Shown piece after piece: positions 1 to 64,000 of a DNA stretch of 64,000 nucleotides. The number at the start of each line of letters is the position of its first letter. Positions within the stretch are counted from its first letter, which is position 1. The translations under genes were made by a program, and so were the position numbers. The DNA lies in contig NW_002060945.1 of assembly GCF_000150275.1 (NCBI RefSeq), positions 7,569,684 through 7,633,683 of the forward strand. The letters run 5' to 3'. Below the pieces are notes generated by a model. That model ran no database searches, was not told the origin of the DNA, and was given only the letters and a program-made list of their open reading frames with translations. The DNA is from Trichoplax adhaerens (Eukaryota > Animalia > Placozoa).

Positions 1-1512
1 TATCGCGATTGGCATTTTATCTAATGGATTCTTCTACGTTTACCAATCCGTTAATTTAAATATTTCAGTATGAACATCCATAGAGTTAAAAATTAGGATA
101 TGAATTTATCCTTAATATTATTATAGATAGACATCGTACATGAATGCCTTAACCTCTGTACAGCTCGCTATCATCAGCATAATCGAGTGGGTTAGATTAT
201 TGATTACTATTATATCCGCTATTGATTTAGTGGTAAGGAATATTCTATACCTGTCGACCAAATAATTTAAATGTTTGAATCTTAACATCTACAGAGTCTA
301 GGATAAAATTAAATTAAAATCATCTCTTAATGCTACCAAAGGCAAAAGTCCAAATGAACATGTTGAGAGTAGCAGCTTATTATTAACATTACTGAGCAAC
401 TCTGATTATTGACTACTGTTGATTTTAATAAATGTTATGGATTAATCTACCCATATCATCCATAGATCAATATCAAAATGGCACTTAATTTTAACAAATT
501 ATACAGACGAAGGACATTCTAGTAAATTAACCATTATCGCATTGTTAGGCCAAATTTTCGATCTTATCATGACGTTTAATTTTATACGTCAAGACGATTT
601 GCATGGTTATCTGACGTGGTCAACTTTTTCTCACTGACTTAATTGAGCTAGGTCATCAACCTATTCATTTATTAATCCATTTTAAAGTCTAGACATTCAA
701 TTTATGTCAATCCCGAAATTACGAGTATGATCATCGCTTCATGTCAACATTTGGATGCATGTATTGTAGGGCAATAGACAGTTGAATTCACAATTTTTTT
801 CCTGTTTCCTTCATAGGGCTATAAGATAAAAAACTAGTCTATTAACTGTCGTTTTTATTAACTGTAAATTTAGACTTTGGACTTAATGTAAACTCAATCA
901 GTGTGTCAGTAAAATATTTTCATGCTATTTTAATATTCTCCCTTGATAGTCATGAAGCACCCCTTCAAAAGTCTTAATCGTTATCCTCATTATTCTATTA
1001 GAAAATCGTAGTATTCCATAATTAATTTCTTGATTGATATAGTAAAATGCAGGTAAAATGATGAGCAACTCCTATCAATAATAATAACGGGCAATATTTC
1101 AAAATTGAGCGTAAGAATTTTCTATATTTTATAGCTGTATAGTAAGTAAGAATAATATGCCGTTAATTTCATTTGAGGGATTGCCTAAATACGCTACATT
1201 ATATACAATACATTAAATGGAATTAGCAAAATAATCATAAACTATACTTGCAATCAATTTTAAGACTAGCCATAGTACCTTATCTCGGGATCAAATTAAT
1301 TTTGACTGTATTATGGAAGTAAACTCATGTCAAATTAATTACAGCCTGCTCTTTCCAAAATTATTTTTACTAGGTTTTCACCGCATTGAACAATTTTAAT
1401 TAATTCGCTATCAGTAATCCTTAATCTATTCATTTAGATATCCATCTATCAACTAATACTATAAAGTCTATCTAGCAACAATTTTCGCCCACTACATTCA
1501 AAAATTACAAAT

Positions 1513-4500
1513 ATGCCAATCGAAAACAAAGTTATCGAAAATCTTGCAAGTTCATTGATTAGAGAATATCTCAGTAGAAAGGTACAACAGGAATTAATGT
1601 GTGATCTACTTCATAAGAATAATTTCTGAACTAATAATGGTATAACATCATACTCTTTTATTTATAGAATACAATGTAAAAATAATTGTTATACCGTCCT
1701 TATTATTCTTCTTATTATAGCAAATTTTATCACTAACTTGTATAGTAAAAGTACGACAATGTTTTTCGTTGCACTGATTTGTTAGCGCATACGATAATAA
1801 TCTATTGTACGTAGGGACTAAAAGAAACTCTTAAAACTATGGATGCTGAGCTTCCCAGGCAGGAACTCAGGTAGATTAAAACTATCGCTTACGAATTAAA
1901 TTATTCTTATATATATCATTAGTAACAATAACAGTAGTATCTTGGTCAGTAAACAAGGTTAAAAATCGAATCAATAATTTTGTTAAAATCATATATCATA
2001 AATTTCTTTTTTTAATTGTGAATAATTGATGCCCTAATTCCATTCCAGTATAAATAATCGGATTACCCTTGCAAGAGAAATGCATCTTGAGGGACTACTG
2101 AAGAAAAACAAGGTTTATTTTTGTTATATGGGCGAATTCTTGAAAGATTTATCTAATAATATAATCGATGTATTGGTAAAACGTCTAGCAATACCTATTG
2201 TTAATAATTATTACTTAATTTTATGCTTATAAGTGCCAGGAGCAGCCATTATCTACCATGATTGAAGTTATTGTTAAGCATATCAAAGAAACCAGTAGAC
2301 CTAGGACTAGGAGCTCTGGAAGAAGCCTTAGCTTCTCGGAAGACAAAGTAATATTTATTTGCGTCCTATTAATCTTGATAAATTCAATCTAATTACAGAA
2401 CAAAGAATGCTATAAAATTATTGACGATCTTACTCTAACATTTCGTATTGAACTTTTAGACGCTTGAGAAACAATTCAGTAACTCTCGTGCTGTCTCTAT
2501 TGATCAATTAATCTATCGAGAACATAACAAGAGTCAAATTAATGATAGTAAAAATGTTATAGAGACCATCACAGCTGAAAATTTAGAATGAAGTTTTTAC
2601 TAAAGTAACAAAACCTGTAATTGACGATAGCACTAGCAATAATGGAAATGTCGACAATGATATAGAAACTATCGAATTAGAAGGTATGAATTATTAAATT
2701 TGTAAAGAAGTGTGGGATCAGTTTGAGACTTTTGCATTCTAAACAGCTTAATTAACTGTGCTACTAGATCAACTAGAGCATAGTTCTCCAACACTATCAC
2801 CGAGAATACAACAGCAGCACGATTCAACTCGACAAACTCCGATTACCTTGAATATTGCAACAGCATTGAAAGAAATCATTTTTGGTAAAGGTACAGGCTT
2901 ATTTAATTACGAATGGAGAATTCAAAGCTTTCTATTTAGCGATGTCGAGGGTATTCAATATGGTATAGTGCAGAAAAAGGTATACGCGTATCTTAAATTT
3001 TAGATTTTAATTTATTATGAGTATTGATGGTGCATAAAATAATCACGACTTTAAACAAATATTAGCTCTAAAAAATTAAAGAGTATGGATTTTTAATATC
3101 ATATGACGATAATGGCTATATTATAGGGTGGCCCATGTGGAATCTTAGCTGCTTTGCAAGCATTTTTCTTGAAGCATCTCCTTTTCACAAATCCTGAAAA
3201 TCAAAATATAGCTAAAAGGTTATAAAATTAATAAGGTGTAAATAACCATAAAATAAATAATACTATCATCTACTTTTCTAGTGCATCGCATAATTTGTCA
3301 GAGCCTGTTTTACTTATTGCTTCAAGCTATATCTATCTCTTAGATCTACAGAAAAAGTCTTGGAACAAGACTGTTACAGTTACTATTAGAAATAATATAC
3401 AGTGTTTAATATTTCTCTTGATGTGTCTCGAATTTTTATTCAATCGTCTTCATAACTCTGAATTGAAATATTCGTACTATTTTCTGTAATTATTGTTCAA
3501 GCATGAATATAGCTTATGGCAGTTACTAATTCAGCATTTGATAATTTCTTTTATAGTCAAATCGCTAACGTAACTGAAAGTATGCAACAAGAGAGTCTTG
3601 TACTTGCTATAGCTGAAACCCTTTGGAAAGCTGGCAACTGCCGACGATCCGTTGTAGCGCTGTAAGTTACTGAAATATACTGTACAAAATCGATAAATTC
3701 GTTAGAAAAATCATACTATTGCATATGGTTATAGCTAACTTTTCATTAATTTCATTGTCAAGTATTATTGTACTTGTCTAGCAACAAATTCTTAATTTGA
3801 TTAAATGGGATACTATAGACAGATAAAATTATTAAAGTAGATGTTACTATAGAACTTTTACAGTTGTTATGTAAATGTCTTGCATCTCAATCAAATTTGT
3901 GATATTTTTGCCTCAGCGCTTGCATCTGATAAATAAGAATCGCATTTGCTTGAGGGCATTTTAAATTTTTATATTTAACAACTACACGTTGCTATAGCTA
4001 AATACTTGGAATATTACAGGTTACAAAGCTCAGTCCATTTTAAAGGCAATTCCCAGTTTCGCCTTGATCAGTTAACTGAAAAGGTAGTTATGTGAATATG
4101 TTATTTAGATTTGTTATACATACTGCTTAGATATCAAAAAATTTTTACACGACTTCCGTTTTATTTAAAATTGTTATTTCAGTTAACACTGCATACTGTC
4201 ATATCGCTGGAGTCCTTACGCAAATTAATCCAAGAAAATCTTTCCCAGGTTTTTAACTAGTGATGCAATTAATTTCCATCCTATATCGCTAATTCTTACT
4301 TAATATATAATGTTAACTAATAGAGAAAGTGTGTTGTTTGAAGTCAATCTCAATCTTAATCTTTCTACCACCATTGTTTTTCATACTGTAGTTTCAAAAT
4401 CCAAAAGGAAATGGATGCATACTGTATTTATATTCCTTGATATTAAGCAGAACAGTTGAAGGGTAGGCTTAAACCCTTACATCGTTGAAATCCTTTCTTA

Positions 4501-5954
4501 TTAACCAATAAATGACTTTCCAATTATCACAAAGAAAAAATCGATTCCATATGCTTATTTATTCTTCCTAGAGTTAAGGAAGATATGGATGACCCAAACT
4601 GCAAATTAATGGGCGCCTACAACTATTGCTCGCAGGTATATAAGAATTTACTAGCCCTATTTTACATTACGGTGAAAACTATAATATCATATGATTTAGT
4701 CATTTTCAAATATAATGGAAGTTATTTATATCTTGACATAGTTATGAAATACCAAAACTATTATTTATTGAAAAATTACACACTGTATAGCTTCTGCTCT
4801 TCGCTTATTGATCTATCTTATACCATTACCCAATGTTGGGTCATCTTTACTTTAATGATCAAAATAATATACTGATTCATGCTCTTGTTAGGAAATTGTC
4901 AACCTAATCGTTACTGGTAAAGCAACTTCAAATACCTTTGATGGCATTATTGAATTAACGGGGAATGAAGGAGATAAGGTTATTCTTAGAAAGCGAGCTA
5001 AAATATGTATACGAAGCAGTAACAGTATACTCTATTTTATATGTCCTAAATTTTTGATTTTGCATTGGTGAAGTGTCAACTAACTGGACTAAAATCACAA
5101 AGTCAGATTGGATTACTATCATTATTAGAACATTACGAATCGTGCAAGGTATAATTATGTTAAATATATTCTACTGTATATTTGCATCGTATAATGACGG
5201 TCATTAATAAATATTTTAATTCATAGGTCGGAAATTATTTTAAATCGCCTGAGTATCCAATATGGGTAGTTTATAGTGAAAGTCATTATAGTGTTGTTTT
5301 CTCATTAAACAGAAAAATACTCGATCTCAGGTAGAGTTTAATAATCAAGTTCTACTTTAAGAACTAATAGTTTTCCGATGGATTAGTTTAATTGATTCAC
5401 TATCTTAGTGCAGTGAATTGTAACACTATTCCATTGGATAATATGCAGTGATGTACCGAAAACTTTTGACCTTTATTACTACGATGGTCTGGGAAATCAA
5501 GATGAAGAAATAAGGCTGACTGTGGGTAAGTAATAGTACCACTAGTTAGGAATAACATTCTAATTTTTGGTGATTAATCTTGCTATTGAATTCTAACCTC
5601 AAGATCCATATCAGCAAGTTACGGTCAATGAAAAGGACCTCATCCCACCGTTAGATTTATGTATTAGGACGAGGTATATAGAGCAAATTTTTTTATAGAT
5701 CTATCACTTACTATTTTTTAGCGTCTTATCTTGTCTTAGCCTTTATACTCTTAACGCTTAATCAATTATGAAATAAATCTTTGACGTATTAGGATGTAGT
5801 TTACGGTTTTATTGAAGTCAATACTTTACACAAAATTTTAATATCTGCAAAATATGCTAAGAAAAAAATTTAATATTGTAACATTCTCTACTAATATCAT
5901 TTCAGATGGCCAGGAGCTGCAGTAAATTGGAACGATACAGAGCCCCTGTTATAA
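1513..5954 (+). CDS. MINDY4: MINDY-family deubiquitinase MINDY4/FAM188B, multi-exon
   Basis: Manual splicing gives MPIENKVIENLASSLIREYLSRK|GLKETLKTMDAELPRQELS|INNRITLAREMHLEGLLKKNK, matching the MINDY4 N-terminus. Catalytic motifs YGIVQKK|GGPCGILAALQA (Cys ~3136) and PIWVVYSESHYSVVFS (His ~5284); FDLYYYDGL; last exon WPGAAVNWNDTEPLL* with TAA at 5952-5954. Confidence 0.92.
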
Positions 5955-7635
5955 ATAGCATCGCAGGCATGATCCCTTTCTACTTTTTAATCATATCATA
6001 ATTATCGATAGGTGCTCTTCTATGAATTAATGTGGATATTTACCTTCAGTTATCAGATGTTATCACTAAAACCACTTTTATACATACCTATCAAATAATC
6101 TTAAATCTTGTAACCTTGTATAATTAATTCTTGAATGAATACCACCGAATGCATCGATCAACTATCATCTAAGATACTATAGAGCTAAAGTAACCATTTA
6201 AGAATTGCAGCTAGTTCAAATTTATTGAATGAACAATCGCTTTAAGATATACTATTATCCTGAAATTTTATTGAATGTCCTTGAATCTCTACAATGTTTA
6301 TTATGCCTTCTATTTTCTTACCAAGTCATAGGGCCTAATATACTTTTATTGCTATATGTGTTATCACCCTAGAATTGCAGTACTATGTACAGTTTAACTC
6401 TCTACAGTAAAGTGAGATCTATTCTATACACATTAATTAATATTATCTGGCAAAATTATACGATTTCAATACCAGCTTACTCAAGAAAATGGCATGAACA
6501 TTTTCAAGATTTTTCGTTTACCTCGCATAGTAAAGATGCGGCATCCTCGAATCTAATGTATAATTTATGTATTGCAATGATTAGTATTAATCTTATGTCA
6601 TTGTAATCTTAATTGTAGAGTAATTGTATTATTTATAAAACAATTCTCCAATAAACTACCGATATCCCATTAAGTCTGCTTTCGTAGATTAAGAAATGGA
6701 TTTCGTTTCATGGATGATGCCTAGAAAGAATCGCCTTATCTATCATATTTATTATTCGAACTCAGTTAATTATAGCAAATAATTTATCACGAACGCTACA
6801 GTACAATAGAATAGATTAATTAATTGATTATCATTAGAATTAGAATACCCTAACCAAATCATTATACCTGATTAATTAACTAAATCTTCCTCTTCATTAT
6901 TGTAAGTTGTTAGTTATAGTAAAAGGCAAACTTCACTCAGATGAACAAGGTTTTGATTATGACATAGCTCAGCTTTATAAGCTGTTCGTTTGCCATATAA
7001 TTAATGCAATCGAGTTTGGTTATGCTTGTACTGATACTAGCATAAAAAAATCGATTTTTACTAATAATAGGTATGGTTATAAATAAAAAGAGATCGAATT
7101 AATTTAGAGTGCATTTGTCTGCAATGTAGTGTTTTACTATATATCACAGTACTACAGGATAATGATTAGTATTATCCTATTCTGAAGATTAGTCCAATGT
7201 GGCTCGAGATCAATCTTGATACTGGGCAATTACCATAGGCGATTGATTTTAGTGCCGCCTTGCAGCATAAGTAGGTATCCGGTCGAACTGCAAGGCTGCA
7301 AGGATAGCTAACCAACCACAAGGTCAGCTTAACAGACAGTAGAAGTACTTAAATCATCTCAGAACTAAGTGCGCGTATACTGTTCAGTACATTGTTTATT
7401 GATCGATAAGTATAAGATTATGAATAATTAATGAATAAATTATAGGTATAATATTGTAGTATTATTGTTATTAAAATCACTATCTACGACAGAGATAAAG
7501 CTGAGTGAAAAACTTCCAAATAGTCGGTCGTATTTTAACGGACTTGTATCGCTGCTTAACGGCTTGGGAACCACTTTAGGCTATCGAGATTTGGTAACTT
7601 CTTCAATCTACTTGTGTTCCAGTAGCGCTGTAACG

Positions 7636-9568
7636 ATGGAACCTGCTGCTGCAATTTTTATTGCTGGTAATGTTGTATTTGTGATAGTGTACTTATATTA
7701 CATGCTCAACAGAAAGTCAAAAATAGCTAACATCGACGAGAAATATGTGCTTATAACTGGTTGTGATAGTGGATTTGGGCGAGCAATAGCTGAAAGATTA
7801 GATCAAGTGGGTGTCAATGTATTCGCTGCATGCTTAACAGACTCCGCTGTTAACGAATTAAAGGCTCATTCTAAGAAGATAATTCCATTCGTACTCGATG
7901 TTACAAATAGCGAACAAATTAAAAATTCAGTGGCTCTAGTAAAAAAGAAGTTACCAGATGGAAAAGGATTATGGGGCCTTGTTAATAATGCTGGAATCGC
8001 AGATTCAGGATTTATCGAATGGTTACCGATGGAAACATTTCGTAAAGTCGCTGATGTAAATTTATTTGGCTTAATCGAGGTTACATGCCAGTTTCTACCG
8101 TTAATCAAGAAAGAGAAAGGTCGAGTAGTAAACATGGCAAGCTTGGCTGGTATCCAAGCACCACCAGTTGCAGCGCCATATAGTATCTCGAAATTTGGAT
8201 TAGTAGCATTTACTAATACATTAAGATTTGAGATGTTAGCATTTGGTGTTAGGGTCTGTTGTATTTGTCCAACATTCTTTCGGACAAACATTCTCGATAC
8301 TGAAAAGTTAGTAACTGGAATGAATACCCTATTCGAAGCTGTAAATGACGAAGTAAAAGAAAGTTATAAAGATGTTCCAGAGAAAGGTAAGTGTACGAAT
8401 ATCGATAACGGTTATATATTATTCATGCTGATGCTAAACTACTATGATGATGTATATATATAAATCACACGTATAATGTGATGGTAGATACTATAGATTA
8501 TTGCTATCAACGTAATAGATGAGTAATACTGTACTATACGATTAAATGCAAGGAAATACGCTCGATAGAAGGTACAATAATAAAAGCTCGTGTCGATAAA
8601 AATCTCAGTCGATAGTGATGGTAATTGGATTACAATTAATTGGCAGTTTATTACTGAGAAAGATAAACTGAAGAAGTAATTAAAGAAAACATCTGTGTAT
8701 ACTATAAACTATAATAGATATAAGCAACGTCAATCATATTACAGAGATTTAACTCTATCTATAGTAATATACTAACATTAGCAACTATTTAAATCAGTCG
8801 GTGTAGTTAACATTGAGGACATCAACACCATAGTCTCCTGTAGTTAATGCTTGATAATGTAGTTTTTGATGTAATATCATAGTGTAGCGGATGTCGTATA
8901 CTACAGCGGTAATATCTTATCGAATGCTCTATATTATATCAATTTAGTATACTGTGCAGTCGAAGAATAAGTTACTTAACTTTACTTTACTTCATTGCCT
9001 CTATCTCAAGTGCAATGCAAAGACAATTTTCTGTAGTCATTAGATTATGTTCAATTCTACCTGTACGCATTATTTATAAGTTTATACATAGAATATTGTA
9101 GTGATTGGGTTTTACAACCTCTTAGGTTAGCAATCGTTCAACTCAAAATCTGAATTATTAAAATTGAGCAATCCTTGACTTGACTCAAGATTATAAGCAT
9201 GGTAGACCATTTTACTTCTCAATGCTACCGTACTTCAATTACTACTGTAATTAGCTGAAACTACTACAAATGTATATGTTCGGCGTATACTCTGTGCTAC
9301 GAATTACGTCTTTTAAATTAATTCAAATATCTTTTGCGTAATAGTTATCACAAATTTAAGAAATATCGCTGGTGAGGCTCCTGTTGATCTGAATCCAGTG
9401 GTAAATGTAGTTGAAGATGCATTAATTAGTACGAAGCCGAAGAATTACTACTTCGTAGGAAAACAGTCTATATTATTTCGAATTATCGCTAGTTGCCCAA
9501 CTGAGCTATCTGATTGGTTATTTGCTAAGGTGAATCCTATCTTTAAGCCGAGCATGATATCTAGTTAA
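7636..9568 (+). CDS. Membrane-anchored SDR, SDR9C (RDH16/HSD17B6-like), copy 1; exons 7636-8386 and 9345-9568
   Basis: N-terminal TM segment, TGCDSGFG, NNAG, catalytic YSISK. Phase-1 intron AAAG|gtaagt...atag|TT joins the C-terminal exon VEDALISTKPKNYYFVG...SMISS*. Confidence 0.92.
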
Positions 9569-11438
9569 TTGGATATTTGTGCTGGACAAGTTATATTATA
9601 TTGACTAGAAATAATCTTGTGCAAAGTGATTGTCCTAGTCTTGATGTAGATATTACGATAGAAACGTGTTACTTAAAAATGGCTACAGTATCTAGTTACT
9701 ACATCTTATAAATGTCGTATAAACGAATATAAATGTACTTAGATGTATTTACAATAAGTATTAATGAGCACATGAAATGTTATATTAAATTAAATTGTTT
9801 TGTAGCTTTTTGTTTTCTCATATGCTACATTCACATGGCTATAATCAAGTTTTATAAATCTTCATGTACGTGTGACTTTAGATATGCCTTATACGCTTGT
9901 TTAAGAAAAATTATAAACCGCTATATTTTATCAACTACTTGGGCTGTAATCAATTTTTATAATAAATTATATAATTAAAGAGTAATATACAGGTATTAAG
10001 CAAGATTATTTTTCCGAATCGTTGTAATATATTTACATAATCAGTAAAATTGCAACTGTATTAACTGCAATACTGCATTAAGGTCATGCCACTATGGTCA
10101 CTATTATCAAGTTGTCAACGCCTAAATTATTGTTTAAATCTTACGAATTTATTACCTGCATGTAATCATAGGCTAGCTAAAGAGTACTTCCAAAGGCTAA
10201 AATTATTGTTTACATCTTGTGAATTGATTACCTTTATTTACATCAACTTATGCCATACAAAATTATACTTTCAGTAGTATGAATTTGATCTTTACCTTCT
10301 ATATGACTATTGCTAGTAAAATGGAGATTTTTTTGCCATAAAGAAATGAAGGAAATTCACAGGATCGCTCCTACACAGAAAATTTTTAAGGTTCGGACAG
10401 TACTTCTGATCAGTCAAGTCACCTAGTGACATTTATGTAGGGTTACACTAGGTACAGTATTACCGTCAATATCTTGACTACGAATTATAACTTCGTAGCA
10501 GCTACTTTTACCGATGAAACTCACATTACGTAATTGCCCCTCTTTTATTACGTATGATGGATGATCTGAATATAGATTATATGTTTGTAACAATTCAACA
10601 TTCGATCGTAATCGAGGATTGGCCAACTTTCAGGCTGACTATGATACATATACGCATATACTACTATCATTAATAATAATACAAGCAATATTCGATCAAA
10701 AATGGATTGAAATCAATGCACCAAATATCTAATAGTCCATGGTATATAAATAGATGGGAATATTTGCTAGTTCATAGTACGACATATGTACTTTAAAATT
10801 TGAAAATAGAACTGAATATTTAACGAATTTTTGTTTACTAACTGATTAATAAGTTTAAAGATCGATAGAAAAATAACTTTTAAATTATTTAGCTTTATAT
10901 GCAAGATCAGATTATTTCATAAAGCTATTAGAGAGATTATTTGAAGTAAATTCGAATTGAAAGCAAATGAATCATTGTACAAAATTCAGGTAATATCGAA
11001 TTAATGCAGTAATCTTAAATGTACTATAACTGGCTAATGCTGTATATAGTAATACATCGTATTAAACATACAATCTAGTAAATCTAGCGTAGGATACCCG
11101 TATGATACCAAACCATAAGGTCAGCTTAACAGACAGTAGAAGTACTTAAATCATCTCAGATCTAAGTGCGCATCTACTGTACTGTCGATATACATTATTT
11201 ATTGATCGATAAGTATAAGATTATGAATAATTAACGAATAAATTACAGGTATAATATCGTAGTATTATTGTTATTAAAATCACTATCTACGACAGAGATA
11301 AAGCTGAGTGAAAAACTTCCAAATAGTCGGTCGTATTTTAACGGACTTGTATCGCTGCTTAACAGCTTGGGAACGACTTTAGGCTATCGAGATTTGGTAA
11401 CTTCTTCAATCTACTTATGTTCCAATTGAGCTGTAACG

Positions 11439-13235
11439 ATGGAACCTGCTGCTACAATTTTTATTGCTGGTAATGTTGTATTTGTTATAGTGTACTTATA
11501 TTACATGTTCAACAGAAAGTCTAAAATAGCCAACATCGACGAGAAATATGTGCTTATAACTGGTTGTGATAGTGGATTTGGACGAGCAATAGCTGAAAGA
11601 TTAGATCAAGTGGGTGTCAATGTATTCGCTGCATGCTTAACAGACTCAGCTGTTAACGAATTAAAGGTTCATTCTAAGAAGATGATTCCATTCGTACTCG
11701 ATGTTACAAATAGCGAACAAATTAAAAATACAGTGGCTCTAGTAAAAAAGAAGTTACCAGATGGAAAAGGATTATGGGGCCTTGTTAATAATGCTGGAAT
11801 CGCAGATTCAGGATTTATCGAATGGTTACCGATGGAGACATTTCGTAAAGTCGCTGATGTAAATTTATTTGGCTTAATCGAGGTTACATGCCAGTTTCTA
11901 CCGTTAATCAAGAAAGAGAAAGGTCGAGTAGTAAACATGGCAAGCTTGGCTGGTATCCAAGCACCACCAGTTACAGCGCCATATAGTATCTCGAAATTTG
12001 GATTAGTAGCATTTACTAATACATTAAGATTTGAGATGTTAGCATTTGGTGTTAGGGTCTGTTGTATTTGTCCAACATTCTTTCGGACAAACATTCTCGA
12101 TACTGAAAAGTTAGTAACTGGAATGAATACCCTATTCGAAGCTGTAAATGACGAAGTAAAAGAAAGTTATAAAGATGTTCCAGAGAAAGGTAAGTGTACG
12201 AATATCGATAACGGTTATATATTATTCACGCTGATACTAAACTACGATGATTATGTATATAAATCACACGTATAATGTGATGGTAGATACTATAGATTAT
12301 TGCTATCAACGTAATAGATGAGTAATACTGTACTATACGATTAAATGCAAGGAAATACGCTCGATAGAAGGTACAATAATAAAAGCTCGTGTCGATAAAA
12401 ATCTCAGTCGATAGTGATGGTAATTGGATTACAATTAATTGGCAGTTTATTACTGAGAAAGATAAACTGAAGAAGTAATTAAAGAAAACATCTGTGTATA
12501 GTATAAACTATAATAGATGTAAGCAACATCAATCATATTACAGAGATTTAACTCTATCCATAATAATATACTAACGCTAGCAACTATTTAAATCAGTCGG
12601 TGTAGTTAACATTAAGGACATCAACACCATAGTCTATTGTAGTTAAAGCTTGATAATGTAGTTTTTTGATGTAATATCATAGTGTAGCGGATATCGTATA
12701 CTACAACGGTAATATCTTATCGAATGCTGTATATTGTGGATAAACTGCTAAACGTTATTATTCTACCATAACCCTTTTACCTAGTATCAGTTTAGTATAG
12801 TGTGTAGTTAAAGAATAAGTTACTTAACTTTACTCTACTTCATTGCTTCTCTCTCAAATATAATGCAAAGGCAATTTTCTGTAGTCGTTAGATTATGTTC
12901 AATTGTACCTGTGAGCATTATAAGTTAAATTATAGAATGTATATGTTCGGAGTATGTCCTGTGCTGCCAATTACATTTTTTAAATTAATTCAAATATCTT
13001 TTGCATAATAGTTTTCACAAATTTTAGAAATATCGCTGGTGAGGCTCCTGTTGATCTGAATCCAGTGGTAAATGTAGTTGAAGATGCATTAATTAGTACG
13101 AATCCAAAGAATTACTACTTCGTAGGAAAACAGTCTATATTATTTCGAATTATCGCTAGTTGCCCAACTGAGCTATCTGATTGGTTATTTGCTAAGGTGA
13201 ATCCTATCTTTAAGCCGAGCATGATATCTAGTTAA
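11439..13235 (+). CDS. SDR9C-like dehydrogenase, copy 2; exons 11439-12189 and 13012-13235
   Basis: Near-identical to copy 1, with the same motifs and the same phase-1 intron. Confidence 0.92.
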
Positions 13236-14721
13236 TTGGATATTTGTGCTGAACAAGTTATATTATTGACTAGAAATAATCCTGTGCAAAGTGATTGTCT
13301 TAGTCTTGACCTAGATATTACAATAGAAACGTGTTACTTAAAAATGGCTACAGTATCTAATTACTACATCTTATAAATATCGTATAAATGAATATAAATG
13401 CCCTTAGATGTATTTACAATAAGTATTAATGAGCACATGCAATATCATATTGAATTAAATTGTTTTGTAACTTTTATTTTCTCATATGCTACATTCACAT
13501 GGCTATAATCAAGTTTTATAAATCTTCATGTACGTGTAACTTTAGATATACCTTATAGTCTTGTTTAAGAAAAAATTATTAACTGCTTTATTCTATCAAC
13601 TACTTGGGCTGTAATCAATTTTTATAATAAATCATATAATTAAAGGGTAATATACAGGCATTAACTACAGCACTAGATAAACCCAAAGTTGGCAATGCCT
13701 AAATTATTGTTTAAATCTTACGAATTTATTACCTGCATGTAATCATAGGCTAGCTAAAGAGTACTTCCAAAGGCTAAAATTATTGTTTACATCTTGTGAA
13801 TTGATTACCTTTATTTACATCAACTTATGCCATACAAAATTATACTTTCAGTAGTATGAATTTGATCTTTACCTTCTGTATGACTATTGCTAGTAAAATG
13901 GAGATTTTTTTGCCATAAAGAAATGAAGGAAATTCACAGGATCGCTCCTACACAGAAAGTTTTAGGGTTCGGACAGTACTTCTGATCAGTCAAGTCACCT
14001 AGTGACATTTATGTAGGGTTACACTAGGTACAGTATTACCGTCAATATCTTGACTACGAATTATAACTTCGGAGCAGCTACTTTTACCGATGAAACTCAC
14101 ATTACGTAATTGCCCCTCTTTTATTACGTATGATGGATGATCTGAATATAGATTATATGTTTGTAGCAATTCAACATTCGATCGTAATCGAGGATTGGCC
14201 AACTTTCAGGCTGACTATAATACATATACGCGTATACTACTATTATTATTAATATCTAGTAGTCTATGGGATATAAATACATGGGGAACGTTTAGTAGTC
14301 CATAGTGCAGATAGAACATATTTATTGACCCACTGATGTACAAGGACCACCTGTATGATTGTTCTTCTAACTACTGCAGTCGAACCACCTGTACTATAAT
14401 AATTGAGTCAATTTACTGTATTCTACAGTCTGTATATTACGTGTGGAGTTATATTAGCTAGTAGAATCCACGCTCGTTCTATTTTGTGTACTGTATGCAG
14501 TCTGTAAATAATTAATTAGTACTAATATCAGTCTCTGCTTTTTACTTTATAATTTAGTACTTGCATTTTAACCTATCGCTTTACCGGCAATGTCTTACTA
14601 TTCTGCTTACAGGTGCAATACAATACAGATATGTATTATCATATCCTCGTTTTATGCAATATATGTTGCTGAGTTAATACTGTACAATGAGTGTACATTA
14701 ATTGTAGTACACGCCAAGAAT

Positions 14722-14884
14722 AACCAGGAACTACTCCACTAAAAATTCTCCTCTCAAAGCCGTAACTAGAATATTTCCCCTGTACTTTTAGTACACGGGA
14801 CCGGCAACGAATCGACAGTATCAACAATGTATTTTTTAGTTACGGCTTTGAGGGGAGAATTTTTAGTTGAGTAGTCCCTAGTAT
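14722..14884. mobile_element. MITE-like element with ~45-bp terminal inverted repeats
   Basis: aggaactactccactaaaaattctcctctcaaagccgtaacta (~14726-14768) is a near-perfect reverse complement of tagttacggctttgaggggagaatttttagttgagtagtccct (~14837-14879); non-coding spacer. Confidence 0.7.
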
Positions 14885-14974
14885 AACGAGCGAGAGGTCT
14901 ACTAGTATTTAATGAATGCACGGTGGTAGACATGCTGAGAATGTAAACGGAATTGAGGAATAGGTTGGAGGTTG

Positions 14975-16150
14975 GAGGTATGCCGCATCAGAGTCAGAGA
15001 CTATTTTCCTGTATTATGCTTGAAGAGGAGAAAGTAGCCCGTGGACTACGGTTGCAGCCTTGCAGGTATCTGCATCAGAGTCACAGACTACTTTCCTGTA
15101 TTATGCTTGAAGAAGAGAAAGTAGCCTTTAGACTACGGTTGCAGGTTGTAGGTAGTTGTAACCTTGCAGGTTTCCCCATTAGAGTCACAGACTACTTTCC
15201 TGTTTTCTACTTGAAGAAGAGAAAGTAGCTCCAGGACTACGGTTAGCAGGTTGCAGGTAGTTGTAGCCTTGATGGTATCTGCATCAGAGTCACAGACTAC
15301 TTTCCTGTATTCTACTTGAAGAAGAGAAAGTAGCCTGTGGACTACGGTTGGTAGATTGCAGGTAGTTGCAGCATTGCAGGTATCCGCATCAGAGTCACAG
15401 ACTGCTTTCCTGTATTCTGCTTGAAGAAAAGAAAGTAGCTCGTGGACTACGGTTGGCAGGTTGCAGGTATCCGCATCAGAGTCACAGACTACTTTCATGT
15501 ATTCTACTTGAAGATAAAGCAGCCCCTGGACTACGGTTGCAGGTTGTAGGTAGTTGTAGCCTAGCAGGTATCCGCATCAGAGTCACAGCTGCTTTCTTGT
15601 ATTCTATTTGAAGAGAAAGTAGCCCGTGGACTACGGTTGCAGGTTGCAGGTAATTGCAGCCCCTTGAGGTATCTGCATCAGAGTCACAGACTACTTTAAT
15701 GTATTCTACAGTACTTGAGAAAGTAGCCCCGGACTACGATTGCAGGTTGTAGGTAGTTGCAGCTTTGTAGGTAGACCTGTCAGAGGTTCGGTTCGAACTG
15801 CATACGAACCGTTTAAAGTCAGTTTATCCGTTTCGGTTCTGAGTTGTAGGTATCCGCATCAGAGTCACAGACTACTTTCCTGTATTCTACTTGAAGAAGA
15901 GAAAGTAGCCGTTGGTCTACGGTTGCAGGTAATTGCAGCCCCTGGACTACGGTTGCAGGTTGTAGGTATCCGCATCAGAGTCACAGACTACTTTCCTGTA
16001 TTCTACTTGAAGAAGAGAAAGTAGCCCTTGGACTACGGTTGGCAGGTTGCAGGTAGTTGCAGCCTTGCAGGTATCCTGATCAGAGTCGCAGACTACTTTC
16101 CTGTACAGTATTCTACTTGAAGAAGAGAAAATAGCTCCTGGTACTACAGT
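14975..16150. repeat. Satellite array, about 11 degenerate units of roughly 85-115 bp
   Basis: Repeated core ggtatccgcatcagagtcacagactactttcctgtattctacttgaagaagagaaagtagcccgtggactacggttgcagg with a variable number of ggttgca subrepeats. Confidence 0.92.
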
Positions 16151-16629
16151 ACTGTAGGCATGTGTCCAAGCTTTCACACCTAAACCAGACTATAATCGTC
16201 GCCTAATTAGTGTACAGAGCATCGTTAATGTGTGTTACTGAAACGTTCCATGGAGTACATATTGATACTACTGTATGATTGTATTAGAGGAAAAGCGTTG
16301 GCGAACTCGTTAGACTGCAACACCAAGAGTAGACGCAAGGATTGTACACAGCTCATCGAGTCCAAAACGACCATAGAATTTTTTTCCCTGGTCACTTTGC
16401 TGTGGCGTACGACTACTTTCGTACACTAATATGCCAGTGTAGACACGGCGAAGTGAGCTAACCAGCAAAAAAATATTTTCGTCATCAGCCTAAGGCTATT
16501 AGCAGCTAAGGGTCGTTCTTTAGCCATTGGTAGTTTTTTCTCTAGTTAGTCGTTCTTGTGCTACCATCTCCAGTGAGCTATATCGTTGAAATTGACAGCA
16601 TTGACATCCAGCAAATCTACAAGTTCATC

Positions 16630-19600
16630 ATGGTACTGTATATCGCGATTGCTTTGATTGCTGTTGCAGCATACATTTTTCTATTCACCAAGAGAGGTAG
16701 AATTAATGGTATACGCGAAAAGTATGTCTTAGTCACTGGATGTGACTCTGGCTTTGGCCTTTTACTCACCGAACAACTTGATAGACTTGGAGTTAAAGTT
16801 TTCGCTGCTTGTTTGCTACAAAAATCTGTCGATGAAATTGGTCAGAAATACTCACATGCCATTCCATTTACAATGAACGTGACAGATAGTGAAGATATTC
16901 GCAAAGGTGTAGCGTTTGTAAAGCAAAAGTTACCGGAAAATGAAGGATTATGGGGTGTAGTCAACAATGCGGGTGTAGTTGGATGCGGCTATGCTGAATG
17001 GTTAACGCGTAAAGATTTTATGAAAGTCTTAGATGTTAATCTGTTAGGAGTTATTGATGTAACTGTACAATTTCTCCATCTTATACAAAAGGCAAAAGGA
17101 CGTGTTGTCAATATAGGCAGTCTCCTAGGCAGGCATCATGAAACTTTCGCCGCACCTTATGTAGTTTCTAAGTTTGGTGTATTAGGTTTCTCAGATTCAT
17201 TACGAATGGAAATGAGGCCATTTGGAGTATCGGTTCATAACATTTGCCCAGGCTATTTTCAAACTGGACTTGTTCGTAGTGCATCAGATATTATGCGCCA
17301 CTTTGAAGCTACGTTGGACAAAGAGCTTATTTCTCGTTATGGCAAAGAGCATATGAAAGAATGTAAGTACATTAATCGTGATTGAATTCAGCTTTTAAAA
17401 TTTCTGCAGGGTGCTATTGCTTAGTACAGTGTCGACAGTACATCTGCACGGCTAAATGATTGTAAATTTGGAACTAATATTGATTAACATAAAATTATTG
17501 TAGAATCATCTTGTGCTATCCATTGCTGACTTCGCAGGCTTATTGTATAGTATACATTTACTATAATTTGTAGCAGATAACTATAATTAGTATTGATTGA
17601 TACTGTATAAATAACTTTCATCATCTTAGATTCATATTGGATTGCATAATACTGTCGATCCAACCACTTCAACTTCGATTTTTCATCGGAGCAGTTTAGC
17701 AAAGTGTAGAAGATTCTATGTTAAAGTGGTTGGGCTTTATGCACAGTTTACGCAGAGTCTAGTATTATTAAATTACTGGCTAGCGTAAGCCTGATGTTCT
17801 GCACAAAACATGTTCACTAGAGTTAACAGTTTAGAGGTTAAAACTTTAGGATCAAAGTACTTTTGTCGTTTTAATTAAAGTCGACGAGGACCATCTACGT
17901 TTACTGTAATGCTGATTCCGGAGGTATACATAGTTTTCCCCTCGCACTCTCCGTTTGACTGTGATGCTATTAAATTCATATTAAATTGCACAGTTACTAT
18001 AGATCTAATCATTTCAACATAGATTTTCATCGGAACAGTTTCAGCCCATTCTTGGTTATTCACTGTAATTTTTGTGGTTTGGTGGTGTATACTCAGTTCT
18101 TTTTCATTTTGGTATATAGTAAGCGCCCCTCTAAACCTACGTATACTGCAGTCGAGTAGTAAAATATAATGTAGTGGAATTCGTTGATAGTGACGGCATT
18201 TACAGCAATATTGTATATATATATATATGTACAGTTCATACAGAAATAGAATTATTCTTGACCTGAGTACCACTAATTAGTCTATACCTAATTGCAGAGT
18301 GCTAAGAATCGTCGGTAATGTTATAGCGAATTTCTTCATGATACTTTTATTATTTCGAATTTCGTACAGTATGATAACTTGTATCATGCATAGCGTCAAT
18401 GGAGGCCGCGACAACAAATACTTTCTCAACAGTAAATGTCCATATCTCGTTTACAGCAATATTGTATATATGTACAGTTCATACAGAAATAGAATTATTC
18501 TTGACCGGAGTACCACTAATTAGTCTATACCTAATTGCAGAGTGCTAAGAATCGTCGGTAATGTTACAGCAAATTTCTTCAAGATACTTTTATTATTTCG
18601 AATTTCGTAGTATGATCACTTGTATCTTGCATAACGTCAATGGAGGCCGCGACAACAAATACTTTCTCAACACTAAATGTCCCTATCTCATTTGCTCAAA
18701 GTGAGCCATATACACTATATAATTATACAGTATTGTATCATTACGTATAATTAATTGATAGCACAAAACTACAACACGTTAAGCTTAGCTAACAGTAAAT
18801 CTGCAATTCTACATGCTTCATTGTTCCATTTGTTATTCCCTAACGAGTGCAAGCGGAGCTAAGCACAGTAAATTTGCAATTGTACATGCTTCATTATTCC
18901 GTTTGTTATTCCCTAACAAGTGCAAGAGGAGCAATTCTCACTGAATTTGTCGTTACTGTACTACCCATTCAATAATTAAACGATCTCAGACGCGCTAACG
19001 TCCATATCATTAAATCATCTACGCATAAATAGACGGTCATAGTCAGAATCACTAGTTGTACCTAAAATTCATGCATTGGACTAATCGTATTGATTACCGA
19101 AGGTTTAGATCTTTTCATCTTAGAAATTGAAATGCAGACTAAATATAGAATCTTTTTAACCTGTAGCTCTTAATCCGGCAGCAATGTACGGTACACACTT
19201 ACTGATTTTATTACCAAAGTACTGTATATCTTTTCAGCATATCCAATGCAAACCTTTGTAAAGCATTGTAGTGTATGGGTTCTTGACTCTAGGTTCGCAA
19301 TTTCAGTTGTTTTATAAATATATTGTACATTTGAACCGTTTCATCATTCTAGCCATGATGAATATTTACTTTACTTTATTTAAATAAGACATGCAATTCT
19401 ACACTGCATACTCTACTATCACCGTATTTTCCTAACACATAACTACTACAATTCGCTAAAATCATTCCAGGCATATTAATGATTCATTTACGAAATATTT
19501 AAAAATTCTATTGCAAATGTTTATATACAGGTAGATATGATTAATGAATTAAGCTAAATGATACTTTCAAGCTCTCGAAGAGTCAATGCAGCGTACAGTA

Positions 19601-19964
19601 TACTGTACAATAGAATCAACAGTGTACATAAAGCTTGCTCATGTTGTTATAAATAGTGCAGTGATTTGATAATTAAATCGTAATGCGTATGAAGATATCT
19701 TTAGGTAGTTATTGATTTAAGTAATCTCACTTTCTCTTTACAGTAATAGAAGCCTGCGATGCTTCGTACAGCTTGTCGAATCCAAATATATCACTGGTTA
19801 CGAACGCGATGGAAGATGCACTTTTGTCTTCAAGGCCCAAAAATTATTACTATATTGGCCTGGACTTTTACCTTGGGCATTTAACGTCGTTCCTTCCAAT
19901 CGAAATTGGTGATTGGCTATTTCGCAAAATTTTCCCATTTCCATCGGCGAAACCATCAGTATAA
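16630..19964 (+). CDS. SDR9C-like dehydrogenase, copy 3; exons 16630-17362 and 19744-19964
   Basis: MVLYIAIALIAVAAYIFLF TM segment, TGCDSGFG, NNAG, YVVSK. Phase-1 intron GAAT|gtaagt...tacag|TA; C-terminal exon MEDALLSSRPKNYYYIG...KPSV*. Confidence 0.92.
18199..18692. repeat. Intronic tandem duplication of about 240-250 bp
   Basis: tttacagcaatattgtatata...gtacagttcatacagaaatagaattattcttgacc...ggaggccgcgacaacaaatactttctcaac occurs twice, head to tail. Confidence 0.9.
18791..18932. repeat. Short ~75-bp tandem duplication
   Basis: acagtaaatctgcaattctacatgcttcattgttccatttgttattccctaacgagtgcaag is repeated with a few substitutions. Confidence 0.8.
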
Positions 19965-22134
19965 ACGGGTTGCGACAAGTCTCCACTATTTTTTATGTTC
20001 TTCAATCCCGTATAAATTAATTTGATCGTAGTACTTTAGATTTTGGGTGAAGCAAATAGGTATTTCTACTGGAGCTATGTCGCCACTTGCATCATTTATA
20101 ATGAACTTATTTATATCAATTGGTAAATGTAGTACTTTCGTGACTGTTTGCGATATGGTTCTTTACAATATACTTTACACTAAACTTGTATTATGCGGTA
20201 TAAATATCCCCTGCCCTTTGTAGGAATACACTATGCAAGGACATTGAATATTGTTTGTCTTTATATTTATAAGTACGTTTTGTTTGAACTTTATGAAAAG
20301 TCAAAATCGACACGTACAAATTTGTTAGAATTTTTACTCAATACTACGGATTAATCGATATTATGAAACCGCTTAGCTGATATGAGTTACTGCATACAAC
20401 TAACTAATTAATGTTATTGTTTTGAATAGTGCACACCAGGTTTGTCAAAATATCATTTCGCAATGGTGCTAAAATTTAAGAATTTGATATAAATTCGTGA
20501 TTTCTGTGTTTGCCTAACTGTAAAAGTAACAAACATATGCATATAATATTTGGAAAGAATGTGTGCTCACCAAAATTAAAGATTTATAAAAGTGTATAGT
20601 TCTGTTTACTACCGCTTCCAAATTTGGTTTCTGCGTATTAACCATATTCGACCTCTTTCGAGGATAATTGTAGTCATTATTCTTCTAGAATGGAGAAATC
20701 TTTCGTGACAATGTCAGTGCTTTACCAGTACAGTAGAGTGTGTTGTATCAGCTTTCGTATTTTAATCAGAAATAGACTGCGAGATGTAAGGAGATACAGT
20801 TTGATTCAGACTGCAATTGCAGATATGCCAAGATATACTGCAATGACTGGAGGGTATAGCCGTTACCAAAATCCTTTCAATTTTTTTCCTTGTGAGCAAT
20901 CATGCACGTACTGTAATGCATGAAGAATGAGTTTTAACTTTGAAGCAGCTCATTCCTGTAAGCATGCCAGGAAATTTTAATGTATCCTTTCTCTGTACAG
21001 GGCACAGTATGCCCGCACAGTTCAGCAATTAGCGGATTTTACCATCTTGGCTTTGCCTGTGTTGAAATTTTGAAGTAGGACATTTATGTTGTAAGAACTC
21101 TGTGTTACTATAGCATCATTACATCAATCATTCAATAAATTGCTGTCTCTGATAGACCAATCACAAGTTAAGTTAATATGGGTGATATCTAGCATAAGTT
21201 GAAACACTTGTTGTTAGTACAAAATTAAGTGGTGCGCAATGAACTCTAATGTAGTTATGGCTCATTAGCATCATTTCAAGAAAATCAACAGGTCATTCAA
21301 TCAAGTAAGTATAGTAATCTTACAATGCCACAAACTGCAAATTATCAATACTTAGTAAACTGGCTTAACTTGTACATACAGTACGTGTAACTTGTGAAAT
21401 ATTTTGTTATAATACCTTGCTCAAATGGCTCGATATCATTATTGCATGATTGAATTACATTAATATTATTCTACGTACAAACTAGTTTTACAGAAATGTC
21501 AATGTAACTCTTCTTATTTCTTATTCACTTTATCGTTCTTGTTTTCAAGATGATGCCCGACTATCTCTATCTACTGTCTATCATAGGTACTTCTTCTAGT
21601 ACGACCGATTGCTGTACGTGTATGAGTGCATTGGCAAGTCGCAAGGCTTGGAAACCTGAGATGAGAGCTTAGGCCATCTTGTTTGAGTACTAGTGAATTT
21701 AATGAATTTGAGTACAGTTTGTACAAACACTCATACTGTGCTATACTGAATGCAATGTTTGTCAGTTTTCAAACTTTTCACCATTAGTTAAGTTGTCGAA
21801 TGTCGACGCTGTGATGAATTGATTAACCGTAAAATAAAACGAATTAATCCTAGAATAAAATCTAATCTAATTTTACTGTTAATCCGACTGGCCAGCCGGT
21901 GACTGTAATTAAATTACTATATTGGACAGCAGCGCGTAGTACAGTACAGAAGGCAATCGCAATTTTCTGTGTATGGTAGGGCACTTTTGCAAGCAAGCAT
22001 TTGTAGACATAACTCACAGTATTCAGACATTATTATAATTATTTATTTGTTTTTGCTTGTTGTTGAAGTCTGTACGTACCTTGTGTCCGTCGGTTGAAAC
22101 CGAACCAGGACAAACAGCAATCTGCAAATTCATC

Positions 22135-24400
22135 ATGGCGCTATATATCGCGATTGCTTTGATTGCTATTGCAGCATACGTTTTTCTATTCACCAAGAGA
22201 GGTAGAATTAATGGTATACGCGAAAAGTATGTCTTAGTCACTGGATGTGACTCTGGCTTTGGCCTTTTACTCACCGAACAACTTGATAGACTTGGAGTTA
22301 AAGTTTTCGCTGCTTGTTTGCTACAAAAATCTGTCGATGAAATTGGTCAGAAATACTCACATGCCATTCCATTTACAATGAACGTGACAGATAGTGAAGA
22401 TATTCGCAAAGGTGTAGCGTTTGTAAAGCAAAAGTTACCGGAAAATGAAGGATTATGGGGTGTAGTCAACAATGCGGGTGTAGTTGGATGCGGCTATGCT
22501 GAATGGTTAACGCGTAAAGATTATATGAAAGTCTTAGATGTTAATCTGTTAGGAGTTATTGATGTAACTGTACAATTTCTCCATCTTATACAAAAGGCAA
22601 AAGGACGTGTTGTCAATGTAGCAAGCCTCCTAGGCAGGCATCATTCGACTTTCCTATCATCTTATGTAGTTTCTAAGTTTGGTGTATTAGGTTTCTCAGA
22701 TTCATTACGAATGGAAATGAGGCCATTTGGAGTATCGGTTCATAACATTTGCCCAGGCTATTTTCAAACTGGACTTGTTCATGGTGCAACAGATAATATG
22801 ATTCGTCTTGAAGCTACGTTGGATAAAGAGCTTCTTTATCGTTATGGCAAAGATCATGCGAAAGAGCGTAAGTATATAAATCGAGATTTGTTGAAATTTT
22901 TAAAAATTAGTCTTGTAGGGCGTTATGCGAAGTGTTCACAGCTTGGGGTTAAAATGATTGTAAATTGCAGAATAATAAGTAATAGATCAAATCACTATCA
23001 TATTAAAACAAACAAATAATCTTCAACACGTAAGCTAGCGAACTTTTTGGTAATACGTCATGATTGAATGTTATGCATAGCTGACTTTTCGCCTGCAACT
23101 TATTTGCAACAAATAATTACGAGTACAGTAGAATAAGAATTGATACAATAACTCTCCTTTCTAAGAATTGACGGTACTGTATACGCGTATGTTGAGAAAT
23201 AATATTTTGATTAGTGATTATTAATTATTGTATGATAGTTTTTCGGATAATCAATTAATTAATACTAGTTGAGCCCGCTCAGTGCGTTCTACCTTCATTT
23301 CGACTCTCTGCATCACATCAGCAGAAGCAACGAAAAGGAACATGTGGAATATATTCCTATTTCCTTGCTTGAGTTAAGTGTGAATCGTATATCATTTCGA
23401 ATAATGGCATTACGCGCATTTTAAAGATTAAATTACTTACTATAATTAAAAGATGACATACCACGAAATAGGGCGATCGTTCGTTTTTAGTAGTCCTGAA
23501 CTATAATATGCAATATATTAAGTTGGATACAGATCAGCATATTTCATTGCTTCATTTGGTAGGTCTTACCTCGTAACATAGGTAAGTAAAGTTGAATATT
23601 TTTCGGATAATTTGATTATTATTACTATTACTCATTAAAAATTAGTTGATCTCAGATGTAGTAACGTCTATGTATGAACTGCCTGCACAAACGGTTATAG
23701 CCAGTCATTAATCGTAATGGACTAATCATATGGAATGTATATGTATAATTAATTATTATTATAATTATCTAAGATTTATATACGCGCACTTTCGTTGAGA
23801 AATTTGGAATAAACACTGAGTGTGAAATTGCTGTATATCCCTTGAACTTCAATCAAGTAACAATGTATATGCCATATACACACTTGTAGAACGAACGTCT
23901 CTTAATTTATCCATGCAAACCCTTTTAAAGCACATTCCATAAAGATATAAAAAACCTTTACATCTTTGTATATTTATTTATGTAATTATTTAGTCTAAGC
24001 TGAATGACAATATTATTGAACTATGGAAGAGTTCAACACTGTATAGAATGTAACTTATAAAGGATGCTATTATTGTTATCATATGCAGTAGTGGTGCAGT
24101 GGTTCGATAAATTGTAACGCGTATGGAGATTTCTTTAAGTAGATTCTGATGTAAGGTAAATCTCACTTTCTCTTGACAGTAATAGAAGCCTTCAAAGAAG
24201 TGTATACTTTGTCCAATCCAAAGATATCGTTGGTCACCGACGCGATGGAAGATGCACTTTTATCTTTAAAGCCCAAAAATTATTACTATGTTGGCCTGGA
24301 TTGCCTCCTTGGGCATTTGATATCGTTCCTTCCAATCGATATTGGCGATTGGTTATATCACAAGATTCTTCCCTTTCCTCTGGCGAAACCGTCAGTATAG
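22135..24400 (+). CDS. SDR9C-like dehydrogenase, copy 4; exons 22135-22867 and 24180-24400
   Basis: Same motifs and intron phase as copy 3 (GAGC|gtaagt...gacag|TA); ends PLAKPSV*. Confidence 0.92.
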
Positions 24401-25856
24401 ACAGGTTGCACACAATTTATGTGTAGTTTAATCCAGTATGAAATAAATTGATTTTAGCACTGTAAGGTTATATCGAAGCAAATTTTTCAACTGAAGCTGT
24501 GTCATCACTTGCATAATTGATATAGAACAAGTTTTATTTGCAAAAGTTGATAACAAACACAGTGAGTAATTGTGATGTGAATTTTTATGATTTACAGCGA
24601 ACACATACTACACGATATAAAGCAGTGCTCATACTTGCAGGAATAAACTGCATTGTGCAATGACATTGGATGTTATTTTTTAATTAATTATGCAGGACTA
24701 CTTTATCTGGACTTTTATAACGACTTGTATTAAAGCGCAGAGTGTGTATGATTTGTTTGAATTTTTCACCTTAAACGCAATAGCTCAAGTTGATATCATG
24801 TAGCCATTTTTTAGGTGGGTAGAAGGTGAGTAAAGTGGCATAAATTCAATTTTAAACTGCATTTGCCAGGTATTAAACTGTAGTAAATTAGCTATTTGTG
24901 TTGTTTCTTACGGTTACTACCTTACTACTGTTCCCTTTATATTCACTTTCAGTACGATTTTGTTTCCACAATGGAGTTTATTGATAATCGAATATTCATT
25001 AGCGTACAATTGAAACATGAGCGAATTACGACAATAAAAAGAAAAAATGTCACAGATTGTGAGTTGTGTTGGAACTGTTATACTATTAGTTATTTATGAA
25101 GCAAAGGATAGTAATCACTTTGCAGGATAAAGTGGTTGTGTAAGAACTGTAAAATACTAGAGAATCACTAAAATTGATATAATTTGTTAAAAAATAATCA
25201 ATAGGCCTTCCAACCACCTGTACTAGTTTAGTTTTAATAGTAGAATATGATAGCAGGCAGATAGGACAAAGTTAAAATTCATTTACAGCAATGCTATCTT
25301 TACATGCAATATACTGTCGCATCTTCTCGTAATCATTAGAATAGTTATACGGAACATTCGTTCACAAATTGAAGGTTTGCAAAGTAAAGCAATTGTAAAA
25401 ATCTGGGATAGACTTCAGCTATGAGTCGATGTCCTACTATTTATAAATGGAACTCTGTAATATCTAATAACGACAACGACGTCTAATTAGCTAGCTGGTA
25501 AAGAAAATTGTAAAAGCTCTCTCTCAAGGAGCACGGACGGTATCGCAGTCATTGCTCTCTACCCATATTTTGTAGATTGACTACAGGGATTTACGCTACA
25601 CAGTAGAACCGCAGTCACCGTACTTTACTAAATTCCGGACACCCAGTGATTTGAAACTATGAAGTATCCTAGGATTGTCTTTACTATTATTTATTTATTA
25701 TTAAACTAAACCTAATCAAACCCTTACCATTCGTTACTAGCCCTGAACTCGGCCCCTAACCTTATTAGGCTTTATAAGTCAAATTTAAAATTTTTTGACA
25801 ATCCTTGAATTGGTTAGTCCCTGTCCTTGGATAGTGCAACCTCATACAGTAGTACG

Positions 25857-26640
25857 ATGAGTGCGGTATCTACAGCCTCTTTATTTTTCAATTTAGTTTA
25901 CAATCCAGTACATCAAATGAATGTTTATAACGAACATACCGGCATGCAGCAACCTAATTACTTGTCGTTTTCGGGAGGCATGGAAGCTTTCAATCTACAA
26001 GGTGGCTTTGGCGAAGCGTATTGCCCCACTGATATGTCTCCCCCAATGCTATTTAACCCACATTACGTAAGTTATACGTCAAATTTGAACCCACATTGAC
26101 TTGAAGACAGATGAATACTACCTGCTACGTTGATACTATAATCCCTCCATTTACTGGATGATGATTTTGTAGGAATAAGATTCTCACTTTTACCGTAATA
26201 TCTATAATTTCGTTTAGGTTCCTGGCTATGTTACTACCTCAGTTGGTCCTTGCTTTCCAACCCACCCCACCTCCATACGTAAGTTTGAAAATAATACCGA
26301 TATACTTATCCATTTTACTAAAACCCTTTGCATTGGTAGCAGCCCTCTATGGTTGGATTTCAAGCAAACACAAATGTTCCTCAATCGCCAGTGCCGTTTG
26401 CTCATGTAATACAGATGACGGAAGTGTAAAATTAAAAATTCTTTTTGGAGTATCATTTCTCTAGTGTAGATCGATTTTTATATACAGTATCTTATGCCTT
26501 ATTAGTAGACCTAGTAACACAAGTTCTATTTCACGACTTAAATTAACAGCGTCATCGTAAATCGTAATTTTTCCCTTTGTCAATTTGTTAACGATTCCTT
26601 TGTAAATTTCTCAATAGCAGGACCTTGGATCTTGCCGTGA
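25857..26640 (+). CDS. Small spliced orphan Pro/Gly/Tyr-rich protein; exons ~25857 (or 25917)-26066, 26218-26278, 26618/26621-26640
   Basis: Two consensus gtaagt donors (26067, 26279) and pyrimidine-rich acceptors keep the frame: ...DMSPPMLFNPHY|VPGYVTTSVGPCFPTHPTSI|PGPWILP*. Start uncertain; family not recognised. Confidence 0.5.
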
Positions 26641-27585
26641 AAGAAAATCAGTCCGCTGTCGCTCTCAAGGGAGAGCAAGGCGTAGTGATGTGCTGTGAAT
26701 GCCAACTTATATTAGCTAGGAGATAATTAAGGAGTCAAGGAAATGATGCATAGCCAATTACACTTTTATCTCTAAGACTATCTTAAAAATTACCCTCTCA
26801 GAGACAATTGAAACTAATTCAATTCTTAATTTAAGTAAAGATTGTCTGCATTATTTCTCCTGTACATCACGTACCACTGTAATCCTTGATGTGATACATC
26901 CACCATCTATAGAGCGGTAATTAATCAAATATAACCAATAGTAATTGTGGATATCACCGCAATTAGTATAGTAAAAACTTGATCTGTGTACACCTAATTT
27001 TAACCACTTGAATGTCGACACATTGAAAATAAATGAAGATGCTTATGCGTCCAATCTAAAGCTTTGAGAAGTACAAAATGTACAATTGATTATTGCTTTG
27101 CGTAAATCGTACCTAAAGCGATGCTATGGGTTGAGTTAACAGAGGATAGATAGACTTTTCTCATAATTCAATAGCAGGTTCGTTTTATTTGCTTGAATCA
27201 CAAGTAGCTTCTGTACAATTCATAGTTGCAATTGCTTAATGATAGTAAAGACCGGAGAAAAATTATGAATAGCAGTACTTTGGCTAGCATTACTTAAACG
27301 ATATCAATATCGTGCAGTAGATTCCTGAAACAACATTACTGTTTACATGGAAGTTTGATCGAAGTTTACGAAGTCGACAATCACGTACCAACAACGTTTG
27401 ATACAGTCGGATACGTACCGTGGAGGCTAATAAACTATACTCTACTAGCGTCTGTTGCTATGCGTAGACACATTTTATAGAAACAAAATTGGAACTAAAT
27501 TTCATGATATACAATAATAAAAAAGTATTGCATCCATTCTACTGAATAGTGAACGCTAGATACGATGAGTGCAAGATTCTCTGCA

Positions 27586-30500
27586 CTATTTTGCCTTAAA
27601 AGAATTTTTCTTTGATCGCAAGAGTGAAACAACTTCAGCTCGATGATTTTGATTATGATAATCTGTTTGCTCTGGACAACCTAGTGTTTTACTGATTTCA
27701 GGAATATGTGATCTTAGAAAGGGATTGTACGATTTTTCTTCACCAATTGTGGACGGGCACTACAGAAAATAGAACGTCGAATGTAATCTTTCAAATATGC
27801 AATCCAAAATTAATCCGAGAATAGTGTAAAATAACGTACAGTTGATTCACAATTATTTCTCAACGAATCGGCCCATGTTAATTTTTCCTTCATAAGTACA
27901 TTATGATCATTAGTCATCATTCATCAAGATAATCAATAGAAAATGAATTGATTACAACACCCTATGGTCATTTTAAGTGTATCCGTACTCTATGAGAGTT
28001 GTACACTAGATTGACGACAGATAATTTTAACTAAATTGCATTTGAAGACATGCATTATCAAATTTATACGATTTGTATTACTTACAATTATGGCTTTATT
28101 GCTTGGTTCGACTGCGATAGCAAATTTTAGGTTGGAAGTAGCATATTCGTGGCCTAAACAAAATAACAATATGCGGTTATTTGATTTCTCTAGCGTTACC
28201 AGCGCTAAAAGCGCGAATTTAGCCGACGAAGTAGTCAGAAAGGTATCACCAGTACCTGGCCAGACTAATGTTTTATCATCAAGTTCCAGCAAGCGATCCA
28301 GTGATTTTAACATCATAGCACCATTTCCCTCAAAGATACGTCCTATGCAATAACCCACATTGAACGTCAATGGAAAATAGATTATGAAATATCAATAAAA
28401 ATAATAATATCCGATGTAGAGACTACGCTGCACACAATCTGTTAGGGTTTGGTAGGACTAACACCTACCACATCCGGCCAAAAATAAATGATCACCACTA
28501 AAAACTGAAGAAGGTTCGCCTTGTTCCTTTCGATTTAGGGTATACATAACATGACCCAATGTATGACCCGGGGTTCCAATAACATCAAATACAAGAGTCC
28601 CAATCTATTATGACAATTAGTTAAATTATAACAATATCAATATCTCCTTTTCAAAGATACCATTTCTATTCTATACCGTAGTTGCAACTATTTTCCTTGA
28701 ACGAATTCTAAGTGCACTTCTAAGAGCACCTAAGATATAGGATTTTAAGATTTTTGATTACCTTAATTGAATCTCCATCCTTTACGAAGCTTATATCAAA
28801 AATTGAAAGTAAACCAATGTTAGAATATCACATCATTAGGTAAATTCGCATAACTTGTTACTCGCTACACAAGACAACTTATTTACTTAGTAATTATTTA
28901 TAATCAAACAATAATTTAAACAAAGTAGTGCTAGGTAAGTCGGGCTCTACTATGCACGTAATGAGAAAATATTACTCATAGTCGAGTAGAACTTTATGAT
29001 AAAATATCCCTTCATAACAGAACTAGAATGAAGGTAGAAAAATAGTATGGAAAGATACAAAATGTTTTCCAATACCTACAGTAGTAATTGCAGTGTTATT
29101 AATGATCGACTTACTGAGTCAGATTGGGTACATTGTCTTCCGAATTTCCGTAAATAGCTATATCGGGATACAATTTGTGTAGGATAGTATTACCACCACT
29201 GTGATCCCTAAAATATTTAGGAAATTGTATTTAGTTAGAAATTTTACCGTATAATAATACTATCTGAACATGATGATCATCTTTATGAATGCCTAATAAC
29301 CTAAGTACGAAGTTGACTTAAAGTGTTTATAGTGTTAGAAATTAGTACGCAACAAAGCATCAGAAGTAATTATCTAACCAATGTCCATGCGTGATAAGGA
29401 TCGCCGCTAAATTTATATCTTCTGCTTTTAAAGCTTCCTATTAAAAGATAATGAATAAAGACAGGAGTACATAAAATGAATAGAAATGGTGTAGTGCAGA
29501 TATTAGTACAGCATACTTTACAGGCTTGGAAGCAGACAAATTTAACATTATAATATAGCAAATTTACCATGATAATTGTACTTACTTGAACAAGTCGAGG
29601 CTCGGATGGATCAACGAGTATACCCAATTTAAGATTGTGATCGATAATTAAATATGCATAGTTGTCATCAAGTATTGCGATTGGCTTTATGGTAACACCT
29701 AATTAGAAAAGAATAACGAAATGATGTCAGACAATAAGAGTAAATTGCATTTTAGCTTCAAAAATAAAGCGCATACAACGTTAACACAAAGATATAATTA
29801 ATCTGCAATGGTGTATTAAAATTACGGAATTCAATATTAGAGTGTAAAATTGCATAGCTTTTGGTACTATGGTCGTAATGCCATTGTAAGTAGTAAACGC
29901 TTATATACTTACAACGTATAAGAATATTTGCAATAGTTAAGTATTCATAATCGTTACTTAGTCAGGATGTGGCTATTAATGTAATAATATGATTTAGTTA
30001 CCGGAATATCGATGCAGTTTAACTTTAGAATGGGAACCTTTCTGAGCTTTCGTAGCGGCTGACAAGCGATTTAAATGCAACCAACGTCCCACAAACGTTC
30101 TGGCATATAGGTAATACCTATGGACCAAATAAGATCAATTTATAGTTAAGAAGCGGCATGTACAGTACTTCTGACGATTACCAGTTAGCTACTTTATATT
30201 GGAAAAAGTTGATAATACAAAAGAAATTGGGCAAATCACTAGGACTGCAAAGTTATGACGAGTACAACATGGTTAAATCCAACGCCTTTGTGCGTTTGCT
30301 GGCTATAAACGGTTTAAAAGATTTTAACTTTAAGAGAATACACGAAATTATACTACATTATTTATTGCATTATAACGCTACTCTACTACAGTACTCGTAC
30401 ATGGTTCAATCAGTTATATACAAGTATATTTATCATTAATGACGAAGCTATTACAGATTGTTTATAATTGCTACAGTAACATTTGCATATCTTAAGGCAT

Positions 30501-32160
30501 TTTAAACAAGTCCTTGGGGAAGGAAATGTGAAATTAAACTCTCGTGCGTTCAGTAAATGAAAGAGTCTGTAGACTCTATGCGCACAAGGGCACTATTGCA
30601 ATTATATATTAATAGAAATGTTGAAACAAAATCACGATTATAGCAGAATGTCTGATGTCATTTGTATATGTTGTGTATGGATTAGGTCAATATTTCGCAA
30701 GTGAATTACGATTGCATAATCTTTTTATTACTCACTATTGACAGATAGATGATTACAATTAAAGTAGCGGCAAAGTGATTGCACCGTTCCTATCGTACTC
30801 GTATATCTTCACTGTTATGATTTATAATGTGGATTACTGTACACTTTAAAGCAGACTGTCATTTCTTTGTCTGTAATCAATAAAAATAGGAATCTTCAGC
30901 GACTGGCATGTTTAAAAAAGTATTGGTTTGTATTTGAATCTCATTTACAAGGACAAAAACTGATCAAGAATGTTATAATTACTCCATGATTAATTGCATT
31001 GCCGTAGCACGGTGGTTGACGAGAGATCACTGTACTAATGCAAAGACCATGGCTAATTTTTAGGGGAAATTTTACGATTAAGCTTACTATATATTATCAA
31101 GATATAGGATACCAATACGCGTGTCATTCAAATTTTTCATTTAGTGTTTATATACAGTAAGTGGACGAATTATACGTGTAGTCAAGATATTTTACTTTAT
31201 GTTATGGGTTATCCTTGAGTGAGTTTTTTAATCATTGCAATACCATAGGAGATGAATTTAGAACAAAGTAGCTACGGTACGCGTCTATGGAGTGATTGCC
31301 ATATCCTTGAAAGTGTAATCAATGATACCACTTTGCTTGGTATCATTGAATTGGATACTGTACAAGCATTTACTCAAAATACGTCTAATCCATGTTTTGC
31401 ATATCCGGTATAGCATGGTTGTGCAGCAGAAAGTCGAGCAAAGTATCTATTCCCTTTTAACAATATTACCAATGTAAACAATCTACGACAGCAGGATGAC
31501 CAAGGCAAGGACTACCAAGAGACTTCTTTTAGTAGTCCATGACCAAGGCCAGGATCACCATTCAATAGATACTTTGTATGTGAAGGGTGATGAAAAGTCA
31601 GTCAATGATGACAACGCGTGTGCAGTAACTTTAGTAACATATGTTTCTTCCTTTCTCCTTCTTTTCAACCTAGATGCTAATTAACATCCGATTTGTTGGC
31701 TACTATTGAATTCATTAATTGACGACAACTGATCTATTTATGGATAGTCTATTCTGATAGTAAGATATCCATCAATAGTATCGGCCACGATAGTAGTGTA
31801 GAATATGTAGAAAGTCGAACTTCGTAACCGATGGTCGAATTATCGTCCATTAACGCAAGACTACAAATGATGTCGTCAAGCAATGGAACCGATCCATGGA
31901 TGACTGCAATGATTGACCTGTCGGTAGAACGAAACAATAACGAATGACGCTTGCAAACACAACCGCAACGTTAGTCACTACCAAAACAGCCGATTGTACA
32001 ATCTTTATCCAATAAGATCCATCTATCGTGTATTCATTTCTACTGGCATCCATGGATGATGGACTACTTACAAGACGGCAAACATCGGATCGTAACCAAA
32101 TCGTTTAGCGCTGGCTAAAGCAACCACAACAATGGCGCTGATAGATAATAAGAAGAACAT
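27586..32160 (-). CDS. PNKD: PNKD/MR-1-like hydroxyacylglutathione hydrolase (glyoxalase II, metallo-beta-lactamase fold), multi-exon
   Basis: Exon 30002-30117 encodes YYLYARTFVGRWLHLNRL...KGSHS, the PNKD-specific segment. Also DNYAYLIID, VDPSEP, THGHW|DHSGGN, TPGHTLGH, FSGDHLFLAGCG|RIFEG, WPG|HEY, CPSTIGEEKSYNPFLR; stop TAG at 27586-27588. First exon 32160-32072 splices in phase 2 through a gtaagt donor. Confidence 0.88.
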
Positions 32161-32337
32161 TGCTGATAGTATGGTACGGTACAATAGCAATAGAATGACT
32201 GCGACGGGGAAAAGGCCCAATGTATCAACGACTGACAACTGTGGAACAAGTGCAAGACGGCTCAACGTTTTCCCTGGTTAGTAGACGACATTGGTAGTAA
32301 TAATATCTTTTGCTAGCGCTCTTGCCTGTTCCACGGA

Positions 32338-32545
32338 CTGCACAGTGTACAGTACAGGACGGTGAATACTGGTCGTCGTTCACACTTCACAGTGTTTTGG
32401 CGTCGTCATGTCCGCCAACGTTGACGTTACAGTACAGTACATTGCATTGTACGTACAATCGTGTATGTACTGTACAGCATGTGTATAGAACATGTCATGT
32501 ACAGTATACTGTACGTACTGTACTGTACGCACTGGACTGTATCTA
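32338..32545. repeat. TACAGTAC/ACTGTAC-rich low-complexity island upstream of PNKD
   Basis: Dense tacagtacag, gtactgtac and tgtacag words. Confidence 0.75.
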
Positions 32546-32691
32546 GCGTAAAAGTCATGTTCGGATGGAATATTGAAGAACTGCTACTACGCATGCTTAG
32601 CTAGATCAATAGAATACATGTAGACTAGTAGAATAGAGATATTATATATATACTGTATATATATATATATATATAACATATAATATAATAT

Positions 32692-33462
32692 GGTCAATCC
32701 CAGAGGTATGACAATTCTAGGATTGACTATTCTATACAGCAATTAATCAAGACGCACATAATCAATCAAATTTTAAATGAGTGAAATATTTTATTCAATC
32801 AATCATTCAAAGTATCATGAGCTAGAACGATATGGTCTATCCCCGAGCTATGGCAATCCAACCATGGACTATCCAAGTAATCAATCAATAAGCGCTTAAT
32901 AAATCAAATTTTAACTTGGTGAAATATTTTATTAAATCGATCAACGTCTTATGAGCTAGAACGACATGGCCAATCCCCGAGGTATGGCAATTGACTATCC
33001 TAGTAATCAATCAATAAGCGCATAATAAATCAAATTTTAAATGAGTGAAACAATTTATTAAATCGATCACTCAAAGTATCATGAGCTATGCCAATCCAAC
33101 GATTGACTATCCAAGTAATGAATCATTAAGCGCATAATAAATCAAATTTTAACTTAGTGAAATATTTTATTAAATCGATCATCCAAATATCATGAGCTAG
33201 AATGACATGGCCAATCCCGAGATATGACTATCCTAGGATTGACCATCCAATTCTAGGATCGCCAAAATTTCGAGGTTGACTTGCAATGCCTTTAGGGGTT
33301 GACTTCGGGAGCTAGTGGCGAATGGTAAGGCCTATATACGGTATATAAGCGTATAGTAACCTATATATGGTATATAAGGGTATAGTAATTAACTAATACG
33401 CGCATAATAAATTTTAAGTGGGTGAAAATTTGAATAAATCGATTCAAAGTATCGTCAGCTAG
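32692..33462. repeat. Degenerate tandem repeat, ~110-135-bp unit, four to five copies plus a partial one
   Basis: Recurrent gactatccaagtaatcaatcaataagcgcataataaatcaaattttaa...gtgaaatatttttattaaatcgatc...tcatgagctagaacgacatggccaatcccc. Confidence 0.88.
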
Positions 33463-35234
33463 TAAAAGGACGATTAATTATCAGAAATTCCATTCACACA
33501 CCTTGGTACAAACGCATTATTCATTCCATCGTTAAAGGCTATACTATTCTGTATATATGAATGAATAAATTGCTATACTACCATAGAATTGATGGCTATC
33601 ATGAAAGGACGAAAAGCATATCTAGCAAGATTGATACCAAACCAACGATGCAATTTACGATTTATTTCTCACGTTCAAGGCTACAAGATATTATGAATGA
33701 ACAGTATATAAACGATGATATGGTTGGCAAGATGGGCATGCAATAGGATATCCACACTAAATATGAACAACTATGAAACTCATGGTTTGTTTCTTACGTT
33801 AAAAGCAACAAGACTTCGGCGTGCATGAATGAATAAATTGCTATGGTATGATACTGTAAGCATAGTCCGCCAAGATGTACATCCTCAATATCTAATAGGA
33901 GTCCATCATGAAAATTTTATCATTTATTTCTCGCGTCAAAGGCTTACATAGGAGTACTTATTCATGGACTACGCCGTACATTGAGTGTACAAGTGTAGTG
34001 TGTATTGCTTACACAATTACCTTCTAGTAGTCTATTATACAAGTTGCACTAGCTTTTATACAGTATTGCAACTCTCGTGACACAATAATGATACAATCGA
34101 TGATTTAAAATCCAATTTATTCTTATTATATGCGTATAAAGTAATCTTGAGATAAGTTTAGCCACTCACACCCAATATCAAGAGTCTAACGAAAATCCTA
34201 TCCGATATACTGCTAGTCACAGCTAAAAATCCATTTCATAATACGTAGTCTAGGACAAATTGAACTATTATTTTTGGCTAGGTAGAAGGGAAACGAGAAA
34301 CTACAATACATATAATGATCAAAAGATTAAATGCTTCTTGCATTAATAAATAAAGCAAGAAAAATCAAACACCAAAAAGGCAAGAAAAAATTCATTCGTG
34401 GGGTTTTTTCCAATTTCATAAATAAATATCAACCTATGCGTAAATAGCCTGATAATGAGATAGAACATCAAATGCTGTACCCTTAATTAATATATATCAC
34501 ACGATGGAAGTAGCACAACTACTTCTACGTGATGAAGCTAAAAGTACCATTAATTAATTGAAACTCTCTTGAACAGTAAATAAGCCAAGTCCAAGTAGCA
34601 ATGAATTATCATTAGAAGAAATAACGTTCAGGAACTCATATTTAGTAAATGAATTGTAAAAATAATATAGAAAAGTTATAAAATAGATTTTAACAGTGTG
34701 ACTGAGTAACATACCATACAATAGAAATCAATCCAAACACATGGCTTAGCGAAATTGCAGCAGTACCCAAGTAATAATACATATAAGTAATAGGTCAGTA
34801 ATATAATATTTTAAAAGATGATGTATCAAAATAGACATTGTTAGAATAAGTAAAAAGTGCCATACAAAGTGGTAAACAACATGATCATCGTACTACGTTA
34901 TGATGCTATATTAGAGTACCATTTTTGAATAGCATGTCAATAGTGCTAAAAGTAAAACTTGATTTAGGCCGTTATTCTTTTACAAAATTATTAATTACAA
35001 GACGCCAAGCCTTAACTTAGACTGAAATACAGTATAAGATAACGGAGATCAACACTATCGTATAGATTAGCTCAACCTATACGTAGCATTTCGTCTATAT
35101 CAATGAGGAATATGGCTATATATATATATAGGAGTAAGATATGCCCTATATATCTATTGACAACTATTTTATAATTAAAGCCTTAGATTAGCCCCAAGGA
35201 TCTTGTGTAAATAATAAACCAGCAGAATAGGATA

Positions 35235-38200
35235 TTATATACTAATTGAATTGGGGATGTGCATCGGATTCAAGTAGGCATAAGGTGGATTTCTAGTTTC
35301 GTTTCTTTTGGTATTCTCTTCTGAGATTTTCTCCAGTTCTTCACGAAATCTATTAAAACAAATACCAGCAAGAATTAAATACAATCCGATTATAAAATAG
35401 ATAAAAATGTAAAATCGAATTTATCGATGATATCCAGCAATATATGCCAATGATTTTATTGTACCATCGTAATTCCGACAAAAATATAGTATAGTAATAT
35501 CGGTTACTTACTGTTTCACTGCTGCAGTTCCTATTGGATCAAATATATAATCGATTTCAAAGTCGCCTAACGCATTCGTTCCACGGTCACTAAGAATTCT
35601 ACCGACGACCATGATGTCTAAAGTCATCGCTTTATGAGGTAAATGCTTGATGATATCTGCTTCAGTAATGGGATCCTACAGCGAATAATAAGCATGGAAT
35701 CATTATAAATACATCATGTATATTTATACCGTATATTCTGATGTTTCGCATATTTTTAGTACCAATGATAAATTACAGTAATCACGTGTTGTTGTTCCTA
35801 TCTTGCATACTAGTAAGACTAAATTTTTCATTAATATCTATCAACCTACAATATTTTATACTTTTTAGAATTATCGGTGAAATTGATCGCTTTCGTATTT
35901 AATACTAAAATGCGAATAGGTAAACTAGCACAATCTTAATTGTTGTATAACTTTCATTAGCTGTAAATACCAGAAACATTTTAATATTTACTTTATCCCG
36001 TGACCAATTTAGACAAGCTGTAATATAAAATTTCTACAAAAACTATCAATACAATAACTTTTAGAACAATGAAAAACATACCTTATTTCGCGGTGCTTTT
36101 CCTCTCATAAATGATGGATAATTTGGTGGGAAAGCATATTCATCATATTGAGCAAAGTTAGCTGCTGCATGACCGACGCTGCTAATAAACACGAACGATG
36201 TAAACGTATCGATAATTTGTTGCCTTGTTTGAAATTTGCCGTCACCAGGAATTCCTTTAATATTACAACCATTAGGATAAGGAGATACGAGTGCTTTGGA
36301 AAATTCCTGTAGTTCCCAATCATCTTCAATGGCCTTTTCATTCTCATAGTGGCCTTCGACAAATCTAGTAACGTAATTCTTGATACAATACCAGATAGGC
36401 AATGCGTCATCTCGATAAGGATAATATGGCAATACTTCAGGGTCATCAACCTATATCAATTAAAGATTTTAATATCAATATTTCTAGGTTATTTGTAAAA
36501 TTATTAAAGTTATCAATAGTATATTTATGAAATGATAATTGGTAGCTCAATAAGTAGCGTGAATAACTTTTCTGAGCTAAGTGAATTAAATCACCGTCTT
36601 AAACCTACCTGACGCATTTTTAGTTCTTCTGGTAGAGTGCCATCACGATCTAATCGCCAGCTTTGGAATCGTTTAGCGGTAATGCTCAGCATTCCACCCG
36701 CACCGGCTGTCATAACTTGATCTACCCAGCCACCAGGTGCTACCAATTTATTGAGTGCACGACTATTTCATAACGGTTAAAGAAAAATTGAGTATACCAG
36801 GCAATCATTTCGATCGAACAGAGTATTATAGTAGTTTTAGTCTATACAAGTATTATTCAGGCGATAGTGAAAGGCATTACCTATTGATAGCAATAAGGAA
36901 AAGGAAATGAGGTGCAATCAGGCGGTATAGAGGATGAGACATGCTTAGTGTACGATTAGCAGCAACTGCAACGGATTCCATAATCAAGTGTGTAAAGCCT
37001 AAATTGAAATGAATTTAAAAATGAGTACGAGATAAACTTTAATGAATGCGTAAAAATGATAATTCTAGTATATAGCAACATAATCCATCTGTGGTAGACC
37101 AGCAGTGTACTTATATTTAATCGTAGATTGAGAAGAATGAATTTTAACCTAGGTGGAACAGACCTAAATGGGTACTGCCTTGATGAAATAGAGAATCGGC
37201 GTTGTTGTAATACATTTTGGCCAACATCCAGACATACTTATGATCACTAGGTAGAAAAACCTACGGCACAATTCAAAATAATGTTAATAATGGAAAGACG
37301 TTGATAGAATGCTATCCTACGCTTTAATAGGATAATGACTAATAGATTAAACTGTTTTCTTACAGGATTGGGGCAGTCTTCGGTGGTTTTCGCAAATAAT
37401 TGGATAGCGATTGGCGACAAATCATTTTCTTTATTTAAGAAGAAAAGAGCGTAAGGATTTACCAGCTAGAAAATAATCAAAAATTAAGGCGATGTCAATT
37501 TGTTAGTACAAGGCATGTATTAGACAAGTGGAAAGGTTAAAGTATGCCTTATATCTCTATTTTTAAATAATTGTACACAAGTATCAATCATGCAAGCGAT
37601 GTTCTTTCTCATGGAAAAGAGCATTATTTGTTTATAACTCTAAATCGCTAACCTCTTTCTCCACTGGAATACCCATGAGTGGTACGTCTTCTAGCATTGT
37701 CAAGTCACAAATGAACAATTTTTTCTTGGCGAGAGCTTCATCTAAGGTGAAACCTTCCAAGAATGGGCTAACCATCTCGTTGGTCACTTTAAAACTAACA
37801 AATACGTAGAAAATCTTGTTACAAATTCTATAATCCTCGAAGTTGCCTTAAATCCTTGAAAGTAATCCTATTTGAACGATGATTTTATTGCAACTTACTT
37901 TGATGGAATTTCAGTACACAACTTCACTAAGACTGGATTAACACCTTGGACGCGCTGTTTACCGAAATAGTTATCTTCTTTCCATCTGTACATGCCCTAA
38001 TAAGTAAAAAATAGAAATTAAAAATTGAATCTATATCATTTGTGATTGTCAAACCGTAATTAGGTATTAATGTGAGAAGACTTAGGGCAATCATCAATGA
38101 AAACATAACATAAATTAAACGGCAATTGTCCATTCTTTCTATCTTACCATAGGAATATCAAGACTGGTTCCTTTCTTATAGATGTTACCAAGATCTTTTA

Positions 38201-39374
38201 GTGACGACCATGTGTCGCTAGTAAGCCTTCTCATTTTACTCTTAATCAGGAGTATACCTTTGGTTCGAACGATATCCCACTATATCCGAAAAATAATACC
38301 AGAAATGGCAAAAACTACCCTTAGATTTACGCATTTAAATCTATGAAATAGCAGTAGTTTGTACCTTTTAACCCTTTTTACTCGTTGATATGTGAAGGTA
38401 AAACGTATATATTAAACTACCAGAATGAAAAGCTAGCACTAAATTCTTAGTCAACGCTTTGAACTTACCTTGTAGTCGTTACTAAACATTTCATCACTTG
38501 GTAACTCTTTAATCTACGGTTAAAATAGCAAGGGTAAACAAATACGTGAAATAGTGAGTTATCCAGTACAATAATTGTATTACTTTAGTTGAAAAATCAA
38601 ATTATAATGGTAACTTTAAAAAGTTGTTTTATAACTACTACTTTCTTTACATTAGTTTTACGAACTAGGGACAAATTATATTTATATATGAAAAGTTACG
38701 CGCATATTTAACAAATCCAACTATTATTCTTTTTTTCTATCACTTTCAATAGACTACAGAACCGGTATAAATTAATTTAATCTTTTTTCAATTTGAATTT
38801 ATTTTCGATTTTAAGGAGTTTCTTACATGATTCTACTCTATTTTTAAAAGCGTGCTTGTTGTCTTATTTAACGTTGCAGTACCTGTACAGGGATACCAGG
38901 CGATTTCTGATCAAGTGTGTAATACATCCGTTTTTCCAATATTTCTTGTTTACGGGTCTCGGATGCCACATCATTCTGAGGTAGGCAGCAGTCCCACTTT
39001 TGAATTTTCAAAAGTCCATCTGCTTTTACCCAACGATTGACTGGGAAATAGATTGGTGTCGGCTCAACACCAGGTTGATTGGGTATGATCCAAACACGGT
39101 CACAAAACCAACTATCGCCAAATCCTTTCGTATCACGACTTAATTCAATAAATTCAATTTCGCCTAAGTCAGGCACATTGGAGACAGGAAATTTATCGGT
39201 CCGACCTTGTTCGAAATCATTTCGCCATTTACAATCAAGGAAAATTTTACGTGACTTCTTTCCCTCCTTGTCGATGAGTGCAATATAGATATTGGCATCA
39301 GTACCAGCACCTTTGCGATCGCCAGTTTTAATGAAAATAAGGTAATCTGCTTTCATGGATGTACAATTTCCCAT
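35235..39374 (-). CDS. Animal-type lipoxygenase (PLAT plus catalytic domain), about 12 exons
   Basis: PLAT domain (IKTGDRKGAGTDANI, NDFEQG, FPVNRW); WKEDNYFGKQRVQGVNP; iron ligands HQGSTHLG|FTHL and SVGHAAANFAQY; YYPYRDDAL; C-terminal YLNPMHIPNSISI*. Confidence 0.95.
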
Positions 39375-42300
39375 GATGAATAAATGTTGTGATTTTAATT
39401 CAGTCTCAAACGTTCAACAGGTGATAAAAAATAAAAATATTCTTTGATATCCAATAATTTCGTCAACTTAGACTCAAATGGATGACTGTATATTCACTTT
39501 ACGTTGAAATGTAGATTAGTTTGGATTAATTTTACTACCACACGGTAATCGATCGATCTAATCGATTAGATTTATATCGCCGTCAAGTAAACGATTAATG
39601 AAAAGAAAAAAATGCCGCTGTAACTTTTAGACAATCCCTTAACTTAAATACAAATAGGAATGACCTTCTTATTAGTTAAATACAGTTAATGATCGGCCGT
39701 TTCTATTTTATGATGACTCGGTTGCCTAGCAATATGATACGTAAATAAGGTACCAATCTTCAGTTAATTTAAGTGACCCCTTCTCTTCCTCATATCATTT
39801 ATATCACGATCAAAAGCCATTCTTATTGACTTACAATAGCAAAGAAAATCAAGTTTACTTTGTTGTAACTAACAACGATTGTCTATAGTCTTCACGTATT
39901 TTATGACGCAATCTATGCAAGCAATAGAAATTCAATGTGACGTTGACGTTTTTGGCGAGGCAGAGGATCCTTTCATCATGATAATGAATCATTGTTCAAA
40001 CTAGAGGATAATTTTAGTAACGATTGATAAATCCATTGAATAGCCATTTACTAATGATATCTATTTTGTGCTTGAATCTATTTTTATTTCAGTCGTCTTG
40101 GGGGGGGTAAATTTCTTCCTTGGTAGTCCTATTTCCACGATATTAAGTCAAGTTTAAAATAGAATAGTCAGAAAGAATAAAATGGACGAGATGCAGTGCT
40201 GTAGTAATCAATTGCTGTATGAATTTTGTCGCTAAGATAGTACAATGGATTATGTATTTTGATCTAACAGTAGTAAGATATTTAGCAATAGATGAAATCG
40301 ATTGGAAAATGTTGAAATGAAATGGAAAGAATTTTGTAGTGGCAAGTTAAAAATTGTATCTTGAAATCAGGATGATTTATTTTAGAGCTATTTGGAAGCG
40401 GTATTGGTTGATGAAAAGGGCGAATGAATAGTAATATGTATTAATTTTATATATCTTAGCGACTAAATAATGGCAATCTTCAAATAGTATAGATTTAGAT
40501 GGATGCTCTCCCACAATCAATGGTGGTTGAAGCTGCGGAGGAAATCGAGTAATATCAATCTATAGTTTATTAGTCAAATTACTCATAGTAATCAACAGCT
40601 ATAATATCATAACATTGCCACCAGAATTGTTTTCATTTGCGGCAATCTGAAATCTGTGATGGACTAAGGAGATTTTACTATCAATTGGATGCAATAAGTA
40701 CTTTAATTAGATAAATCAAACCACAACAGGGAGTAATTACTTATTAAGTTTAAATCATAAGATTGTATAGCGGAGTAAGGGTACATCATTTAATCGAGCT
40801 CCTTCCATTTTATAAATTGATATAACAATATCATACTGTAATGCACAAAATTCATAAATCGCGAGCAACTGTTTGTTGATCGTTCAATTTAAAATAACTT
40901 TTATTCATAGGGTGTGTTGCGTTAAGGAAGCACCCTTTCAAATTCAGAAAGTAATTGAAATCGTTGGAGAACTCTGCGTAATTCTGTAATTAATAGAATC
41001 TGTTAACAGCTAGCAATGGTATATAGTTTTAAATACAGCTATAGACTTTATAGAGCTTTTCTCAATATGGATGTAAATAATAAAGAAGCAATTTAATTTA
41101 TCCTGTGTTAAAAATAATACTTAGTAGGATTTCTTCATGATTATGTTGACAGTACAATGAATAAGATATACAATCTGATGGAGTAAGAAATTAATAAGAT
41201 CTACCAATATCACGTGTTCTGATGGTGATAGAGCAAATCACTGTATAGAAAATGTGATTAATGTCACGTACACAGACAGAGGATAAACACACATATGTTG
41301 TACAGTATTCCATTAGTAATTTTATACGATATAGTCTTCAGATATATAGTAGCTGTATACGTATCAGATACTGTATCGCTGATATAATATTTTATTTTGC
41401 TTAGAGTTAATATTGTCTACTTTTAACTTTCTGACGATGGTAGAATAAGTACCGTAGCTTTGGACTTAGACGCACCATTTTATAAAAATTTAATCGAATG
41501 GTACGATTTATTTGTAAATAAGGATGGTGTAATTGTATTCAAATTGTGTCACGTCTTTCCTGCAGTTGCCTCTGTGTACTTGGTGACTAATATCGATATT
41601 CTATTATGCTAAGCTTAGAACTCAACAAAGCTAAATAATATACCAATGGTCATACTTATTATTGGATCCATTTTGTTATTACACGCATTTTTAGAACGAC
41701 ATTTGCGCTTTTTTGGGGTGAATGTGTGCGTCGGCATAATGCGGTAAACTGATACTAACACATCTGATCATTTTCAGTCGATAACTTTTCGATAAAAATA
41801 GTAGCATCATGCAAGGTATTTTTTGCCCACCTTTTAAGTGATATACGAGCATTGCAGATTGTACTGATGACCATACGTATCTCTGTGAGATGCCCAAAAT
41901 TACCCAACATAATTATTAGTCTAAATAGCAGCTCTAGCAATGGTAGAAGAAACAAAGAGGTCAAATAATAACATTCAATAAAGGCGTGTCCTAATATATA
42001 TGGTATACTAAGTTGAGGAGATCGAATGATTGTTATAGGCAATGAATTACAAAATGATTTTCAATCATAACCAAAGTAAGTAATTCAAACCTTTAATATA
42101 ATTCAATAAATTTAAAAGCCAGGTGTCAAATAAACCAATTACAGTTGCACTACTGAATATATTACATCAGCGTCAGAGGTAATACATTAGAAAGTCTGTT
42201 CACTTCCCATGTAAAAAATGAATTTTCAATGATCATTGGAATTAGTCAGTACAACACATAGTTATTTCAATCATTCATTCCAGTTTATAAAATTATTTCC

Positions 42301-42614
42301 GCAGCGGCATCAACATCAATTTCCAATCTAGTGGTTGATTTAATTTTAGTGGGTAATAATAGAAGATCTTTTCCTTATGTAATTACTTGCTAGTTTTAGG
42401 CAATTGCAAAACAACGAAATCTATCACTGTACAGGCCGAAGTTATAACAAAATGCAAGATCGCGGCATTTTTTATAGACTTTTACAAACAGGGTATACCA
42501 TAAGCTAATGTTAAGCTTAAAAGTCAAATAAATTTTGGATTTCCAAGGTTATTTTCTAAGCAATCATGGAACTTTAAAATGACTCATATCAAGATGGTAT
42601 GATTTTGCCAATGG

Positions 42615-45600
42615 CTAGAATACGTTATCTGAAAAGGAATACAAGTTTACCGATTAAAAAGCTATAACAGCACTGTATATCTATCTTGATTTCCAACTTA
42701 TAACACCTCAACATAATCTAACATAAGAAATTAGTACCCGATGAGCGTAAAACTAAGAATTTCATCAAATCTGATAAGGAGATTATACCCATACAATGTT
42801 GTTGACTATCGACGACAATCAAACGATGCACCTAAAAATCCAGTAAGAACTTATAGATAAGCTTAAAGACAACCTAATTGTATTATTCTACCTATAAGAT
42901 ATTATTTAAAAATTACCTGCTTCTCAACTAGTTTGTTAATGACCGCAGATAAGGTTTCATTAGGATAGCAAACAATAACTCCCTCAAGAGTCTAAGAAAA
43001 GGAAATTACAAATGGCCTTTATAATTTCTTCATCAAATAATATGCTATTGACAAATGCATGAATCTACTTACAGACGATCTTTTCTCTAAGGCCTGTCTG
43101 ACTGTAACATCCAGATTATTGTAAGAGCGACCCTCTGCTAAATTCTAAGCATAAATAAAATATTAAAGAGAAACTAGTCAATTCTCTTGTAGGATGAATA
43201 CCGTATACAATTATATTTAACTCTATGAAGCGCCAGTATTAATATGCAGTGTAAGCTACTTACTAATGCATCAAATTTTGCATAAATGTCCATGACTTTA
43301 CCTATAAAGGAATAATATAGAAGAACAAGTTATAAATTACATCAAGCGTAAAATAATTAATCCTAGTTACTTTTGACCTGCTTCATTGACAATTGGAAGT
43401 GCGGAAATTCTACGCTCCATGATTATGTTATGGGCCACTATTAGAGGTGTATCTGGCGATACCTAATGGTTGATGGTGTAGGTTTGAATTACATTGACCA
43501 GATACATTATAGACAGTGATATTGAGGGTCAATACTTGCAAGCCAGTAAAAATTCAAAAAGCAACATGCTAACAGTTTAGATATTTATATTATATGAATC
43601 ATCTGGCATAATTACCATGGCAACATTTTCATACGTTCCAATTCGAAGTTCCTCTACTGTTTGACTCATATATGAAGGAAATCCCATGTCTGGAAACTAG
43701 AAGGAATAACGGGAAGTCAATAGAGCGATTAAAATTTCTAGATTCTTAGCATAGAACGACGTTAAAGATATTAATTTAGGGATTGATAACCGATATAATC
43801 CTATTTCGTTAACTTACGTGTAGGTATAAAAACCTAATAAGCCGTTTATGTGTTATAATATACAGAACTGCACCAGTAGTCTCGTCAATTATTGGTAATC
43901 GATGAATTTTATGGGTAGTAAGATATTTTACAGCTTCATATAAACTAGAAAAAAATGATTCACTTATAATTAGTACTGTACCACGGCTATGGTATAAATA
44001 ATATAAGTATATACTGTACTCCTTTAATTTAACAGTTATCTATAATTGTAATTAATCAGTTTTCAAAGAACCTTGATTTAGATTAAAGGTTAATTAATAT
44101 TTTGATACCGCATACCTTGCAGATGGTCCAATCGAAATTAATTTGGCATGTTTACTGGATGTCGCTAATTCTGATAAAAAGATAGTTTAGTTAGTAATAG
44201 TACTACTGTACTGAACTCGCTACGTTCGTCACGATTTTCCATTTTATTAATGCACTAGATTAAAAAATTGCTAGTTACTATTCGTACTTTTCCAAGTTTC
44301 AATCCTATGATCTTCTAGTTCGGTAATTTGAATCTAATACAAGGTAAAACAAGTTTATACTAGTGATCTACTTCAGATTCAATTGGCCACTGATATCATA
44401 ATAACAAAGTAAATTAATTGTTATTATTGTAAAGTGTAAGTTATCGTTATGGTTAATACCAAAGGCGATTTATAATAATGGCGTAAAATTTCGATGAAAT
44501 CTGTCACTGTCAACATTCCTACAAAGTATACAACGAAAATATTAACATTTTATAGCTTAGAAATCAGATTATGTTCACTACTGTCAATACTAAAATACTA
44601 CAAGCCATACCAACAAATCGTTGTTCTGATGATGACCATAAAGGGGCAGATCGTATTTCTAGTCAAGGAATAAAAAATAAAATTATACAACACAAAATTA
44701 TCCTTATTACTTTTGGGATCGGTTGTCTTTATCCTGTTATAGGAATTTAGTAAATTGATATAATATTTTTAAAATGAATCGGCATTGTATAATGCCTAAA
44801 AACTGAGATTGATATTAGTTAAAATATGTAAAAATTTTTTACTACCCAGACGGAATAGGAAACAGTCTATTTGAATACGACTGAAATGAGGTATTTAGAA
44901 ATTATTATTTTATTGCAGTAACAAAGCTCGCTAAGACAGCTACATCGTCCATACGATCATACTAACCGTTAGCGACTAGTGCAAAGAAAGCTTTTTTCAT
45001 CTAATACAAAAAACGTAATCGATTCAGTTGCAGTTAGTTCTGAGTTTAGTTAATAAAGCGTGATTATACTGTACTGTCCAATATAAATTTGTATATCTTA
45101 CCGATAACTTGGTATCCAGGGTTACAATTTTGGAGCTAGGAGGAATGAGTTCTTCGCATTTTACAGATTTTAAAAATCTCATATAGTTGTCATCCTCCGA
45201 ATCTACAAAAGAATTCATTCTGAGCTATCATTGGCATGCTGGGTAGATATTGATTACGATTAATTAATTATTAGGATCAGTAATAGGGTTATCATGTTGA
45301 AATAATTCTCTTATGCAAGTTTAGAGTGCAGGTAGGGGTAGATAAGTAATGAATGAGAAATTAAATGCTCCGATGTTACTGTAATGTGATGCAACTAAGG
45401 TTATCCTTCTAGAACGTTATAAAAGGTAGAGCAATTGTCGATAATTAACAATTGTCTAATTTAACTTACAATTAATTCATTCTTACCGTTTTGGTTAGTT
45501 TTTATTATTAATTATCTTGAATACCGTGCTACTACATTACTGTACTATGCATACTATACAATAGCGAGTAAAATAGTGTTTACGATGATAATAATTAAGT

Positions 45601-46642
45601 AGAATTTATAATCTGAGGACTTGCCTTGTAAAATCATCCTTTCAACTTGAGTGCGAGAATTCTAAGTGTAAAAACAAAGTGTAAGAGGCGGCCGCATGTT
45701 GATAATAAAATCATCAAGGTGATCATAATATAAAAATATTGACGAGGTAGAAGCAATTCATAAGAGTTTCCATGAGAAAAAAAACGTATCAATGATCTAG
45801 GTAGGTCAATTCATTATTGTAGCGAGTTGATAAAATAAAAAAATAAATAAAACTGATGATATAGCTTGGTGTTGACTCGGTAATTGCGCATTTTTATACA
45901 GATAGTAAAGCACCGTAAGAACTGATAATAAGATACAGAATAGGGTAATGTAATTCTACTTTGGCGCAAATTAGTTATCCAATAAAATCATTAGATATTT
46001 GAATCGATTGTATTAGTGATAACTTGTGAACATTCTCACAAGACAACTACAATTTTCACAGTCTTTCTTGAAAATAGAAAAGTGAGAGAAAGTTGATAAA
46101 AGTGCACTGAACTAATCGATGAATGCCCATATTCAAATAAAGTTATGATTTTATTACAGAAATTGTGATGCATGTAGCATTAAGTGATAGCATACAGTCC
46201 AGTTTCTAAAAACTGTTCTGTACTGTAAAAGACTGCTATCTTTCATTAGTATAACTTTAAAAGTCAACATTATTTTAGGAATGATCAGAAAAGAAGAAAA
46301 AAAAAGGATAGCGGTCAAGATGTGCTCGTATGAGTTGTTGCATTCAAGTTGAACTACAATTACTACGATGAAAATATAGAGTACCTTAACTTCTTCTGTT
46401 TCCATTTCATCATCTTCGATGTTTTGTAAATCCGAAGGTACATAGGCCCTTAAGTTGGGTTTTTCACCTGGATCCGATCGAGATCGTGCTAGCAATCTTT
46501 CAGATGGGGATGAATCATGAACAGACTGAGAACGTCGGTTACCGGAATTGGTTTTATGAGCAAGTTTATGGGCTGTTTTTTTGGTAGGTGATTTGACCTT
46601 AGCATTGGATGGATCCACATCGGTATCATCAAATACCGGCAT
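42615..46642 (-). CDS. PRKAG: 5'-AMP-activated protein kinase gamma subunit (four CBS repeats), multi-exon
   Basis: [16 protein letters not shown]|[11 protein letters not shown]|[68 protein letters not shown]...[12 protein letters not shown]. Probable last micro-exon DNVF* ending at 42615; upstream 5' exons are possible. Confidence 0.92.
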
Positions 46643-48123
46643 AGCAAATTTGCTGAGATCCTATTGTCAAGAAAGGTACATTAATAAAATTGGATAATGC
46701 TTAGGTTTATTGCTGCTACTCTGTCTCATCACGTTGTCCAATATTGGATTAGAAGACTTTTGATTACAGTACTAAAGATGGTCAAAATAGAGTGTGTGTG
46801 TGTGTAGCAGGCTATTGCAAATTTCAATCCACTAAATACACCTCGGGAATCTTGTGAGTGGGATAGATTGTGACATCTATCGTGTGCTCATGGTTTGGAC
46901 TAAACTAAAATGCGTCATCAAGGACTATCAACAAGGCAGCAGGTATCCTGTCAATTGATATTTCTCTCCTCTCAGTAGAAGAGGATCAACATGCATTGGA
47001 TCGCTATCCATGAAGGTGAGAACGTATGTTGTTATGCCTGGACATGATTGCAAAGGGACATATCTTCTATCACTTTCCATGCAGTACGTCGATACTTGTA
47101 TGGAAGAGTGTTGTAGGAAAATGGTGGCGCAAACATCTATCGAAAGGTAAAAATGACCAACTACGGTGATAACGTACGTGATGAGAATTCCATTGTGGAC
47201 GAATAGTCAATAGTACAGTAATTTCTTGCCCACATTCAGCGTGGTTAAGCTAAGTATGCATTTAATTGATGCTATCATGCCTATTCTTACATCATCTTCT
47301 CCTATTTCCATTGGATCGAGTTCGTGGTCATCCATGATGTTGTAGACCTTTGGTAGTCCAACCTAGAATAACATACGTCCATTTTGAAATGCTGAGTACT
47401 AGGATGCATCAATTGCTCTATTGCAGTGTCCATCCAGCCAACCTGGTTGAAATGGACAGTCATTATGATACTACCACTACTACTATAGACAATGTTGTAT
47501 CAAGAAATAGACATGAATTTGCCATTTTTCTATCTCCTTTATTTGCTATCTACTCGTCTCTATCCTATCCTTAAAGTCTATGCAATGATTGTATGGCTGC
47601 ATTAGCAATCGTCGAGCTCGCTGTGGAGAAAGAGTTAGCACGCTCGATCGACCTACCTGACTTTTCTTGTCGACGATCTAATATTCAACAAGCAATTGCA
47701 ATTAGAGCTGTAGCAGCAACAACAGTCAATAATGGAGCATAGAATGGAATAAATCCTACTTAGGATGGAGAGTTTTGATTCTGCAAATAAATTGCCTCTT
47801 GAAAATTGCAATTCCTTAACTCTGTCAACGACATGGAAAGGGAATAGAGAGCAATGTTTTCAACATCCCCGCTGGGTCTTTCTGTCGTAGCGTCATCGAC
47901 TTCCAACTCGCTGATGGATGGAGCACTCGACTGGATGTTGGTATGGACGCTCTAGGACAGACCGAGGTTACGGACTCGAACTGTGTGGAACAAAGTGGCC
48001 ATCGTCGTGTGATGGTTGATTGACGTTTGCAAGGGTAATGGATGAAACATTGCCAATACGAGTAGGGTATTGTATCAAGTTATTTGCATATCTTGTGGAG
48101 GACTCGATAAATTTCATGTTGGC

Positions 48124-48670
48124 ACAGTAGTCGGTAATTACAGTACAGTGTACAGTGTACAGTGCACAGCGTACTGCGTACTGTAGTAAGTATTATGGAC
48201 TGTACAGTAGAGTACAGTACTGTACAGTACAGTAGTAACTGTGATGACTTACTGTATTGTACAGTGTACTGTACAGTAATACAGAGTGTACAGTACACTG
48301 ATTGCCATGCTACGGTACGGTACGTCACGTCACAGCCAAAGCTTTAAACTGGGTACAGTAGTCGGTATTTACAGTACAGTGTACAGTGTACAGTGTACTG
48401 TAGTATACTGTAGTATTATGGACTGTACAGTACGTAGAGTACTGTACAACTGTACTGTACTGTAATAACTGTGATGACTTACAAGTACAGTACAGTACTG
48501 TACTGTACTGTACAATGTACTGTACAGTGTACAGTACATAGAGCGTCAGGCTTAGGGTTAGGATCCACCACACGAGCAGTGCATGACTTGATAGTACTGT
48601 ACTGTACAGTATAGTACTGTACAGTACAGTACTGTACACTGCTTGCCATGCTACGGTACGGTACGTCACG
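48124..48670. repeat. Duplicated TACAGTAC-rich unit (~48124-48330 and ~48357-48670) between PRKAG and the snoRNA host gene
   Basis: Both units start cagtagtcggta(a/t)ttacagtacagtgtacagtgtacagtg, contain gtattatggactgtacagta and aactgtgatgacttac, and end ttgccatgctacggtacggtacgtcacg. Confidence 0.85.
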
Positions 48671-48726
48671 GAACAGCAAAAGCTTTAAATATTGCAACCA
48701 GCCTCTTGGCAGTTCACTTCTCCGCG

Positions 48727-48782
48727 CACGTGGCTCTCTAATCAGTCTATCTTGTTGCGCTCCTCTTCGTTTCGTTTTTCCT
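48727..48782 (+). promoter_or_regulatory. E-box CACGTG followed by a 5'TOP/TCT-like pyrimidine tract; candidate host-gene start
   Basis: CACGTG at 48727-48732; tcctcttcgtttcgtttttcc at 48761-48781, about 80-100 nt before the first gtaagt donor (48860). Confidence 0.5.
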
Positions 48783-49084
48783 GGATTGAGGCAAATGTGG
48801 CAAAAAGAAAAAGAAAACGCCATGGTAGAGAAGAAATGGGCCTGTAGGACTAGCCAATGGTAAGTAGATTTCCTCGACAGTCAACCTAGTAGAAGCTGCA
48901 GAAGTAGACAGTAGGAGACGTCTTTTCCACCTTGAAAAAAGTCTTGAAATGCTGACCAGTCATGCCTCTCCTCGGAGGTCCATGACGCTTCAGTTTTTGT
49001 CTTTTTCATCGTCATGCTTGCAGCGTCATTCGTAGCGATCTCTGCTAGTGGAGCATGCTATCTGTACCATGTCATGTTCTCTTC

Positions 49085-49154
49085 TGATATGATGATGTTG
49101 TATGTGATTCCCCATCAGACTATGTTATGACGACATGCAACAAATTCTGATTCC
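49085..49154 (+). ncRNA. Candidate box C/D snoRNA, intron 1
   Basis: Box C ATGATGA 49089-49095, D' CAGA 49116-49119, C' ATGACGA ~49127-49133, box D CTGA 49147-49150. Terminal stem is weak. Confidence 0.55.
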
Positions 49155-49524
49155 ATCAATGCCTTGACCTTAAAAGGCAATATCCAAATAGCTTGCTTCC
49201 AGTCATGCTTCAATTAAATAGCAAATTATTTCTGTTCTTACCTAGGTAATGCTATCGTCATGATGGAGAAAGCTTTCGCTGCAGCGGTCCACCAAAGATG
49301 AAAGATAATGGTCTATGAGACAAGAGCTAAACGCAATTTTCCATGACAAAAAACGTGCCATGGCCTTGCAAGGGTGAATGATGGATGCATGCATCTTCCA
49401 ACTCTTTGCGTCGACCGACTACGTTATTAAAGTAGCGTCTTTGTCGGCTGTGATCTTAACATGCTTGGATAGGCAGTGTAAGTGTCAATACAGTAGCATG
49501 TAAAACTCGATAGTGCAACCGATT

Positions 49525-49619
49525 TTTGGGTAAATGATGACTATACCTTTTTTCCCCTTCTTATCGATATATGACGACGTTTTCACTTTAATTTTAAGCC
49601 AGTGACTACTGATCCCAAA
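49525..49619 (+). ncRNA. Box C/D snoRNA, intron 2 (target unassigned)
   Basis: Terminal stem TTTGGG/CCCAAA; box C ATGATGA 49534-49540; C' ATGACGA 49571-49577; box D CTGA 49609-49612. Confidence 0.75.
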
Positions 49620-49893
49620 TTATCCAATGATATTGAATCCTATTATTTGTTCACATTTCTGGTACTTGCTGATCAACTAAACTAGGTCATTTTATTACTA
49701 CCCGTACTCTTTAGGATCAGCCTTTCCACAAATAGTCATGCGTAAAGAAACATTGAAGCAAGTGAATTCCAACAGCTGTTGTGTTAGATGGTTACCATGA
49801 ATTGAGGTATGTAGAAAAGCACACCGTGACATAGATCATTTTAGTAATGCATCACGCCTTTTGATTGTACACTGTTCAGTACATTTCTGATGC

Positions 49894-49997
49894 AAATCGA
49901 TGATGAAGATTTGCCGAAATTCGCAGTTTCCAACCGAGGTTGGGTAGTTGCCAGCTACACAACCTGTGATGGCATATTCCTTGGATGTCTGAGATTT
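49894..49997 (+). ncRNA. SNORD14: U14 (SNORD14) box C/D snoRNA, intron 3
   Basis: Terminal stem AAATC/GATTT; box C ATGATGA 49900-49906; domain A ATTCGCAGTTTC; domain B TTCCTTGGATGT directly before box D CTGA (49989-49992). Both are the conserved 18S-complementary elements of U14. Confidence 0.92.
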
Positions 49998-51033
49998 GCT
50001 ACAACAGTGTACACGTAGACATACTGTATAGTGCCGTATTTACTAGCTTGCGATGATGCAGTTGCTCTTGGACTACTCTTGACAAATTTGAATACGTTAT
50101 TTCTGTATGTCATGTGCGTATCAATGTACTGTGTAGCTGGAGTTCGAAAATAGGTACTTGTTAGGCGTAGGTGATTAATATCTATATGCTTGGAATGTAT
50201 TCTATATTGCTATAGGCAGTGGTGAAAGCCGACATTGGAGGTACAAGACAATTCGTAATTACCAAGATCGTTTTTGGTACGTTACTGACATTTCTTGAGG
50301 CGTGATTACTGCAGACAGCCTGACAAATTGAATTGCACAGAGTAGGGTGGGGTGAAGGACCCATTCTGTCATTAATCAATACTAATTGTACCTATTAGTC
50401 AGTTTGTTGCCGTAAACTGTTTGTACAATGAATAAAATATTGATGCTATAAACAATAAATATGTACAAGCACGTCAATCAGAAATGCAATAAAGTTAGTT
50501 TGAAATCAATGAAACTCGTGTAGTACATTGCTGCTATTTCAAAGAACGAAACGTTCTACGACTGATTTTATGAACAACTAAAACGGATGTGTGCTCTGCA
50601 TGCGTGACTACTGGTCGTTTATGCACATCATGATAATCAGTGAGTAAAAACAGCACTAGAAGAAATTGTGTATTGAAATATGAATAAGCGTACTTTATTA
50701 CATGCTAATATTGGTAGATACCATAGTAATAAAATAAATATTACTGATTCTTACAAATTAATACGTACAAAAATGATTACATTATTACACAATGTACCGC
50801 AAATAATACAGGATTTAGTAGTGAAACGCTACATTTGCATTGCTAGGCATGCACTGCATGGACTAGAATGATATCAGTAAAAGTTCATTTACAGTCAATA
50901 TAATACGGCCATTTTCTCCGCATTATTACAAAGATTTTAGTAGGAGTCTTATGTCCAGTCCAGGACAATATAGAGTATAAGCAAGTCACTTTACAAAAAT
51001 GAGCTATGATACAATTTGAGATTTAATTCAAGT

Positions 51034-53696
51034 TTAATCTTGATGAGGCTTGTATAAATCTTCATACTGCAAAGGAAAAAAAGATGTTCATTAGCAATCT
51101 CGATAGCAGTTGGAAATTTTAGCATTTTAATCGTACGTATACATCAATGTCAACAGATAATCTTACCACAACAAGTTGTCTCCCAATATTTCCAATTGTA
51201 AGTCCACCTGAGAAATAAATCGACGGTAGCCAAGACTTGACAGATAACAAATCTGGCTCATTGTAACTGATAAAAGGCGAAAATTTACACTTCGTTAGCT
51301 TACTATAGAGCAACGCATTTTGCATGCTTTTAGCCAATGCTAGTAATAGTAAATGTTGATAGAGTGACAATTACCTAAAGACACCATTTGAGACTAAAAT
51401 TTGATTAAAGCCCGTAGCAACAACAGCCGATAGCATGGCCAAGAAAAGACCAGTTCGAGTGCGATCGTATAACCACCACAAACAAAGTGACATTGCCGAT
51501 ACCCAGAATGTTAGCTGAGCAGGTGTTGAAAAATTAAGTGTCTATATGGGAAAGAATCAACGAGCACATTAAAAATACACGTCCATTTGCGAGATTAACT
51601 TTAAGGTGTTGACATTCTTGTACAATAGAAATGAATTGCAAATCGACAGATGTGTAAAAACTACGATAACGGAAAAGGTGCACCGAGCAGTGTATTATAT
51701 TATTGTATTGATACAGGGTCATTGAGCAATATAGTTACTGTCAATATGCAGGCATCCAAATTTGTATATACTGTATAATGTACAGTATCATATTGTGAAT
51801 GTTTTTTGTCGCATATTCAATATACGCGTAGAGCGGTATCCACTGTGTCCTGACACTGTAATATGTGAGAAGAACACCAATCATGAAGTTTACATTAGTG
51901 TGCCTGTTGATTTGCTTGTGCTGTAACACCGTCAATTAGGGCATAACTGACTGAAACTTGCAGGTAAGACAAGTTACTTCTAGTTAACGTATAACATAAC
52001 ATTAGATGAAACTGTGTCGAAAGAATTTAGTTCAACAGCCATTTCGACCATATTCCGTAGATCACGAGAATATTTTAGTACAACTATTTCGACTATATTC
52101 CGTAGATCACGAGAATATTTTAGTACAACCATTTCGATTATATTCCGTAGATCAAGAGAATATTTTAGTAGAACTATTTCGACTATATTCCGTAGATCAC
52201 GAGAATATTTTAGTACAACCATTTCGACTATATTCCGTAGATCACGAGAATATTTTAGTACAACCATTTCGACTATATTCCGTAGATCACGAGAATATTT
52301 TAGTACAACCATTTCGACTATATTCCGTAGATCACGAGAATATTTTAGTACAACCATTTCGACTATATTCCGTAGATCACAAATATAGTTATTTTAGTAG
52401 AAGTTGATGCAAATTAGCGCAAGACCGCACTGCACTCACGTGATAGTGGGTGCGGACTTTGCGTCATAAAGGATTCACCTACGGTATTGCAGTATCAAAC
52501 AGTGTACTGTTCCGTACATTACCTACACTCCCATAGCGAGAGTTGAAAAGATCATTTAGAAGCGTAGATATACGCTACAATAGCATAATAACATGTAGTG
52601 GATCGCTTTAGTGTAAACTGCCCTTCCACGACGCTATTTAACCCTTCATTAATTCAACATTTTCATCGATTAGGTTGGGAACAGAGACTCAACTATTTGC
52701 GTCAAAACACAAAAACAATCGCAGTTTGTACTAGTCCATGAACACTACATAGCATTCTTGTGTAGTATAATAATGATCAAGCAATTGAATAAAACGTCTC
52801 TTCCATCATGATGACGTGTATATTGATCATGGATCAATCAAAATCGAAATGTTGTAGTACAACTTGAGATGATGATGTTGACTAATAACATCATCATTCT
52901 GATCGCATAACTTGAGATGATGATGTTGACTAATAACATCATTCTGATCGTCTAACTGGAGATGATGATGCTGACTAATGACATCATCATTTCTGATCGT
53001 ATAACTTGAGACGTTGATGTTGACTAATATCATCATCATTTTGATCGTAAAACTTGAAATGATGATGTTGACTCATGACATCATTATTCTGATTGTATTA
53101 CTTGAGATGATGATGCGGACTAACAACATCATTATTCTGATCGTGAAATTACAATCCTGTTGATATTCAACAATAACATGCTAGTAAAACACTGTAATAA
53201 TACTAAGCGATTAGTCGTGGCAAAGGTTTTCAAACTTGTGTCTTACTACTAGCAGAAGAAGTACATGAATGACTGTATGTCGAAAAAAAGCATCAGAAGT
53301 AAAGAGGACACTAGGAAAGAGAACGGCATAACCTATACGGCAGATTCAACTTACAGCGGCAGCGTGATTAATTCCTATCCATAAAGCAGTACAACGCATT
53401 ATACTTGTCCACTCGTTCTTGATTTTAGGAGATTCACCTAAATGATGATCTGCACAAGGAAATGCCAATCCAATCAATACAGCACCAGTACCATATGATG
53501 GCAGCATCCACCAAGTAGACATTGATAGGCCAAACAAAGCGAGGCCTGACAGGACGTCTCGCGAAAAAGCGGCTACATTACGTTGAACTTGTAAGACATT
53601 CAGTACAAGAGCGAATATGACACCAATGAAAAACAAGGCAATGACTATTCGAAGCCAAGGAACTAGTGCCGAACGAAGTGATTTGACGTTGGTCAT
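51034..53696 (-). CDS. INSIG: Insulin-induced gene protein INSIG; four exons (~53696-53355, 51541-51375, ~51266-51167, ~51066-51034)
   Basis: LFFIGVIFALVLNVLQVQR, WWMLPSYGTGAVLIGLAFPCAD, KIKNEWTSIMRC...GINHAAA|TLNF, LWWLYDRTRTG, VKSWLPSIYFSGGLTIGNIGRQL, C-terminal KPHQD* (KxHxx-type ER retrieval signal). Confidence 0.95.
52022..52399. repeat. 45-bp minisatellite, about 8 copies, in INSIG intron 1
   Basis: Unit ccatttcgactatattccgtagatcacgagaatattttagtacaa, nearly perfect, with no spacers. Confidence 0.95.
52861..53144. repeat. 45-49-bp hairpin-containing tandem repeat, six copies, in INSIG intron 1
   Basis: Unit aacttgagatgatgatgttgactaataacatcatcattctgatcg with the internal inverted repeat atgatgatgtt/aacatcatcat. 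Confidence 0.9.
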
Positions 53697-54585
53697 GATT
53701 GTGCATAAAGACAGTAAGCGTTGACCAGATTTCGTTTTCGTTATTTGACAATGTTTTCTATTACGCTGATGACTCTCTAACGAGCCTATACCACAATGAA
53801 TAGTAAGTAATATCCAATGTTATGACAGCAAAGATAGTGTCCAGTTTACATGTTACTTATTGCAATTATCTACTGATGAGAATTAGAAATGGAAGTATTT
53901 CCAACATGATAGCAATAACAAACTTGCCTTACTGCTGATGTCAATTACAGTACAGCAAATTCTATTCTATGATTATTACACTACAAGTGACGTGCAGTCC
54001 ATATCAGAATCTTCCGTTGACCAAAGTATCTACTGTACAAACGGTAGATGATCATTCCAGAGCTACACTACTGTAGGTCTATGGACTAAGTTTGATTTTT
54101 CCAGCTGTTGTAGGCTAGTGAATCTTCAATTTCTGTTGCAATATCGTACAGCATTATTATTATATTCAAAATCAACGCAAGGCATACAGTACTGTATATG
54201 TAAAGTATCCACTGCAAGCTCTTCCATAAAGAAATTTCGACAGCGTTTCACTTACGTAATTTGATCCTTTTGCCAATCAAAGTATTCAATTCAAGCTAAA
54301 AAGCCAAGTAAAATGGATTGATTGATTTTGCCTTGAAGGTTGATATATGGAGTAGAAACCGAGTAGACTAGAGCGTGTTGACATCGGTGTCAAGGCAGAC
54401 TGTGATTGCAGTATGCCAACTATTCGATCCTAATGGTCGCTATGGTAGTGTCCAAGTCAGTAACATCTGATTGATCTGCTGATACTCGTTGGAAAAATTG
54501 TTGGAAAGAGTGATACGGTAATCAAACAGGGCATCCATTCTTTTAGTCAGGTGATCAGTGGTGTAACCATTGGATTGGATGGGTG

Positions 54586-54742
54586 CCGTACAGTACCCTG
54601 TACGGTATTGCAGTACAGTACTATACTGTAGACTATCAGCCAGCCGTGGGCATTCTGTGTCGTATCGTACAAGCCTTAAAGCAGCTAGGGTACAGTGCAA
54701 AGTACTGCAGACCACAGTACGTACAGTCGAGTACTGTAGTAA
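54586..54742. repeat. TACAGTAC-rich island upstream of INSIG
   Basis: Repeated gtacagtac, tactgtag and cagtac words. Confidence 0.65.
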
Positions 54743-54750
54743 AGGTTACA

Positions 54751-54850
54751 GTGGACGTGATGTCAATGGAGTGAGGTGGTGAACTGTTCTTCCAAGAAAG
54801 AGACTACGCATGTGCCATCTTGTAAGGTGATTGATAGCCAACCAATCAAA
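54751..54850 (-). promoter_or_regulatory. Candidate sterol-regulatory elements plus CCAAT box upstream of INSIG
   Basis: Minus strand reads CTCACTCCAT (54766-54775; fits TCACNCCAY), ATCACGTCCAC (54751-54761) and ATCACCTTAC (54822-54831); CCAAT at 54842-54846. Confidence 0.5.
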
Positions 54851-56504
54851 TTGCGTCTCGGCCGTTGACGATCGCATGACATCTTGGTCTGCAACAGCTT
54901 AATACTGACGGCTTCAACTACTGGTTAAGTGGTTATCCCACTCAATCATTCATTCATTCGCCATAGTGCTCGATCAACAGATCGTATGACGAGTCAGGAG
55001 GATGATCTATCCAGTAAGGAGGAAAATCCATATCCAAATTATTCCCTAACATTAGTATACAAAGAAATATCCAAAAATAGTGGCCAATTTGCCAACGTCT
55101 GTCATTTAAATGGCACTTTAAATATCAAATGACTTTCCACACACCCTGCTAATGTTAGGGTTAGGGTCAAGCTAAAAGGACAACTTGATCCTACGACCAG
55201 AATGAAGCAATCTTTAGACATTGATACACTCGGCTAAATTGTCTTTCAACAAATCTCAATAATGACCCAAAGTCATTTCATGGCAATTGAGCTTACGGTC
55301 AATAAACCAGCTAATGGTCTAGAGTTGATTAGTGTCTCATCCATGCATAACATTTCAACACCAAGGGACCCATTCATAAAGCACATTGCTAAATCATGGA
55401 TAAAAACAACAATGTCAGTGTTGATACAATAATACTTATTCAATCACCAATCTGTTCATGGATCAGTTCCGGTTCTGAGCATTTTTGCGAGCAATCGATT
55501 AGACGTATACGGGTATGTAGTTCAAGGCGTCCAGGATACGGTACAATATTAAAATTTGCTCCACGCTTTTCACAGGCGTAAATGACTCTATCAAGTTCAA
55601 CCTTCACGGAGTAATTCAATCATTCAAGAAATTAAACCAGCATCAATACTTCCCTTGAATATCACCATTTACTGTATAAACTGTACTGGACTTTACAGTA
55701 TTGATAGTCCACTAGCTTATACGTACTGTCAATACTCTTTCATCAATGGAAAGAATCTTGTTTGCATGATATTGGATTGGATTCAAATTGGTAAACAATG
55801 CTTAGCAAATAATGACAGGTACGGTAGAGTACTTGAGCAAAGACAACAGATATCGTCAAATTTTGACACTATGCAAAGTGTGCATACTTCTGTGTCTTAA
55901 CGAGTGACCTCATACGGTTCCTATATTGCCAGAATTGTTAGCCATTGCATTATTACGTACGCATGGATGCAACCTGCAATCGCAATTCTATGATTACTTT
56001 TGATCAAGACTAAAATCGTCGCGCATTCATGTGTAATGAACTTCTACTACATAGACAATTGATATCCATCACTGGCTACCATAGTCCCTGTTATACATGC
56101 ACCTTAAGGGTTAAATACAAATCGATCCAAAATAAATACGGAAAATGTTTTATTGCCTACAATGACAACTACTTGAATCGAACTGTCATATAAAAAAAAT
56201 CAATTCATTTCAGATAGAAGCCTAAAATAGGAATAAATTTGTGGAATCAAGTCGTCACCACTTCTGCAGGAGAAGTATATACTGAATAGATATAGATATA
56301 GATATATGTATATAATGAATTAATCGATGTATTCCAATCACGCACAAATGACAACTTAGAATCAATAAGGTATAATAATTACAGTAAATCCAATCAGAAA
56401 GTCGTAAAAACCTTTGCAGTTTGCGTTGAAACCCAAATTATTGAAATTTACATTAGTCAACAAAATATCTGTCAAATAAAATTTAGTTCGATAGGAAGCA
56501 ATCT

Positions 56505-59500
56505 TCACAGAAGCCTTTTATGTACAATCTCATAAATCAATAAATGTCTGAAGTATGGCATATTTTCCTATAAAAAAATTAGACATAGAAGTGATCTCCT
56601 GGTTACAATAGATATAAAGAGAGATAGTACAGTATATAGTCATGTATCTTTCGCTAAAGAGAACTAACCTGCTCGAAAGCCAAAGGGAGGTCACGAGAAA
56701 CGCAATCTGCAAACTAATAAAATGCAGCATTATCAACAACGAAAACCTTACAGTACTTATAGCTTTTCGTTTTTTACATAACAAGTAATAGATATCACAC
56801 TCGAAAAGCTGACAACTTATTAAGGCTACCTTGCAAGCAAAGACACCACAGTCGGATCCATTCATTTGCTGTGGCACGTCCTAAAGAAGAGATGCAAAGT
56901 ATTTGCATTAAAAAAAATTAAAAATGTCAAACTATATAATATAATCGTAGTCAATTATAGTACCTTAACCATTATGCTGTTCCATTCTGATACGTCATAT
57001 TCTTTTTGCCTTTTATCTTTGGATTCTTTACCGATATACTCTCTAAAAATATTAGCAATATTGTATGGAAGATAGCAATAAGCTAAGTCTACGTTAAATT
57101 CCAAGGCACTTACAACAGCGTATCGACGCATTTATAATTACTCCCAAGCATGGAATCATAATATTTCACTTCCTTCTTACGAAAATCAATTGTCTACAGT
57201 AGAAACAGAAATAATTCACGGTAAGGTAAAATTTCGTGCTGAATATACGCAAAATAATACTCTTTGTCATTCGTACCGCTAAACACCAATGAACTCCCAG
57301 ATGTATAGGTATTAACAATAGATCAAATTGAAATATATCCACCTACATGATAGGTTACACGCGATCGAATTAAATTGAACTATTTATTAGTAACGAAAAA
57401 AATTGGATTCAATCTTGTACTAAACATGCATACAGTTTAAATCTGTATCGAATGTGGTGATCAATGCAATAAAATTTAAACCTTTTTCGTCCATCGTCTA
57501 ACGCTAGAATATCCTTGGCTTGATAGTTTCGGATAAAAAAATGTATTGAAGACATGTACCTTGGGCAGTGACTTCATAAATAAACCAAACAATAATGTTC
57601 ATCAAAATCCGCTTACAATTAATATACGGTTTAAAATATTCTAAAAATACCTTTTCATTTTGACTTCTTCTTGAAATTAAATTAAAATAAAAGTTGATAA
57701 CCTACAAGACAGAATTAAATAATTAAAACGTAAAAGATATGTACCATTTGTTGGCCATTTACCCAATCTCTTGCCTTGTGTAAACAATTCTTGTTATATC
57801 TAAGTTTGTAGTAATGCAGCTAACTTGAATGATGCAGTAGCTATTTACAAACCTCATCATTTAGCCAATTACAATTCGATAATGTTTTAATATCTGATCG
57901 TGTAATCGTTATATTAAACTCTTCCGATAATACTTTGTTATTAGGTCCTCCATGTAAGGCGGAATTGATCTGAAAAAAATAGAAACAGCCTTAAAGGGTT
58001 TACAATCTTAAAGTAATATCTTTGAAGGTGGAAGTTTACTAAAATATAACTCACAGCTTCTTTCATGCAGTTGTCCAAAGTTGGAAAAAGATTCGCGGGT
58101 TCTATTTTCTTTTCATCCTTTATAATATCAATCTGTAAATAGAGAGTAAAGCTATATGGACCGTAGCATGATTGCAATAGTCTATCAAAAACGTCACTGA
58201 CCTCTTGTATTAATTTATCGATCGATTTCTCCTTCTATATAGAAACACAGTAATATGATATTAGCTCTTCATTAAAATCGATTCTACTAAATAATCGTCA
58301 ATTACCATCACATCAATGTTCTTTAAGTTGCCCGATTCCCTTTCAATTTCTTTACGAATTTTAATTTCTTCTTTAGTTTTTTCTTTCCTAGAAATTGACC
58401 ATACAGTACAACATCAACTCTGACATACCAAATAAAGGCTCTAAAATGAACATAATATATACCATTTATTTAACCATTCGAGATCGTAAGTACTTCCTGA
58501 AATTTTTCTTGATGAACGATCCAGATTACTAACAAAAAAACGTCCACTTGTTAGCGGAAGTATTTTCCAAAAGTATAATTACAAGATATTGCAGTAATTA
58601 CCCAGGTTTTCGTGACTTAAGACTAACACCAAGGACGGCATCATCTAAAGTTTATCAGGAGTAAATACATAATGCCAACTCGTACCTAGTTAATCTACTA
58701 ATCAGTATAATTAAAATTACCTGCTGATTTAAATGAGTCGTCCATTGGGCCAGAAGAGTGATCATTTGTAATCTTATGATCGTTAATCTGCTTATTAGAC
58801 AAGTGAATACTGGAAAGACAATAGAGAATTTCGTTTTACAATCGTGTGAAAGTTATCCAATTTAAAGGTATACAATAATTATTTTATAATGGTATACCTA
58901 ATCGATTCATTTGTCGCATCTGAGTGAAGAGGTGAAAGCTCATGGTTTCCCTCATATCCAGTCGTTAATTTCTCCGTTAATCTGCGTGTTGACGTAAATT
59001 TTTGAGCATCATTTGATATTGGCGTACTGGTATGCAGCTGTATGAGCTTAGCATACTTTTTCTTCTCCTTTATTCGAATAACCTAAGTGTCATATCGTAA
59101 TTGTTTTTCAGTTTAACTGACCCTTGGCAAATTTCAAATTAATAAATATAGCAGTTACATTGTCTATAGTCTTTGGTGATCTATCGTCTATAAAAGACAA
59201 TGCAGGATTAAGTGCCAGTACAGAGTTTGGACGAAGCGGGGCATTTGTATTGTCCGAATTGTCCTTGCAAATGAAACATTCTTCAAATGCTTCCTAACAG
59301 ATGAATTGTATCATCAGATTATTCAAAGCAGGCGATCATAAATGATATACGCATAGTCCTGAGTTGTAAATATTCTATTTTATTCCTTTCAAAATGTCAC
59401 CTCGTGACTTTGTTTAAATACTTCACGGCCAATTCGGGTCGATTGCTGCTTTTTCATGGGTTTGCTTTGTATCATTTTAGGCGATGAATTTAATGGCGGA

Positions 59501-60565
59501 CGGTGATAAATGTTTCTACCGTCTTCTTTCATTCCATTACTGTCGTGTTCTGTTTTATTGTTAAAAATCAACAATAGAATTAGCAACAAAGTTGTAATAA
59601 GATTCCAACTATATCTAAAATGACGGCTGTCATGTAAAAAATAAAAGCGTGCGCAAGATTTCTTGTAGCATAATGTACTGTGTAGAAGCAGTACGTTGTA
59701 CAATTGCTTGCTTTACATAGAGATTTGAATATTACGTACCAATACTAGCTTTAGCTTGTCTTCGCTTTGGAGGAGTCTTGAAACAATTTATAGATCAATA
59801 ATAACGCGATTATCAGTACAGTAGTACTATAAACTACATATTGAAATAAATTTGTGCTAAAGATCACTATTATTAGCTACATATTTTTTAAGCCTGGAAT
59901 GATTCATTACCTGTAAACTATCTAAACTATTGTCACTATTATTAGACATTGATGGAGAGGTATCCCTACACAAACAATATGATTGTTAAAGTTAGAAATA
60001 GCATAACGATATAGAAGTATCGTTGATATGAAATTATCTTGCAATCAAGGTTCGAATAACATACGTTATCCTGTGGCTAAAATTAAGTATCGCGTTTCGG
60101 AGAAACTGTGAAAGATAGTCCTTAGCTTTTTCAAAACCACTAAAAATTCCTTCTACGATTAAAATTTGATGAAAGAATTTATTATAAATGAAGACACACG
60201 TATGCCAAATGGCGCTGCAGGTAAGATTTATAACTGCATACTGAATACAAAATATTATTTGTAGTTGTTCATTAACAGAATAACGAGATAGTAAAGTACT
60301 GTCGTTTTCATTTATTAAATGAGGGTTATATAGAATGTTATATATAGTAGTCATTAACAGGATAACAAAATGGTACAATATTGTAGTTTTCATTTATTAA
60401 ATAAGGGTTAAAAATAAACGAGGAACCACCGAAAATTTTTCAAGATGAATTTAATGCTAGATTTGTAATCTACTTGCGTTGCAAGATACGCGCGCGGATA
60501 CAGGTATACGAGTACTTACGCTGCTTAAGAGCAGTTAGCAAAAATTTATAAAGTACTTACAACAT
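56505..60565 (-). CDS. SUMO-specific protease, SENP1/SENP2 type (Ulp1, peptidase C48), multi-exon
   Basis: WLNDE|[17 protein letters not shown]...[19 protein letters not shown] (His), YYDSMLG (Asp), [15 protein letters not shown] (Cys), [18 protein letters not shown]. Phase-consistent 5' exons lead back to an ATG at 60565; the 5' end is less certain than the protease domain. Confidence 0.9.
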
Positions 60566-63500
60566 GGAGAAGTCACAATTTTGACGTCTTTAGCAGGAGT
60601 AGTTACTCGTAGTATGATTTTATGAGAACTAACTACTTTACTACCAACGCAGGTGGATGATGATGCCGTCAGTACACGTGGCTATTTCTCGACAACATGA
60701 AGCCTGCACTGTACTCATTTGGGACTTATTAAACTATTCTGAAATGATACAGATGAGAGAGCGTACAGAAGTAGGTGTGAAATTTAAAAATGCCCTGGGT
60801 CGAACGTTTTCGCACATTGAAAGTACTTCTTTACAGCCATATCTTTCTACATATGTGATCATTAAGTGTTTTAAATTGATTTACGATGTAAATAATGGTA
60901 ACATGGTATTATTATGCTGTAATGACAGCCTGTAAAAGCTTTCATTTCTAATAATGAACAATTTCTGACTAATTGGTTATTAATTACTGAACAACGCAAA
61001 AGTTGGCAATTAAAATCATGATGGAGAATTTAGTCTGGTTAATTACTTTTACTAAATGTTGATCATGTCAATTTCACATCGATCTTTAACGTCGGTCTAG
61101 GACTGGGCTACAGTAAATGGACTCTTTTTATGTACCGTACGTCTGTCAGTTTTTCTTTTACTACTCGGTTAGGGTAAAATATAATATAATATAAAACTAC
61201 CTATGGTGATTTAACCTAATCAGAGATAATATTTCAAACAGTAAAGCAGTCTGCTCTTTCATATCTACATTGAGCTTCTTCCCAGCAATTTTTAGCTTAA
61301 TTTTACTAATGCTAGAGCATGCATTAGTGCATAAAATTGAACTGTTATTTCCTTCATCCCGTGTGATGGTCTTTCTGTGCTACTGAAGGAAAAAAGGTCA
61401 AGCACGTTGTGATTGCGAATTGCAAACTATGACTAAATAGCAGTAGTGTTAATAAAGTGCAGTTACTGTAGCACCAAAAAAAGAATTGGGGATCATTTCA
61501 AAGTCATGTACGGTTATCTTTATCACCGAAAAAAGCATAATTCGTATACTAAATTTTTGGGGGATAATTCAGCCTAGTTATAAGAACTTTCTCAACACTC
61601 TCCAAACACCCTTTACACTAATTTAATATTTGTGTAGCTAGTACTACAACACGATGGATTGTGTAATTGATTAAATATCAATTTGGAAAGGCAACGGCAA
61701 ATGTCGTAGGACTCGTAGCGCTCTACTGTGCACAGACACCATCAACAGTAACACCGTACTTACCTATTGGAGATGACTTTGCCTTTTTAGGTGGAAATTC
61801 CTATTTGATAAACAGAAGACACAAGCAACAGTATTGTCAAAGAAATCAAACTCCCATAGTTTACTAAGAACAACATTACTTATTAAGAAAGAGTATTTGA
61901 AGTAGCTTTATGAGACCGTACATTACTTATTGATTTCGATTAGCAATGATACTAAGTATAACATTTTAAATCATAAACGTGAAGTTTATGACATGTATGT
62001 TCAAGTATTGTGTATGAGTAACAACTAAGAGAGTTTATTAAGATTTGAAGAATGCTTAACGCGATTAATATGAGCAGTGTAGTGATAATAACGATGAGAA
62101 TATTCGACTTACCATTGGAGAATAATTGTCTTCCAAGCTAGACAAGAAAATGAAGACAAGAATATAAAGTGTGAAATGACAATCAAGGGTTCAAAAATGA
62201 ATATTTATAGAAAACGTGTTATTAATAAGTTAAGGGGATTGAACAGGGGAATACAGATTCTATTGTAGCTTTGATGGTGTAAATGTAATCAGCTATCGTT
62301 CTACTGCAATATTGGATCAATCTATGCTCGTTTTTTATGCTAGCAGGTGGTAAAAAACACACAAGTAAACACGAGATCAAAATAGTTTACTAGTATTTCT
62401 TTGCATTGAACATCGACTTAAAGGCATGATACAAATTTTTAACCACGTTGCCATCAAATTAACAATACTACAAAGCAAAACTGCGTTAAAGGATATGACA
62501 AAATCGTCCGTATGCGGAAAGAATCATTTTGAAACATAGAATAATCACGGACAAGTATTTGAAATGATTTTTTTCAACTTCTTGCAATAAGACAACCCAA
62601 CCCAGTGACGATCAAATCGATCTTTTTTTACTCTTCATTAATCGTATCCAAAAAATGTCGAATGAATTCATCATGTGGTTCATTCGTTGCGATATAATTC
62701 TTATAGCTACAGCCATCCATTATTGAATGCCTTACGTTCTTCCTTGACCATCTTGTACTCATCAAGCGAAAATTACCTTTATAGCTGATCAAGAATTGCA
62801 ATCGATTGAATCATGATAACTGCGTTGTTACCCATTTTCTCCAGTGAAAAATTGCGGTTAAGTTAATTCAAGAAGTCAGTGGGGAATCTTTGAGGGTATT
62901 GTGCATACATTAGGTTATAAACTGTACAATATCAAGGTGCTAATGCAGTCCATAATGACATCTAATTATACAAGTTGAAAGTTTTGTTTACACTTTTTGA
63001 TTAATTAATTCATTATTGCCATGGACGTACCATCGATAAAATTGATCATTTTCCATCAGTCCGTATAAACTTTTTATGACGGAATCACGATTTGGTCATA
63101 GGATTACTAGTTGTCTTTTAAGTACATTTTCACTGTTGTGTTACCTACACAGCTTGTGTGCTAGTCCATATTGGCTAGTCATGATGCGATAGTTTTGACA
63201 AGTATTCAATGAGATGCAATGACTGATTTTCAAATCTACTCATTCTGATATTAGACGACTGCAATCTCCGCCAATCATTTTGTAGCCTTGTCATATTAGA
63301 TCTATTGAAACTCTCATCAATGGCGATGATGCTTCCTTGTAGGTTTTACGACTGTCTTGCTACAAAGGCTGATCACTGCTAGCGGTATAAATTCAACAAT
63401 ATTGTGTGACTTTCAAATGGATTAACATTGATTCTATTACAGCAAAAGTCCATCTAGTCGTATAATGTTGGTGCACTCTCTCCTAGTCATCTTCAATTAG

Positions 63501-64000
63501 GCATCTTTAAAATACTCATTCCCTATTCCCCAAAATTACGATCTTTCCTCATGTCATGCATGGATTGATACAAACACACTATATTGACTATAGCGTCATC
63601 AATTTAATATGCTAACTACTGTAGTTTACGACCAGCATTGGAAATGGCATGATTACTGACTTTCCATTTACTCATTCTAGTGGAAATGCATCTATCAACG
63701 ATCTATTAGTGCATTAGAATCTCGACTTTCTGACGACAAATTCGTTCCATCCTAGCTTGACGCATACTAGTATGATGGCTTACAGCATACTACTTTGGTC
63801 TTAACAGAGATTCTAACTAATGTAATATACTGCATGCATTGAAAATGGAATATTATCGCTGACTTTATATTCACCAATTCTAGTGCAAATTCATCTGGTG
63901 ATGAGTTAACTATTAGGGCATTCTATTCTCGACTTCATTAGTTTATTATAACAATTGCTTATGCTAACTATATCATGGATTTGTACGTACTATGCCATCC

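Follow-up and report, generated by a model that had tools for sequence, protein, structure and literature searches.

The locus described here lies on the plus strand of a 64,000-nucleotide stretch of Trichoplax adhaerens DNA (the window; all positions are counted from its first letter) and is very probably a dedicated non-coding snoRNA host gene. The host gene and two of its products, U14 and a SNORD12-type C/D snoRNA carried in successive introns, are real. As a non-coding snoRNA host, the gene belongs to a familiar class and is in that respect ordinary; the novelty worth following is the conserved neighborhood of the SNORD12-type gene and U14, which is an evolutionary data point.

Table 1. 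Features of the snoRNA host locus, in positions of the window
Feature	Position	Strand	Evidence or remark
TATA-like element TTTAAATA	48684..48691	+	~30 nt upstream of the X8 contig start; putative promoter role
Exon 1	48717..48859	+	5' end uncertain; X8 contig start ~48716/7
Intron 1	48860..49245	+	386 nt, GT..AG; donor GTAAGT at 48860; X8 joint 48858/9 to 49245/6
Box C/D-like candidate (intron 1)	49085..49155	+	Boxes only; single copy
Candidate C box ATGATGA	49089-95	+
Candidate D'-like box CAGA	49116-19	+
Candidate C'-like box ATGACGA	49126-32	+
Candidate D box CTGA	49147-50	+
Exon 2	49246..49477	+	232 nt; contig joints; stops in all frames
Intron 2	49478..49714	+	237 nt, GT..AG; joint in X3, X5, X8
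SNORD12/snR190/snR107-type C/D snoRNA (Rfam SNORD12/SNORD106)	49524..49620	+	RF00581 37.4 bits, full model length, E 1.6e-5 (region scan)
SNORD12-type C box	49534-40	+
SNORD12-type ASE1 guide CTTTTTTCCCC	49547-57	+
SNORD12-type GCCAG core	49598-602	+	Conserved ASE2 element, also in the Rfam consensus
SNORD12-type D box	49609-12	+
Exon 3	49715..49806	+	92 nt; contig joints; stops in all frames
Intron 3	49807..50215	+	409 nt, GT..AG; joint in X3, X8
U14 (SNORD14)	49895..49996	+	RF00016 54.7 bits, full model length, E 2.7e-10 (region scan)
U14 box C ATGATGA	49900-06	+
U14 domain A ATTCGCAGTTTC	49919-30	+
U14 domain B TTCCTTGGATGT	49977-88	+	Directly upstream of box D
U14 box D CTGA	49989-92	+
Exon 4	50216..50472	+	X3 contig 50214-50472; stops in all frames

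A spliced transcript and its coding capacity

Contigs from four public runs (X1, X3, X5, and X8; four studies) were aligned to positions 48650-51900. All of the RNA evidence takes the form of assembled contigs, and the strand of origin, cap sites, and poly(A) tails are beyond what such contigs show. An earlier note on this DNA had proposed a spliced plus-strand transcript, and contigs from three of the studies (X3, X5, and X8) contain the corresponding plus-strand GT..AG joints. The first joint (48859|49246) was seen in X8 contigs, with an offset variant in X5 beside strain differences at 49234 and 49241; the second (49477|49715) was present in X3, X5, and X8; and the third (49806|50216; contig 49804 to 50214, cut +2) was found in X3 and X8. 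The contigs thus reproduce exactly the first two junctions that the note had predicted, 48860-49245 and 49478-49714, and place the acceptor of the third at 50215, so that its proposed position, 50046, was wrong. The X1 contig is continuous, joint-free across the stretch, and DNA-like; the joined forms are therefore RNA products and not genomic deletions. The neighboring gene provides a built-in control, since its joints read CT..AC, corresponding to minus-strand splicing, and its exons match Pfam INSIG.

The joints also place the three C/D elements discussed below within spliced-out parts, one per intron and on the strand of the transcript. We considered whether the snoRNAs might instead be made from promoters of their own, with the spliced transcript being incidental. 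The contigs do not show mature snoRNA ends, and unspliced contigs of low depth cover the introns, both of which would fit that reading; yet a host precursor would itself give unspliced contigs, the elements sit inside confirmed introns, one in each and on the strand of the transcript, and the spliced host exon contigs match those of the neighboring INSIG mRNA in depth. We therefore give independent transcription very little credence and treat the spliced RNA as the source of the snoRNAs.

The two ends of the transcript are less sharply placed than its joints. X8 contigs begin at ~48716, and an X5 contig runs upstream past 48650 into a duplicated GTAC-rich block, so the two runs disagree on the start. 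The TATA-like element sits in the second copy of this block (48629-48689; 92% identical to 48288-48348, at a spacing of 341 nt). Matches to microRNA families at 48420-48650 (mir-5014, mir-2804, and others) fall on both strands and far below cut-offs, and we rejected them as artefacts of the palindromic GTAC-rich repeat. A pyrimidine-rich start at 48761 behind an E-box had been proposed. Both sequence elements are present (CACGTG at 48728-48733 and a pyrimidine run at 48760-48781), but the start itself was misplaced, given that the X8 contigs already begin upstream of the E-box and the X5 contig extends further still. A CTTCTCC run at 48717-48723, which coincides with the X8 contig start ~30 nt behind the TATA-like element, is a possible pyrimidine-rich start. 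At the other end, the predicted poly(A) signals were found (AATAAA at 50431, 50454, and 50488). The X3 contig for exon 4 ends at 50472, ~13 nt after the AATAAA at 50454-59, and an X8 contig (50214-50656) extends the exon to 50656, where it abuts the 3' end of the convergent INSIG gene.

Stops in all frames, claimed previously for a single exon, close each of exons 2, 3, and 4 in all three frames. By a scripted ORF-length count, the longest ATG-initiated ORF in the spliced exon model has 33 aa (49378-49477, running on into exon 3), and a Pfam search of the exon ORFs gave no match; no ORF is credible, in agreement with the proposal that the gene is non-coding. An alternative is that the spliced RNA doubles as a micropeptide mRNA, through the 33-aa ORF or through a 71-aa ORF from 48648, in which case the host would not be strictly non-coding. 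Both ORFs exist, and the sole indel inside the 33-aa ORF, at 49424 in three runs, is an in-frame deletion of 3 nt, although a single indel has a one-in-three chance of being in frame by chance alone. Set against this, neither ORF matches Pfam, the 33-aa ORF has several short ATG-ORFs upstream of it, and the 71-aa ORF overlaps the duplicated low-complexity block and is transcribed only with a start upstream of 48648, outside X8 coverage. We consider a micropeptide function quite unlikely and continue to regard the RNA as a non-coding host.

The intronic C/D elements

An Rfam scan of the whole window at gathering thresholds was empty, because both snoRNA scores lie under the curated gathering scores; a permissive scan of 48400-50700 returned the snoRNA matches given in Table 1. 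Genome-wide covariance searches were run on the 105.6-Mb, 1414-contig genome. The 18S and 28S targets were taken from the same genome, and rRNA position numbers are those of these copies.

U14 had been claimed from the sequence, and the claim held on three counts: the Rfam match, its single copy in the genome, and full pairing at both canonical 18S sites. It is the only significant RF00016 match genome-wide (E 3e-9), with the next match at 24.5 bits. Domain A pairs with 18S 82-93 and domain B with 18S 411-422, each with 12 of 12 Watson-Crick pairs. Counting upstream from box D, the fifth nucleotide pairs with 18S C415, in ACATCCAAGG; this residue is homologous to the U14 methylation targets Cm414 in yeast, Cm416 in Arabidopsis, and Cm462 in humans (PMC3511168). 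The terminal stem has 7 bp (GCAAATC/GATTTGC, -9.6 kcal/mol), the Y-domain hairpins are present, and the fold has a z-score of -1.84. The score of 54.7 bits is below the Rfam gathering score of 64. As a reference, we used 120 environmental U14 loci retrieved from metagenome contigs by their domain A...domain B pattern. Environmental copies from 10 of these loci score 49-66 bits against RF00016, and 26 of 28 undoubted copies remain below 64 (49-63.7); 54.7 bits is therefore a normal score, and the cut-off is strict rather than diagnostic.

The listed strain differences flank all three C/D elements, and the only one inside an element is an inserted A in a U14 hairpin loop. This extra A, after 49936, occurs in all four runs and gives the first Y-domain hairpin a 6-bp stem and a 3-nt loop; the window sequence is probably one base short at this point or carries a strain difference. 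The end of U14 lies 219 nt from the intron-3 acceptor and not ~50 nt, as the misplaced junction had implied, while the prediction that C/D elements lie about 55-100 nt upstream of their acceptors holds for the other two (~94 nt). The part of intron 3 between 50047 and 50215 was also considered for a fourth snoRNA, which we ruled out: it has no proper boxes, and the region is variable between strains.

The second C/D snoRNA predicted for the locus, in intron 2, has an Rfam match that, like that of U14, is far beyond chance (E 1.6e-5), and the same element is the best RF00581 match genome-wide (E 1.7e-4); the next match scores 28 bits and has a different guide. Its 37.4 bits fall below the gathering score of 43. 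The C' box reads ATGACGA, and the terminal stem has 6 bp (-7.4 kcal/mol). The ASE1 guide pairs with 28S 2498-2508 (GGGGAAAGAAG) over 11 bp with one G-U pair. With CTTA taken as D', position five falls opposite the third G of the 28S site, matching the Rfam consensus. This site is the root of helix 73, and its G2500 is homologous to human Gm3878, the residue at the root of helix 73 whose modification is directed by human SNORD12 (PMC11971394). An alignment with ten environmental homologues shows conservation of the ASE1 block, a TCGA motif, the C' box, GCCAG, and box D, and none of the 11 sequences departs from GCCAG, which stands ~5-10 nt before CTGA. Homologues of fungal type carry an extra GC-rich internal hairpin that the window element lacks. 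For ASE2, no partner in the own-genome 28S was better than those of shuffled sequences.

The proposal of one C/D structure in each of three introns was borne out in part. RTGATGA...CTGA occurs in all three, and introns 2 and 3 are supported by the evidence above, whereas intron 1 has the boxes only. The intron-1 candidate shows perfect C and D boxes, with C' and D' boxes that are plausible; its terminal stem, at 4 bp and -1.8 kcal/mol, is weak and offset, and the two would-be guide regions pair with each other. A permissive scan assigned it to no Rfam family, and no target in 18S, 28S, the spacers with 5.8S, U2, U5, or U6 rose above shuffled guides. The ungapped pairing score used for this comparison likewise failed to separate true guides from shuffles, and so only target-site homology carries weight. 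Within the window, 10 of the 27 plus-strand RTGATGA sites are followed by a CTGA at a distance of 35-110 nt; since such arrangements are common in this AT-rich sequence, the candidate is not beyond chance on its boxes. Its distance to the acceptor, 94 nt as for the SNORD12-type element, and its freedom from internal strain differences are suggestive of an intron-1 snoRNA but not significant. We rejected the idea that it is a SNORD12 paralogue: it shares UUCCCCAUCAGA with the human SNORD12 consensus but would form only 6 bp at the 28S site. That the candidate is a third, orphan C/D RNA is possible, though we think it somewhat less likely than not.

The SNORD12-type/U14 neighborhood

U14 follows the SNORD12-type gene at a distance of 275 nt, and the two occupy successive introns of a single non-coding transcript. 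Human SNORD12/B/C have as orthologues snR107 of Schizosaccharomyces pombe and snR190 of Saccharomyces cerevisiae, each of which is found directly upstream of U14, with snR107 in an intron of the lncRNA mamRNA, and the human SNORD12 copies are in introns of the lncRNA ZFAS1, which has no U14 (PMC11971394). The window locus shares its linkage with the yeasts and its way of hosting with animals.

The closest likeness is to the S. pombe mamRNA-snR107/U14 locus, where a SNORD12/snR190-type snoRNA likewise occupies a lncRNA intron, U14 follows at once on the same strand, and the snR107 guide base-pairs with large-subunit rRNA at the same G of helix 73 (PMC11971394). In the window, by comparison, U14 too lies within an intron, the one that follows in the same host RNA, and the SNORD12-type snoRNA is shorter (97 nt) and has none of the fungal-type GC-rich hairpin. 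The S. pombe locus is tied to the meiotic regulators Mmi1 and Mei2, a link that cannot be inferred for the window. The S. cerevisiae SNR190-U14 dicistronic unit likewise unites the two families, SNORD12-type first, in a single transcription unit, but there the pair is released by Rnt1 endonuclease cleavage, whereas the window pair is intronic (PMC8536666). Yeast snR190 is non-methylating, and a 15-nt stretch of it, box B, is complementary to 25S domain I (PMC8536666); a second complementarity comparable to box B was not found for the window SNORD12-type snoRNA in the own-genome 28S.

Human ZFAS1 resembles the window host in being a non-coding spliced RNA with one SNORD12-family snoRNA (SNORD12, SNORD12B, SNORD12C) per intron, each with the same ASE1 guide for Gm3878. 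ZFAS1 differs in lacking the U14 that the window host carries. In humans, the introns that carry U14 belong to protein-coding genes, RPS13 and HSPA8. The GAS5/SNHG-type layout proposed for the locus is what we found: a spliced, ORF-less plus-strand transcript that houses U14 and at least one further C/D snoRNA in separate introns. Vertebrate hosts of the GAS5/SNHG1 (UHG) type share with it short ORF-less exons and one C/D snoRNA per intron; their exons are poorly conserved and their snoRNAs better conserved. They differ in their snoRNA cargo, and a 5'TOP start and NMD sensitivity are typical of those genes.

The 120 environmental U14 loci were scanned for a C box followed by an ASE1-like guide (at most 2 substitutions) and GCCAR...CTGA. 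In 23 of them, most of which look fungal, U14 is preceded on its own strand, at a distance of 305-1046 nt, by a snR190/SNORD12-like element; on the opposite strand, no SNORD12-like element was found at any of the 120. Two loci, L071 and L095, are multi-snoRNA clusters on one strand, with three U14 copies and SNORD12-like copies as well as SNORD15-, snoR1-, and SNORD52-like genes, and their ASE1-D'-C' block is almost identical to that of the window; none of their ORFs was informative. The largest animal-like U14 group (82 copies at 44 loci, of which 28 have 1.1 kb or more of upstream sequence) showed no SNORD12-like partner, from which we infer that the linkage may have been lost in some animals.

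The simplest reading, unproven as it is, would be that the common ancestor of animals and fungi already had the order of a SNORD12-type gene followed by U14 and passed it on. We propose more specifically, and only tentatively, that the ancestral state of animals and fungi was a SNORD12/snR190-type snoRNA and then U14, both made from one spliced non-coding transcript. Placozoa and fission yeast would then have retained such a pair for about a billion years; in budding yeast it would have become an endonuclease-processed dicistron, and in bilaterians it would have been broken up. The competing explanation is that the adjacency is coincidental or convergent and that the two snoRNAs moved independently into one host, which would still be real. 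snoRNAs are mobile and switch hosts (PMC2655684; PMC3511168), human U14 and SNORD12 are unlinked, and the partner is missing at the 44 animal-like environmental loci. However, the order, strand, and few-hundred-nucleotide spacing match both yeasts, the 23 linked environmental loci agree with none in the opposite orientation, and both snoRNAs are single copy, so that a chance pairing among the genome's many snoRNAs is unlikely. Independent arrival thus seems to us rather doubtful, if a serious alternative, and we take shared inheritance as the working model.

A 2009 survey of Trichoplax non-coding RNAs reported the C/D snoRNAs U3, U18, U36, U76, and U106 and no U14 (PMC2655684); according to a later paper, basal metazoans have had no other systematic survey (PMC3412847). 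The survey's "U106" could be the SNORD12-type gene described here, since Rfam merges the two families.

Predicted products and meaning of the locus

On the model that we favor, RNA polymerase II would transcribe ~1.75 kb of the plus strand, from ~48716 or earlier to ~50472, and removal of the three GT-AG introns, as seen in the contigs, leaves a spliced product of ~0.7 kb with no credible ORF. By the established intronic-snoRNA pathway, C/D core proteins would bind the C/D motifs, and exonucleases would trim the excised introns to the mature snoRNAs. Intron 3 would supply the genome's only U14, with domain A predicted to act in 18S processing at 18S 82-93 and domain B predicted from its pairing to guide methylation of C415. 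Intron 2 would yield the SNORD12-type snoRNA, whose ASE1 is predicted to act on the root of 28S helix 73; it may methylate G2500 or, as yeast snR190 does, chaperone pre-60S folding.

Wherever it has been tested, U14 is needed to produce 18S rRNA. In this animal, the genome's only copy depends on a gene that is invisible to protein-based annotation. The locus also joins two observations that have stood apart in the literature, namely, the synteny of snR190/snR107 with U14 in yeasts and the hosting of SNORD12 in lncRNA introns in humans. If the pair is ancestral, its persistence would point to selection for co-producing a snoRNA for small-subunit processing and one for large-subunit folding or methylation, and it would reverse the published suggestion that the splicing route newly evolved in fission yeast. 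The origin of the SNORD12-type/U14 arrangement is now testable in other early-branching animals.

An additional base in the U14 hairpin

The window sequence was compared with assembled contigs from four public runs, one of them DNA-like. All four, including the DNA-like run, carry one additional A after 49936 relative to the window sequence. This position lies inside the first hairpin of the U14 variable domain; once the additional A is included, the hairpin has a perfect 6-bp stem closing a loop of 3 nt. The probable cause is a one-base error in the assembly, or else a difference between strains.

Surroundings of the host gene

Upstream of the snoRNA host gene, 48080-48690 contains GTAC-rich, partly palindromic short repeats within a duplicated block, whose copies (48288-48348 and 48629-48689) are spaced 341 nt apart and are 92% identical. 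Matches to microRNA families on both strands of this region were rejected as spurious, caused by the GTAC-rich repeats. The TATA-like AAGCTTTAAA falls within the duplicated part, so the promoter may be present in two copies.

Downstream, the host gene is convergent with an INSIG gene, whose joints connect 51066 to 51167 and 51266 to 51375. In the spliced run X8, contigs of the two genes meet at 50645-50656, and their 3' ends may therefore overlap. In the second of two tandem arrays beyond (Table), GATGATGA...CTGA motifs mimic C/D boxes.

Table. Positions of neighboring and related features
Feature	Location	Strand	Description
INSIG gene	50645-51541 and beyond (window)	minus	two exon ORFs match Pfam INSIG; CT..AC joints
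Tandem array 1	52035-52380 (window)		45-nt units, 7.7 copies, 96% identity
Tandem array 2	52861-52999 (window)		45-nt units, 2.9 copies, 88% identity
L071	1-6289, metagenome contig Ga0100405_1075054		multi-snoRNA cluster
L095	1-9150, metagenome contig OFHQ01000317.1		multi-snoRNA cluster
L014 element	~1515-1605; C1413:4451769-4451860		SNORD12/106 match ranked second in genome, 28 bits

Related snoRNA loci

Among the environmental U14 loci, the largest group of animal-like ones (L045, L081 and their relatives) has two to four tandem copies of U14 alongside SNORD24 and lacks a SNORD12-type neighbor. The environmental clusters L071 and L095 encode all their snoRNAs on one strand, without long ORFs. 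Their cargo comprises SNORD15-like, snoR1-like, SNORD52 and SNORD12-like RNAs, three U14 copies and a C/D RNA whose guide targets 28S ACAGGGATAACTG; L071 holds a second SNORD12 (42.9 bits).

Within the Trichoplax genome itself, the RNA of the L014 element is C/D-like and has a long terminal stem; its guide differs from that of the SNORD12-type RNA of the host gene. This RNA may be the "U106" listed in the 2009 survey of Trichoplax noncoding RNAs (PMC2655684).
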